From positions 49,538,001 through 49,602,000 of the forward strand of contig OZ360247.1 of NCBI GenBank assembly GCA_977017645.1: a DNA stretch of 64,000 bases. Reading direction: 5' to 3'. The DNA is from Torpedo marmorata. Its lineage: Eukaryota. How positions within the stretch are numbered: the first letter of the stretch is position 1; each line of letters begins with the position of its first letter. Below are positions 1 to 64,000 of this stretch, piece by piece. The notes beneath the pieces were generated by a model that was given only the letters and a program-made list of their open reading frames with translations, ran no database searches and had not been told where the DNA came from. Made by a program: the position numbers and the translations under genes.

Positions 1-584
1 CATCCACGTGGATGCAATCACAAAGAAGGCTCGTCAGCGGCTATACTTTGTGAGGTCTTTGCGGAGATTCGGTATGTCACCGAAGACTCTCATAAACTTC
101 TACAGGTGTACCATGGAGAGCATTCTGGCTGGTTGCATCACTGCCTGGTATGGAGGCGCCAACTCCCAGGACAAGAGTAAACTCCAGAAGGTAGTTAACT
201 CGGCCTGTGACATTACAGGCACCAAACTTCACTCCATCGAGGACATCTACATGAGGCGGTGTCTTAAAAAATGCAGCCTCTATCCTCAAGGACCACCACC
301 ACCCAGGCCATGCCCTCTTCATTCTGCTTCCATCGGGAAAAAGGTACAGGAGCCTAAAGACGAGCACTCAAAGGCACAAGGACAGCTTCTCCTCCGCTGC
401 CATCAGATTCCTAAATAATCAATGAACCAAAGAGACTGCCTTACTTTTCGTGCACTATTGTTTATAATTTTTTTCTAGTAATGTCGTTAGTTGGTTAATA
501 TGAATGTTAATTGCACTATGATGCTGCCGCAAAACACCGAATTTCATGACTTGTTCATGACAATAAATTCTGATTCTGATTCTG
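1..584 (+). mobile_element. Rex1/Babar-clade LINE, 3' fragment (cut by window edge)
   Basis: ORF 8-418 [19 protein letters not shown]...FYRCTMESIL (Rex1-type C-terminus, frameshifted); 3' end CATGACAATAAA(TTCTGA)n. Confidence 0.85.
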
Positions 585-2663
585 CAGGGTTCAAGATTGG
601 TTTGTCCCACTGAGACAAGGGAAAGATGGTAGGGAAAGGGTACCGTGGCTGATGAAACAGGTCAGGAAACTAGTCAAGAGGAAGAAGGAAACATACATTA
701 GATATAGGAAGCAGGAAACAGGAAGGGATCGTGAGAAGTATATGGTAGCCAGGAAGGAGCTTAAGAAAGGACTTAGGAGAGCTTGAAGGGGGCATGAGAA
801 AGGCCTTGGCATGTTGAATTAAGGAGAACCCCAAGGCGTTCTATGCATACGTGAAGAACAGAAGGATGACGAGAGTGAAGGTGGGGCCGCTAAAGGATAA
901 AGGAGGCAACATGTGCCTGGAGGCAGAGGAGGTTGGGGAGGTCCTAAATGAATACTTTGCGTCAGTATTCACAAGAGAAAAGGACCTTGACCATGGTGAG
1001 GTCGAAATTGAACAGGCCTGTGTGCTGGAAAATGTGGAGATTAAGGAAGTTGAAGTGTTGGATCTTCTTAAAAACATCAAGATTGGTAAGTCCCCGGGGC
1101 CGGACGTGATATACCCCAGGCTGCTGTGGGAAGTGAGAGATGAGATAGCTGGGTCAGTAGCTATGATCTTTGAATCCTCTTTGGCCGCAGTGGAGGTGCC
1201 GGAGGATTGGAGAATGGCAAATGTAGTCCCCTTGTTTAAAAAAGGTAATAGGAAGAATCCTGGGAATTATAGACCAGTGAGTCTTACGTTAGTGGTGTGT
1301 AAACTAATGGAGAGGATTCTTAAGGATAGGATCTATGAGCATTTGGAGAAGTACAGTCTACTCAAGGATAGTCAGCATGGCTTTGTGAAGGGAAGATCGT
1401 GCCTCACGAGTCTAATTGAGTTTTTTGAGGAGGTAACAAAAGAAATTGATGAGGGTAGGGCAGTAGATGTGGTCCACATGGATTTTAGCAAGGCATTTGA
1501 CAAGGTCCCCCATGAGAGACTCATCCAGAAAGTCATGAGGCACGGGATCAGTGGAACCTTGGCTGTGAGGATAAAAAATTGGCTTGTAGGAAGAAAGCAG
1601 AGAGTAATAGTGGAAGGAAAGTATTCTGCCTGGAGGTCGGTGACTAGTGGAGTGCCGCAAGGATCTGTTCTGGGACCCCTGCTCTTTGTGATTTTTATAA
1701 ATGACCTGGATGAAGAGGCGGAAGGATGGGTCAGTAAGTTTGCGGATGATACGATGGTTGGAGGAGTTGTGGATGGAGCTGAAGGTTGTCGAAGGTTACA
1801 GGAGGATATAGACAGGATGCAGAGTTGGGCAGAAAAGTGGCAGATGGATTTCAATCCGGATAAGTGTGAGGTGATGCATTTTGGAAGGACAAACCAGAAG
1901 GCTGAGTACAGGGTTAATGGTCGGTTACTTAAGAGTGTGGTTGAACAGAGGGACCTTTGGGTTCAAATCCATACATCCCTCAAAGTCGCCGCACAGGTTG
2001 ATAGAATAGTTAAGAAGGCCTATGGTCTGCTGGGATTCATTAATAGAGGGATTGAAATCAGGAGTAGAGAGGTCATGTTGCAACTCTACAAATCTCTGGT
2101 AAGACCACAGTTAGAGTATTGTGTTCAGTTCTGGTCACCTCATTATAGGAAGGATGTGGAAGCTATGGAGAGGGTGCAGAAGAGATTTACCAGGATGTTG
2201 CCTGGATTGGGAAACAAGTCTTATGAGGCAAGGTTAGCAGAGCTTGGACTTTTCTCTTTGGAGCATAGAAGGATCAGAAGAGACTTGATAGAGGTCTACA
2301 AGATTATGAGAGGCATAGATAGGGTGGACAGCCAGCACCTGTTTCCCAGGGCAGGATCAGCAAACACCAGAGGACATATGTACAAAGTTAAGGGAGGGAA
2401 GTTTAGAGGAGATATCAGGGGTAAGCTTTTTACACAGAGAGTTGTGGGTGCCTGAAATTCCTTGCCGGGGATGGTGGTGGAGGCTGAAACATTGGGGGCA
2501 TTTAAGAGACTCTTAGATAGACACATGGATAAAAGAAAAATAGAGGGTTATGGGGTAGGGAGGGTTTAGTACTTTTTTTAAAAGAAGGAATGTATAGGTT
2601 GGCACAACATCGAGGGCCGAAGGGCCTGTACTGTGCTGTAATGTTCTATGTTCTATGTTCTAT
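585..2663 (+). mobile_element. CR1 LINE, 5'-truncated
   Basis: RT ORF followed by a CR1 3' UTR ending GGGCCGAAGGGCCTGTACTGTGCTGTA and an (ATGTTCT)n tail. Confidence 0.92.
851..2455 (+). pseudogene. CR1 ORF2 reverse transcriptase remnant (534 aa open)
   Basis: Motifs [40 protein letters not shown]; premature TGA at 2453. Confidence 0.9.
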
Positions 2664-2842
2664 CCTGTAACCGAGTAAATTATTCCAAAATATTTATATA
2701 TATTTATTTTATATTATATCTTTAGGTACATATGTGATTCTTATGTGCTGTGCATTGTGTGTGTACTGTGGCCCGGAGAAACGCTGTTTTGTCTGGTTGT
2801 ATATGTACAGATAGATGATAATAAACTTGAACTTGACCTTGA
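2664..2842 (+). mobile_element. Rex1-type 3' UTR fragment
   Basis: Similar to the 3' UTR of the Rex copy at ~49395-49590; AATAAA(CTTGAA)n tail. Confidence 0.6.
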
Positions 2843-3494
2843 TTTTAAGGAAGTTTCATTTCCTTATGCCCGAGCCTATATTTGTCTCTCAACCTTTGCC
2901 ACTACGCACACAATCATATTTGAAGGAATCAGCTGCATTCTGATTTTTACATTTTGCACGAGGCAACCATGTGTAAATATTAAATACATTTATCTAAATT
3001 TTGGAATGTTCTAATATTGTAAAGAGTGCCACAATGTAAATCCTTTCTCTTTGGACCAGGGCTTTGGTCAGCAGGTTCAATGATAAATACTCAGGACACA
3101 CTTGACATTATTACCTGTTGAAATGCACCGATATTGTTATATTAGGGATGCAATCTAAAACATAATGGGCAAGTGTTGACACCATGCGGTTAAAGTGATC
3201 TTATTAGGGGGAAGGTTTCGAGCAATTGGTTTCTTCTGTTGCCCTTCTCATACTGGCCAAAGCCTTTTGCTGCACATGCTAGGCTAGATATGAGGTTTTG
3301 ATTTTGGTTGGATCACAGGATCAGATTTGTTTCAGGAGAGGAAAGAACAGGGTGCATCATTCTGCAGCATTTGCCACCTCTATTCTGGTGATTGAGCTGC
3401 TTAGATTCAATAAAAACATACTATATTTCTGTAATTATATATACCTTTAATGACCTCAACTTTAGAGCAACTTGGTACGATTCAAATGGGTGAT

Positions 3495-3640
3495 AGAGTA
3501 GGGCAGGTAGAGTCACTGATTCAGAGAGCAGAGACTCAGGTTTGACCCTCTGCCACTATCTGCACAGAATTTGCACAGGTTTCTCACTGTGACCGCATGG
3601 GCTTTTTCCAGGTTTATTCCTGTGTGCCCACGCACACATA
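3495..3640 (+). mobile_element. tRNA-derived V-type SINE, 5' half (split by Rex1)
   Basis: Degenerate tRNA-like head then TTTGCAC..TTCTC..GTGACCGCATGGG core; continues at 13050. Confidence 0.6.
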
Positions 3641-4492
3641 CCGGGTGTTCCCCAACCAGAAGCCCTGAATCAGAGGATTCGCAACCTGCTGAGGGCGAGA
3701 ACAAGGGCGTTTAAGGCCGGGGATCAAGATCTCTACAAGAAGACCAGGTACGACCTGCGGAAGGCCATCTCTGAGGCAAAGTGGCAATTCCGGAGGAAGC
3801 TAGAGACAGAGACAGATACACGCCAGCTATGGCAGGGAGTGCAGGCCATTACAGCCTACAAAGCGAGGGTGAACACTATAGATGGATGTGATGCTTCATT
3901 ACCCGATGAGCTGAACACCTTCTATTCCCGCTTTGAGAAGAAGAACAAAACAGTGCCTACTAGAATCCCTGCAAAGGCTGAGGACCCTGTGATATCTGTC
4001 TCTGAGGACGATGTTAGAACATCATTCAAGAGGGTGAACTCTCGCAAGGCGTCAGGCCCTGACGGCGTACCTGGCAGGGTAATGAAAATCTGCGCCAACC
4101 AACTAGCCGGAGTGTTCACATACATTTTCAACCTCTCATTGCGGAAGTCAGAGGTTCCCACCTGCTTCAAAAGGGCATCAATCATCCCGGTGCCCAAGAG
4201 TAGTGTGAGCTGTCTCATCGACTACCGCCCAGTAGCACTAACTTCTACTGTGATGAAATGCTTTGAGAGGCTGGTCATGGCCAGAATTAACACATATCTA
4301 AGCAATGATCTGGACCCACTGCAATTTGCCTATCGTCACAATCGCTCCACAGCAGATGCAATATCGCTGGCTCTCCACTCAGCTCTGGATCACCTCAAAA
4401 ACAGCAATTCATACATACGATTGCTCTTCATCGACTACAGCTCAGCCTTCAATACCATTATTCCTTTAGTTCTGGTCAAGAAGCTACAAACT
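3641..4492 (+). mobile_element. Rex1/Babar LINE, upstream part (split by L1)
   Basis: ORF 3839-4513 with KASGPDGV, DYRPVALTS, DPLQFAYR, LFIDYSSAFNTI; continues at 12015. Confidence 0.9.
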
Positions 4493-4622
4493 GGGGGTTA
4501 CGTGATGTGCTGAGGCGGCAGGGTCGAAATCCCGAGCCTCCCAGGAAAAGAAAGAAAAAGAAGGGAAAAAACAGCATACAAACCAGTATTTTGCAAGGAG
4601 CACAGAAAAAAAGATACAGAAG

Positions 4623-5786
4623 ATGCCACGACGGAAGGACGTACCGGTAGATTCAACCCCCGAGGTCCGTGTGTCTGGAGACACCGGTCGGGAGCAGAGG
4701 CCTGCTCTGAAGAAAAAGCCAGGGGCAGAGGTTCGGCACGACACCCGCGGGGAGGCTTCGCCCGATGGGCTGGGCGGCGGAGTGCCCTCGGGAAAATGGA
4801 GAGGTGCTGCGGAAAAGCCGGGCATGGGCCGGGACGGGCGCACCCGTGACTCAGCTGTCAGGAACACAGAAGGCGCTGTGCGGGTGGAGGGGAGGCGCGA
4901 CTCCGACCCGAGCGGAGGGAACAGCAACACAGAGAGCAGCGGTGGAGGCCAGGAGGACTATACCAGTGCTGATGAAGAGGAGACCACGGGGGGTGGTAAA
5001 GGAAAGAAACAATTAAAAAAGAAACCTTCTGGTATTACTAGCGATGATATAATGAAATTCTTGCAAAAGAATGGGAAGATAATGAACAAAAAATTTGAAG
5101 ACTTAATGTTAGAAATGAGTAAAGTAAGAAAATATATTAGAAATTTAAATGAAAGAATAAATGATGTGGAGGAACAAATGGAGGACACAATGGACAGAGT
5201 GGAAAAGATGGAGGATGAAATAACAGGATGGAGTACAGAAAGGAAAAGAATCTGGGAAAAACTGGACACCCTAGAAAATTTTAGCAGAAGAAATAATATA
5301 AAAATAGTCAGACTAAGAGAAGGGGTAGAAGGTACAAACCCTGTGTATTTCCTTCAGAAATGGATTCCACAAGTTTTGGGTAAGGAAAATATAGGGGAAA
5401 CGATTGAAATTGAAAGAGCGCATAGAACACATATGCCACGCCCTGGATTGGACCAAAGACCTCGCTCTATCCTGGTAAAATGTTTAAGATATCAGGATAG
5501 GGAAAAGATATTAAGAACAGCCGCGATAGGAGCAAAAACAAGAGGGGGTCCATTGGAAGTGGACGGCGAGAAGATACTTTTTTACCCAGACATAAGCGCT
5601 GCATTACTACAACGCTGTCGTGAATTTGACCCTGTGAAGCATATCCTCCGACAAAAAGGATACAACTTTATTTTGCGACACCCAGCGACTTTGAAAATAA
5701 TACTGCCGGCTGGAGAGAAGAAATTCTTTTCTGACATTAAGAGAGCTAATGAATTCGTAAAAAAGTTACCAGATATAACACAGTAA
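4623..5786 (+). CDS. L1 ORF1p (coiled coil, RRM, CTD), intact 387 aa
   Basis: Heptad region then LENFSRRNNIKI, IEIERAHR, RPRSILVK, FYPDIS, LRHPATL. Confidence 0.9.
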   Translation: MPRRKDVPVDSTPEVRVSGDTGREQRPALKKKPGAEVRHDTRGEASPDGLGGGVPSGKWRGAAEKPGMGRDGRTRDSAVRNTEGAVRVEGRRDSDPSGGNSNTESSGGGQEDYTSADEEETTGGGKGKKQLKKKPSGITSDDIMKFLQKNGKIMNKKFEDLMLEMSKVRKYIRNLNERINDVEEQMEDTMDRVEKMEDEITGWSTERKRIWEKLDTLENFSRRNNIKIVRLREGVEGTNPVYFLQKWIPQVLGKENIGETIEIERAHRTHMPRPGLDQRPRSILVKCLRYQDREKILRTAAIGAKTRGGPLEVDGEKILFYPDISAALLQRCREFDPVKHILRQKGYNFILRHPATLKIILPAGEKKFFSDIKRANEFVKKLPDITQ

Positions 5787-8329
5787 AAAAAAAGGAAATG
5801 GTTTTCTTCTGAAATTGTAATAATTTTTTGTTCTATTGTATCTTTTTCCTTCTGTAAATACGTATACAGTATATGAAAAAACATTATTAGTAAATATGCT
5901 GGGAGGGCTGAGGAGGACGGAAGTTGTTTCCTTCAGCACATACGCGTGTGTATGGGTGTGTTAGACCCGACCTGTACGGTAGAGGGAGGCGGTGTCACTT
6001 CCTTTTTGTACACCAGTTTTGTTAAGGGGAGGGTTTCCCCTTTGTTTATATTCACAACTTTTCTACTTTCTATCTTTCCGTCTTTCTTTACTTTAAAACT
6101 GACACGTTGGGAATTGGTGGTCTTACTCCAAAGGGCAAGAAATGATGGATTCTTGAGGAATGGATATGGGGAGAGGGGGTGGGGGGATGGGGTAAAAGAT
6201 TCTCTATCTGATAGGGACCTTTGAGGTGAATAGCAATACAGTAAGATATATTAGTTTTAATGTCAATGGTTTAAATGGACCTGTGAAAAGAAAAAGAGTC
6301 CTGGCATATATCAAAAAGATAGGAGTGGACCTGCCCTTCCTTCAAGAAACTCATTTAACAGAAAAAGAACCCCAAAAATTGAAGAGAGGATGGGTGGGCC
6401 AGGTCATAGCATCTTCATTTAACTCAAAAGCAAGAGGAGTAGCAATTTTAATAGGGAAAAATATTCCAATTAAAGTGCAAGACGTGATTGAAGACCCTTC
6501 AGGAAGGTATATAATGATTCACTGTCAGATATATTCAGAGCCCTGGACCCTGATGAATTTGTATGCTCCCAACACAGATGATGAGAAATTTATACATGAA
6601 ACATTTTTGAAATTGGCTGATGCACAACAAAACATCATAGTGGGTGGAGACTTTAATTTCTGTCTGGATCCGGTTCTAGATAAGTCAGGAAGAACAATTA
6701 TAAGGACAAAAGCAGCTAAAGCTACTTTGCTAATGAAGGATCTGAATTTAATGGATGCCTGGAGAAGACTCCATTCAAGGGAAAGGGACTACTCTTTTTA
6801 TTCATGCAGACATAATTCAAACTCCAGGATAGATTATTTTTTGACATCAGTTCAATTACAGAGTAGAATTGTGACAGCTGAATATAAAGCAAGGCTACTA
6901 TCAGATCACTCACCTTTGATATTAAAAATTACAATGCCAGATAAAAAAAAGACGGTGTATAGATGGAGATTAAATTCAGGGCTGTTGAGAAGACAGGAGT
7001 TTTGTAATTTTATTAGGAAAGAAATTACAAAGTTCTGTGAGACCAACTGTATTTCTACTACCAATAAATTTATTATTTGGGATACTTTAAAAGCATATTT
7101 GCGAGGACAAATAATCAGTTACACTACAAAGATGAAAAAGGAATATACAAGGGAGGTGGATGAATTAGAACATGAGATATCTCATTTGGAAAAAGACCTT
7201 CAAAAGTCAGGCTCGGAGGAAAAACGTCGAAAATTAATTAATAAAAAGCTCAAGTATAACACATTACAAACATATAAAATGGAGAAAATTATAATGAGAA
7301 CTAAACAAAAATACTATGAGCTAGGGGAAAGAGCCCAAAAGGTCCTTGCCTGGCAGTTGAAAACAGAACAGGTCTCAAGAACGATTAATGCGATCAAAAT
7401 GGAAACAGACAGGATTTCCTATAAACCACAGGATATTAATGAGGCTTTTAAACAATGTTACATTAGACTATATGAATCAGAATCTCAAAGGAATATTCAT
7501 AAAATAGGATTCCTGTCACAATTGGATCTTCCAAATCTAGATTTAGAAGAGCAGAGGGAGCTAAATGCCCCCTTTACCCAAGCAGAGATAGAGAGGGCAC
7601 TGGGTTCATTCCAAATTAACAAATCTCTGGGGGAGGATGGGTTTCCACCTGAATTTTATAAAGAATTTAAAGATCTTCTGATACCTCTTTTTATGGAGGT
7701 GTTGGATCAGGCGATTGAGACACATACACTCCCGGAATCATTCTCAACAGCAATAATTACGGTGATCCACAAAAGATAGGGATCCATTAAAGCCGTCTTC
7801 TCATAGACCTATTTCCTTATTAAATTCGGACGATAAGATCATTGCAAAAGCCATGGCAAACAGGCTGGCAGTTTTTTTGCCAAAATTGATAAATATGGAC
7901 CAAACAGGCTTTGTACAAAAAAGACAAATAGTGGACAATGTAAGCAGATTGCTTAGTATAATACATCTGGCACAATCGAGAGATGATCAAGGTGTTGCTG
8001 TGGCCCTGGATGCAGAAAAAGCCTTTGATAGAGTGGAGTGGGATTTTTTATTTAAAGTGCTGGAACGATTTGGACTTGGACAATATTTCATAAACTGGAT
8101 GAAGGCTTTATATAATAAGCCTCAAGCTGGAGTTGTGACCAATGGACAAATTTCTTCAGCATTCCCACTATCCAGATCTACCAGACAAGGCTGTCCACTG
8201 TCTCCAGCTCTCTTTATTTTGGTTATAGAACCGTTAGCGGAAGCTATTCGGCAAGATCCAGACATTAAGGGATTCAGGATTAACCAGGAAGAGCACAAAA
8301 TTAATTTATTTGTGGATGATGTACTGATA

Positions 8330-9176
8330 ATTGTGGCGCTGCCGGAGTCGCTGTAGCGGCAGCGCTGCCGCTGGTGCGGACCCGCGGGGAGCGAGGGAGC
8401 GGAGATACAGTGCTCCCGCGGGGTCCAACCACCCAGTCGACTGCCGTCGATTCCGCACGGGCTTTGAACGGCCCGTTAAAGGAGCCAACGGTAATTTTAT
8501 TTAAGATCCCGCGACCACGGGGTCTGCGCCCAAGATGGCAGCGCCTTTTAACCGGCAGCAGCCACGAGGGGCTGCAGATTTCGGGGAATCCGAGGACTGG
8601 AGCAGGGCACCAGAGGATGGGAAGATCACCCCCCGTCTGAGAAGGAGAAGCGGAGGAGACGACCCACGGGATGGTGACCACGGCGGCAGACCGGTGAGGG
8701 GCTCTGAGGCTGAAGGACCAGTGCATGTGGTGGGCTGCTGGCGCCTCGAGGCGAGGAACCCACGGACGCTGTGGACTGCTGGAGACTGCTGTCGGGAGAC
8801 TCACGCCAGGCTGCGGACTGCTGGAGGCTGGCTCGAACTGGCTGGAGGAGTACCAGGTATCGGAACCGGGATGCGAGGGGGTGCCGAGGGCGACCTGACC
8901 GTGTCGGAGGTTCGGATCTGGAGCTCGGGATGCCGATTGTTTGGACTGGACTCTGTGTGGCTGCGGAAGCGCTGGAGGTGAATCTATGGACACTTGGTGA
9001 CTCTGGGGGGACTCTCTTTTGCTTCTCTTTCTCTGACTGTAAGGAATGTTAGAGGCGCTTAGGCAATTTCTGCCGGTGGCGAATCTGTCTGCCTTGCAGC
9101 AGGCAAAAATAAATTTCATGGAATATGACGCTGTCTTATTACTATGACAATAAATTGAATCTTGAATCTTGAATCT
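8330..9176 (+). mobile_element. GC-rich non-coding retroposon, copy 1 (full length)
   Basis: Interrupts L1 RT at VDDVLI|YLT; flanked by TGATA (8325-8329, 9177-9181); ATGACAATAAA(TTGAATC)n tail. Confidence 0.85.
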
Positions 9177-9806
9177 TGATATACCTGACAGAACCAGCAG
9201 TTTCATTAGAAAAATTGTACTTAAAATTGGAAGATTATGGGAAAATTTCGGGTTATAAGATAAATTGGGACAAAAGAGAGATTATGCCACTTATGGGTGG
9301 GGATTACACTCAATACCAAAGGAATACAAATTTTAAGTGACCGGCAAATGGGATAAAATATTTAGGTATCAAAACAAATAATAACTTACAAGATTTGTAC
9401 AAGTTAAATTACCTCCCCTTGCTTAGAAAAGCTGAAGAGGACCTTAATAGATGGACAGCACTGCCAATAACACTTATTGGTAGGGTCAACTGTATAAAAA
9501 TGAATATATTGCCACGGGCCCAATATATTTTCTAAACACTACCTGTACCATTGCCTCGAAGGTTTTTTCAAGATTTAAATAAATGTATCAGGAAGTTTAT
9601 TTGGAGAGGTAAGGTAGCCAGAGTCTCCACTGAAAAATTAACATGGAGATATAAACTGGGAGGTTTAGAACTCCCAGATTTAAAAAAATATTATTGGGCA
9701 GCTCAAATGAAATTTGTCACCTCTTTTTTTGAAAGAGGAGGCAAGCCCTCTTGGGTAAAGATGGAACTGCATAAGGTGGGAGAGAGGATAGCAGAAGACT
9801 TTATAT

Positions 9807-10650
9807 TCAAGATTCAAGATTCAAGATTCAATTTATTGTCACAGTAATAAGACAGCGTCATATTCCATGAAATTTATTTTTGCCTGCTGCAAGGCAGACA
9901 GATTCGCCACCGGCAGAAATTGCCTAAGTACCTCCAACATTCCTTACAGTCAGAGAAAGAGAAGCAAAAGGAAGTCCCCCCAGAGTCACCGAGTGTCCGT
10001 AGATTCGCCTCCAGTGCTTCCGCAGCCTCCGCAGCCACACAGAGTCCAATCCAAACCATCGGCATCCCGAGCTCCAGATCCGAACCTCCAACACGGTCAG
10101 GTCGCCCTCGGCATCCCCTTGCATCCCGGTTTCGATACCTGGTACTCCTCCAGCCAGTTCGAGCCAGCCTCCAGCAGTCCGCAGCCCAGCGTGAGTCCCC
10201 CGACAGCAGTCTCCAGCAGCCCACAGCCTCTGCGGGTTCCTCGCCTCGAGTCGCCAGCAGCCTGCCGCATGCACTGGTCCTTCAGCCTCAGAGCCCCTCA
10301 CCGGTCCGCCGCTGTGGTCACCGTCCCGTGGGTCGTCTCCTCCGCTTCTCCTTCTCAGACGGGGGGTGATCTTCCCGTCCTCTGGTGCCCTACTCCAGTC
10401 CCCCACTTCCCCTCGTGGCTGCAACCGATTAAAAGGCGCTGCCATCTTGGGCGCAGACCCCGCGGTCGCGGGATCTCAAATAAAACCACCGACGACTCCT
10501 TTAACGGGCCGTTCAAAGCCCGTGCGGAACAGACGGAAGTGGACTGGGCGGCTGAACCCCGTGGGAGCGCTGTATCTCCGCTCCCTCGCTCCCTGCGGGT
10601 CCGCACCAGCGGCAGCGCTGCCGTTACAGCGGCTCCGGCAGCGCCGCCAT
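9807..10650 (-). mobile_element. GC-rich non-coding retroposon, copy 2 (full length)
   Basis: Reverse complement of copy 1; removing it restores L1 codons D-F-I-Y-K-W. Confidence 0.85.
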
Positions 10651-11999
10651 ACAAATGGGATAACAAATTAATATCGGTGTAAAAGAAACCCCCCTGTTGA
10701 ATCACATAATTGATATCTGGCATAAAATAAAATATCAGATTGGGGATAAGGGGAAGTTATCTCCAAATACGCCCCTGGCTCAAAATAGGTGTATACCTTT
10801 TACAATGGATAATAAGATCCTGGATGCCTGGTCCCGGAAAGGGATCAGATGTGTCGAGGATTGCTATGAGCAGGGACAAATTATGTCATTTGAACAATTA
10901 AAAAATAAGTATGGTAATATGAACAACACACTCTTCTGCTATTTCCAGTTGAGATCTTACTTAAGGGATAAATTGGGCCCATCAATGACCTTACCGAAAT
11001 GCAGTGAAGTGGAGACTTTGATTCGAAAGGGGATCACAAAGAAGTTTATTTCAGCAGCCTATCTTTAACAACAAAAAGGAATCCCTAAATGGGCTACATA
11101 ATAGACCTAGACAGAGATGGAAATCAGACTTGGACATAATAATTAATGAACAAAACTGGTCCGACTTATGTCGGGACAGTATGAAAAATACAATAAATGT
11201 GAGATACAGACTGGTACAATATAATTTTTTGCACCAAAAATTGAATAAATTTAAATTAGAAATATCAGATATATGTTTTAGATGCGGCAAAGAAATAGGA
11301 ACGTTTTTACATTTAACCCGGTCATGCCCCAAGGTAAAACCTTTTTGGACGGACTTAGGGAATCTTAGAACAAATTACAGAAATTCAGTTCCCACAACGC
11401 CCAGAATTATTTCTATTGGGCAATATCTCCGGCGTAAGACCTAAGATGAGGCTGTCAAAATTCCAAATAAAATTTGTAGAGATCGCATTGGCGGTGGCCA
11501 GGAAATGTATAGCGGTCACATGGAAGTCTGATTCCCATCTTGGTATGACAAGATGGAATGAGGAAATGTACAGCTGTGTTCCCCTTGAGAAGATTACCTA
11601 TAACCTTAGAAATAGATATGACATATTTTTAAAGATTTGGACTCCATATATACAACACATGGCTGTAAATCTATAGCCAGGCCCCTCCTCGCCTCCAGGA
11701 CCTATGTCCATTTCCTCTTTAAAAATCCGAGTATGCCAAGTAATTTAAGCCTGCGGGGTGGACGACGAGTCTCCAACGTCTTCTTTCCTTTTCTATTTCA
11801 ACGTTTTCTTATTCTATTTCTCTCCTTTCTTTCTTTTAAGGGGGAATTGGGTGGGTGGGTTTTTCTCTGTTTGTAATTTTGTTGTTTTTTAGTATAATAG
11901 TCAACAGACGAATATTATATTTGATGATGTATTATTTTTGTTATTGCTAATATGTTTGGCTTAAAAAAATACAAGTAAAATATTCAACAACAAAAAAAA

Positions 12000-13049
12000 A
12001 AGAAGCTACAAGCTCTGGGCCTCTGTACCCCCCTCTGCAACTGGATCCTTGACTTTCTCATCGGAAGACCACAGTCAGTACAAATTGGAAGCAATATCTC
12101 CACCTCACTGATTATCAACACAGGCCCACCCCAAGGATGCGTGCTTAGCCCATTGCTCTACTCATTATACACCCATGACTGTGTGGCCAGGCACAATTCC
12201 AATGCCATCTACAAGTTTGCCGATGACACCACAGTTGTCGGCAGAATCACAAACGGCAAAGAGGAAGTGTACAGGAGGGAGGTAGATCAGCTCGTTGAAT
12301 GGAGTAACGACAACAACCTTGAGCTCAACTTCAGCAAAACCAAGGAGATGATTGTGGACTTCAGGAGGAAGTCAGGGGAACATGACCCAGTCCTCATCGA
12401 GGGCTCAGTAGTGGAGAGGGTCAAGAACTTCAAATTCCTGGGTGTCAACATCTCCGAGGATCTGTTCTGGAGCCTCCATGTTGATGCAATCATGAAGAAG
12501 GCCCGCCAGCGGCTATACTTTGTGAGGTGCTTGAGGTGATTCGGTATGTCACCGAAGACTCTCGAAAACTTCTACAGGTGTACCGTGGAGAGCATTCTGG
12601 CTGGTTGCATCACTGTCTGGTATGGTGGCGCCAACTCTCAGGACAGGAGTAAACTCCAGAAGTTTGTTAACTCGGCCTGTGACATCACAGGCACCAAACT
12701 TCACTCCATCGAGGACATCTACATGAGGCGGTGTCTTAAAAAAGCAGCCTCTATCCTCAAAGACCCCCACCACCCAGGCCATGCCCTCTTCACTCTGCTA
12801 CCATCGGGAAAAAGGTACAGGAGCCTAAAGATGAGCACTCAACGGCACAAGGACAGCTTCTTCCCCGCTGCCATCAGATTCCTGAATAATCAATGATCCA
12901 AAGACACTGCCTTACTTTTCATGCACAATTATTTTTATTTTTTATATTATTATTGTAAGATGATTCATAATATGAATGTTTGCACTATGATGCTGCCGCA
13001 AAACACCGAATTTCGTGACTTATTCATGACAATAAGTTCTGATTCTGAT
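12000..13049 (+). mobile_element. Rex1/Babar LINE, downstream part
   Basis: [24 protein letters not shown]-terminus AAIRFLNNQ; (TTCTGA)n tail. Confidence 0.9.
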
Positions 13050-13260
13050 GTCCGAAAGATGTGCGGGTCATCAGTAGGTTAATTGGCCACTGTAAATTGC
13101 CTCTTCTGTGTAAGGGAGAGGTAGAATCTGGGGGGAGTTGATTGGAATGTGTAGAGGATATTTTGTAGAGAAAAATTTGTTGAGGGAATAGAATTGCTTT
13201 GTGAGACAGAATAGATGTGATGGGCTGGATAGCCTCAATTTTTGTTATGAAGCAACATGG
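13050..13260 (+). mobile_element. V-type SINE, 3' half
   Basis: CCGAAAGATGTGCGGGT..AGGTTAATTGGCCACTGTAAATTGCC, the expected continuation of 3495-3640. Confidence 0.6.
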
Positions 13261-13878
13261 TACTGACGTTTTCAATAGAGGACATGCAGGAGCCAATAAG
13301 GTCGACAAATAAAATTGTGGTAATGACCAGATCATCTCAGATTCAGATTTCAGATTTATTGTCAGAGTATATACATGACATCACATACAACCCTTAGATT
13401 CTTTTTCCTGCGGGCGAGGCAGAATTACCACTTATTGGTAGTGCAAAAAAACTGTACACAATGTACACATGTAACCAAATAAAGAACTGTAAGCAGATAA
13501 CTAAATGTAAACAAACTGACTGTGCATTACAGAGAAAATTTAAAAAAAATCAATAAAGTGCAAAAGTAAGAGTCCTTAAATAAGTCCCTGACTGAGTTTG
13601 TTGTTTTTTTTTAATATTTTATTTAAATTTTTAAATCACAGATTACATAAAATAATTTTGCATATAATTCTTAAAAAATACATGTGATTACATTTTCTCC
13701 CCCCCTTCCCACCCTCCCCTCCCTAGCCCCTATATCCCCTATTCTAAATTTTAAAGTAAAATAATAAAAAGAAGAAAAAGAAAAAGAAAAGATAGAAAAA
13801 TAGAGTGAGGAGTCAATAAACTTAAAAACTAATATACCTTAGAGGTTATTTTGCCGGCGGATCTGATATCCAGAGAAT

Positions 13879-16470
13879 TTACAATGTTAAACCCATAATC
13901 CTCATATATGGGCCCCAAATTTTCAAAAAAGAAGGATATTTATTTCGTAAATTATAAGTAATTTTTTCTAATGGTATACATGACCGTAACTCTGCATGCC
14001 ATCGCTCTAGATTTAAATCAACATCCGATTTCCAAGTAATAGCTATACACTTTTTCGAAACTGCTAATACTATACGTAAAAATTCTACTTGATACATATT
14101 TAATCTATTTCTGATACAAAATTTTTTAATATCTCCAAATAAAAATAACATAGGATCCATTATAACTTCAACATTAAAAATTCTTTCTAAAAAATTCTTA
14201 ACTTTCAACCAAAAATCTTGAATTTTTGGACATGACCATGTACAGTGTACAAAAGAACCTATTTCAGTTTTACATCTAAAACACATATCTGATAACGCTG
14301 GATTGAATTTCTTCAGTTTTTTAGGTGTTAAATATAATTGATGAAAAAAATTATATTGTACTAATCTATATCTCACATTAATAACTTTAGTCATACTTAA
14401 TTTACATAAATCTCTCCAATGATTTTCATCTATATTAACATTTAAATCTAATTCCCATTTTAATCTAGACTTATGCGCTCCTACTTTAGACATCTTTCTT
14501 TGAAACAATTTATACATTTGTGATATAAACTTATTAACATTAACTTTAGTAATTAACAATTCCAATTCATTTTGTCTTGGTGCTATTAATTCATTCCCTA
14601 ATCTCTCGGTCAAAAAAGCTTTAACTTGAAAATAGACTAACATTGTATTATCTAATATATTAAATTTTTCTTTTAACCTCTGAAAAGTAATAAATCTACC
14701 AGCTTCAAAACAATCTTTTAAAGTCTTAATTCCCTTTAGAAACCATAACTTAAGTAACTGATTATCAATAGAAAATGGTAAAAGCGGATTTTGATATATT
14801 GGTGTATTTAAAGAAATTGATCCCTTTTGACCTATCTCTTTGTCTACTTGTGACCAAACTTCCAACAGATGTTTAATAATTGGTGTATTTTTCTTTTTAA
14901 GTAATAGTAATTTAGAATTCCATTTATAAATAATATCTTCTTTATATATTTCTCCTATATTATTCAATTCTATATTAATCCAAGCAGAAGATTTATTTAA
15001 ATCAAAAAATTCATTAATAAACTTTAATTGAGCTACTTTATAATAATACTGAAAATTGGGAAGTTGTAACCCTCCCATCTCATAATTCCATGTTAATTTA
15101 TCTATACTTACTCTTGCCAGCTTTCCTTTCCATAAAAATTTCCTAACAACAAATTTTAAATCTTTAAAAAATTTATTTGGAATACCATAAGGAATCGATT
15201 GAAAAAGATATTGAATTCTTGGAAAAACATTCATTTTGATACAATTTACTCTTCCCATCAAAGTTATAGGTAAATCTTTCCAAAGTTCTAAATCTTTTTT
15301 TATTTTCATAAGTAAAGGTATATAATTTAATTTATACAGATTTTCTAATTTTGTATCAACTTTAACTCCCAAATATTTAATACTCTCTGTAGTCCATTTA
15401 AAGTCTGTAACTTCTTTACATCTAGTATAATCCCCTTGAGATAAAGCCAAAATCTCACTTTTATCTGAATTAATTTTATATCCTGATATCTCACCATATT
15501 CTGTCAATATAGTAGCTAATTGTTGAAGTGATGCAACAGATTTCGTCATATATATTAATACATCATCTGCAAATAAACTAATCTTATGTTCTTCCCTACC
15601 AACTTTTATTCCCATTATATTTATATCTTCTCTAATCATTTCAGCTAAAGGTTCTATTACCAAGACAAACAAAGCAGGTGACAAAGGACATCCCTGTCGT
15701 GTTGATCTTGATAACAAAAATTTTTGCGATATTTGTCCATTTGTAACTACTTTAGCCGTAGGTTCTTTATATATAGTTTTAATCCAATTTATAAAGTTAT
15801 CTCCAAATCCAAATTTTTCCAGAACTTTAAATAAAAAATTCCACTCTACTCTATCAAATGCCTTCTCTGCATCCAATGTTACCACCAATGGTAAATCTTG
15901 TTTCTTCTTATATACATTAATCAAACTTATCAGTCTAGCTATATTATCTTTCGAATATCTATTTTTAATAAATCCAGCTTGATCTGAATGTATTAAATTT
16001 GGTAAATATTTAGCTAATCTATTTGCTAAAATTTTCGCCATTATTTTATAATCAACATTTAACAATGAAATAGGCCTATAAGACTCAGTTTTCAACACAT
16101 CTCTATCTTTCTTTGGTATAACCGTAATTATAGCATTTAAAAATGTCTTCGGTAATAAATGAGTTTCAGTGACTTGATTCAATACCTCCATATATAAAGG
16201 TATCAATAAATCTTTAAATTCTTTATAAAATTCTACTGGAAACCCGTCATCACCCGGAGATTTACCACTTTTCAACGTCGATATTGCTTCAGTAACTTCT
16301 CTCATCGTAAAAGGTAAATCCAAAGAATATTTACTTTGAACATTCAATTTAGATAAAGTGATTTTAGATAGAAATCTATTGATCTTCATATCATCATGAT
16401 CAATCTCAGATCTATATAAATTCTGGTAATATTCTTTAAAAGATTCATTTATTTCTTGTGGCTTATAAGT
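13879..16470 (-). pseudogene. L1 ORF2 RT and C-terminal part, stop-free (836 aa from Met plus 27 upstream codons)
   Basis: KSPGDDGF, YRPISLLN, DAEKAFDRVEW, RQGCPLSP, LFADD, CFRC..HCTWSC. Confidence 0.92.
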
Positions 16471-17420
16471 GATCGATACGGCAGGAAGATATGTTCTGAT
16501 ATATTGTCAAATTTATTCAGAATTTTGGACTCTTATGAATTTATATGTGTCAAATCCTGATGATGAACAATTTATTCAAGATGCTTTTTTACATCTATCG
16601 GATGCTAAAGAAAATATTTTAATTGGTGGAGATTTTAATTGTTGTTTAAATCCAATAATGGATAAAACTTCTAAAACATCTGTTAGACCAAAAATAGTTA
16701 AAAAGATAGTTAATTTGATGGAGGATTTAAATTTGGTGGATATTTGGAGAAAGTTGAAACCTAGAGAGAAAGATTATTCATTTTATTCATTTAGACATAA
16801 TTCCTTTTCTAGGATAGATTTGTTCCTATTATCTTCACAAATTCAGGATAGAATAACACAGATATCTTATAAAGCAAGAATAATTTCAGATCATTCACCC
16901 TTATTAATGACATGTATAATTCCAGAGAAAGAAAAAACTACATATAATTGGAGATTTGATTCCTTTTTATTGAAAAGAAAGGATTTTTGTGAATATATGA
17001 GACGAGAAATTCGGGAATTTTTAAGAATAAATAATCATTCGGTTAATGATAAATTTATGGTATGGGAGGCTTTGAAAGCCTATTTAAGAGGTTTAATAAT
17101 AAGTTTTTCAGCAAAGATAAAAAAAGATTATTCGAAAGAAGAAAAAAATTTAGAGAAGGAAATTGAATTTATGAAAAAGGATTTACAGAGAAATAAGTCT
17201 ATTCTTAGGAGAAATCGTTTAGTAAGGAGGAAATTACATTATAATTTATTGCAAACACGTAAGACTGAAAAGTTGATAGTAAGAACAAAACAAAGATATT
17301 ATGAATTAGGGGAAAAGGCTCATAAGGTTTTGTCATGGCAATTAAAAAATGGGCAAGTTTCTAAAACTATTAATGCTATAAGGAAGAGAAATACTGGGGA
17401 AATAACTTATAAGCCACAAG
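16471..17420 (+). pseudogene. Inverted L1 ORF2 segment (partial endonuclease and linker)
   Basis: GRYV, GGDFN, SRIDLFL, SDHSP; ends TYKPQ, where the minus-strand part begins. Confidence 0.9.
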
Positions 17421-17594
17421 ACTGAGTTTGTTGTTGAGCAGTCTGATGGTGGAGCGGTAGCAGCTGTTCCTGAACCTGGTGGTGTGGTCACTTCAAGATG
17501 GCGCCGTTGACCCACAGCCACATTCTGTGGGCTGCAGAACCCCCTAATAATTTTCCCTAATGATCTGTGTTGTTTCTGGCACTGACAGTTGAGG

Positions 17595-17790
17595 GACGCT
17601 GGAGAGAAATCCTCTGCTCTGTTTCGAGTACTGCTATTGGATATTTTACAGCCACTTGAAGCTCCATGTTTAACAACTCATCTGCGGGATGATATTGTGC
17701 TGTCATCTGAGCTTGTGTTCCCGAGTCTCTGGTGTGGACCTTGAACTAGCAACCTTGTGATTTGGAAATGAGAATGGAGGCATGGCTGAG
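17595..17790 (-). mobile_element. Ancient Deu-domain SINE remnant (SacSINE1/AmnSINE1-like)
   Basis: Recalled similarity: CTCTGCTCT..TTCGA..GGATATTTTACAGCCACTTGA..GTTTAAC..CTCATC..AGTCTCTGGTGTGGACCTTGAAC. Confidence 0.5.
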
Positions 17791-17959
17791 GATGTCAGGA
17801 GTCACTGAACTGAGTGAACCGAAGCCTTCCATTCTCATGTGGAGTCAGGAGAAGTGTGTAACCCTGCCAGGTACTTTAGTGTGGTGCTGAGGAAACATCA
17901 CCCTATCAGAGGGGTGCTGCTACATTTAACCTCATCCAGTAACGAGGACAATAGCTGGT

Positions 17960-18628
17960 TACTCCTTGGAGTACACTTCACTAGTGACCTATCGTGGACA
18001 CACAATATCTCCTCACTTGTCAGGAAGGCGCAACGGCGACTGCACTTCCTGCGAAGACTGAAGCGGACAAGGCTACCGGCCACCATTATGTCAACCTTGT
18101 ACAGGAGCTCTATCGAGAGCGTCCTGGCCGGCTGCATCACAGTGTGATACAGTTGCTGCACAGAAATGCATCGGAGGTCAATCCACGTGACCATAAGAAT
18201 GGCAGAGAGGATCAATGGAGTCTCCCTCCCTCCCATCGACGTGATCTACTGGGATCGTGGTCTGAAGAGGCCGTGCAAAATCGTTGAGGACCCCTTCCAC
18301 CTGCACACAGCATCTTTCAGCTGCTCCTGTCGGGAAAGTGATAAAGGAGTATCAGAGCCAGCTGAGGAACAGCTTCTTCTCACGGACAGTGAGAATGCTG
18401 AATGACCAAAGGAACTGCTCACACTGAACATCCGAGACTCTCATATTCATGAAACAATATTTATTTATTCATTTGTATAGATGAAATACTTGTCCTGCAC
18501 ATGTATTGTGTGTCTGTATGTGTGTTATGTCTAGTTGTGTGTCTGCATGTTTTGCATCGAGGACCAGAGAACGCTGTTTCGTCGGGTTGTACTTGTACAA
18601 TCAGATGGCAATAAACTTGACTTGACTT
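17960..18628 (+). mobile_element. Rex1/Babar LINE 3' fragment
   Basis: LGVHFTSDLSW..KAQRRLHFLRRLK..YRSSIESVL; AATAAA(CTTGA)n tail. Confidence 0.85.
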
Positions 18629-19177
18629 ACTTGTGCCATTTGAGGCACCTGCTCTGTGTAAATTGATTGCTATAATTCGATGCATGATAAATCTGATTAC
18701 GCTTTAAAAGTGCTATGAGATGTTTTGAAGCCAGGAATCTGTCCTCCAGGACTGTTCTTAAAATGAGGTTAAAGTTTAAAATACTCTTATTTAATTGAGA
18801 ATAAATCTTTTGAACAAGAATGTGGAAAATTCAGGACGAGCAAAATATTTTCAAACTTACCAAAACCTCTGCCCTTGCTTCATTAAAACATTCTTAATGG
18901 CCTCCAATTGTACTTTGAATAAGCCCAGATGTTTTGTCTTTTATGCAATGAAGGAGCGAGGATTCCCAATACAGAAATGAATCCCACTGTTGCCATGAGT
19001 TTCATGATTGCCAACTGTGTGAATGCTCTGGAATTAATTTTAAGGTTGGCCTTGGAATCCTGAAATAATGCATTCCCATGGGGAAAGCAGAAACCTTATC
19101 ACTGAGATTGATACATTCATTCCAGTCACAGTTATGGCTTGCTCTCACTGGTGGAAAATTGTAAATGTTAGGAATAA

Positions 19178-19260
19178 CAGGGAATTCTGGGAGACTTGTG
19201 GGAATTCTGGGAGATTTATGGGAATTCTGGAAGACGTGGGAATTCTTGGAGACTTGTCAT
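19178..19260. repeat. ~20-bp tandem repeat, about 4 units (GGGAATTCTGGGAGACTTGT)
   Basis: Seen directly at the start of the CR1 ORF1 remnant. Confidence 0.7.
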
Positions 19261-20855
19261 CTTCCTGAATGCTACATCGGCACGAGGTGCATTGACTTGC
19301 AGCTCCTTACAACGTTAGGGAAATGGTGCTGCAGCTCGATGACCTTCAGTGAGTACGGGAAAATGAGGAGTTCATAGATAGGAGCTACAGGGATGCAGTC
19401 ACACTGAAGCTGCAGGAGGTAGGAAGCTGGGTAACTGTCAGGAGAGGGAAAGCAAAAGTAAAGGGCCAGGTAGTGCAGGGTACTCCTGTGGCCGGTCCCC
19501 TCAATAATAAGTACACCGCTTTGGACAGTATTGGGAGGGAATGACCTACCAGGACAAAGCCGCAGTGACCGCTTGTCTGGCACTGAGCCTGGCCCTGTGG
19601 CTCAGATGGGAAGGAGGGAGAAAAGGAGTGCAGTAGTGATAGGGGATTCAATAGAGGGGTAGCAGGAGATTCTATGGGCACAAAAGAGACACCGGATGGT
19701 TTGTTGCCTCACAGGTGTAAGGGTCACGAACATTTTGGATCACGCCCATGGCATCCTGAAAAGGGAAGGTGAGCAGCCAGAAGTAATGGTACATATTGGT
19801 ATCAACAACAAAGGTAGGAAAAGGGATGAGGTCTTGAAGAGAGAATACACAGAGCTAGGTTGGAAGCCGAAAGACAGGACCTCAAGGGTAGTAATCTCAG
19901 GATTACTGCCTCTGCCATGCGCCAGTGAGGGTAAGAATAGGATGATATGGTGGGTGAATGTGAGGCTGTAGAAGTGGTGCAGGGGGCCAGGTTTCAGTTT
20001 ACTGGATCACTGGGATCTCTTCTGGGGAAGGTGCGATCTGTACAAAATGGACGAGTTACACCTGAACCAGAAGGGGACCAATATCCTGGAGGAGAGGTTT
20101 GCCAGAGCTGTTGGAGAGGGTTTAAACTAGTTTGGCTTGGGAATTTGGAGCCAAAATGAGAGGGCAGAGTATAGAGCAGATGGTGGAAAAGTTGATGCAA
20201 TGTGCAGTGAGATTGTGAGGAAGGTCAGGCAGTGGAAGGAGCAGAAATGTAGTCAGTTTGAGGGATTGAAATGTGTTTATTTCAATGCATTAGGAATATG
20301 GGAGATGAATTTAAAGCATGAATTATGATATGCCCATTACAGAGACTTGACTGGAGGAAGGGCAGCATTGTCTGATGCAGGCACCGGTGTTTAGATGTTT
20401 TAAAAGCGATAGAAAGGAAGGTAAAAGAAGGGTGGGGGAGTAGCATTACTAATCAGGATTGGCATCACAGCTGAGGAATGGGAGGGCGTTATGGAGGGAA
20501 CGTCTGCTGAGTCAGTGTGGGTGGAAGTCAGAAACAGGAAGGGAGTGATCACTCTATTGGGAGTCATCTATAGGCCCCCAAATAGCCCTCGAGGCACCGA
20601 GGAGCAGATAAGTAGGCATTTTGGAATGGTGCAGAAATAACAGGGTTGTTGTTATGGGAGACTTCAACTTCCCAGATATTGACCTGCACCTCCTTACTGC
20701 AAGAGGGATAGATGGGGCAGAATTTGTCAGGTGTGAAGGATTCCTGACACAGTATGTGGTCCATCCGACTATAGAGGAGAGGCCGTACTGGATCTAGTAC
20801 TGCGTAATGAACCTGGTCAGGTGACAGACCTCTTTCGGTGTTTCGGTGACAGTCA
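19225..20855 (+). mobile_element. CR1 LINE 5' part: ORF1 (Zn finger, SGNH esterase) and ORF2 endonuclease, decayed
   Basis: LPECYIGTRCIDLQLL; CCLTGVRV..EQPEVMVHIG..RVVISGLLP; GLKCVYFNA, YRPP, MGDFNFP. Confidence 0.85.
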
Positions 20856-20904
20856 TCAGGAGCACTGCTTAAATAGGGCTCGAAAAATTATTGAGGATCC
20901 CTAC

Positions 20905-21316
20905 TGTAGTGATAGTGTGCTACCACTAGGAGGAGTCGGAGATGAGTTGTGTGGCAGCTGTTGCATCTTGGGTAGAATCAAGATGGATGCCTCCACATGA
21001 GGTCTTGTCTGTGTGTGTTAAGTTCTTAGTGCTGTTTGCTTTAGTTAATAAATGTAGTTGTTCAAAAAGAATCCAAGTTTCTTTATTGTAATAGAAGAAA
21101 AATCACATGGTACCAGGAGTGGAAGAAGCAGCCAGGAGTGGAAGAAACACCAGTAGTGTGCACAGGAGTGGAAGAAACACCGGGAGTGTGCATAGTGAGT
21201 AACAGTCGATATCAGCAGAGAAAATATGGAGAGTTTAAAAGCTCCTGACACTGTAAAATGGACTGGAAATGTTGACCACGAGTGGAGGCTGTTTAAACAA
21301 AGATTTATGCTGTACC
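20905..21316 (+). mobile_element. Gypsy (Mag-like) stub: 203-bp LTR, PBS and gag start
   Basis: TG..CA LTR 20905-21107 containing AATAAA; PBS TGGTACCAGGAGTGG 21108-21122; ATG 21226 MESLKAPDTVKWTGNVDHEWRLFKQRFMLYL; lies between Rex pieces 20855-20904 and 21318-21411. Confidence 0.85.
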
Positions 21317-21809
21317 TACATATTATGTGTGTATGTGTGTGCACCGTGGTCTGGAGAAATGCTATTTTGTCTTGTATATGTACAGTCAAAGGATATTGAA
21401 CTTGAACTTGATTGGCCAAATCAGATTGTTTTATACCATGGCAATAACTTATGTGTTGCAATATTTTAATCCTTCCCCCACCAAACCCATATGATTTTAT
21501 GGGAGAGACAAGAAAACAATAAAAATCCAATCTAATTGGAAAAACATTTCTGGAAAATTCCTTCCCAATGGATGATCAAAATGAATCCAGGAGAGCACAG
21601 TGTCCCTGATGATACTGCATGTTGTTTGTACATGGTGATCCCTGCCTCAGCCAGATCTGGGCTAGCTCTTGCGTGATGGCTTTTGGTGAATTCAGGTCCA
21701 AAGCCAGAATTGACAGTCTGTTCCACTGTTTCACCTTACCTTGGGGAAAGAATGGCTTCCTGGCGTCCAACTCAGCTCTCACCAAACTCACAATTTTCCA
21801 GTGAATTAA

Positions 21810-22050
21810 ATTTTTAATTTGGAGACACAGCACGTTAACAGGCCCTTCCAACCCACAAGCCCGTGCCACCCAAATACACCCATGTAACCAATTTACCTAC
21901 TCACCCCGTACGTCTTTGGAACCGGAACACCCAGAGTAAGCCAAAGTAGACAAGGGGAGAACATACAAACTCCTTACAGACAGCACTGGATTCAAACCCG
22001 GGTCGCTAGCACTGTAATATTTTTGCACTAACTGATACAATAATTGTGGC
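21810..22050 (-). mobile_element. tRNA-derived HE1/V-type SINE
   Basis: Reverse complement of the 42709-42955 family. Confidence 0.8.
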
Positions 22051-22185
22051 ACTCCCCAGTTTTCCCTCATTCATTGACCTATTTGTTTTGTGGTGCTTCG
22101 GAGCAAACGCCATTAATTCTTTGCTTATGTTCTCACCTATGGATGGAAGAGAATGGAAAGTAATCTTCATATAAGGCACCTTTCA

Positions 22186-22538
22186 TTGAGGATCCCCACC
22201 ACCCCGCACACAGCATCTTTCAGCTGCTTCCGTCAGGGAAGAGATACAGGAGTATCAGAGCCGGCACCACCAGGCTGAGGAACAGCTTCTTCCCACGGGA
22301 AGTGAGAATGCTGAACGACCAAAGGAACTGCTCACACTAACCACCCGAGACTCTCATATTTACGAAACAACATTTATTTATTTATTTTTTGTATATGAAT
22401 ACATGTCCTGCATGTGTATTGTTTGTCTGTATGTGTGTTATGTCTGGTTGTGTGTCTGCATGTTTTGCACGGAGGACCGGAGAACACTGTTTCGTCGGGT
22501 TGTACTTGTACAATCAGATGACAATAAACTTGACTTGA
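22186..22538 (+). mobile_element. Rex1-type 3' fragment
   Basis: EDPHHPAHSIFQLLPSGKRYRS; (CTTGA)n tail. Confidence 0.8.
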
Positions 22539-23254
22539 CCCTCTGAGTGAAAAAGTTGCCCCTGAAATCCCTCTTAAATCTCTCCCTCTCTCACATTGAA
22601 CCTATGCCCCCTAGTTCTAGAATCATCAATCCTGGGAAAATATACTCTCAGCATTCACATTATCCATTCTCTCATATACCTTGTACATATTATGTACAGT
22701 ACATAGCTTGGACCATCGGTAAAGGTAAATTTCACTTGAGTGTTTTTTTTGGAAAAAAAGAGAGTCAAATTCAATGATGATAGGCAGAATAAATAAACCA
22801 GTAGAAGGTAGAAGACAGCAACACATGAACGTAAGAAAATAGGAATAAAATGAGACCCCAAAGTCCACCAAAGCTGCCCACCATTCTATATATATTTTTA
22901 TATGTTTTTTAGAGTTACAGCACGCTAATAGTCCCTTCCAGCCCACGAGCCCATGCCGTCCAAATTATAGCAATGGCTCGTCTCATCCACGCCACAATTT
23001 CTCTTCTCTGCCAAATACTTTCAATTCCTTGATCTTTCAAAAATGTGTCTTACCTCCTCTTTGGATATCTACAGTGATCTGGCCGCCGTGTCCCTCAGAG
23101 GTAGAAATTTACTGCTCCCTACGAGAAGAAATTCCTCTATGCCTCAATTTTAAGTGACTGCTCGTTATTTTGTAACCGTGTCCCCTTGTCTTGCGGGAAC
23201 TTCTCAACATCTAATCTGTCATGCCTGCCTTATGTTCAAGTTCATTTATTATCG

Positions 23255-23510
23255 TCTGACCCCCTCAAAGACCCCCACCACCCAGGCCATGCCCTCTTCA
23301 AACTGCTACCATCGGGAAAAAGGTACAGGAGCCTGAAGACGAGTACTCAGCGGCACAAGGACAGCTTCTTCTCCGCTGCCATCAGATTCCTGAATAGACA
23401 ATGAACCACAGACACTACCTCACTTTATCTTATTTTGTTGCACTATTTATTTATTTTTGAAATGAAAATTATAGCAATATTTGCATGGTAATGCTGCTGC
23501 AAAACAATGC
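23255..23510 (+). mobile_element. Rex1 3' fragment (preceded by decayed minus-strand CR1 at ~22960-23230)
   Basis: KDPHHPGHALFKLLPSGKRYRS..AAIRFLN. Confidence 0.8.
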
Positions 23511-23954
23511 ACATTTTCTTTTTTTGTTTCTCACATCATTAATCCTTTGGACTACTCCAAGTCTGAATTCAAATTAATATCAAATTAGAAGCAGTTTTAA
23601 CATGGAAGGATTGTGTTGCCTTTTTTCACACAAGGCTTATAAAACCAGTGCAGAGAGAAGATTCTTCTTCCATCAGTCTTCACTAGATTTGAATGTTGAC
23701 CCTGGAGATACAAAGAGAGAGTGCTAAACTGTGGTGTTGATCAGTTGCCCCGATGAATCATTTCTAATTTCACTATAGGCAAAAAGCCAGGGATCTAAAT
23801 TTGGAGACCTGAAATCTGGTTTACAGAATTATGGAAATCATAGAATCATTGAGTATTTATGACACTGGAGGCTGTTTGCTCCATGGTAACTGTGTTGGTC
23901 AGTTGTTGATGACAGGTTATGGGGAGGGAGCAGGATAATGGTCTTGAGCTAGTG

Positions 23955-24328
23955 CAGTGGTTTTCAAACTTTTTCTTTCCACTCACATACCACTTTAAGT
24001 AATCCCTATGCTATAGGTGCTCTGTGATTAGTAAGGGATTACTTAAGGTGGTATGTGAGTGGGAAAAAAGGTTGAGAACCACTGCTCTAGACCCAATTGT
24101 TACTGAAATATTTTGCTTGAGAAAAATTGTCATTGGCCCATTTCCTTTGGAGTTATGAAACCGTGCACATAACGAGTCAATTAGGGACGATTAAAAAAGT
24201 GGTTTTCAAACTTTTTCTTTCCACTCACATACCACCTTAAGTAATCCCTTACTAATCACAGAGCACCTATGGCATAGGGATTAATTAAGGTGGAATGTGA
24301 GTGGAAAGTAAAAGTTTGAAATCCACTG
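23955..24328. mobile_element. Compound hAT (Charlie-type) MITE, copy A
   Basis: CAGTGGTTTTCAAAC termini; 8-bp TSD AGCTAGTG/AGCTAGGG; two palindromic units around a spacer. Confidence 0.88.
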
Positions 24329-24414
24329 AGCTAGGGGATCAGCCATGGCTGCATTAAATGGCAGAAGAGGTATGAAGGGCTGTGAATGGCCTAACTTACC
24401 CCTCATTTTACTGT

Positions 24415-24908
24415 AAGGAAAAACACAATGCTGGTACTCAGCAGGTCACACCGCATACTTTATATCGCAATGATAACGATACATAACCAACATTTCTGGC
24501 TTGAGCCTTTCATCAAGGTATGGAAAATGTAGGCAGGCGCCCGAACAAAATGGTGGGGGAAGGAGCAGGGGGAGGAGCACAGTCCCACAGGCGGGATGTA
24601 ATAGGTGGATAAGGGAGGGAGGATACAATAGCAAACAAGTGGAGGGGGGATATCCTGCTGTTGTGCCCTCCCTCCCTTATCCACCTCTTACCTCCCGCCT
24701 GTGGGACTGTGCTCCTCCCCCTGCCACTCCACTCCCCCCCCGCAACATTTTATTCAGGCACCTGCCTACATTTTGCTCATACCCTGATGAAGGGCTCAAG
24801 CCAGAAATGTTGGTTATGTACCTTTATCTTTGCTATATAAAGTACACTGTTTCTCCAGCATTGTGTTTTTACTTCAATCACGGTGTCTGCAGACTTTCGT
24901 GTTTTACT
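24415..24908. mobile_element. Penelope-like fold-back terminus with hammerhead motifs
   Basis: ~215-bp inverted arms; TSD CCTCATTTTACTGT (24401-24414) / CCTCGTTTTACTAT (24909-24922). Confidence 0.8.
24778..24817 (+). ncRNA. Minimal type I hammerhead ribozyme motif
   Basis: ACC-CTGATGA(24784-24790)-AG-GGC TCAA GCC-A-GAAA-TGTT-GGT: core, stem II, loopless stem III, stem I ACC/GGT. Confidence 0.65.
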
Positions 24909-25174
24909 CCTCGTTTTACTATGTTCTTTGTTGCACTTACCAAAACAAGGTTAATAGCTCTGCAGGACAGGTCTCTTCTGCACACATCCAAGTACCTTTT
25001 AAACGTGATGAAGATTGCTGGCTCCATCACCCTTTCAGGCAGCAGATTTCTGGCCCCAATCAGAGGACTTATTTTTCCCTCTGATCCTTCCACAATTTTG
25101 AATCTCTGCCTCCTGGTTTCCCTTCATCGCTGACAATTACCCATCTTGCAGCTTGCTATCTCATTTCAGGAATC

Positions 25175-25640
25175 TGGAGCATTCTGATTGGTTGCATCAC
25201 TGTCTGCTATGGAGGTGCCAATGCACAGGACAGGAAAAGACTACAGAGAGTTGTGAAATCGGCCAGCACCATCACGGGCATCAGTCTTCACTCCATTGAG
25301 AACATCTACAAGAGTCAGTGTCTTAAGAAAGCAGCCTCTATCCTCAAGGTCTCCCACCACCCAGGGCCATCAGGGCCATGCCCTCTTCTCACTGCTACCA
25401 TCTGGGAAGGAGGTACAGGAGCCTGAAGATGAACACCCAACAGTATAAAAGCAGCTTCTTCCCCTCCGCCATCAGATTTCTGAATGGACAATGAACCTCA
25501 GACACTACCTCACTTTCTCTTCTTTTGCACTCATTTATTTATTTTTTAAATGTAATTTATAGCAATATTTGCACCTGTGATGCTGCTGCAAAGTAACAAA
25601 TTTCGTGACATGTTCATGACAATAAATTCTGATTCTGCTT
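25175..25640 (+). mobile_element. Rex1 3' fragment
   Basis: Nucleotide match to the other Rex C-termini; CATGACAATAAATTCTGATTCTG. Confidence 0.8.
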
Positions 25641-26396
25641 CTGGAATAACTTTAGAGAAACTCTGGGCATAACTTTATGATAGCTGTACTGGTTTGTCAG
25701 ATTATGAGAGGGCAATCTCATTTTCCAGTCATAATTATTTCTTCATCCCCTCATTACCTGTCAGGCGATGACAATAGAAATTTCAGTTTGCTGTGGGTGG
25801 GGTTTATGATCATAGCTTCAGGGAGAGAAATTCCTCTATGGACTTTCCACAAGGCCTGCAGAGACGCATAGTTGCATGGCCCTTGCCCGTACATGTGGCC
25901 GTGTTTCTGTACGTCTGATAACATCTAGAATATCTCATTTACGTGCCTGAAATATTAGGTAATGCTAAAGCAAAAGTATCCAACCTAAAGTGACCAGAAT
26001 CAGCACTGAGTTTTTATTGCAAATTCAAAGTGTTTTGACAGAAGCAAATGTAACAATCTCAGCAATTTCGAGAGGCAACTATTATAACAACGGTAGCTTA
26101 GCAAGACAACAGTGATTACGATGTTCCTTTGCCTGGTTGCTGCAGACAGGTATTAGCCTGAGGTGTTGTTTATCTTTTAAATCAGCTTTATCTTCCCATC
26201 AAGGGCGCCCAACTCCAAATAAATCAAAAACAGTAGCCTAATGGTTTTTATGCAAGAATAATATGGTGAAGGCCCCAACTTTAAATTCTGACCACCTTAA
26301 TCTGGGCTAAAATATGTCCTTCAAAAAATGGAGTCTGCCCTACATCTGCCCCGCCCTGTGTGATGACTCTGAATATTCCAATTTGCTATTAAATGT

Positions 26397-26781
26397 TAAA
26401 ATTTAGACGTAAAGCACGGTAACAGCCCCTTCCGGCCCACGAGCCCGTGCCGTCCAATTACACCCAATTAACCTACAAACTCCGTACGTTTTTGAAGGAT
26501 GGGAGCAAACCGGAGCACCCGGGGAAAACCCACGCAGAGCGAAGCATGAAAGTCTGCAGACGCTGTGATTGTACTAAAATCACAGGAATGCTGGCGGAAC
26601 TCAGCTGGTCTCGCAGCGTCCATAGGAGGTAAAGATATATGACCGATGTTTCGGGCCTGAGCCCTTCGTCAAGCAGACACAGGAAGAACGTGTAAACATC
26701 TTACAGACAGTGCCAGATTCAAACCCAAGTTGCTGGCGCTGTAATACCATTGTGCTAACTGTTACGCTAACTGTGCCACCC
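26397..26781 (-). mobile_element. HE1/V-type SINE interrupted by a Penelope terminus
   Basis: SINE halves rejoin across a GCAGA duplication (26534-26538, 26673-26677). Confidence 0.8.
26539..26672 (-). mobile_element. Penelope-like terminus beginning at the hammerhead core
   Basis: Minus strand starts TTGACGAAGGGCTCAGGCCCGAAACATCGG. Confidence 0.75.
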
Positions 26782-27089
26782 AGTTTCTTTTATTAAAAGA
26801 AAAAAAGTTGCTGTAAGGTACGATAGAATGTAAGAGTGGGACAATCTCAGACAGCCAAGTTTTCCTAATTAATTTCTCTGAAGTACTGCCATTCTTATAA
26901 TTTCATATTTATTAGCCAGCATCTTGTTGGCCACACCCTCAATACTGAGAAATGGAGTGCTCCACTTGATGAAACAGGAGCAAGGAACGTCCTTTGAATT
27001 TTCCGTCAATCGCTTTGAGTTGCTTGGCTGAGCCACCAGTGACTGACTTGGCTGATTTTCGAACAATATAACCAGACAATGACACTGTG

Positions 27090-27600
27090 TTGGGTGGTGA
27101 GGGTATAAGTGTAAACAGGCTTTTCCCACTGAGGTTGGGTGAGGCAAGAACTAGAAGACGTTGGTTCAGGGTGAAAGGCGAAATGGTTAAGGAGCGCATG
27201 TGGGGGAACTTCTTCATTCAGAGGCTGGTGAGAGTGTGGAATGCGCTGCCATCTGAAGTGATGGATGCGGGCTCGATTTTGACATTTAAGAGAAATTTGG
27301 ATGGGTATATGGATGGGAGGGGTATGGAGGGCCATGGTACGGATGGGAGGGGTATGGAGGGCCATGGTATGGATGGGAGGGGTATGGAGGGCCATGGTAC
27401 GGATGGGAGGGGTATGGAGGGCCATGGTATGGATGGGAGGGGTATGGAGGGCCATGGTACGGATGGGAGGGGTATGGAGGGCCATGGTACGGATGGGAGG
27501 GGTATGGAGGGCCATGGTACAGATGCAGGTCGATGGGACAAGGCAGAATAATAGTTTGGCAGGGATAGGCCGAAGGGCCGTTTCTGTGATGTAGTGTTCT
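27090..27600 (+). mobile_element. CR1 3' end
   Basis: NFFIQRLVRVWNALP..FKRNLD; GGCCGAAGGGCCGTTTCTGTG tail. Confidence 0.8.
27311..27520. repeat. 30-bp G-rich minisatellite, 7 units
   Basis: GGATGGGAGGGGTATGGAGGGCCATGGTAY x7. Confidence 0.97.
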
Positions 27601-27869
27601 CTGGAACCATCTGCCTGAGCTGGCCCTTCTAAACATAATAGCCCACTTTAGCAGTGATAGAATTTCTTTTTCAAGTGTTCACAGGATGTGTATGTCATTA
27701 GCAGTGACAACATTTATTGTCCAGCCTTATCTGCTTGTGAACACGTAGAAAGGTTCAGAGTCATTACACAATCTGCAGTAAGTAAGACGTTAATTCCATC
27801 TCTACATTGTACTTATGTGTATGACAATAAGCTTCATTCATTCATTACAAGGATGGATCTGGAGCAAAG

Positions 27870-28029
27870 TTAGTTACCATTACTGAAACCAGTATTCATT
27901 TTAGTTACCATTACTGAAACCAGTATTCATTTTAGTTACCATTAATGGTTAGTTACCATTACTGAAACCAGAATTCATTTTAGTTACCATTAATGGTTAG
28001 TTACCATTACTGAAACCAGTATTCATTTT
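27870..28029. repeat. 31-bp / 48-bp compound tandem repeat
   Basis: TTAGTTACCATTACTGAAACCAGTATTCATT units interleaved with TTAGTTACCATTAATGG. Confidence 0.9.
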
Positions 28030-28154
28030 CTTAAATTCTGGATTTATTTAATTCCTTGAATTTAAATTCCCCTGCTGCAAAGTGGGAATTGAATGTAAGC
28101 CTTTGGGCCAATGCTTCAGAACTGATACAAGATGAAAATTGATATAAAGAGGAA

Positions 28155-28672
28155 GAACTTTATGAGGAGTTTGAGGAGATTTGGTATGTCACCAAAGACT
28201 CTTGCAAATTTCTGCAGGAGTACCGTAGAGAGCATTCTGACTGGTTGCATCACTGTCTGGTATGGAGGTGCAAATGCACAGGAAGGCTACAGAGAGTTGT
28301 GAACTGGGCCAGTCCCGTCACGGGCACCAGTCTTCACTCCATTAAGGACATCTACAAGAGGCAGTGTCTTAAGAACGTAGCCTCTATCCTCAAGGACCCT
28401 TACCACCCAGGCCATGCCCTCTTTACTCTGCTACCATCAGGAAGGAGGTACAGGAGCCTGAAGACAAACACCCAACCATACAAAACCACCTTCTTCCCCT
28501 CTGCCATCAGATTTCTGAATGGACAATGAACCAGACACTACCTCACTTTCTTTTCTTTTGCCCTAATTTATTTATGTTTTTAAAAATGTAATTTATAACA
28601 ATATTTGCACTATAATGCTGCCGCAAAACAATGAATTTCGTGACATGTTCATGTCTATAAATTCTGATTCTG
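28155..28672 (+). mobile_element. Rex1 3' fragment
   Basis: ORF 28245-28529 ..KDPYHPGHALFTLLPSGRRYRS; (TTCTGA)n tail. Confidence 0.85.
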
Positions 28673-28679
28673 AGAACCC

Positions 28680-29868
28680 TTGATGATAGATGTGGTCTAC
28701 ATATATTTTAGCAAGGCATTTGACAAGGTCCCCCACGAGAGACTCATCCAGAAAGTCATGAGTCACGGGATCAGTGGAACCTTGGCTGTGAGGATAAAAA
28801 TTTGGCTTGTAGGAACAAAGCAGAGAGTAGTAGTGGAAGGAAAGTATTCTGCCTGGAGGTCGGTGACTAGTGGAGTACTGCAAGGATCTGTTCTGGGACC
28901 CCTGCTCTTTGTGATTTTTATAAATGACCTGGGTGAAGAGGCGGAAGGATGGGTCAGTAAGTTTGTGGATGATACGAAGGTTGGAGGAGTTGTGGATGGA
29001 GCTGAAGGTTGTCGAAGGTTACAAGAGGGTATAGACAGGATGCAGAGTTGGGCAGAAAAGTGGCAGATGGATTTTAATCCGGATAAGTGTGAGGTGATGC
29101 ATTTTGGAAGGACAAACCAGGAGGCTGAGCACAGGGTTAATGGTCGGTTACTTAAGAGTGTGGATGAAGAGAGGGACCTTGGGGTTCAAATCCATACATC
29201 CCTCAAGGTCGCCGCACAGGTTGATAGGATAGTTAAGAAGGCCTATGGGATGCTGGGATTCATTAATAGGGGGATTGAATTCAAGAGTCGAGAGGTCATG
29301 TTGCAACTCTACAAATCTCTAGTGAGATCACACTTAGAGTATTGTGTTCAGTTCTGGTCACCTCATTATAGGAAGGATGTGGAAGCTATGGAGAGGGTGC
29401 AGAGGAGATTTACCAGGATGTTGCCTGGATTGGGAAACAAGTCTTATGAGGCAAGGTTAACAGAGCTTGGACTTTTCTCTTTGGAGCGAAGAAGGATGAG
29501 AGGAGACTTGATAGAGGTCTACAAGATTATGAGAGGCATAGATAGGGTGGACAGCCAGCACCTGTTTCCCAGGGCAGGAACAGCAAACACCAGAGGACAT
29601 AAGTACAAAGTGAAGGGAGGGAAGTTTAAGGGGTAAGGTTTTTTACACAGAGAGTTGTGGGTGCCTGGAATGCCTTGCCGGGGATGGTGGTGGAGGCTGA
29701 TACATTGGGGGCATTTAAGAGACTCTTAGACAGACACACGGATGAAAGAAAAATAGAGGGTTATGGGGTAGAGAGGGTTTAGTTCTTTTTTTTAGAAAGG
29801 AATATATGGGTCGGCACAACATCAAGGACCGAAGGGACTGTACTGTGCTGTAGTGTTCTATGTTTCTA
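28680..29868 (+). mobile_element. CR1 LINE, 5'-truncated (same subfamily as 585-2663)
   Basis: 318-aa RT ORF near-identical to 851-2455; same 3' UTR. Confidence 0.92.
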
Positions 29869-29924
29869 TAACAATCATTCATAAAAAACAATGCTTTTTA
29901 TTAGACAAGTAATCCAACGACCAT

Positions 29925-30357
29925 GCACAAAAGTGCTAGAGAAACTCAGCAGGTCATGCAACATCCATAGGAATTAATAGACAAAAATGTAAAAAACAAA
30001 AATAAAGTGAAAAAAGAATGTTCCCATTGAAGGGCTCAGGTCGAAATGTTGCCTGCTTTTTATTTCCTATCGATGCTGCGTGACCTGCTGAGTTTCTCCA
30101 GCACTTTTGCGTACTGCACTCGACCCCAGCACCTGCAGACTTCCTAGGTTAACTACATTTCGCTGCTCCACTGCGAAGTCTCTTCGAGGGATGCCCACCC
30201 TGAAGAAGTTCTCTCTTCACATTCTCAACAAAGGGCTCAGGGCCCAAAACCTTGACTGCCATTTACCTCCTATTGCTGCTATGTGACCTGCTGAGTTTCT
30301 CCAGCACTTTTGTGTATTACACTAGACCCCAGCATCTGCAGATTTTTATGGTTAACT
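29925..30357. mobile_element. Penelope-like termini: one inverted and two tandem copies
   Basis: GACCTGCTGAGTTTCTCCAGCAC once on minus and twice on plus; degenerate GAAGGGCTCAGG..GAAA. Confidence 0.7.
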
Positions 30358-31004
30358 TCATCACAGGAATCAACTGAGTGAACCTTCTCTGCACTATTTC
30401 CACAGGGCTAAACTGTACATGGAACTTTAGGTGCAATCTAATCAGTTCCCTGTAAAGTTGTCTCAAAACTTCCCCACTGTTATACTCCATACGCCTTGCA
30501 ATGAAGGCCACCAATCCATTAGCCTTCCCAGTTAGTTGGTGAACTTATGTCAATCCTTTGTGTTTCATGTACAGAACGCGCAGATTCTTTTAAGCTGCAA
30601 CATCTTGTTGTCATTTTGCAGAAGAGCTTTGATGGTGGGTAAAGTAGGGAGGCTGTACAGTTTATCGTAGATCAATCCTAAAATTTCCAAACAGGACTCT
30701 GATAATTGCACTGGCATATAGATCCTGCAAACCCGAAGGACTTTGTTCCATCTTTTGATTGATTCAGGTGGTTTCGTGTTCAGTGAAAGCTAAAGACAGT
30801 AACTTTTTTTGGACCTGTTGCAAGAAACATTTAGTAATATTTTATGACAAGAAGAGCCAAAACAAGAGAAGCATTTATGTCTGATGCCATATCCTCAACT
30901 TGTGCTATACCCTACCACCACACCACCACACCCCCCCCACCCCCGAAGTCAACATTACTGGATGGGGTGTAGATTTTGCCATGGCTACCGTTCATCATTG
31001 ATCA

Positions 31005-31622
31005 CATTGGGCAACAATTTTTTTCAAAAGGTTTACTTCCTGAAAAAAAGGGGATTATGATAGACAACTTCAAGCTGACCACCTACCGGTCGATAATTTC
31101 AGATTTGCTGTATCACGTAGGAAGTTGGAGAAATATTAAATTAACTTTTATTGAATTTAGCATGTTTAATCGCATAATGATGCTGACGCATTGCATTAGT
31201 TCAACTGACCTAAAAATGTTTTGCCGCTGAGTTTCGTTTGTACTCAGCATCTGATGCCTCTCGTGTCGGTGTCCAACAATAGTCGGCCAGCATTGATGGA
31301 TTCCAGTTGCCCTGATATCGCTTTTCCATGGTCACAATGTCCTGGTGAAACCTTTCACCGTGTTCGTCACTGACTGCACCAAGATCAGCAGGGAAGAAGT
31401 CCAAGTGCGAATGCAGAAAATGAATTTTCAATGACATGTTGCGCTTCATGGTTTTGTATGCTTGAAGTAGACAAAATATGACAGGAAATCACAAAAATAG
31501 GTTATATCTAAAAAAAACGGTACGTGATAAGAAAATTTTAAGGTGATTTTTGTGATCAGCAGCCCAAAATCCATAAAATACACACAAAAGTGTTCAGGAA
31601 GTAAAACCTTCGTTGTCCAGTG
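31005..31622 (-). mobile_element. Non-autonomous Chapaev3-like (CMC) DNA transposon
   Basis: TIR CAYTGGRCAAC, 3-bp TSD TCA on both sides; ORF 31210-31449 MSLKIHFLHSHLDFFPADLGAVSDEHGERFHQDI..LADYCW. Confidence 0.75.
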
Positions 31623-32551
31623 TCATCAATCCTGAAAAAAAGTTCTTGCATAAACATGCACAGCAGAAACATTCATGTTTTCCGTGGTTGGTGGGAATTT
31701 CAAAACCATAATTCATCAGAATCAATGGATCAACTCGGCTGTCGAAATGAGTTGACTCAATTCACTACGGATCTGTGTTTTCAAATTAAATCTTAAGTGA
31801 CAAGTTGAGTTGAGCTATGATAAAGAGGGCAGTGCTATTACTTAGAGGGTTAACATTAAAGTAACTCTGAGGATCTGCAGCTCTGCTTTTGATGGATGAT
31901 CTCCTTACACACTTGTCAAGTTTATCCCCTGCAGTGGTGGAAGGTATAGCTGGGACCTGTTTTGTGTAACAGAGGCTGACAAAGCTGCGATGTGTCAGCC
32001 CACATCTCCAGGTGCTTCACTTAACATAGTCATCAGCTCTTTGCTGTTCGTTTCCCCCACTGCCTGCCCCAGGATATGAAGGCTCCTCCTAATAAAGCTC
32101 TTCGTTTGTCTTCCGTCCTGGGCGAATCTGGCTGAGCTCCAGTGAGAGAATCACCTGGGGACATGCAGTACAGTGGTAGCTAGCTCCCCCTGATATTCTA
32201 ATCCTATTTACAATACATTGGCTTTATCTGACATGCTTCATTTGCTTGTTGCTGCTGGCTGTTGTGGCTGTGTGAACTGAGTTATTGACCAACTGTGGTG
32301 AGAGGAGATTGACTGGTCTCTGATGGATTTCCTCGCTCACACACACCTGCCCTAATTCAGCACAAATCTGCCCAAAAATTACTAACTTCCAGCTGTTATT
32401 TTCCCCAGCCTGTTGTTGACTAGTGAACTCCCAAAGCAACAGGCTTGTACCAGAGCTGGTCAGAAAGTTCCATAGGTAAGGGATTTCTTTTTAACTTCCC
32501 TTAATTAAAATCAATAAGCCTGATTTCTTTCAGAATTTTGTGCCATCTTTA

Positions 32552-34030
32552 GGGGGCGGTACGGTTAGCGTAGAGGTTAGCACAACGCTGTTACAGCGCC
32601 AGCGGTAGGGACAATAGACAATAGGTGCAGGAGTAGGCCATTTGGCCCTTCAAGCCAGCAGCGCCATTTCCTGTGATCATGGCTGATCATCCACGTTCCT
32701 GCCTTCTCCCCATATCCCTTCACTTCGCTATCCTTAAGAGCTCTATCTTGAAAGCATCCAGAGAATTGGCCTCCACTGCCTTCTGAGGCAGAGTATTCCA
32801 CAGATCCACAACTCTCTGGGTGAAAAAGTTTTTCCTCAACTCCGTTCTAAATGGCCTACCCCCTATTCTTAAACTGTGGCCTTTGGTTCTCGACTCCCCC
32901 AACATCAGGAACATGTTTCCTGCCTCTGGTGTGTCCAATCCCTTTATAATCTTATATGTTTCAATCAGATCCCCTCTCATCCTTCTAAATTCCAGTGTAT
33001 ACAAGCCCAACCGCTCCAATCTTTCTACATATGACAGTCCCGCCATCCCGGGAATTAACCTCGTGAACCTACGCTGCACTCTCTCAATAGCAAGAATATC
33101 TTTCCTCAAACCTGGAGACCAAAACTGCACACAATACTCCAGGCGTGGTCTCACCAGGGCCCTGTACAACTGCAGAAAGACCTCCCTGCTCCTATACTCA
33201 ACTCCCCTTGTTATGAAGGCCAACATGCCATTAGCTTTCTTCACTGCCTGCTGTACCTGCATGCTTACTTTCAGTGACTGATGAACAAGGACACCTCGAT
33301 CTCGTTGTACTTCCCCTTTTCCTAACTTGACACCATTCAGATAATAATCCTCCTCCCTGTTCTTGCCACCAAAGTGGATAACCTCACATTTATCCACATT
33401 AAACTGCATCTGCCATGCATCTGCCCACTCACCCAACCTGTCCAAGTCCCCCTGCATTTTCATAACATCCTCCTCACATTTCACACTGCCACCCAGCTTC
33501 ATTTCATCTGCAAATTTGTTAATGTTACTTTTAATCCCTTCATCCAAATCATTAATGTATATTGTAAGCAGCTGCGGTCCCAGCACCGAGCCTTGCGGTA
33601 CCCCACTAGTCACTGCCTGTCATTCTGAAAGGGACCCGCTTATCCCTACTCTTTGTTTCGTGTCTGCCAACCAATTTTCTATCCATGTCAATACCCTATC
33701 CCCATTACCATGTGCTCTAATTTTGCCCACTAATCTCCTATGTGGGACCTTATCAAAGGCTTTCTGAAAGTCCAGGTACACTACATCAACTGGCTCTCCC
33801 TTGTCCATTTTCCTAGTTACATCCTCAAAAAATTCCAGAAAATTAGTCAAGCATGATTTCCCCTTCGTAATCCCGCACTGTCTGTAAGGGGTTTGTACGT
33901 TATCTCGATGTATGTGTGGGTTTCCTCCCACCCTTCAAAACATACGGAGGTTGTAGGTCAATTGAGTGTAATTGGGTAGCACGGGCTCGTGGGCCAAAAG
34001 GGCCTGTTACTGTGCAGTATGTCTAAATTT
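32552..34030 (+). mobile_element. HE1/V-type SINE split by CR1 (32552-32608 plus 33869-34030)
   Basis: Head GGGGCGGTACGGTTAGCG..CAGCGCCAGCG resumes as AATCCCGCACTGTCTGTAAGG. Confidence 0.8.
32610..33868 (-). mobile_element. CR1 LINE, 5'-truncated
   Basis: ORFs 33620-33931 and 32720-33613: DFQKAFDKV, GVPQGSVLGP, KFADE; (CTATTGT)n tail. Confidence 0.92.
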
Positions 34031-34337
34031 AAAAAAAAATATATATATATATATTTTGGCACTGACTGTTATGTATTTACAGCATTTCCATTTTTCTTTC
34101 ACAGGTAATTGCCTTTTCATATTTACAAAGTCAAGTGTCCAAAATCTACATTTTCCATTAGTACTCATGTAGCCATATTTTTACAAGTTATTGCAATTGA
34201 AGTGGCTTGACCCTGATCTGCTTCACCACCCGGATGTTCCACAAATAACCTGTTGACCATACAAAGGATGAAAGCTACACCACACACATTGGAAAGGTAA
34301 TCTCTGCTCTGCTTGCTCTGACTTACAGAGAAAAATA

Positions 34338-35065
34338 AATGGTGGCGCTGCCGGAGCTGCTTTAACGGCAGTGCTGCTGCTGGCGTGGACCCACGGAAAG
34401 TGGGGAGCAGAGACACAGCGCTCCCCTGTGGGGTCCAACTGCCCGGTCCGAGTGCTGTCGGCTCCGTACAGGCTTTAAACGGCCTGCTAAAGGAGTCAAT
34501 GGTGGTTTATTGTAAAATCCTGCGACCGCGGGGTCTGGGCCCAAGATGGCAGCGCCTATGTTCAGCAGTGGCCACGAGGGGTTGCAGACTCCGGGGAAGC
34601 AGAGGACTGGTGCAGGGCACCAGAAAACGGGGAGACCATCTGCCTGTTTGAGAACGAGAAGCAGAGGAGATGACCCATGGGTCGTTGAACATGGTGGTGG
34701 ACCGGTGAGGGATCTCTAAGGCTGAAGAACACACAGGCAGCGGGCTGTTGGCGACTCAAAGTGAGGTACCACACAGGCTGCGGGCTGCTGGAGACTGGCT
34801 CAAGACTGGCTGAAGGGGCACAAGGTATTGGAATTGGGAGGCGAGATGGTGCTGACGGCGCTGAAGTCTTCCTGTTCGTGTCGGAGGTTCGTACTGGAGC
34901 TCGGGTTGCCGATGGTTTGGACTGAAGGCTGTGTGGCTGCGGAAGCACTGGAGATGAATCCATGGACACTCAGTGACTCTGGGCGCACTCTCTTTTGCTT
35001 CTCTTTCTCTGACTGTAAGCCGCGCCAGGCAATTTGTGCTGATGGTGAATCTTTGTCTAGCCATT
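34338..35065 (+). mobile_element. GC-rich retroposon, diverged copy 3 (tail missing)
   Basis: Same 5' end AATGGTGGCGCTGCCGGAGC and internal CCCAAGATGGCAGCGCC. Confidence 0.8.
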
Positions 35066-35084
35066 CTCAGCAATAGCCTCATGA

Positions 35085-35355
35085 ATTTTTCTGCATCCTT
35101 ACCATCTTAATGACATCTTGCAAAGCTGGGTGACCAGAACTGTGCACAATACTCCAAGTGTGGTCTGAACAATGTCTTGTACCTTTGTAACATGATGTCC
35201 CAACTTCTGTATTCAATCGCCTGATCGATGCAGACAAAAGGGCCATCTTCACCACAATGTTCCTGCACCATTAGGTTTCTCTGTTCTACATCACTCTCCA
35301 GGGCACTAACATTGACTGTGCAAGTCCTGTTCTGGTTTAATATACCAAAATGTTC
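35085..35355 (-). mobile_element. Decayed CR1 RT fragment
   Basis: GTGACCAGAACTGTGCACAATACTCCAAGTGTGGTCT encodes RPHLEYCAQFWS on the minus strand. Confidence 0.65.
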
Positions 35356-35837
35356 TGTTCATGGAATAGAGCAATCTGGGATGTAATTCTTTATCTGTCA
35401 TAAAGCATGCCACAGAACATTTGATTCCAATGTGAAGAGCTGGATGGTGATTCACAAAAGACAATGTACCGTATCATCTTCAAAGAATGCCTACTTTCAT
35501 CCCACTGAGCTGATACAACCCAATCAGTTTGATCACAACTGATTTGTCTCTCAACTATATCCATCCACCTGTCTTCCATATTCCTTAGTACTTAGACCCA
35601 ACAGATATCACTGGATCTCAGTTTAGAAAGTTTTAATGATCCTAACCTCATGGCTTTCATCCTCATGAATTCCACAACTCTGAGTGAAGGGGCACTCTCT
35701 GATAGTATCCATGAACTGCCTAGTTTGTATTTAAAGTTATTTGCCCTTGTTTTGAATTTTACACCACTGGTAATAATTTCCTTCTGTCAACCCAAACAAT
35801 CCCTTTAATATTCTTAAACAATTAAAGCATCGTTTAA

Positions 35838-36120
35838 TTTTAAATTTAGACATACATACGTACAGCACGGTAACAGGCCATTTCGGCCCACGAGTCCGTG
35901 CCGCCCAATTTACACCCAATTAACCTACACCAATTAACCTACAACCCCCGGTACATTTTGAACGGTGGGAGGAAACGGGAGCACTTGGAGGAAACCCACA
36001 CAGACACGGGGAGAATGTACCAACTCCTTACAGACAGCACGGGATTCGAACCCCGGTCCCGATCGCTGCCGCTGTAACAGCGTTGCGCTAATCGCTACGC
36101 TAACCGTGCTACCCTGTCCC
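35838..36120 (-). mobile_element. HE1/V-type SINE
   Basis: Family match; B-box-like GGTTCGAATCC on minus strand. Confidence 0.85.
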
Positions 36121-36684
36121 GGCCTCGGCAAATTTTCCTCTTAATTTAACCTGGTGCCGTCCTGGTATATCTGCTCCACAGGCTGTTGAAGACTTAAGCA
36201 AAGTCCTGGGATCTCGTATCTGAAATCTAGAACTGAATACAATATTCTTGTGGATTAATGAGAGTTTAAACAAATGTAGCAGAAATTTTCATTCTTGCTT
36301 AACAGCATGAGGGTCACTAGATATTCTCCAGGGTGCACCTCCCTCACAGTAGGCTTACCTTTTCACGTGTGTGATAGTTATTTTTATATCATTTGCTTTC
36401 CTCATTTTCTTCAGTCTTGGTTGTTAGCTCACGGAGTTGACTTTCTTAATTCCCAATTCTCTAAATTTATTTTCTATTCTTCGTTTTATAATTCATTACC
36501 TGAATTATATATTTTTTAATGTTTCTTTTCTTTTCATCACTGTTTCCTCTCTTTCGCGGCCATGAAAAGACTGGTGGACAGATGGCAGATGTAATGCATT
36601 TAGTATTGACTTTAAAGCTGTGACCTCATTAAAGCAGACAATTACCCAATCTGAGGTGAGGAGAAATTTTCCTAATGTCACATG

Positions 36685-36930
36685 TGGGTGGCATGGTTAG
36701 CGCCACGCTATTACAGCACCTGCGACCCGGGTTTGAATCCGGCGCTGTCTATAAGGAGTTTGTATGTTGTCCCCGTGTCTGCATGGGTTTGCTCCGGGTG
36801 CTCCGGTTTCCTCCCACCATTCAAAATGTACAGGGGTTGGAGGTTAATTGGGGTATTTGGGCGGCACGGTCTTGTGGGCTGGAAGGGCCTGTTAACCGTG
36901 CGGCATGTCTAAATTTTAAAAAATTTAAAT
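36685..36930 (+). mobile_element. HE1/V-type SINE
   Basis: Family match. Confidence 0.85.
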
Positions 36931-39204
36931 TGAAAAAAATCACAGTTTTCCTTGGCCTCCTCAATAGATTGAAATGGGACAAGTGCAGATCTTTCTGCTT
37001 GTCAACCTTTCATGATCCACAGTGCCTGGCCATGAATATTTTGAAGAAGACAAGTAAGCGATCATGGAAAGAATCAGACTATTGCTAATCATGACCTTTC
37101 CACCGATAGGGCTGATGGAACTCAAAAGGAAGCTATTGACGATGACACTAGCACTGGAGACATCTTAGATGCAGATTCTAGAAGTTGCAGGATATTGTCC
37201 TTGATGACCTAGAAGATGCATGGTCAGCCAAAGTAAGGATGGAATATGTCAAAATGCATTAACATGCCACTGTATCCAACCTAAACACAAGAAGTGATCA
37301 TGTCAGAGGACTCAAGAGCAGAAATATAGCAGCATTGGAACGTGGCACATCGCTATTTTTCTTCTTATCAAAACACCATTTGTGAAGTGGCTGATAATAT
37401 CTTTGGTTGTCCTTTATAGCGAAACTTTAACATTTGGTTTCGAGATTGACAGCAATCGTGGAGTTGAGGCTAATCTTGGAAAAGGACAATCATTTAAAAA
37501 AAACCTCAAAGAAAATCAGGGAATGATGGCCCCAAATATTCTTGAAGAGGATATTATTTTAGAACATATAGAAGCTGCAGAGGAAGAGACAGCAGAGAGA
37601 ACTCTGCAGAGAATGACATCTCAGGGAAATGTGAGGGAGCCTTTGGTCACTCAAGCAGTGTTAGGTGGCATGAGAAAGGGAGGAGAGGTGTGATTTGTTT
37701 AAACTTGGAACTATACAGTATATGTAAGTAATGTCTTTTTATTCTTTTGTAAAAGGTGGAAGAGTGCAGTGTATTTAATTTCAGGTGCTGAAGTTCACTG
37801 GTGCCTGCATTATAATTGTCTATAAAGGTTAGTCATACCAAATTGGTAAGGTCCCTGGAATAAACACTGTGCTGAGCTCGGAGTCTGTCTCATTCCTCTC
37901 CCTCAAAGCTAAACCCAGATACTTCACCAGCACTCAAAGCCAGATCCTAGTCAAGCATTCACATCAGCATGGGAAGATCCCAAAACAGTCAAAGCTCAGA
38001 ATGGATACATGTCTCCGTTCTTATCTCAAATATGCCTTAACCTCAGGATATAGTAGAATTGCATTCAAAAGCTTGTTAGAAACATATCAGGTTTCATCTG
38101 TTTACCACCTTTATATCCCCAAGTAAAAAGAGTTGACCAACATCCCTTCATTAAATGCTGACTAAATATTTTAATTAGAAATTCTCTGTGAGGTTCTGAT
38201 GAGACAACAATGGAATGGATCTGAGTACACACACACCACCTACTGGTACCAAACAAACTATTCTTCCCTAAATGGCTGTTCCAATATCTGAGCAAAAACC
38301 TTAAAAAAAAAGGCCTTTAATTAGTTGGGCAGAATGAGTTCTGATGTACTTCTCTTGACTGTTGCTGACTGTAGAATCATTCCATACAAACATCTTCACT
38401 TCCCCTATCCTCTCCCATTAACTTCCACATTTCATGAAATGTCTGCCCATGTGTTTCATGTGATCACTACACCAAGTCACACATCTGAGGGGTACAGATA
38501 TAAGGAAGGTGACATGACATTCCTCTGTAATGTCACAGATGGAATTGCACTGTGAGTTACTAGTATTTGCACCAGGCCTTCATGTCTCTACACAAGTAGA
38601 TGTAATTCAACCTAAAAATTCCAAACAGAACACTATCTCCCCACGTGCCTGTAGAAATCTCTATTTTATTACACAGCCAAAGGCCATTCAACACTCGGAA
38701 AACTATTAGAGAGGATACTTAGGGATAGGTTTTATCAACATTTGGAAAGCCATGGCCAGTTGAGGGAAAGTCAACATGTGTTTGTTTGCCGGTCATGTCT
38801 TACATATGAGTGTTTGAGGAGGTGCAATGTTCTGTGTCAATGTTCCTGCCCCCATATCTTGCTTGTCCATTTCTATCAATATAACCCTCCTTCGTTGTCT
38901 TCTTTATGTCCTTATTTTTCTTTTTCTTGAATCCATGGTTGCCTCAACGAATAGCTGTGGCAGCACATTCCCTGTTCTACCCATTATCTGTTCAGGATTT
39001 TCTCCCAAATTCCCTCTTGTGTTATTGGTGATGATTATCACTTGGACTATGCCTGAACAGAAGTTCAGATGTGGCATTAATCCTACTTGTTGGAATCAGA
39101 GTGCTTGGACCAGTAAAGTGAAGCTGTGAGCTCCTCACCTGATACCAAAGGCAGCTACCTTGCAGGTATTCCACTTTTAATGGCTGTGAGGTCATTGCGC
39201 TAAC

Positions 39205-39452
39205 GGCACAGTTAGTGTAGCAGTTAGTGCATGTTACAGCGCCAGCGACTGGGACCGGGGTTCGAATCCCGGCTGACTGTAAGGAGTTTGTATGTTCTCC
39301 CCATGTCTATCTGGGTTTCCTCCAGGGGCTCCGGATTCCTCCCACCATTCAAGATGTACCGGGGGTTGTAGGTCAATTGGGTGTAATTGGGCAGCACTGG
39401 CTCGTGGGCCGAAAGGGCGCATTACCATGCTGTATGTACTGTATGTCTAAAT
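39205..39452 (+). mobile_element. HE1/V-type SINE
   Basis: Family match, GGTTCGAATCC B box. Confidence 0.85.
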
Positions 39453-39544
39453 TTTGTCAACTGGACGTGCTCATAAGGAGTCTCTCCCCACTGCTCACCT
39501 CGTTTTACTACCCAGTTTGGGAAAACAGTGTGTTCCACTGTGCA

Positions 39545-39690
39545 AACAACAAACAATCTGCAGGAGGAACTCAACGGGTCGAGCAGCACGATGTGAGAAA
39601 CAAAGAATGGCCAATGTTTTGGCTCAGAACTCTCCCTCAGGACAGTCTTGATTCAGTCCACTTTGATGAAGGGCTCTGACCTGAATGTTA
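39545..39690. mobile_element. Old Penelope-like inverted termini
   Basis: GGAGGAACTCAACGGGTCGAGCAGCA (minus) then TTGATGAAGGGCTCTGACCTGAATGTT (plus). Confidence 0.55.
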
Positions 39691-40891
39691 CAAAGTACTA
39701 AATAGGCAATACCAGCGATGAACTAATATTTTGCGTACATATTTGGGTGGGGGCTCTTTGGTGGAAAACCAATTGCATCGAGCATTTAAGAATAGAACGC
39801 AGGTGAACACAATTGTGAACCTACAAGGACTGGCTTGAGTTCTCTCATGGCAGGAATATGTTTTTGAGAATCATTGCTGTTGTTCTATATCTTGCCCTCT
39901 GATCCATCCCTCCTCCAGCAGAGCTCCAAGCTGGGATTACTGCCAACAACAGAAAAGCATTAATTACTATTGCACATTGGTTAGATCAACCGTTTTCTAT
40001 GGCAACCACTGCATGAGGTTTATAACGTGATATTATTTTGTGTGGAATTATGAGACTGTAATCAACGTTGACTGCAGCTGGATCCAGATTATCCAAATTG
40101 ATTTGCCCAAGATGCTTCTAATTCACAGGAATGTTTAACAACAGTTTACATTCACGCTGAAGAATGTGTCATCACACCAGGCTGGAAAGGACAGTGTCCA
40201 AATCGACAGCTCCTCCCAGTCCACAGGGAGTTAGCTCATTTGGGGATTAACATAAACATTAACGAGTCTTATTAACAACTGAACATCAATAATAATGTCC
40301 TGTTACTGTTTACACAGACTACACTTGCAGGTGAGATACCAGTAATCATGATGTGAAACAATTCAAGGAAAATTTTGAGGAAATTGATGATTCTGTCATT
40401 CAGCCTTCCAGTGGGAAATGACCTTTACAAGAACACACCTCAGGAAATCATAGGCACTTAGCCAATGATCTTACATCGATTAATTTCTTGGCAAATTTGA
40501 AGCTGCCAGCTTTGCTAACAATTATCTTATTAGATATGTTTCCCACATTTGGCTCTCCACTTGGGCAGCTTGATTATGACGTAACTTCAGCAAAAAAAAA
40601 AACACTTTTTAATCCCTCTTATCAGGAATTGAAGCTTTTGGAGTATAATTTAGATGTCGTAGTTTTACATGTGAGGGAGATCATGGTGGCTAATCATTGC
40701 GAGCTGCCGCAGTTGTACATGCATCACTATACTGATGTAGGCAACTGCAGATATACCTCAGGCATAAATCAGAAATAGATTCCAGTTCTCTTATCTATCC
40801 AGATGCATGGCTGTATATTTATTTTTAAGTGTACCAGCATTAAATTACGAGCAATGGTGTAGCTGCCTTTCACTTGCTCTGCTTACAGTTG

Positions 40892-41428
40892 CCACAGAAC
40901 CCTTGGCATCGAGAGTGTCCTGGCCGGCTGCATCACAGTGTGGTATGATTGCTGGAGAGATTGGGTCAGAGGTCAATCCACAGGACCACCAGAGCAGCTA
41001 AGAGGATCACTGGGGTCTCCCTCCCCCCCTCGACGTGATCTACTGGGATCGTTGTCTGAAGAGGGTTCGCAAAATCATTGAGGTCCCCTTCCACCCCGCC
41101 CGCAGCACCATTCAGCTGCTCCCATTGGGAAAGAGATACAGGAGTATCAGAGCCAGCACCACCAGGCTGAGAAACAACTTCTTCCCACAGGCAGTGAGAA
41201 TGCTGAACGACTGATGAACTGCTCACACTAACCATCCGAGACTCTACTATTTATTTAATAATATTTATTTACTTTTATATATATATATACAACATATAAA
41301 TCACTTGTAAATATGTGTGCTATGTCTATCTAAGTGTTTGCATATTTTTACACCAAGGATCGAAGAATGCTGTTTCATCCAGTTGTACTTATACAATTGT
41401 ATGATAATAATAAACTTGGACTTGAACT
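40892..41428 (+). mobile_element. Rex1-type 3' fragment
   Basis: Matches 18110-18628. Confidence 0.8.
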
Positions 41429-41664
41429 TAGAAGTAAACACCTCTTCTTCACGCGGAGTTGCACCTATGCAGACAGATGAAGCAGGAATGTCCCAACGGA
41501 CCTTGCTGGTCTGTGCACACCCCTTCCTGTTGATTCCCCCACCTGGGACAAACTGAGGGTTTGAAATTGTCAAGAGGCCTGGTGTCTAATTTTAGGTGAT
41601 CATAAAGATCTCAGTTGGAGGCCAAATAATGGAGCAAACTGTTGGTAAAGTTTCCAAAACATAA

Positions 41665-41800
41665 ACATTGCAGACGCAGGGACTGCAGAATGCTGGAATC
41701 TGAAGCTAAACACAATCTGGTGGAGGAACTCAGTGGGTGAAGCAGAATCAGTGGGAGAAAAAGGATGGTCGACATTTTGAGCAGAAACTCTTCATTGGAT
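41665..41800 (-). mobile_element. Old Penelope-like terminus
   Basis: CTGCAGAATGCTGGAATC..GGAGGAACTCAG..GGTCGACATTTTG..TCTTCAT. Confidence 0.55.
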
Positions 41801-41899
41801 GTAAATTGGGTAGATAAGAGTTAGAAGTTATGAAAGGAACTAGATGATACAGTGACTGATGGAGTTCATCATGAGAGATTCACTTTGAATCCAACAAAA

Positions 41900-42110
41900 A
41901 TGGTAACAGGCCCTTCCGGCCCATGAGCCCGTGCCACCCAAATACCCCAATTAACCTACAACCCATATGTTTTGAAGGGTGGGAGGAAACTGGAGCACCC
42001 GGAGGAAACCCACGCAGGCACGGAGGGAACGTACAAACTCCTTACAGACAGTGCCAGATTCGATTCCGGGTCACTAACACTATAATAACTGATACGCTAA
42101 CCGTGCCACC
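41900..42110 (-). mobile_element. HE1/V-type SINE
   Basis: Family match. Confidence 0.8.
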
Positions 42111-42321
42111 TTTGTGGTAAGAATTTTGGAGGTGAGAAGAAACAATGATTTTCCATTGCAGAGATCACTGAAAGTGGACTGGTGTACAAAATGTAACGAC
42201 AAAGGATAATGGCATATAGAACTTTACGATGAGGTAAGTTTGGCTTGAATATCCTTGAACATTGACAACTGCAACAAAAGAGCTAATCTTGGTTAAACAT
42301 CTGTTTAAGAAAACATCTGTT

Positions 42322-42985
42322 TAAGGTGAGTGGAGGAAAGTTTAGGTGAGACATCAGAGGTAATTTTTTTATAGAGAGTGATGGGTGCCTGGAATGCATT
42401 GCCAGGGGTGGTTGTGGAAGCTGGTACTGTACAATTGGGACATCTAAAAGACTCTTTTTGGATGTATTAAAAATGGAGGGTTATGGGTGTGTGGCTGGGA
42501 AGGATCAAATTATTGTAGAGTAAGTTTACATCGGTCGGACCAATATTCTATTACAATACACAAAAGTGCTAGAGAAAGCAGGTTATGCAGCGTCCATAAG
42601 TTATATTGCTCACATTTTATAAGTAAAATGCCTGAGCCCTTTGTCGAGCCCTGCATGATCTGCTGAGCTTCTCCAGCACTTTTGTGTATTGCACTGCAAT
42701 CACAGCATGGGGCGGCACGGTTAGCGTAGCGGTTAGCGCAATGCTGTCACAGCGCCAGCGATCCGGGTTTGAATCTGGCGCTGTCTGTAAGGAGTTTGTA
42801 CATTCTTCCCGTGTCTGCATGGGTTTCCTCCAGTGGCTCTGGTTTCCTCTCACCATTCAAAACGTACCTGGGGTTGTAGGCCAATTGGGTGTACTTGGGC
42901 GGTACAGGCTCGTGGGCAGAAAGGGCTGTTACTGTGCTCTATGAATGTCTGTATGTCATCTGCAAACTTTCCTGTTTAGTTCTAG
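42322..42985 (+). mobile_element. Nest: CR1 3' end (42322-42550), Penelope inverted termini (42555-42708, 42956-42985), SINE (42709-42955)
   Basis: Matches to the respective families elsewhere in the window. Confidence 0.7.
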
Positions 42986-43196
42986 GTTCAATGTAGGTCA
43001 TTGGAAAGTAATCACTAAATAACTTCCTCTGTCAGAGGTCCCAGAACAAGGAGAACATTGTTTGAAATAGATTCTTTGGAATGTGAAATCAGGAAACCCA
43101 TCTCCAGGTGAACAATATTGGGAATATTGGCTGTAGAAGCCCCTGCCCAAATGACTGTATGCTGAGTGGAATGGATTTTCCCACTCAGTATCGATG

Positions 43197-43672
43197 ATCA
43201 GAATCAGAATTTATTGTCATGAACAAGTCACGAAATTCGTTGTTTTGCAGCAGCATCACAGTGCACACATTCATATAAACCACCTTACGACAATAAATAA
43301 AAATAGTGTATGAAAAGTCAAAGTAAGGCAGTGTCTGTGGTTCATTGATCATTCAGGAATCTGATGGCAGCGGGGAAGAAGCTGTCCTTGTGCCGTTGAG
43401 TGCTCGTCTTTAGGCTCCTGTACCTTTTTCCCGATGGTAGCAGAGTGAAGAGGGCATGGCCTGGGTGCTGGGGGACTTTGAGGGTAGAGGCTGCTTTTTT
43501 AAGACACCGCCTCATGTAGATGTCCTCAATGGAGTGAAGTCTGGTGCCCGTGATGTCGCAGGCCGAGTTAACAACCTTCTGGAGTTTTTTTTTGTCCTGA
43601 ACGTTGGCACCTCCGTACCAGACAGTGAAGTAACCAACCAGAATGGTCTCCACAGTACACCTGTAGAAGTTT
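43197..43672 (-). mobile_element. Rex1 3' fragment
   Basis: ORF 43342-43653; (TCAGAA)n TTTATTGTCATG at the left end. Confidence 0.87.
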
Positions 43673-43914
43673 TCTGTAAAAGATGGGCAAGGACGTCAAC
43701 TGAAATGAACAAAGATGGCAAAATGAAGTTGAGATGCAGATCAGACATGACCAGGGAGAACGACAGAATAAGATCGGCTCAAAGGATTGAACGGCCTACT
43801 CACGTGTAATCCTCCTCACACCTCATCAAGAATAATAACTTTCTTTGTCTGCAAGCTAACCTTCTTTCTTCTTCGGTAGACTCTGGGATTAAAGATGAAT
43901 TCCACTTCGCTGCA

Positions 43915-44600
43915 AAGGGTTCAACTGCCCGGTCCTAAGGCTTCGTACAGGCTTTAAACAGCTAACGGTGTTTGTAAAATACTGCCAATGTGAGGTCTGT
44001 ACCCAAGATGGCCTGTGCTAAGCAGTGGCCATGAGGGGTTGCAGACTCGGGGGTGGGGGGGGGGAGCAGCGGACCGGCACAGGGCACCAGAAACGAGGAA
44101 AACACCCCTCATTGAGAAGGAGAAGCAGAGGAGATGACTCTACAGTACAGTGACCACGGCAACGGACCAGCGAGGGCCTCAGCGGCTGAGGAACCCACAC
44201 AGGCTGCGGGCTGCTGGACACTGGCTCATGGGAACCAGATATTGGAGCCGGGATTCAAGAAGGTGCTGAGGGCAAGAAAGGCTCCCAAAGGGCCTCAGGC
44301 GCTGAAGGCTTCCTGATTGTATCGGATGTTTGGATCTGGACCCCGGGTTGCCAATGGATAGAACAGGGGTCTGTGCGGCTGCAGAGGCTGCGGGAGCGCT
44401 GGAGGCGAATCCACGGAGACTCAGTGTCTCTGAAGGGTCTCTCTTTTGCTTCTTTTTCTCTTGTACTGTAAGGGGCGCCAGGCAACACTAAAGGCAACCC
44501 TTTGTCAGCCTTATGGCAGGCAGAAGGCAATTTTGTGTAATATTACATATTCTGTACTATTACATGACAATAAAAGAGTCTTGAATATTGAAATCTTGAA
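43915..44600 (+). mobile_element. GC-rich retroposon, diverged subfamily copy 4
   Basis: CCCAAGATGG, GAGAAGGAGAAGCAGAGGAGA, CTCTCTTTTGCTTCT; ATGACAATAAA..CTTGAA tail. Confidence 0.75.
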
Positions 44601-44639
44601 GTGAATTCTGATGCGTCTAATGACAGCCATGCGACAATG

Positions 44640-44912
44640 GCAAACTTTTGCACACGTGGAATAAAAGGCGATGTATTTGTTCCGCTGATTATACAGGCCG
44701 CGGTGTGTGTCTGATGCATGGCTTTAAAGTGCAATACCATCCCAAGTTCTCCTTCCAAACTTTGAGTGGTCACGGGCCAGAAATTCCCAGCAGTGAATGA
44801 GAATCTTACATTTCTTCAATGAGGTTTTGAGCACATCCATGAATCTTTTCCTGTTAATCTCTTCCCACGACAGAATAGGGTAACATTTTTGGGGATCTGG
44901 TGTAAGGCATAA
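44640..44912 (-). mobile_element. RTE-clade LINE C-terminal fragment
   Basis: RKRFMDVLKTSLKKCKI..WEFLARDHSK. Confidence 0.65.
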
Positions 44913-45647
44913 CACTTACACCAGATAATAACACTTGCAGGCTAATAAGCTGAAGATAGCCGTCACGTAAGTAGCTACAAATTCAAGGTGCCATTGAAAC
45001 CTTTCCAGGTTAAATGAGTGGATTGCAGAGATTTCCAATTTATCACAAAATATTCACCCATCGACGTCCAACCTTATCTATAGCAGAAACAAGATCATAT
45101 GCCGCTTGGTGTTTTGTCTAACTGTGTTATATTATTCATCAGTCTGAAGGAATTCTACTCAAAGTCTCATATAGACCTTGAGTTAATTAATCAACAGCTG
45201 GAGACAGTCACAGGTGCAAGGCTGTGTATTTTATTCAATGCCAGCATGTTAATCAAGGAGTTGATTTTAAAGAGATGATGAATCCATGAGTGAAAACCAA
45301 CCCTCACTCCCCTTCTCACCCTCCCCAATCACCCCACTCATGGTTGGAAGCAGTGGGGAAATTTTCCTCGTGGTCTGACAGCCAAGCTGCAGGATGTTCC
45401 ACGACACTTGGGGTGAACAGGGCTCAAGTTCAGCTTCTTTCCTGTCAGTTTGGATATCGTCCATTATCTTTCTGAACTGCCTCCACCCTCGTATGGTATT
45501 TCCAAACTAATTTGTTTCAGCTTAAAATCATTTACAAGTGTTTTTATTGGCAAACAAACCCCTACTCTAAAGATGCATTTATAGGGTGACAACAGTTTCT
45601 TTGCAGAAGCCACATATTTTTAAAAGTTTGATGCATGAATTTTGATG

Positions 45648-46572
45648 CGCATCCCAAGGATGCGTGCTTAGTCCACTGCTCTACTCGTTACACACCCATG
45701 ACTGTGTGGCCAGGCACAATTCCAATGCCATCTACAAGTTTGCCGATGACACCACAGTTGTCGGCAGAATCACAAACGGCAATAAGGAAGCGTACAGGGG
45801 GGAGATAGATCAGCTCGTTGAATGGTGTAACAACAACAACATTGCGCTCAACGTCAGCAAAACCAAAGAGATGATTGTGGACTTCAGGAGGAAGTCAGGG
45901 GAACATGACCCAGTCCTCATCGAGGGCTCAGCAGTGGAGAGGGTCCAGAACTTCAAATTTCTGGGTGTCAACATCTCTGACGATCTGTCCTGGAGCCTCC
46001 ACGTTGAGGCAATCACAAAGAAGGCTCGCCAGCGGCTATACTTTGTGAGGTGCTTGAGGAGATTCGGTATGTCACCGAAGACTCTCGTAAACTTCTACAG
46101 GTGTACCATGGAGAGCATTCTGGCTGGTTGCATCACTGCCTGGTATGGAGGCGCCAACTCCCAGGACAAGAGTAAACTCCAGAGGGTTGTTAACTCAGCC
46201 TGTGAAATCACAGGCACCAGACTTCACTCCATCGAGGACATCTACACGAGGCGGTGTCTTAAAAAAGCAGCCTCTGTCCTCAAACACCTCCACCACCCAG
46301 GCCATGCCCTCTTCACATTGCTACCATCGGGAAAAAGGTACAGGAGCCTAAAGTCGAGCACTCAACGGCACAAGGACAGCTTCTTCCCCGCTGCCATCAG
46401 ATTCCTGAATAATCAATGAACCAAAGACACTGCCTTACTTTTCGTGCACTATTATTTATATTTTTTGTATAGTAATGTCATAAGATGGTTATAATATGAA
46501 TGTTTGCACTATGATGCTGCCGCAAAACACCGAATTTCATGACTTGTTCATGACAATAAATTCTGATTCTGA
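45648..46572 (+). mobile_element. Rex1/Babar LINE, 5'-truncated, young (ORF 45664-46419 open)
   Basis: [18 protein letters not shown] through AAIRFLNNQ*; (TTCTGA)n tail. Confidence 0.92.
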
Positions 46573-46879
46573 TGAAAGATACTGAGAAAGGAAGAAGCAA
46601 GGAAATTGAAAGGAGTATTATAACACCTCCTGCATTGGCAGGACTGCTTAAACTGTTGTTGTGTTACTGTGGGAATGTGGATCACACAATAATGTAAATC
46701 AGTGAAAATAAAGGAAACCATTTGTATACTCCTTCCAGAATTCCAACACTTTAACCTTTGTTTAAAGAGCATCAATTGTTTCTGTGATGATATCAGTGTT
46801 TGTGGCTATTAGCATCAGTTCTGGTGATTCTCTCCAGCTCTAGATCATCCACTTTGTGAAGAAGGACTCCCTGGATTCT

Positions 46880-47630
46880 GTCCATAGAACAGTTCAGTGC
46901 AGTCACAGACCCTTCATCCCATCATGTCTGTGCTGACTATGGTGCCAATTGTACGGGCGGCACGGTTAGTGCAGTGGTTAGCGCAACACTGTTACAGCGC
47001 CAGCGACCGGGGTTCAAATCCCCCGTTGTCTGTAGGAGTTTGTATGTTCTCCACTTGTCTGTGTGGGTTTCCTCTGGGTGCTCCAGTTTCCTCCCACCCT
47101 TCAAAACGTACGCGGGTTGTAGGTCAATTGGGTGTAAATGGGTGGCACGGGCTTGTGGAATGGAAGGGCCTGTTACCGTGCTGTATGTCTGAATTTAAAA
47201 TTAATTTGACTCATCCCATCTGCCTGGACATGGTCTGTATCCCGCTATTCCCTGCCTGTTCATGTACCTGTCTAAATGCCTCTTAGACGTTGCTATCATA
47301 TCTGCTTCCACCGCCATCCCAGGCGCCTACAACTGTATAAAAAAAACTTGACTCACACATCTCCTTTGGACTTTCTCCAGTCATAATGTTCTTTTGTATT
47401 TCCACCCTGGGAAAAAGACTATCTACCATATCTATGTCTTGCATAATTTTATAAACTTCCATCAGGACTCCCCTCAGACTCCAATACTCCAGAGAAAACA
47501 CTCCAAGCTTGTCTGCCCTCTCCATATCCCGTCTAATGCAGGCAACATCCTGGTGAACCACTTCTGCACTCTCTCCAACCTCCACATCCTTCACACAGTG
47601 CGGTGACCAAAAATACATATTGTACTCCAA
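46880..47630 (-). mobile_element. Decayed CR1 3' part with plus-strand SINE inserted (46953-47200)
   Basis: ORF 47283-47630 FWSPH..LGVFSLE..EVYKIM; SINE family match. Confidence 0.75.
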
Positions 47631-48262
47631 ATTTTTGCCCCACTAACCCTGCATGTTAATATCACTCCTTGTTTATTTCACTATCACATTAAGTATCAGA
47701 TGTCCATCTATATAAGGCAATTCTTAAAACTGAAGGGTTCCAGCTTGTTGAATGATCTCTCATTGATCTTCTTTGTAACATCAAAGATTGGACCAGCTAC
47801 TTCATTCAAACTTCACATCTTGCCTGTTGGCTTTGAGGTGTGAATGATACACAGATCTGCAGGAGCATGAAGGCCAGACTGTCGTATCACTCAAACATGT
47901 TTTCTGGAATGTACACTTGCTTTGCTACTTATCCTCAGGCCTTAGAGTGAGACAAATAAGATGGTGCTGTGCAGAGTAGATGTTTATTTTCCAATAGGCA
48001 GTACATCTTATTTGCTGACAATGAGCTGTAGTATATTTGCCACTGATTAATCCGCACGGACTTTGGATTTGGAAATTTTGCATTCCCCATTTTACCACCT
48101 ATACTGTAACATTGTACCTTTTATCAATGTAATTTCTCCACAAGACTGAAAACCCAACACGTTAAGCATTACCAAAAACAGGGTGGGATTTCATTTTATC
48201 TCCATGGATTTGTACAGGATAGAAACAGGCCCTTTGGCCCATCGAGTTCATGCCAACTATCA

Positions 48263-48497
48263 TGGGGCGGCACGGTTAGTGCAATGCTATTACAGCACCA
48301 ATGAACCAGGTTCGAATCCGGCGCTGTCTGTAAGGAGTTTGTACGTTCTCCCCGTGTCTGCATGGGTTTCCTCCGGGTGCTCGGGTTTTCTCCCATCCTT
48401 CAAAAACGTACGGGGGTTGTAGGTTAATTGGTGTATTTGGGTGGCATGTACTCATGGGCAGGAAGGGCCTGTAACCGTGCTGTACGTCTAAATTTAA
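48263..48497 (+). mobile_element. HE1/V-type SINE
   Basis: Family match. Confidence 0.85.
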
Positions 48498-48902
48498 ATC
48501 ATGCCTATCTGTGCTTATCCCACTTGTCTGCATTAATTCCATATCATTCTATTCTCTGTTCATTCAAGTACCCATCCAGATGCCTCTTTAACGATGTTAC
48601 TGTTCCTACCTCCACTACCTCCTCTGATGGCTCATTCTGGATACCTAATTCTCTTTGTGTGAAAATTATACCCCTCAGATTCCTTTACAACTTCTTCCCC
48701 TCATCTTTAACCAATGCTCTCTACTTTGTACACCCATATCATGGGAAACAGACTCAGTCTTTCTACCCTATCTATGCCTCTCATAACTTTATATACTTCT
48801 ATCAATCAGGTTATTGTCTGCCTCCTTTGCTCCAGAAAAAAAACAGGTTCCATCTATTCAACCTCTCCTTATAACTCAAGCCCTCCAGTCCAGGCAAGAT
48901 TC

Positions 48903-49590
48903 TTGTGATCAATGGCTCCATATTGGAGAGAGTGGAGTGCAGAAAGATCTTTGGTGTGCAAATAACAGACGTCCTATCCTGGACCCACAACACCTCCTCA
49001 TTAGTCAGGAAGACGCAGCAGTGCCTACACTTCCTGAGGAGGTTGAGGAGGGCAAGGCTACTGGCCCCCAACCTGACAACCTTTTACAGGCTCATAACTG
49101 AGAGAGTGTCCTGTCCGGCTGCATCATTGTGTGGGACGGAAGTTGCAAAGCATCGGTCCGGAAGTCAATACAGATGATCATCAAAACGGCCGAGAAGATC
49201 ACTGGGGTCTCCCTTTCCTCTATTGATGACATTCACCTGGAGTGTTGCTTAAATAGGGCTCAAAGAATTATTGAGGACCCTTTCCATCCAGCACACAGTA
49301 TCTTTAACCCACTACCATCATGAAAGAGGTACAAGAGCATCAAAATCAGGACTGCCAGGCTTCTTCCCGCAGGCTGTGAGATTGATGAACAAAATCCTGT
49401 AACTGAGTAAATAATTTCAAAATATTGATATATATTTATTTTATAATATGTATATCTTTATGAATGTATGAGATTATTATGTGCTGTGTATTGTGCTGTG
49501 TATTGTGTGCACCTGGTCCAGAGAAACGCTGTTTCATCTGGTTGTGTATGTACAGTCAAATGATAATAAACTTGAACTTGAACTTGAACC
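48903..49590 (+). mobile_element. Rex1-type 3' fragment
   Basis: GVQITDVLSW..QQCLHFLRRLRR; (CTTGAA)n tail. Confidence 0.8.
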
Positions 49591-49717
49591 TTTTCTACAT
49601 CCTCTCTAGCTTAATCACATCCTTCCTAGAGTGTGACGACAGGAACTGCACACAATACTCCACCCGCGTTCCAACCAATATTTTGTACAACTGTAACATG
49701 GTGTCTCAATGCTTGTA

Positions 49718-50134
49718 CAGTGAAACCCCGATTTTACGCGCCCCGATTTAACGCGAATTCGGATATAACGTGATGAGTCATTGGACTCGGGCGTCGAGCT
49801 CCCGGCAGGAGTGGGAACGTCGGGCTCCCGGCAGGAGCGGGGACGTCGGGCTCCCGGCAGGAGTGGGGACGTCAGGAAAGACACGGCGTTCCAAATACAG
49901 ACGCACACGGGTTTATACTCAGACGCTCCGATACTTCAAACACAAGTACTGGATCATTGGGTCAGGTAAGTGTGTCCTCGCATTGCAGAGAGATTTGAAA
50001 CACTACGACGCAGAAGTTTCTCAACCCAGCGAGGTTTAATTTCAATTGTAACAACAACGATTTATTAAAACCCCGATTTAGCGTGACCCAGCTTTTTTTG
50101 CGATGAGATTTTATGGGCCCCAACGATCGCACTG
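49718..50134. mobile_element. Tigger/pogo-type MITE
   Basis: TA-CAGTGAAACCCCGATTT left end, CACTG-TA right end; repeated CCCCGATTTA motif; internal 26-bp tandem x3. Confidence 0.7.
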
Positions 50135-50394
50135 TAGTTAAATCCTTGGTCGATGAAGGTAGGCACGCATTTGCCTTCCTCACACCCCTGTCTACCCGCG
50201 TGGCCATTTTCAGGAAACGACACACTTGTAGCCATAGATCTTTCTGTTCAGCAATGTTCCCCAGGGGCCTGGCCATTCACTATGTACATCCTGCCCTGGT
50301 TTAACTTTCCAAAATGCATCACTTCACACCTGTATGAGTTAAATTCCATCTGCCATTCCCTTGTTCATTTTCTGTATGCCTTTGTACCTTTAGA

Positions 50395-50757
50395 TAATCC
50401 CAATCAGATGACATTTACATCGACCTCTCCGGTTTCCATTAGACCCCTCCCCTGTCTGTCTGTCTCTCTCTTTTCCTATCCCTCCTTTTCTCCAGCTCCC
50501 CACCCCTTCCCTCTGCATTCAGAGAGCTATCCCCTCCCCTATCACTTCTCAAGTTTTTTTCTCTTCTTCCCTCCCACCCGTATACACCTATGATGTCTTG
50601 CCTGTGGTCCTCCCCCCACAATTTTATTCAGGCGCCTGCCTGCCTTTTGCTCATACCTTGACGAAGGGCTCAGGCCCGAAACATTGGTTACAGATCTTTG
50701 CGACATGAAGAACGCTGCGTGACCTGCTGAGTTTCTCCAGCACTTTTGTGTATTGAC
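50395..50757 (+). mobile_element. Penelope-like 3' end with hammerhead motif
   Basis: ORF end (DDIYIDLSGFH*), pyrimidine tract, ACC-TTGACGA-A-GGGCTCAGGCCC-GAAACATT-GGT at 50655-50688. Confidence 0.78.
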
Positions 50758-51063
50758 CTACCCCAACTACGTGCTCATCCAAATCATTAATATATTTGAC
50801 AAACAACAGAGGACCCAGCACTGATCCCTGTGTCACACCACTGGTCACAGGCCTCCACTCTGGGAAAACAGCCCTCCACTGCCGACCTCTGAAAACTTAC
50901 ACCAAGCTAATTTTAATTCCAATTGATCAGCTCACCCTGGATCCCATATGTTCCAATCTTCTGGACTAATCTACTACGCAGGACCTTGTCAAACGTCTTG
51001 CTAAAGTCCATGTCCATGTCCTGTCCTCTTGATCACCTCTTAAAAAAATTAATCATTCATGAG

Positions 51064-51285
51064 TGAAACACGAAAGTCTGCAGACGCTGTGATTGTAGTA
51101 AAATCACAGAAATGCTGGAGGAACTCAGCCGGTCTCGCAGCGTCCATAGGAGGTAAAGATAACCGATGTTTTGATCCTGAGCCCTTCTTACCTTGAAGAA
51201 GGGCTCAGGCCGAAATGTCGGTTATATATCTTTACCTCCTATAGACGCTCCAAGACCTGCTGAGTTCCTCCAGCATTACTGTGCC
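51064..51285. mobile_element. Penelope-like fold-back mini-element
   Basis: Inverted arms meet at ~51190; TSD AATCATTCATGAG (51051-51063) / AATCATTTGTGAG (51286-51298). Confidence 0.8.
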
Positions 51286-51865
51286 AATCATTTGTGAGAT
51301 AAGATTTTTCATGCACAAATCCATGCTGACTATCCCTAATTAGTCCTTGCCTTTCCAAATGTGAATAAATCCTATCTGTCAGAATTCCATCCAATCACTT
51401 TCCCTCCTCTCTTCCTTCTTATGACATCCTGGGATACATCTGGTCTGGCCCCAGTGATTTATCCATCTTTATGTACCTTAAGGGGACTAACTCTCTCCCT
51501 GACTTTCTTCTTTAGTTCTCTCCCTGACTACCTTGTTATCTTAATTTAGTTAATGAATATTTTAGGATTCTCCTGTATCTTAACTGCCAGGGATATCTCA
51601 TAGTCCCCTTTTTGCCGTTCTAATTTTTTTCTTACGTGAAATCCCTTGTACTCAATAGATTCAGTTGACCTCAGCTGCATATTTGTCTCCTTTTTTTTCC
51701 CTGACCTGTCCCTTAATACCCCTTGTAAACCAAGGTTGCCTAATCTTGCCAGCCATGTCATTCCTCTAACTGGGACATACTGGCCCTCAACTCTTCCTAT
51801 CTCATTTTTAAAAGCCTCCCACCTGCCAGACAAGCCTTTACCTGTCAACAGCCTCTCCAAATCAA

Positions 51866-52265
51866 GAACATAACAACATAAAAATGGGAATAGATCATTC
51901 GTCCCGTCGAGTCTGCTCTGCCATTTAATAAGATCATGGCTTATCTGTCCGTGGACTCAGTTCCACCTGCCCGCCTTTTCCCCATAACCCTTAATTCCCC
52001 TACGTTACAAAAATCTATCTATAGCTATATTCGATGAGGTAGTCTCCACTGCTTCCCTGGCAGAGAATTAACAGATTTACCCCTCTCTGGCAAAAGCAGT
52101 TCCTCCTCATCTGCATCCCAAATCTACTCCCTTGAACCTTGAGGTCATGTCCCCAAGTTCTGGTCTCACCTACCAGTGGAAACAACCTCCCAGCCTCTAT
52201 CTTATCTATTCCTTTCATAATTTTATATGTTTCTATAAGGTCCCTTCTCATTCTTCTAATTTCTG
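51866..52265 (-). mobile_element. Younger CR1 3' end
   Basis: RRMRRDLIETYKIMKGIDKIEAGRLFP; similar to 62005-63385. Confidence 0.8.
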
Positions 52266-52389
52266 AGAGTTCATGTCTGATGCCATCAAAATTAGCCTCA
52301 CTCCAATTTAGGAATTTAACTTGAGGACCACTCCGATCTTTTTCCATGACTATCTTGAAACTAATAGAATGGAAATTTTTAATTTTTTT

Positions 52390-52605
52390 TATTTACAACA
52401 TGGTAGAAGCCAATTCTGGCCATTGAGACCCAAGCTGCCCAATTACAGCCAATTAACCTTACAACCCCATACATTTTTAGAGGGTGGAAAGAAACCGGTG
52501 CACCCGGGGAAAACCCAGGCAGGTTACGGGGAGAACGTACAAACTCCTTACAGACAGCGCCCGATTCGAACCCTGGCCGCTGGCGCTGTAATAGCATTGC
52601 GCTAA
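52390..52605 (-). mobile_element. HE1/V-type SINE
   Basis: Family match. Confidence 0.8.
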
Positions 52606-52983
52606 GAGATCCATGCAACCTCTGAAGAACAAATAAATTGCTGGATGATATAGGGCCAAGGTCCATCAATTCACCTTCTAGTACCCTGATAACCACATGG
52701 TAATAAAAACAATTACTGACACTGAAAATCTGAAATAAATACAGAAAATATTGAAAATACTCACCAGGTTAGATCGCATCAAAGGGAGGAGAAACAGAGT
52801 TAATTTTTCTGTATGTTCATGATAGTTATTAACATGAAAAATAATCACAAATCAACACCCTTGAATTAGTTTGCATGATGTTAAGTACCAGTTATTATTA
52901 TTGCATGGGAGGTAATATTGGCTTTAACAAGGAGCAGAAGCATCCCAGCTACGACAGCAACAATAACCACCTATAATATAGTA

Positions 52984-53186
52984 GTAAACACAAAAGTCTG
53001 CAGACACCGTGATTGAAGCAAAAACACATTGCTGGAGAAACTCAGCAGGTCAAACAGTGTACTCTACGTAGCAAAGACAAAGATACATAACCAACGTTTT
53101 GGGCTTGAGCCCTTCATCAAGGTATCATACCTTGCCAGATAAAGTACACTGTGTGACCTGCTGAGTTTCTCTAGCATTGTGTTTTT
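52984..53186. mobile_element. Penelope-like fold-back mini-element
   Basis: Arms meet at CAAGGTAT-C-ATACCTTG (~53125); TSD ACCTATAATATAGTA (52969-52983) / ACCGATAATACAGTA (53187-53201). Confidence 0.8.
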
Positions 53187-54049
53187 ACCGATAATACAGT
53201 AAAGCCTCATGTGGTGTTTGAAGTTTGTTAAAGTTGTTAGAGTTATCACTTGACCTGAGGTGAGGAGTGTACAGCATTGGGGCATTGTCCCCACAATCTC
53301 ATATCAATAAATATGTTGAGGCTGTCCTTGCAGTATATGTGCTTAGTATATGTATCAAACCTACGTTCCAGAAACAACCGGAAGATTTGAGGGTTTGAAG
53401 CAAACTCAAATCTTATTTCATTTTATGACCATTTAAATGTGCTGAAGATATGGCTTCAGCTATAAATTTTGTTTTTTATTCAAAATATTTTTACATTTAA
53501 TGAGAATGTTGTTCCTCCTAAAAATTGGGCTATATTCATCATAGTTATTCCAAATGACCTCATCAAATCTGGACTGCAGATTTGTACTGGCTGTTATTAA
53601 TCTACCACAGATATTCACAGCAAGTAACTTTATGGTTTAAGATATTTGAGCACACCATTACGTAAGGTCATGTACTCTGTCTGTGCTCACCTCTTGTACC
53701 TTCAACACCAATGCACTACGTCTGCTGATCTCCATTTGTTGGCTCCACCAATTATCACATTCTCATCTTTATATAATTTCAGGCCTCCACCCCTCTTGAT
53801 CTCAAGAACCTCCTCCAGCTCCCTGCTCATTCAACACCAGTCTCTTATACATCTTAGATTTTCTTCACGTCATTATTAGTGACCTTGCCTTCCTCGATTC
53901 GGCCCATCGTTATGGAATCTTTTCCCTAATCTCTCTGTATTTCTCTTATCTTTAAGGTGCACCTTTAAAGTAAGTTTTTTGGCCAGGATTTATTTATTTA
54001 TCTATCTATCTATCCTTCCATCTATATGTCTATTTATTTATTTATTTTA

Positions 54050-54272
54050 ATAATACAGCATGGTGGAAAGTCCTTCCAGCCCATGAAACCCGTGACACCT
54101 AATTAACCTACCAACCCCATACGTTTTTGGAGGGTAGAAGGAAACCGAAGCACTCGAAGAAAACCCACGTGGCTATGACGAGACCATACAAACTCCTTAC
54201 AGACATAACAGATTCAAACCTGGATCACTGGGGCAGTAATAGCATTGCACTAACTGCTGCGCTAACCGTGCC
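54050..54272 (-). mobile_element. HE1/V-type SINE
   Basis: Family match. Confidence 0.75.
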
Positions 54273-54514
54273 ACACATATATATTGGCTCCTTTTTAAGT
54301 TTGGTGTCAATTTTCAACAAATAGCACACCTGCCAAATACATTTGAATGCTTTGGTTGATAATCTTTATTGGTATAGGTATTGCAGCTGGACTGTTTCCA
54401 CACTTAGAGTCAATATTACCTTCTTCTCTATTGCTGGAAGTGATGCCTTTTACACAAATGAATCGCAGTTGTTCCCCCACTCATGGGGAGACAGATTTGC
54501 AGAAAGTGCAGGCA

Positions 54515-56170
54515 AAAGCTTTGGCTACGGTCTTTGGCATCACAATTTTCCACCCTGACTGACATATCTCCCAGCACCCCCGGAAAAATCATTACTTTTG
54601 ATAACACTCCCTTTCTCTCATCCATCTAATTTGTTGTACCACTTCCAAACATTTTAAGTTTGGTCATGATAAATTTGTGATTGCTTTGCTGACATTCCAT
54701 TGTAAAATTTGGCAACTGAAAAATTTGTTTCCTCTAATCCAAGTAAAAAGTAAAGACTTATTTCTGTGCTGCCTTTCAAAACCTTGGCATATTCCAAAGT
54801 GCTTTATAAGTACCTGAACTTTGGAAGTGCTTTACTTCTGAAGTTCAGGTATTGTTCTAACGAGGGGGACCGTGTGCGCCAAGTGGCTAGCAAGAGCTTT
54901 GGCTACAGTATTTTGATCCATGCGAGTGCAACTACTCATTGAGAAGATGAACGGCTCACCTTCCACCTCCTTCTCCATGCTGTGCTCAGGTACAGATGGC
55001 TCCATGAAGCAACCTTTGCCTTCATTCTATTTAACTTTATTGCAATTAACATCCTTTCTAAGTTTCAACCTTCCTTTTTTCAACACATTTTCTATTTGTT
55101 CAATTAATTCCACATCAATTTCCGCCTCTTGCCCAGATGGTCTGTGACAATTCCCTATTATTTATTTCCTTTTGCATCACAATTTTCCACCTTAACTGAC
55201 TAATATTTCCCAGCACCCCATGAAAAATCATTACTTTTGATAACACTCCCTTTCTCTCCTCCCTCTAATTTGCTGTACCACATCCAAAATTTTAAGTTTG
55301 GTCATGATAAATTTGTGATTGTTTTGCTGAAATTCCATTGTAAATGATTCAAGATTCAATTTATTGTCATGTAATGAGGACAGTGTCATATTACACAAAA
55401 TTGCTTTATCCTGCTGTAAGGCAGATAGATTCGCCATCGGCAGAAATTGCCTGAAGCTCCTCTTAGAGTCAGAGAAAGAGAAGCAAAAGAGAGTCCCCCC
55501 AGAGTCACCGAGTGTCCGTAGATTCGCCTCCAGTGCTCCCACAGCCTCTGCAGCCACACAGAGTCCAGTCCAAACCATCGGCAACCCGAGCTCCAGATCC
55601 GAACCTCTGACACGATCAGGAACCCTTCAACTCCCTCGGCTCCCCCTCGCATCCCGGTTCCGATACTTGGTACCCCTTCAGCTAGTTGCGAGCCAATCTC
55701 CAGCTGTCCGCAGCCTGCTGTGAGTCCCTTGACCGCAGCCCATAGCCTCTGTGGGTTCCTCGCCTTGAGTCACCAGCAGCCCGCCACATGTGTGGGTCTT
55801 TCAGCCGCAAAGCCCCTCACTGGTCTGCTGCCATGGTCACCGTCCCGTGGGTTGTCTCCTCTGCTTCTCCTTCTCAGACGGGGGTGGGGGGGGGGTGGTC
55901 TCTCCGTTTTCTGGTGCCCTGCGCCAGTCCTCCGCTTCCCTGGAGTCTGCAATCCTCGTGGCTGCTGCCAATCATAGGCGCGCAAACTTGGTAACTGAAA
56001 AATTTGTTTCCCGTTCCTCTAATCCAAGTAAAAAGTAAAGACATTTCTGTGCTACCTTTAAAAACCTTGGAATATTCCAAAGTGCTTTACATTTACCTGA
56101 ACTTTGGAAGTACTGTACTTTACTTCTGAAGTTCAGACACTGTTCGAACGTGAGTCTGTGGCAGCCAAGT
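54515..56170. repeat. Local tandem duplication (~375-bp unit); second copy carries insertions
   Basis: 54515-54890 aligns to 54893-54915 + 55173-55345 + 55983-56170. Confidence 0.85.
55346..55982 (-). mobile_element. GC-rich retroposon copy 5 (5'-truncated)
   Basis: GATTCAAGATTCAATTTATTGTCAT tail; body matches copy 2. Confidence 0.85.
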
Positions 56171-56945
56171 TGCTTGCTGTAAGGTCTCATAAACTGCATT
56201 GTGATATTGATTGTGTTCATCTAATTTAATGAAGGGTGAAACACGAAAGTCTGCAGACACTGTAATTGTAGTAAAAAGACACAGAAATGCTGGAGGAACT
56301 CAGCCGGTCTCGCTGTGTCCGTAGGAGGTAAAGATATGTTACCGACATTTCGGGCCTGAGCCCTTCTTCAAGGTAGAAGCAGAAAACAGAAAGGCGACTG
56401 GATAAAGACTGGAGAAAGAAAGGGGGAAGAATGGGAAGGGGAGGAGTCCAGACCAACAGCCAAAAGGTGTTAATTGGACATGATAAGAGGAAATGTGAGA
56501 ATTGATTTTGGCTCTGTAAAAGGAGACAGAGGGAAAAGGGAAAAGGGAAGAAAGAGAGAGACAGAGCTGGGGAAAGGCAACAGGGGGAAGTAGAAGGGGG
56601 TGGGGGTTAACGGAAACCGGGGAAGTCGATGTTAATGCCATCCAGTTGGAGAGTGCACAGATGAGGTGTTGTTCCTCCAACAATTTAATGATGTTGCTTG
56701 AGGAAAAAACATGGGCCAAGGAACTGGGGAGATGTCTCCCTCTCTTCTTCCTTGAGGTGGCAGATACAGTATTCCGAAGGCTTTTCCCAGAAAGTGGCAT
56801 ATCTGACAGTGCACTCCCTCGACGCTGATCCGGATTGAGTTAGACATAGAATGGCAGCAGCCCTTGTCATCACATTGGACACCCCAACTCAACTTGAGCT
56901 GTCCAATGTCCAAGACCCAAAACCTTCTGATAGAAACGAGTGGTG
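56036..56945 (-). mobile_element. Ancient Deu-domain SINE (56036-56232 plus 56682-56945), split by Penelope
   Basis: Recalled SacSINE1-like blocks: CCAAAGTGCTTTACA, GGCAGCCAAGTTG, GATGTTGCTTGAGG..GGCCAAGGAACTGGGGAGA, GACAGTGCACTCCCTC, AACCTTCTGA. Confidence 0.55.
56233..56681 (-). mobile_element. Penelope-like element 3' end (GIY-YIG C-terminus plus terminus)
   Basis: Minus strand LEEQHLI..(frameshift)..QLDGINIDFPGFR*; hammerhead motif 56341-56375; TSD AATTTAATGA (56223-56232, 56682-56691). Confidence 0.82.
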
Positions 56946-56987
56946 TTGGGTTCCTCTGCCTACTACTGGGATACTGGGAGATTACAT

Positions 56988-57140
56988 GGGCGGCGCGGTT
57001 AGCGCCATGCTATGACAGTGCCAGCAATGCAGTTTTGAATTCGGCACTGTCTGTAAGGAGTTTGTATGTTCTTCTCATCACCTGCGTGAGTTTTCACCGG
57101 GTGCTCCAGTTTCCCTCCCCCCACCCCCCAACTCTCCAAA
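56988..57140 (+). mobile_element. HE1/V-type SINE, 3'-truncated
   Basis: Family match. Confidence 0.7.
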
Positions 57141-57224
57141 ATATTTTGACTCCTCTCAGTAATTTCTCTGTTCCACATCTGCTGCATGATGACATCCAAG
57201 TTGTAATTCAAACCAAAAGATAAA

Positions 57225-57330
57225 CAGCAGACCTTACCCCAGTGTACAATGGGGTCAAACAAGGCGGTCTCATCACACCAACATTTTTCACAGTATTCCT
57301 TGTCACAATATTGCATGAATTGGAGATCCA
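57225..57330 (+). mobile_element. RTE-type RT fragment
   Basis: NGVKQGGLITPTFFTVF. Confidence 0.5.
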
Positions 57331-57977
57331 GACTCAAACCGCCCCCCTTCCCTCATCCACCCCCGCCCACACACATGCAGATGCAAATAAACACACACTG
57401 AGTACACAGTAAGCACACGTATACACACTCACACCCATGAGTGATCATACCCACCCCTTTTCTTCGGCCCACTTCCCTATCCTGACACTCCTTCTTCAGT
57501 CTCTAACTCATGTTCTCTTTTCTGTAATGCCATAAGTTGTAGGAGCAGAATTAGGCCATTCAGCCCCTTGAACCTGCTCTGCCATTCAAATCATGGCTGA
57601 TGTATTTTTCCTGTCAACTCCATTCTCCTGTGCTGAAGTCGACCCGTGCTGTAATAAAACAAACAGCAGAACCAAAGAGCGTACAATCACTTCTTTATTG
57701 CCTTGCGCTAGCGGGAGTGAGGGGTACAAAGAAAGAGTAACAATGTAACTCATACTTTGCACTGATCCCCACTCAAAGTATACAGCATCCTTGTACAGCT
57801 TATATAGTCCTTTAGACAGGTGCTTACGTGCAGTTTTACGTTTTTTCTTTTGGCAATCTAATGTTTTTACTACTTCTGTTCTTTACAGTTTCTGTGATTT
57901 ACAACCCAGCAACTTTCCCAGCAACTTTTAGATACACCATATATCTTACTTAATATTCCCATCCCATTCCAGTCATA

Positions 57978-58880
57978 CAGTACATTTCCCCTTATCCGAA
58001 GTTCCGTTAACCGAAATGATCCATTAACCGAACTTTTTTGCGGTGCCGACCTGACGTCACAAGTTGAAAAAAATTTATCACCCGACTTGCCCATGTGGGG
58101 ATCTGACGCTCTGTTGGCGCCATTTTGATAACAACGGAGCTCTCGTTGCAAATGGCAAAAAGGTCTGCAGATAGCACTATGGATGTCAGTGAAAAGAAAA
58201 GGAGGAAGCGTTTATGTTTGTCTATAGAACAGAAAGTCTAGCTGTTGGCGAAACTGGACAGCGGNNNNNNNNNNNNNNNNNNNNNNNNNNNNNNNNNNNN
58301 NNNNNNNNNNNNNNNNNNNNNNNNNNNNNNNNNNNNNNNNNNNNNNNNNNNNNNNNNNNNNNNNNNNNNNNNNNNNNNNNNNNNNNNNNNNNNNNNNACA
58401 TTGCATCAAGGTGAGCGCGATGAAGATGACTTGGTTGACACTGCAGAAAAAGTGCCTATAGACGACATGGTGAAAATGTGTGATGGACTTATTGAAGCAC
58501 TAGAGCAGCGTGCATTCATAACAGAACAAGAAATCATGTCCGTTTATAAAATCAAAGAGAGACTACTAAGACAAAAACCATTGTTAATGAGGCAGATGAC
58601 ACTGGAGGAAACATTTCAAAAGCCATCAAGCAGAATTTCTAGTGTTTGGTGCTGCATTTATCTTATTTTGTAAGCAGAGATCAAATTGTTTTTTGGTACG
58701 TATTAAACATTATTTCATGCTCGAAAAGCCTGCCGTTGTTTTTTGTTGTTGTTTAACCGCTGATACAAGTATTCTGTTGATGCTACTGAGCTGCTTAAAG
58801 CCACTGTTCCGTTAACCGAAAAACCCCAATAACCGAAAACCGTCCGGTACCAAGCTTTTCGGATATGGGGAAACGTACTG
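57978..58880 (+). mobile_element. Tigger (pogo) DNA transposon spanning the assembly gap
   Basis: 23-bp TIR CAGTACRTTTCCCCWTATCCGAA, TA TSD; ATG 58152 MAKRSADST..KKRRKRLCLSIEQKV*LLAKLDSG (CENP-B-type HTH start); C-terminus EKVPIDDMVKMCDGLIE..RQMTLEETF. Confidence 0.9.
58265..58397. other. Assembly gap (133 N)
   Basis: Run of N. Confidence 1.
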
Positions 58881-59268
58881 TAGTATGCTTTGCAGCTGTG
58901 GACTGCTTAATCTACTGAACCATTAACTCTTTGTTGGCCTACTTACCATAGCAGAAGCCCCCTTTCCATAATTCTTTACACCTGCCTTCTCCCCGTTACC
59001 TTTGACAACCTTACTAATCAAGAATCTATCAACTGCCACTTTAAATCTACCCAATGACGGCCTCCACAGCTATCCGTGGCAGCATTCCACAGATTCACCA
59101 CACTTTGGCTGAAGGAATTTCTCCTCATCTCTGTTCCAATGGAATATCCTTTTTTTCTGACGCTGCGCCCTCCAGTTCTAGACTCTCCCGCCACTGGAAA
59201 CATCTTCTCCACATCCACCATATCCTTCTCTTTCAATATGCGGCAGGTTTCAAGGAGATCCCCTCTCA

Positions 59269-59894
59269 TCAAGAACTTCAAATTCCTGGGTGTAAACATC
59301 TCCGAGGATCTGTCCTGGAGCCTCCATGTCAATGAAATCACTGAGAAGGCTTGCCAGCGGCTATACTTTGTGAGGAGTTTGAGTAGATTCGGTATGTTAC
59401 CGAAGACTCTTGAAAACTTCGACAGGTGTAACGTGGAGACCATTCTGGCTGGTTGCATCACTGTCTGGTACAGAGGTGCCAACGCTCAGGACAGGAAAAA
59501 GCTCCAGAGGGTTGTTAACTCGGCCTGTGACATCACGGGCACCAGACTTCACTCCATCGAGGACATCTACAAGAGGCGGTGTCTTAAGAAAGTAGCCTCT
59601 ATCCTTAAGGACTCTCACCACCCAGGCCATGTCCACTTCACTCTGCTACCATTGGGTAAAAGGTACAGGAGCCTAAAGACGAGCACCCAGCGGCACAAGG
59701 ACAGCTTCTTCCCCGCTGCCATCAGATTTCTGAATGATCAATGAACCACAGACACTGCCTTACTTTGACTTTTTCTTGCACTATTTTTTAAAATTTATTT
59801 TGTAACGTGGTTTATATAAATGTTTGCACTGTGACGGTGCTGCAAAACAATGAATTTCGTGACATGTTCATCACAATAAATTCTGATTCTGATT
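59269..59894 (+). mobile_element. Rex1 3' fragment
   Basis: [25 protein letters not shown]; (TTCTGA)n tail. Confidence 0.9.
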
Positions 59895-60404
59895 CGTTCC
59901 TAATTCCAGTGAGTACAGGCCCAGAGCCATGAAACGCTCCTTATACATGAATCCACTGTGAGACCGGCTGAGTTCCTCCAGCATTTCTGTGTTTTTACTA
60001 CAATTACAGCATCTGCAGACTTTCGTGTTTCACTCCATTAATCCTCTCATCCCTGGGATCATTCTCTCCCTGAATGCCTCCCACAATTTCATCCGTCTCC
60101 CTCCCTTTCAGCTCTGTGCTACATCTTTACCGTCCCATGAATTCTCACTTTCTTTTACTCCAGATTACCCTGCTCTCACTTCACTGCCCCCATCCCCACC
60201 CCCATGCTCCAGCCGCCACTACTCTCCCCTGATTTAGGCCGTCCACCTTCACCAGGGCCACTGCCTGGTTCCTGATCTCTGACTTTGATCCCAGCAGCTA
60301 CATCACTCGATTTAGCCCTGAACCCCACAAAACCTTGGGAGAATCTTTAGCTGCCCATCCAATGACCTGTGGGCAGACTGGTGGGTCCTGGTGCCTACAG
60401 AGGC

Positions 60405-61010
60405 ATCATGAAGAAAGCACGTCAGCGCCTCTACTTCCCTAGGAGTTTGCGGAGGTTTGGTATGACATCAGAGAACCTGGCAAATTTCTACAGATGTGTG
60501 GTGGTCTAGTATGGGGACACCAATACCCCTGAGCATAAAGCCCTGCAAAAGGTAGTGGACACAACCCAGGACATCACAGGCAAAACCCTTCCCTCCATCA
60601 AGAACATCTACAGGGAACGCTGCCATCGGAGAACAGCAGCAATCATCAAGGATCCACACCACCCAGCACATGCTCTGTTCTCACTGCTACCATCAAGAAA
60701 GAGGTATAGGTGCCACAAGACTCACACCACCAGGTTCAGGAACAGCTGCTGCCCCTCCACCATCACACTCCTCAACAATAAACTCAATCAGGCACTCATT
60801 TAAGGATTCTTACTTTTGCACTATATTTTTTTCCAGTCTGTATTGCACAGTCAGTTTGTTTACATTTCTTTATTTGTTTACATGCGTACGTTGTGTACAG
60901 TTTTTTTTGCACTACCAATAAGTGGTAATTCTGCCTGGTCCACAGGAAAAAGAATCTCAGGGTTGTATGTGATGTCATGTATGCACTCTGACAATAAATC
61001 TGAAATCTGA
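60405..61010 (+). mobile_element. Rex1-type 3' fragment (other subfamily)
   Basis: [25 protein letters not shown]; GACAATAAA(TCTGAAA)n. Confidence 0.85.
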
Positions 61011-61150
61011 ACCCAGAGCAATGTTGGACTATATCCCAAGTCAGGTGGGTTGGGGAAGAGATTGTTGAATCCCATTTTAATCCAAGACAACACCCTGCCT
61101 GCAGAGATCACTGAGATGGTGATTGAATAAACTGATTTTATGCTTTAGGC

Positions 61151-61523
61151 CAGTGGTTTTCAAACTGCCCCCCTAAACTCACATTTCACCTTAAGCAATC
61201 CCTATGCCATAAGTGCTCTGTGATTAGTAAGGGATTGCTTAACGTGGTATGTGAGTGGGAAGAAAACGTTTGAAAACCAGTTTTAATCATACCTAATTGA
61301 CTCGTTATGTGCACGGTTTCATAACTCCAAAGGAAATGGGCCAATGACAATTTTTCTCAAGCAAAATATTTCAGTAACAATTGGGTCTAGAGCAGTGGTT
61401 CTCAACCTTCCCTTCCCACTCACATACCACCTTAAGCAATCCCTTACTAATCACAGAGCACTTATGGCATAGGGATTGCTTAAGGTGGAATGTGAGTTTA
61501 GAGGGGTAGTTTGAAAACCACTG
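61151..61523. mobile_element. Compound hAT MITE, copy B (opposite orientation to copy A)
   Basis: Perfect 8-bp TSD CTTTAGGC (61143-61150, 61524-61531); spacer is the reverse complement of the copy A spacer. Confidence 0.9.
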
Positions 61524-62004
61524 CTTTAGGCCAAACATGGGGCCATGGTCATAATTATGAATCTGAAATCTAAAATTTATCCTGCAGGGTTGGGCACATC
61601 TAAATTAGCCACCATCACTACTCAGCATATGTAAAGACTAAATGCACCTGACCTCTACTTTTACACTTACGCCAATTTCGCTGCATTGCTCCAAAACTCA
61701 GGTGCAGTATTGAAATGTTAATGATAATTTATTGTCATATACATTGTACAATGTACATATGCACCGAAATTCTTACTTGCTACAGCTGAACAGGTACTTC
61801 AATAAAACCTGCGGTAGTATGCATTAAATTAAAAAAAAAAATCATGAATCATCAAAGATAGATAATAAATGTTCAGTTCTCATAGTGCAAGATAAAAGTG
61901 GCGTTACAATAGTGCAAACAGTCCTTTTGCGGTGTCTGAGCAGTCCATGATTAGTATAACAAGGGGAAGTTCAAAAGCCTGACAGCCGTTGGAAGGAAAC
62001 TTGG

Positions 62005-63385
62005 ACGTTTGTCTCCTTACTTGAGGAAGGATGTACTGGCTTTGGAGGCGGTGCAAAGGAGGTTCATCAGGTTGATTCCAGAGACGAAGGTGTTAGCCAA
62101 TGAGAAGAGATTGAGTCGTCTGGACTGTACTTGCTGGAATTTAGAGGAATGATAGGGGATCTTAGAGAAACATATAAAATTATGAAAGGCATAGATAAGA
62201 TAGAGGTAGGTAAGTTGTTTCCATTGGTGGGGAGACCAGAACTAGGAGACAGCCTCAAGATCCAGGGCAGTAGATTTAGGACAGAGATCTGAAGTAATGG
62301 TGGCGCTGCCGGAGCCGCTGTAGCGGCAGCGCTGCCGCTGGTGCGGACCCGCGGGGAGCGAGGGAGCGGAGATACAGCGCTCCCGCGGGATCCAGCCGCC
62401 CAGTCGACTGCTGTCGGTTCCACACGGGCTTTGAACGGCCCGTTAAAGGAGCCGACAGTGGTTTTATTTGAGATCCCGCGACTGCGGGGTCTGCGCCCAA
62501 GATGGCAGCGCCTTTTAACCGGCAGCAGCCACGAGGGGCTGCAGACTCCGGGGAAGCAGGGGACTGGAGCAGGGCACCAGTGGACGGGAAGATCACCCCC
62601 GTCTGAGAAGGAGAAGCGGAGGAGACGACCCACGGGACGGTGAGCACAGCGGCAGACCGGTGAGGGGCTCTGAGGCTGAAGGACCAGTGCATGCGGCGGG
62701 CTGCTGGCGACTCGAGGCGACGAACCCGCGGAGGCTGTGGGCTGCTGGAGACTGCTGTCGGGGGGGACTCATGCCGGGCTGCGGACTGCTGGAGGTTGGC
62801 TCGAACTGGCTGGAGGAGTACCAGGTATCGGAACCGGGATGTGAGGGGGTGCCGAGGGCGACCTGACCGTGTTGGAGGTTCGGATCTGGAGCTCGGGATG
62901 CCGATCGTTTGGACTGGACTCTGTGTGGCTGCGGAAGTGCTGGAGGCGAATCTATGGACACTCGGTGACTCTGGGGGGACTCTGTTTTGCTTCTCTTTCT
63001 CTGACTGTAAGGAATGTTAGAGGCGCTTAGGCAATTTCTGCCCGTGGCGAATCTGTCTGCCTTGCAGCAGGCAAAAATAAATTTTGTGGTATATGACACT
63101 GTCTTATTGCTATGACAATAAATTGAATCTTGAATCTTGAACTGCTTTTCCTAGAGGGTGGTGAATCTGTGGAATTCGCTGCCCATTGAAGCAGTGGAGT
63201 TGACCTCAGTAAGTATATTTAAGACAAGGTTGGATAAATTTTTACAAAGTACGGGAATTAAGGGATATGGGAAAAAGGCAGGTAGGTGGAGATGAGCCTA
63301 TCATCAGATCAGGCATGACCTCATTGAATAGCGGAGAAGGCTCAACGGGCCAGATGGCCGACTCCTGCTCCTATTTCTTATGTTT
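62005..63385 (+). mobile_element. CR1 3' part split by GC-rich retroposon
   Basis: RKDVLALEAVQRRFIRLIP..FRTE | NCFS*RVVNLWNSLP. Confidence 0.85.
62296..63141 (+). mobile_element. GC-rich retroposon copy 6 (full length)
   Basis: Collinear with copy 1 end to end; (TTGAATC)n tail. Confidence 0.88.
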
Positions 63386-63701
63386 TTTTTTACTGTTTTT
63401 GAACCTCATGAGGCTTCTGAATCCTGCACTGCTTTTAAACTCACTGGGCCTAGACAACAGAAATTCCCAACCTCCAATTTTCCCCTGCTCGCCTCTGGCT
63501 CACCCCACCCTCTCACCTCTTTATACTGTCTGCCCTTTACACTCTCAGTCCCGATGCAGCGTCTCAACCCACATCAACCACCCCTTTACCTCCATAGATG
63601 CTGCTTGACCAGCTAATTTGCTCCAGAAGTTTGTTTTTCTTTCCCAACAAACTTGTATGGTCTACACCTTTTGTTGTCCATTGTCTCAAGATTATATAGA
63701 T

Positions 63702-63833
63702 CAGTGGTTCTCAACCTTTTTTCCCCCACTCACATACTTAAGTAATCCCTTACTAACTAACTAAACTGCTCTGTGGTTAGTAAGGGATTACTTAAGGTGG
63801 TATGCGAATGGAAAAAACGTTTGACAACCACTG
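63702..63833. mobile_element. Single palindromic unit of the hAT MITE
   Basis: CAGTGGTTCTCAACC..TTGACAACCACTG; flanking 8-mers do not match. Confidence 0.8.
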
Positions 63834-63837
63834 CTTT

Positions 63838-64000
63838 AAGGTTCATCATACTGATTCCTGGGATGGCAGGACTGATGCATGAAGAAAGACTAGATGGACT
63901 CGGTTTATACTCGTTGGAATTTAGAAGAATGAGGAGATTTTATTGAGATGTTTAAAATTCTGACAGGACTGGACAGATTAGATGCAGGAAGAATGTTCCT
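63838..64000 (+). mobile_element. CR1 fragment (cut by window edge)
   Basis: LIPGMAGLMHEERLDGLGLYSLEFRRMR. Confidence 0.8.

Follow-up and report, generated by a model that had tools for sequence, protein, structure and literature searches.

An abundant ORF-less retroposon with Rex1-type ends in Torpedo marmorata, probably a non-autonomous LINE of the Rex1 clade

The closest described systems are the ORF-less bipartite LINEs, represented in the relevant part of PMC5786205 by RIME/Ingi, NARTc/L1Tc, Bov-A, RTE-N2_Lch, WALLSI3/RTESINE2, Vingi-1_EE and the R2 derivatives. Like the element described here, they have no ORF, no small-RNA head and LINE-type ends, and they are presumed there to be transcribed by pol II and mobilised in trans, as would also apply to the element (PMC5786205). 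Two differences appear when the element is set against the families listed in that part. These families have long stretches with 70-90% identity to a known parent, whereas the likeness of the element is at motif level or covers ~60-100 nt at its ends; and the element has a 700-nt body without a known source and a doubled head. In the same passages, such families are reported for only RTE, Ingi, Vingi and R2, with the Rex1 clade missing (Kojima 2018, PMC5786205). The design of an ORF-less non-autonomous LINE is already known, and the abundant, long-lived Rex1-type family is probably a variant of it.

The autonomous Rex1/Babar LINEs, as far as they are covered in the relevant parts of PMC6274825 (via Volff et al.) and PMC13343379, share with the element the start AAGATGGCG/AAATGGCG and a conserved 3' UTR followed by oligonucleotide repeats; Rex1 coverage is given in PMC13343379 as highest in rays. 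In contrast, the element has no EN/RT ORF, and its tail unit differs from those of the five families sampled here. RSg-1 is a Rex1-type LINE. SINEs with Rex1 or RSg-1 tails (SINE2-5_NV with Rex1-24_NV; SlmI, HpaI and OS-SINE1 with RSg-1) are likewise non-autonomous on a Rex1-type 3' end, but in the passages of PMC3747384 that deal with them they carry pol III promoters and heads of the tRNA or 5S type, both of which the element lacks, and the element is longer. The chondrichthyan SINEs HE1, SacSINE1 and CmiSINEs belong to the same broad host group and have LINE-derived tails; their tRNA heads, CORE, Deu or V bodies and CR1 or L2 partners, as given in the passages concerned (PMC5499810, PMC3747384), set the element apart. 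No description of the family was found in the open-access literature. It is absent from the relevant passages of PMC7245038, PMC6274825, PMC5499810 and PMC13320814, and its motifs are absent from the first ~400 nt of the consensuses in the supplement of PMC13343379, a portion that does not reach the tails.

The window, i.e. the whole stretch of 64,000 nucleotides analysed here, had been described in an earlier note as holding six copies of a CpG-rich retroposon, and when copy 1 is compared with the window by blast, all six are recovered at the places claimed, with 70-94% identity. Copy 1 (8330..9176, + strand, as are all its parts) is full length and belongs to the young subfamily Y. It begins with head 1 (8330..8371), a Rex1-type 5' terminus with the family form AAATGGCGGCGC, which is partly mutated in this copy and is predicted to fold into a 15-bp hairpin. 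Two more predicted hairpins and then a T-run (8495-8498), a putative pol III stop, occupy 8372..8500. Head 2 (8531..8560) repeats the Rex1-type terminus and contains the YY1/TISU core AAGATGGC. The GC-rich body (8561..9084) contains degenerate internal repeats and no conserved ORF, and is followed by a Rex1-type 3' segment (9085..9154), in which a predicted terminal hairpin (9116-9147) closes on ACAATAAA and for which the best match is the Rex1 (TCTGAA)n family. The (TTGAATC)n tail, of 3.6 units, spans 9155..9179.

Copy 2 (9807..10650, - strand) is full length and Y-related, and copy 6 (62296..63141, +) is full length and of subfamily Y. Copy 3 (34338..35058, +), of the older subfamily O2/O3, keeps its head and has lost the final ~70-90 nt and the tail. 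Copy 4 (43909..44599, +, subfamily O4) is 5'-truncated at about +86 and has a degenerate tail, while copy 5 (55346..~55983, -, intermediate/O1 type) is 5'-truncated at head 2. Alignment agrees with the earlier count of four copies with the head and two without. The copies are otherwise as claimed, except that copy 3 ends at ~35058 and therefore tails are present in five copies; both ends are complete in only three of the six. The CpG observed/expected ratio is 0.85-0.86 in the three young copies, 0.48-0.58 in the three older copies and 0.45 in the whole window.

Copy 1 interrupts an L1-type ORF2 directly after the RT F-x-D-D motif. Its 5-bp target duplication TGATA lies at 8325-8329 (+ strand), as seen both in the sequence and at the empty-site joint, and at 9177-9181, where it overlaps the tail register such that its TGA continues the tail. 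A short flanking duplication with tail microhomology, as noted earlier, is present at this copy. The empty form of the site was found in contigs from two other runs, which skip exactly 852 nt with 5 letters fitting either side; it may come from a paralogous L1 copy and not from the orthologous site. Contigs of four runs in all were aligned to copy 1; those of one run have loose ends there that we take to resemble small-RNA library adapters, and these were not used as evidence. Copies 1 and 2 are 630 bp apart, in opposite orientation, within one L1-type ORF2 (6196-11200). Around copy 5, the segments 54532-54862 and 55169-56150 form a local tandem duplication with the copy in only one unit, which leaves an empty paralogous site at about 54706. 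The window repeats around the copies include CR1, L1-type and several Rex1 families, among them the 3' end of a Rex1 family C copy (13342..13605, -), the family that best matches the young-element tail. The window also holds palindromic MITE-like repeats in several copies (23949-24334, 24415-24874, 61151-61535, 63697-63839), minisatellites at 27311-27525 (30 bp, within a CR1 3' region) and 27870-28029 (31/48 bp), and a high-copy repeat of ~250 bp (21800-22060, 26390-26790, 33864-34034, 35834-36110 and about ten more places) that is probably a conventional SINE.

The family is large. An exact 34-nt CpG-degenerate head pattern has 9,149 matches in the 6.2-Gb assembly and the forward tail pattern has 26,869, with 0 matches for the reversed-pattern controls of both. 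Since the reverse tail count of 38,533 double-counts, family size rests on the forward count, and there are about 54,000 copies or more, a minimum from tails. Random genome samples contained 1 copy per 200 kb on large contigs and 5 copies per 200 kb on smaller contigs, and the element accounts for 3,036 of the 400,000 sampled bases (roughly 0.8%, 6 copies). The six copies per 64 kb in the window are therefore a local excess. In runs of two other organisms, the element is matched by thousands of contigs. It is a defined unit of ~830 nt, the consensuses of six subfamilies being 804-841 nt long before the tail. Among the 30 best-matching loci, 29 start within the first 14 nt and the upstream flanks are unrelated. 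All 30 head loci (two rows being one copy) run into the element body, and 29 reach its end. All 29 of the 29 matches to the O4 5'-half run into the body as well, and a unit length of about 800 nt is found as early as O4.

Trees and consensuses give a subfamily ladder O4, O3, O2, O1, I and Y, with consensuses that are 83-93% identical pairwise. Divergence of copies from their own consensus is about 11% for O1-O4 and 4.5% for I, and it is 1.6% at non-CpG sites for Y, where the best-hit copies form a sample biased to the young. At three loci the copy is related to O4 but differs in its terminal stem and ends in a (CCTTGAA)n-like tail, which may reflect a tail exchange, and four loci show a duplicated head or an internal tandem expansion of a 55-60 nt segment.

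The element is a non-LTR (TPRT) retroposon, with fixed ends, 5' truncation, precise insertion and short target duplications. In the tail-anchored set of 133 loci (30 + 23 + 80, after seven duplicate rows were dropped), the 5' end lies at the common start (within 12-15 nt) in 54 copies, and the other 79 are truncated at scattered points. In the first two samples, truncation at head 2 accounts for 3 of 31 truncated copies, so that an apparent excess there is indistinguishable from chance. Among 79 full-length copies, 25 could be paired with an empty paralogous site. The target overlap was 2-6 nt in 16 of these, 8-10 nt in 2 and zero or negative in 7, often equal to the tail letters, although these overlaps are noisy because the paralogues are only 72-98% identical. 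No LTR or TIR was detected; comparison of one consensus with itself gave only short internal palindromes, in keeping with the earlier statement on TIRs. Target-primed retrotransposition accounts for these data, because a fixed 5' end, 5'-truncated copies, overlaps of 2-6 bp and successive subfamilies are as expected from it.

The 5' end is of Rex1 type, and it is doubled. The motif AAATGGCG/AAGATGGCG is the usual Rex1 5' terminus in this genome as well as in published Rex1 consensuses, and in the element it occurs twice, at +1 and about +205, in all six consensuses. Among Rex1 families A, C and F, for which 5' ends were compared, full-length A copies begin with AAAATGGCG or AAGATGGCG, C copies begin with AAAATGGCG, and 16 of 30 F loci begin at GTGGGCGGCGC-GTCGGAGC-like ends; the background of the start motif is 13 in 400,000 positions. 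In the first ~400 nt given in the supplement of PMC13343379, teleost, skate and stingray Rex1 consensuses share the start, several in the form ATGGCGGCGC-N8-10-GCAGCGGC, and head 2 also carries the downstream GCAGCGGC as several of these termini do. One L2 and one Crack consensus in the same supplement open with the motif too, which is typical of Rex1 and not exclusive to it. The 5' likeness spans only a motif of 9-30 nt without extended homology. The earlier note was right that there is no tRNA head; its treatment of the head as anonymous did not survive, as the element carries a 5' terminus of Rex1 type in two places. The note had also pointed out an internal YY1-type motif; head 2 contains AAGATGGC, described in the relevant part of PMC2518114 as the core of TISU, to which YY1 binds and which serves in starting both transcription and translation.

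Three hairpins are predicted in the first ~175 nt. Folding z-scores are -2.6 to -6.1 for the first ~220 nt, -3.7 to -4.9 for the last ~120 nt and -2.0 to +2.9 for the middle. Covariation across the six subfamily consensuses was considered as further support for the hairpins and rejected, since the ends did no better than the middle (kept:broken 11:8, 29:21 and 16:9). In the Rex1 LINEs themselves, an ATG in YY1/TISU context follows the full-length start after only 3-4 nt at six A and two C loci, and the ATG near the Rex1-A start appears in frame with the long ORF; judged from these starts, the A and C LINEs may have a near-zero 5' UTR.

The 3' end consists of a hairpin, ACAATAAA and a microsatellite, an architecture also seen in the five Rex1 families sampled. 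The Rex1 tail families compared were A (ATTCTG)n, B and F (GACTT)n, C (TCTGAA)n and D (CTTGAA)n. Folding of single copies places a closing hairpin immediately upstream of (AC)AATAAA in 5 of the 6 element copies and in 4 of the 5 Rex1 families. The last 62 nt of Y match Rex1-C best (z 8.3, or 4.2 with the last 10 nt fixed); under the latter condition z is 3.2 for I and 1.7-2.5 for O1-O4. The O1-O4 tails match family B about as well as family C and, with z 1-2.7, show weak likeness past the final 10 nt. The CR1 tail control showed no significant similarity. A Rex1-like 3' end is thus upheld, while the specific parallel drawn earlier to the (TTCTGA)n family A is not: z is 0.4-1.7, with nothing significant beyond the last ~10 nt, and family C is the closest. 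No sampled Rex1 family has a (TTGAATC)n unit. Of 51 (TTGAATC)n arrays, 50 are inside element copies and the remaining one is a very short truncated copy.

From both ends together, we consider it probable that the element is an ORF-less, pol II-driven non-autonomous LINE of the Rex1 clade. The core of the earlier note, a non-autonomous retroposon without a tRNA head that would be mobilised by Rex1 and possibly transcribed by pol II, fits every test run. In the mechanism we propose, YY1 would bind the AAATGGCG/AAGATGGC motifs of the CpG-island-like head and start pol II at +1, so that every full-length copy would regenerate its own promoter. The Rex1 ORF protein would recognise the terminal hairpin, ACAATAAA and the microsatellite; the Rex1 endonuclease would nick the target, and the tail would pair with 2-6 nt and prime reverse transcription. 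Tiny duplications and frequent 5' truncation would result. A single master lineage would have been replaced stepwise from O4 through O3, O2, O1 and I to Y. Enzymes could be supplied by intact-looking Rex1 frames of 955-996 codons, of which the 996- and 960-codon frames have EN, RT and PF09004. Identical Rex1 matches were also seen on several small contigs, which suggests large tandem or collapsed segmental repeats carrying Rex1.

Another origin, which we regard as possible if doubtful, is that the element arose by simple internal deletion, as a bipartite derivative, from one particular Rex1 family whose GC-rich 5' region is unusually long and which survives at low copy number here or in relatives. 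It is compatible with the main reading and differs in origin only. Both element ends are of Rex1 type, the ray consensuses HypSab_Rex1-6 and LeuEri_Rex1-7 have long GC-rich 5' extensions within the first 400 nt given (PMC13343379), and there are 268,505 Rex1 candidates in the genome by a first-look count, of which part was sampled. Against this, a Rex1 ORF end was found upstream of the tail in 0 of the 133 tail-anchored loci and an ORF-bearing element at 0 of 59 head or O4 5'-half loci, the tandem double head is unlike the product of a single deletion, and the body has no coding signature. Neither blastn nor tblastx matched the 700-nt body to the full-length Rex1 A and F copies or the near-full C copies. 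A parent LINE was sought by tail patterns, the head pattern, the O4 5'-half search and Rex1 protein searches with none found, and a metagenome pattern scan returned 0 matches; within the part of the Rex1 candidates sampled, the tail sample bounds a parent at about 2% of tails. Six apparent Rex1-joined tails were separate or nested insertions, and three further suspicious tail loci were very short truncated copies. An autonomous LINE ending in (TTGAATC)n, as envisaged in the earlier note, was absent among the sampled Rex1 families. The element is also not the long 3' UTR of a coding LINE, the refutation considered there, because 54 of the 133 copies share one 5' end and none continues a Rex1 ORF.

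The origin of the non-autonomous LINE that we favour is probably a Rex1 lineage that has since become rare or died out in this genome, a second Rex1-type head having been gained at the front. A more specific version, which we put forward as speculative, makes the element an orphan pol II-driven SINE analogue that has outlived its parent LINE, with two Rex1 termini stacked as a structured double promoter and a tail re-tuned by subfamily toward an abundant Rex1 family. The re-tuning is suggested by the tail score against Rex1-C, which rises from 41-45 in the old subfamilies to 50 in the intermediate and 55 in the young one.

It is unlikely that the element is a SINE-like chimera of a captured cellular CpG-island promoter or non-coding RNA with a Rex1 tail, the likeness of the head being convergence. 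None of the Rex1 copies tested matches the body, genes with TISU/YY1 elements are common, AAGATGGC occurs abundantly downstream of transcription starts of the host in the data of PMC2518114 concerned, and some SINEs in the relevant part of PMC5786205 have GC-rich heads of unknown origin. However, the element opens with the motif from its first bases on, just as Rex1 does, and head 2 adds the GCAGCGGC of Rex1 termini. There is no Rfam source RNA either: Rfam and tRNA (ARAGORN) searches of the element gave no matches, with no tRNA, 5S or 7SL head, and no Rfam hit for a ribozyme or other known RNA came near threshold at the 5' end.

The CR1 group as a whole has microsatellite tails and hairpins, and YY1-type starts occur in an L2 and a Crack consensus, so that mobilisation by another LINE of this group (L2 or CR1) has to be weighed. 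It is nevertheless very improbable, as is a conventional pol III SINE. The end with GACAATAAA plus a microsatellite is common to Rex1 families A-D here and is not seen in the window CR1, Rex1 and CR1 being the tails compared. As for pol III, the element has no B box above chance and an internal T-run at +168-174, in agreement with the earlier remark that no pol III boxes are visible. The definition in the relevant part of SINEBase (PMC3531059) is failed twice, since there is no pol III small-RNA head and the length is 804-841 nt instead of <700 bp.

A coding HAL1-like element making a helper protein is hardly credible: a 175-codon frame opens at the second ATG of the Y consensus, in TISU context, and is intact in 20 of 64 Y-type copies, and the longest stop-free frames somewhat exceed those of shuffled sequences (p 0.011 and 0.02), but the corresponding frame is 13-87 codons in 11 older copies, substitutions between subfamilies are even over codon positions (e.g. 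25/25/25), the long frames differ in strand and frame among subfamilies, and the 175-codon frame has no homologue and no Pfam match. A functional ORF is absent from the element, and the earlier description of it as non-coding is confirmed.

The element, in our reading probably a non-autonomous LINE of the Rex1 clade, bears on a question that the discussion in Kojima 2018 (PMC5786205) leaves open, namely whether such families are restricted to RTE, Ingi, Vingi and R2 through biased sampling or through a requirement of transcription. With its about 54,000 copies or more, a family with Rex1 ends speaks for sampling bias, and it offers a ready test system. The YY1/TISU-type motif on Rex1 5' ends could act as promoter and start codon both. 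If the orphan version were true, it would mean host switching in the Rex1 clade through gradual mimicry, not a tail swap. For the genome, CpG-island-like, YY1-bearing cassettes of 830 bp are spread over roughly 0.8% of the sampled sequence, and the young copies could be presence/absence markers for ray phylogeny.

What the first reader, a model, noticed from the sequence alone, without database searches (positions are those of the whole stretch)
24778..24817. Dispersed family of minimal hammerhead ribozyme motifs in Penelope-like termini
Seen: consensus ACC-YTGANGA-A-GGGC TCAR GCCC-GAAA-YRTY-GGT at 24781(+), 24485-24520(-), 26640-26672(-), 50655(+), 51190(+), 53088-53125(-) and 56341-56375(-), with decayed versions near 30027, 30228 and 39663. 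It has the hammerhead core, a 4-bp stem II with tetraloop, a loopless stem III (palindromic AACGTT in the inferred consensus) and stem I ACC/GGT. The copy at 56233-56681 links it to a GIY-YIG-type ORF end. Established: Penelope-like elements carry minimal type I hammerheads thought to cleave as dimers. Notable: most copies have U instead of C at core position 3 across subfamilies, which would turn the C3-G8 pair into a wobble.
Basis: partly seen in the sequence, partly recalled or inferred. Interest (0 to 1): 0.7.

Follow-up and report, generated by a model that had tools for sequence, protein, structure and literature searches.

The report
Wobble-core hammerhead in Penelope retrotransposon
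The repeats are decayed ends of a very abundant jumping gene that carries a known kind of small self-cutting RNA motif with one core base changed; the change likely arose by a one-base insertion and was then kept through several waves of copying, so the motif is likely a weakened but still selected ribozyme, though cutting has not been shown.

Summary
The motif is real: all 7 named copies are present (9 fuzzy hits against 0 in 20 shuffles). It is the minimal type I hammerhead in the terminal repeat of a Neptune-like Penelope retrotransposon. Intact 1,159-codon RT plus GIY-YIG frames carry it in both tandem repeats. U3·G8 is the master state: 109,934 exact cores against 2,286 with C3 and 2,492 with U3-A8. 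Older subfamilies have canonical C3 (29 of 30), and a transitional one suggests U3 arose by a one-base insertion. After that the core stayed invariant while stem I changed C-G, U·G, U-A. The copy at the given coordinates is itself C3 with a broken stem II, and none of the 7 is intact. Insert ends imply mostly uncleaved templates; 3 of 23 full-length copies start at the predicted cut, a weak signal. A U3·G8 Penelope hammerhead already stands in a 2014 supplement, and this scan noted the family before on other DNA of this genome. Known kind, useful test case.

The parts
24415..24904 (.). Fold-back insertion of two 5'-truncated terminal repeats (subfamily B), head to head, with a longer 3' tail on the right arm
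24778..24818 (+). Hammerhead motif of the right arm: C3 at 24784, A at 11.1, palindrome decayed; predicted cut site between 24811 and 24812; likely dead
24482..24522 (-). Hammerhead motif of the left arm: U3, A10.1/A11.1 mismatch, palindrome decayed
26542..26673 (-). Terminal-repeat stub (subfamily C) with U3 motif, truncated within stem I, sitting inside another dispersed repeat
30021..30361 (+). Two decayed motifs with tails 201-203 nt apart, with a remnant of the ORF start (30171-30211) between them
39610..39695 (.). Old decayed pair on opposite strands; the minus-strand copy has C3
50611..50754 (+). Terminal-repeat fragment with U3 motif (position 3 at 50658); core and stems intact, palindrome decayed
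51061..51283 (.). Small fold-back insertion; U3 motif at 51193(+) with a one-base deletion in stem II; the other arm is truncated inside the core
52980..53188 (.). Fold-back insertion; U3 motif at 53120(-) with G12A
56236..56679 (-). 3' end of an element: last ~27 ORF codons (56604-56679), 3' UTR, U3 motif (position 3 at 56371) and tail
59954..60045 (+). Tail-only fragment without the motif

Best explanation
These are dead, truncated ends of a Neptune-like Penelope retrotransposon whose terminal repeat carries a minimal type I hammerhead motif with U3·G8 in place of C3-G8, and in the intact source elements this motif is likely a slow, still-selected ribozyme that would cut only a minority of transcripts. 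Shown: intact elements are 3,849-nt tandem units with the motif in both repeats, about 150 nt before the ATG; U3 is the inherited state of the four youngest subfamilies; insertions end 74-127 nt past the predicted cut. Inferred: stem III forms between two motifs through the ACGU palindrome, probably with help from the element's protein. U3 arose when a one-base insertion moved the old C3 into stem I. The wobble lowers the rate, so most templates stay uncut, which suits reverse transcription that starts downstream of the motif.
For: Element identity: 9 of 14 fetched long loci have a 1,159-codon open frame, and 7 of those 9 have the motif in both repeats at 99.5-99.8% identity. RVT_1 and GIY-YIG match below Pfam cut-offs; a CX4CXXC linker is present. 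Master state: 109,934 U3·G8 against 2,286 C3-G8 and 2,492 U3-A8 exact cores; a generic core gives 106,161 against 3,372; an unbiased 534 kb sample gives 37 of 42 in-register copies U3. No T>C difference reaches 5% at this position in contigs of 4 of 4 runs from other coded organisms, one of them with only 12 contigs laid. History: tail divergence is A 1%, B 5%, C 9%, D 12%. D is C3 in 29 of 30, C is U3 in 29 of 30, and the transitional family is 17 U3 (11 read ACC-T) and 13 C3 (7 read TAC-C), aligning as a one-base insertion. Selection after U3: 14 of 14 catalytically constrained positions are invariant over five U3 majority sequences against 75 of 170 UTR columns (p 2e-5; proximal 40 columns p 0.006). 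N7, H17 and a loop base, the free positions of a hammerhead, change repeatedly. Pair 2.1:1.1 runs C-G (B, C), U·G (A, 37 of 40), U-A (A', 13 of 13). 3 of 23 copies reaching the ORF start begin within 3 nt of the predicted cut (P 1e-4 to 1e-3). A Poseidon PLE hammerhead cuts only with its protein and is dispensable for insertion in vitro (PMC11167929).
Against: No cleavage data. In a type III hammerhead all single mutants of this core region had low activity (PMC9901934 section 7; the C3U value itself was not seen). The 5'-end signal is post hoc: 2 of the 3 cases prompted the test, only 1 of 12 informative copies fetched afterwards fits, all three junctions include C17 and two lie in microhomology, and a transcription start there would look the same. 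Short stubs do not pile up at the cut (2 stubs within 3 nt, 23 of 76 ends at -41 to -25), and 10 of 23 full-length copies read through the upstream motif. Stem II has no two-sided change in these subfamilies. The invariance test is partly circular for C and the transitional family, which were fetched by exact motif patterns, and the pyrimidine-rich UTR aligns poorly. A tail block is about as conserved, so conservation alone does not prove catalysis. G1.1A and C11.1U in A' are CpG-type changes and G1.1A also stabilises a rival rod fold. The tail tree is too weak to show one origin of U3 (6 changes).
Confidence: 0.6

Rival explanations
1. U3 killed catalysis, and the fold is kept as a structural or protein-binding element of the transposition RNA, for example a rod with tandem G·A pairs.
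For: Core mutants at this pair have low activity. Hammerhead mutants do not affect insertion by a Poseidon PLE in vitro. Naiad PLEs thrive without canonical hammerheads (PMC8557442). Minimum-energy folds of A and B copies pair the core strand into a rod. Templates are mostly uncut.
Against: The positions that vary are those free in a catalytic hammerhead (N7 takes A, U, C and G; H17 only C or U), while U4, G5, A6, G12 and the CpG palindrome never change in the majority sequences. A7 in C and A' breaks a pair of the rod.
Confidence: 0.27
2. The block is conserved as DNA, as part of the internal promoter, and the 5' ends near position 1.1 mark the transcription start rather than a cut.
For: PLE repeats hold the promoter (PMC6765202). 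The site reads like a pyrimidine-purine initiator, TCAGTT in A' (resemblance recalled, not tested). It lies about 150 nt before the ATG.
Against: It does not explain the two-sided stem I changes. No extra G, as a capped template might leave, stands at the three junctions. Many copies extend far upstream.
Confidence: 0.08
3. In subfamilies B and C the old C3 still pairs with G8 and the inserted U is bulged out, so the core is an insertion variant and not a wobble.
For: The insertion origin leaves CC-UUGA, so a C is available one base upstream. Natural core insertions are known (PMC3088659 section 8).
Against: That base covaries with 1.1 (C-G, U·G, U-A), so it is in stem I. In A and A' it is U, so no C is available.
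Confidence: 0.05

Closest known systems
Minimal hammerheads (min-HHR) in pLTRs of metazoan Penelope-like elements (Cervera and De la Pena 2014, PMC4209133; parts 1-2 of 4 read, supplement file 2 searched)
   Same: Type I, no stem III loop, palindromic 15.2-16.2, extra base before stem II, G10.1-C11.1, in both terminal repeats, mostly solitary truncated copies. The supplement lists one PLE-associated Saccoglossus motif with a UUGAAGAA core, which is U3·G8.
   Different: The parts of the main text read name only U3-A8 as a core variant, and the descriptor requires cuganga, so it would miss this family. Here U3·G8 is 97% of all generic cores and over 100,000 copies, against about 9,000 for the largest set reported in the parts read. 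Its origin and later evolution can be traced through subfamilies.
Neptune clade of endonuclease-positive PLEs (PMC8557442, passages)
   Same: [quoted passage not shown]
   Different: The clade was not placed by a tree here, and Nematis shares the linker. The N-terminal part has 57-nt internal repeats and a Pro-rich tract.
Poseidon element PAc of Anolis (PMC11167929, parts 1-2 of 4 read)
   Same: Hammerhead near the ORF start; two RT start sites downstream of it giving long and short ends; uncut RNA as the main template.
   Different: PAc has C3-G8 and its ORF overlaps the motif. Here the motif is non-coding and has U3·G8.
Animal non-LTR retrozymes (bioRxiv 10.64898/2026.07.22.740005, part 1 of 5 and passages)
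   Same: Type I hammerheads related to PLE repeats.
   Different: The window copies are dispersed stubs of an autonomous element, not short tandem arrays.

Membership tests
Endonuclease-positive Penelope-like element | Single ORF with RT and C-terminal GIY-YIG | tested here: met
   1,159-codon frame in 9 of 14 loci; RVT_1 E 3e-6 and GIY-YIG E 6e-4, both under the Pfam cut-off
Endonuclease-positive Penelope-like element | Partial-tandem pLTRs, inverted truncated copies, optional tail | tested here: met
   Tandem unit 3,849 nt in 7 of 9 intact loci; fold-backs in the window; 3' ends at +74..82 (20 of 46) and +110..127 (22 of 46)
Neptune clade | CX2-5CXXC linker between RT and endonuclease | tested here: met
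   CVRRRCNTC in L174, CARRRCNTC in L176
Neptune clade | RT phylogeny groups with Neptune, not Nematis or Poseidon | not tested
   No reference sequences fetched; vertebrate PLEs are reported as Neptune or Poseidon
Minimal type I hammerhead | Core U4 G5 A6 N7 G8 A9 / G12 A13 A14, A15.1-U16.1, H17 | tested here: met
   Majority state at every position in 42 unbiased copies and in intact elements
Minimal type I hammerhead | Watson-Crick pair between positions 3 and 8 | tested here: not met
   U3·G8 in 109,934 exact cores against 2,286 and 2,492 with a Watson-Crick pair; met only in older subfamilies. A printed PLE motif also lacks it
Minimal type I hammerhead | Stem I closing the junction, with covariation | tested here: met
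   2 of 3 pairs with two-sided changes; C-G, U·G, U-A at 2.1:1.1 and U-A, C-G at 2.2:1.2
Minimal type I hammerhead | Stem II with covariation | tested here: inconclusive
   96% paired but 0 of 4 pairs two-sided in 14 copies; 3 of the first 100 listed C3 matches show A-U for G-C at 10.2:11.2
Minimal type I hammerhead | Palindromic 15-16 segment allowing dimer stem III | tested here: met
   ACGT in all intact elements; decayed in 6 of 7 window copies
Minimal type I hammerhead | Site-specific self-cleavage after H17 | not testable with these tools
   Only contigs were available; the genomic 5'-end signal is weak

The most novel reading that the evidence does not exclude
A one-base insertion pulled the catalytic C3 into stem I and left a U3·G8 core; this throttled ribozyme was then kept under selection through four successive subfamilies and more than 100,000 insertions because slow cutting leaves the uncut template that reverse transcription needs, and the few full-length copies that begin at the cut site are a genomic footprint of cleavage in vivo. 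The dated series D, transitional, C, B, A, A' would be a natural experiment on what Penelope hammerheads are for.
Probability: 0.3. Interest if true: 0.68.

Novelty: new member of a known kind. Interest (0 to 1): 0.42.

Why it matters
What hammerheads do in Penelope elements is open: they are conserved, cut poorly in vitro and are dispensable for insertion in the one purified system. Here an apparently active family with intact ORFs carries a core pair expected to impair cleavage, and its C3 forerunners survive in the same genome, so rates can be compared along one lineage. Standard descriptors that require CUGANGA miss 97% of the hammerhead-like motifs in this genome. The window copies themselves are ordinary dead stubs.

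Tried and rejected
Rfam: no hammerhead hit at E<=1. My first reading that C3 copies are only back-mutations was wrong: many belong to older C3 subfamilies. A recalled motif of another hammerhead-like repeat is nearly absent (2 and 2 matches). Compensation by A8 is rejected (2,492 cores, about 2%). The ORF start holds a look-alike of the core's 5' half with C3; I checked by eye the 6 GAAA sites listed for the unit and saw no stem II partner, so a split second ribozyme was dropped. Energy folding cannot model the core or the 4-bp dimer stem and was not used as support. The tail tree (66 rows, 95 columns) was unresolved. No pile-up of stub 5' ends at the cut. The 3'-end count could not see copies ending at the cut, because the pattern needed 17 bases beyond it. 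Sequencing runs were contigs only, so no RNA ends or expression; the difference table was cut (75 rows hidden), so organisms G, H and J are inconclusive for position 3. Literature searches for U3·G8 or C3U in PLE hammerheads found no description in main texts; the precedent came from a supplement. Lunse et al. (about PLE hammerhead variants, seen only as a reference line) and the kinetic papers on positions 3 and 8 were not held and may cover this variant. File 1 of the PMC4209133 supplement could not be searched, the PMC9901934 supplements were listed but not read, and bioRxiv supplements were not seen.

Full report
Observation. All seven named copies are present. A pattern with up to 9 substitutions finds 9 places in the window and none in 20 shuffled windows. 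Six of the seven have U at core position 3. The copy at 24778-24817 has C3, a G10.1·A11.1 mismatch and a decayed palindrome. It is the right arm of a fold-back insertion (24415-24874) whose left arm is the 24516(-) copy. Every window copy has at least one defect, mostly CpG-type changes, so they are dead stubs. Rfam does not recognise the motif.

The element. Loci around exact matches run upstream into an RT plus GIY-YIG frame. A protein search of the 6.2-Gb genome scored 150 of 64,591 candidates. Of 14 long-frame loci fetched, 9 have the same 1,159-codon frame, and 7 of these have the motif in both repeats of a 3,849-nt tandem unit, 99.5-99.8% alike. The CX4CXXC linker points to Neptune (PMC8557442); no tree was built. 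The window stretch 56604-56679 matches the last 27 codons of this ORF at 75%. I did not determine the host; earlier scan notes call it a ray (unchecked).

U3 is the master state. Exact 24-base cores number 109,934 with U3·G8, 2,286 with C3-G8 and 2,492 with U3-A8; reversed-pattern controls gave 0. A generic core with any stem II gives 106,161 U3 and 3,372 C3 (controls 48 and 19). In 534 kb not chosen for the motif (the window included), an anchor that leaves position 3 free gave 61 hits, 51 with the element's tail and 42 in register; 37 were U3 and 5 C3. Contigs of four runs from other coded organisms show no T>C difference of 5% or more at this base while the neighbouring base is polymorphic; one run had only 12 contigs laid. 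The table for four more runs was cut.

History. Sorted by tail, the unbiased in-register copies are A 11 of 11, B 10 of 10 and C 16 of 16 U3, and D 5 of 5 C3; 4 out-of-register and 5 unassigned copies were set aside. Tail divergence rises from 1% (A) to 5%, 9% and 12% (D). Patterns that leave position 3 free gave D 29 of 30 C3, C 29 of 30 U3, and a transitional family 17 U3 and 13 C3 (first 30 of 192, 1,954 and 628 matches). In the transitional family U3 copies mostly read ACC-T and C3 copies TAC-C, and the majorities align with a one-base gap. The simplest reading (inference) is an insertion that turned a poor stem I (A·G and U·U at the second and third pairs) into three good pairs by moving C3 to position 2.1. 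The tail tree does not prove one origin. The youngest family A' has 3,714 exact 37-mers.

Selection after U3. Over five U3 majorities, 14 of 14 constrained positions are invariant, against 75 of 170 UTR columns (p 2e-5) or 25 of the 40 nearest columns (p 0.006). A against C differs at 2 of 27 motif columns and 72 of 171 UTR columns. N7, H17 and one loop base vary, as in the hammerhead consensus. Pair 2.1:1.1 goes C-G, U·G, U-A, and 10.1:11.1 becomes G·U in A'. In 14 aligned natural copies, 2 of 3 stem I pairs and 0 of 4 stem II pairs change on both sides. Limits: C and the transitional set were fetched by motif patterns, the UTR is low in complexity, a tail block is similarly conserved, and both A' changes are CpG-type.

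Is the template cut? 3' ends of 46 young copies fall at +74 to +82 (20) and +110 to +127 (22) past the predicted cut, with 4 elsewhere, so the 3' motif was uncut in those templates. This matches internal RT initiation in the Anolis element, whose hammerhead cuts only with its protein and is not needed for insertion in vitro (PMC11167929). Of 135 loci, 25 reach the ORF's 5' part; dropping the reference and one copy that runs past the query leaves 23, of which 10 read through the upstream motif and 3 begin within 3 nt of the cut (P 1e-4 uniform, 1e-3 conservative). Two of the three prompted the test, only 1 of 12 later copies fits, and all include C17, two within microhomology. Stubs show no such peak. 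This is suggestive only.

Mechanism. Shown: anatomy, copy numbers, subfamily states and insert ends. From the literature: minimal PLE hammerheads cut weakly as dimers (PMC4209133; PMC6765202), and single changes in this core region give low activity in a type III hammerhead (PMC9901934). Inferred: a slow, dimer- or protein-assisted ribozyme still under selection (0.6). Rivals: a catalytically dead structural element (0.27), a promoter element (0.08), a bulged-U core (0.05).

Novelty. The kind is known. Natural U3-A8 is described, and one U3·G8 PLE motif stands in the 2014 supplement, though the descriptor there requires cuganga. My searches found no main-text account of U3·G8, but the paper on numerous PLE hammerhead variants was not held. 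This scan has already noted the family on other pieces of this genome. Papers seen: PMC4209133 parts 1-2 of 4 and passages of supplement file 2; PMC11167929 parts 1-2 of 4; bioRxiv 2026.07.22.740005 part 1 of 5 and passages; PMC3088659 section 8 and passages; PMC9901934 section 7 and passages; passages of PMC6765202, PMC8557442, PMC7151607 and PMC6155905. Hammerhead numbering is from established knowledge.

Verdict. A real, correctly read feature; a new member of a known kind with a testable core variant. Interest 0.42.

Noticed in passing
L174:3657-3673; window 30171-30211: The first codons of the ORF contain a look-alike of the hammerhead core's 5' half with C3, conserved between old and young subfamilies; no GAAA partner or stem II was seen.
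   Followed up: partly
loci; window 51186, 53125, 26673: 5' ends of short copies cluster 25-41 nt upstream of the predicted cut, at the 5' edge of stem I (23 of 76 ends), as if reverse transcription often stops just after crossing the motif.
   Followed up: partly
L174:3545-3567; window 53148-53176: A tail block able to form a 5-bp hairpin is about as conserved across subfamilies as the hammerhead and lies just upstream of the shorter 3' end; a candidate protein-binding or RT start signal.
   Followed up: no
L174-L185 junctions: Young insertions show 11-15 nt AT-rich target-site duplications in 6 of 10 checked, four of them with 1-3 nt of microhomology at the 5' junction.
   Followed up: partly
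L183:2635-2660: A full-length copy starts twice at the same place next to the predicted cut, with a 23-nt repeat, as a template jump from a fixed RNA end would give.
   Followed up: partly
L174:4179-4546; L183: The ORF's N-terminal part holds a 57-nt tandem repeat whose copy number differs between subfamilies.
   Followed up: no
L179:1511-3122: A 262-nt piece of the element's 3' part is repeated about six times in front of the upstream terminal repeat.
   Followed up: no
window 23944-24330: A short repeat with inverted ends is present in several adjacent copies just left of the fold-back; looks like a non-autonomous DNA transposon.
   Followed up: no
window 26500-26538 and 26670-26781, with about ten similar copies elsewhere: Another abundant short dispersed repeat, into which the 26542-26673 stub inserted.
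   Followed up: no
window 27329-27500: A 30-nt G-rich tandem repeat at the end of a LINE-like fragment.
   Followed up: no
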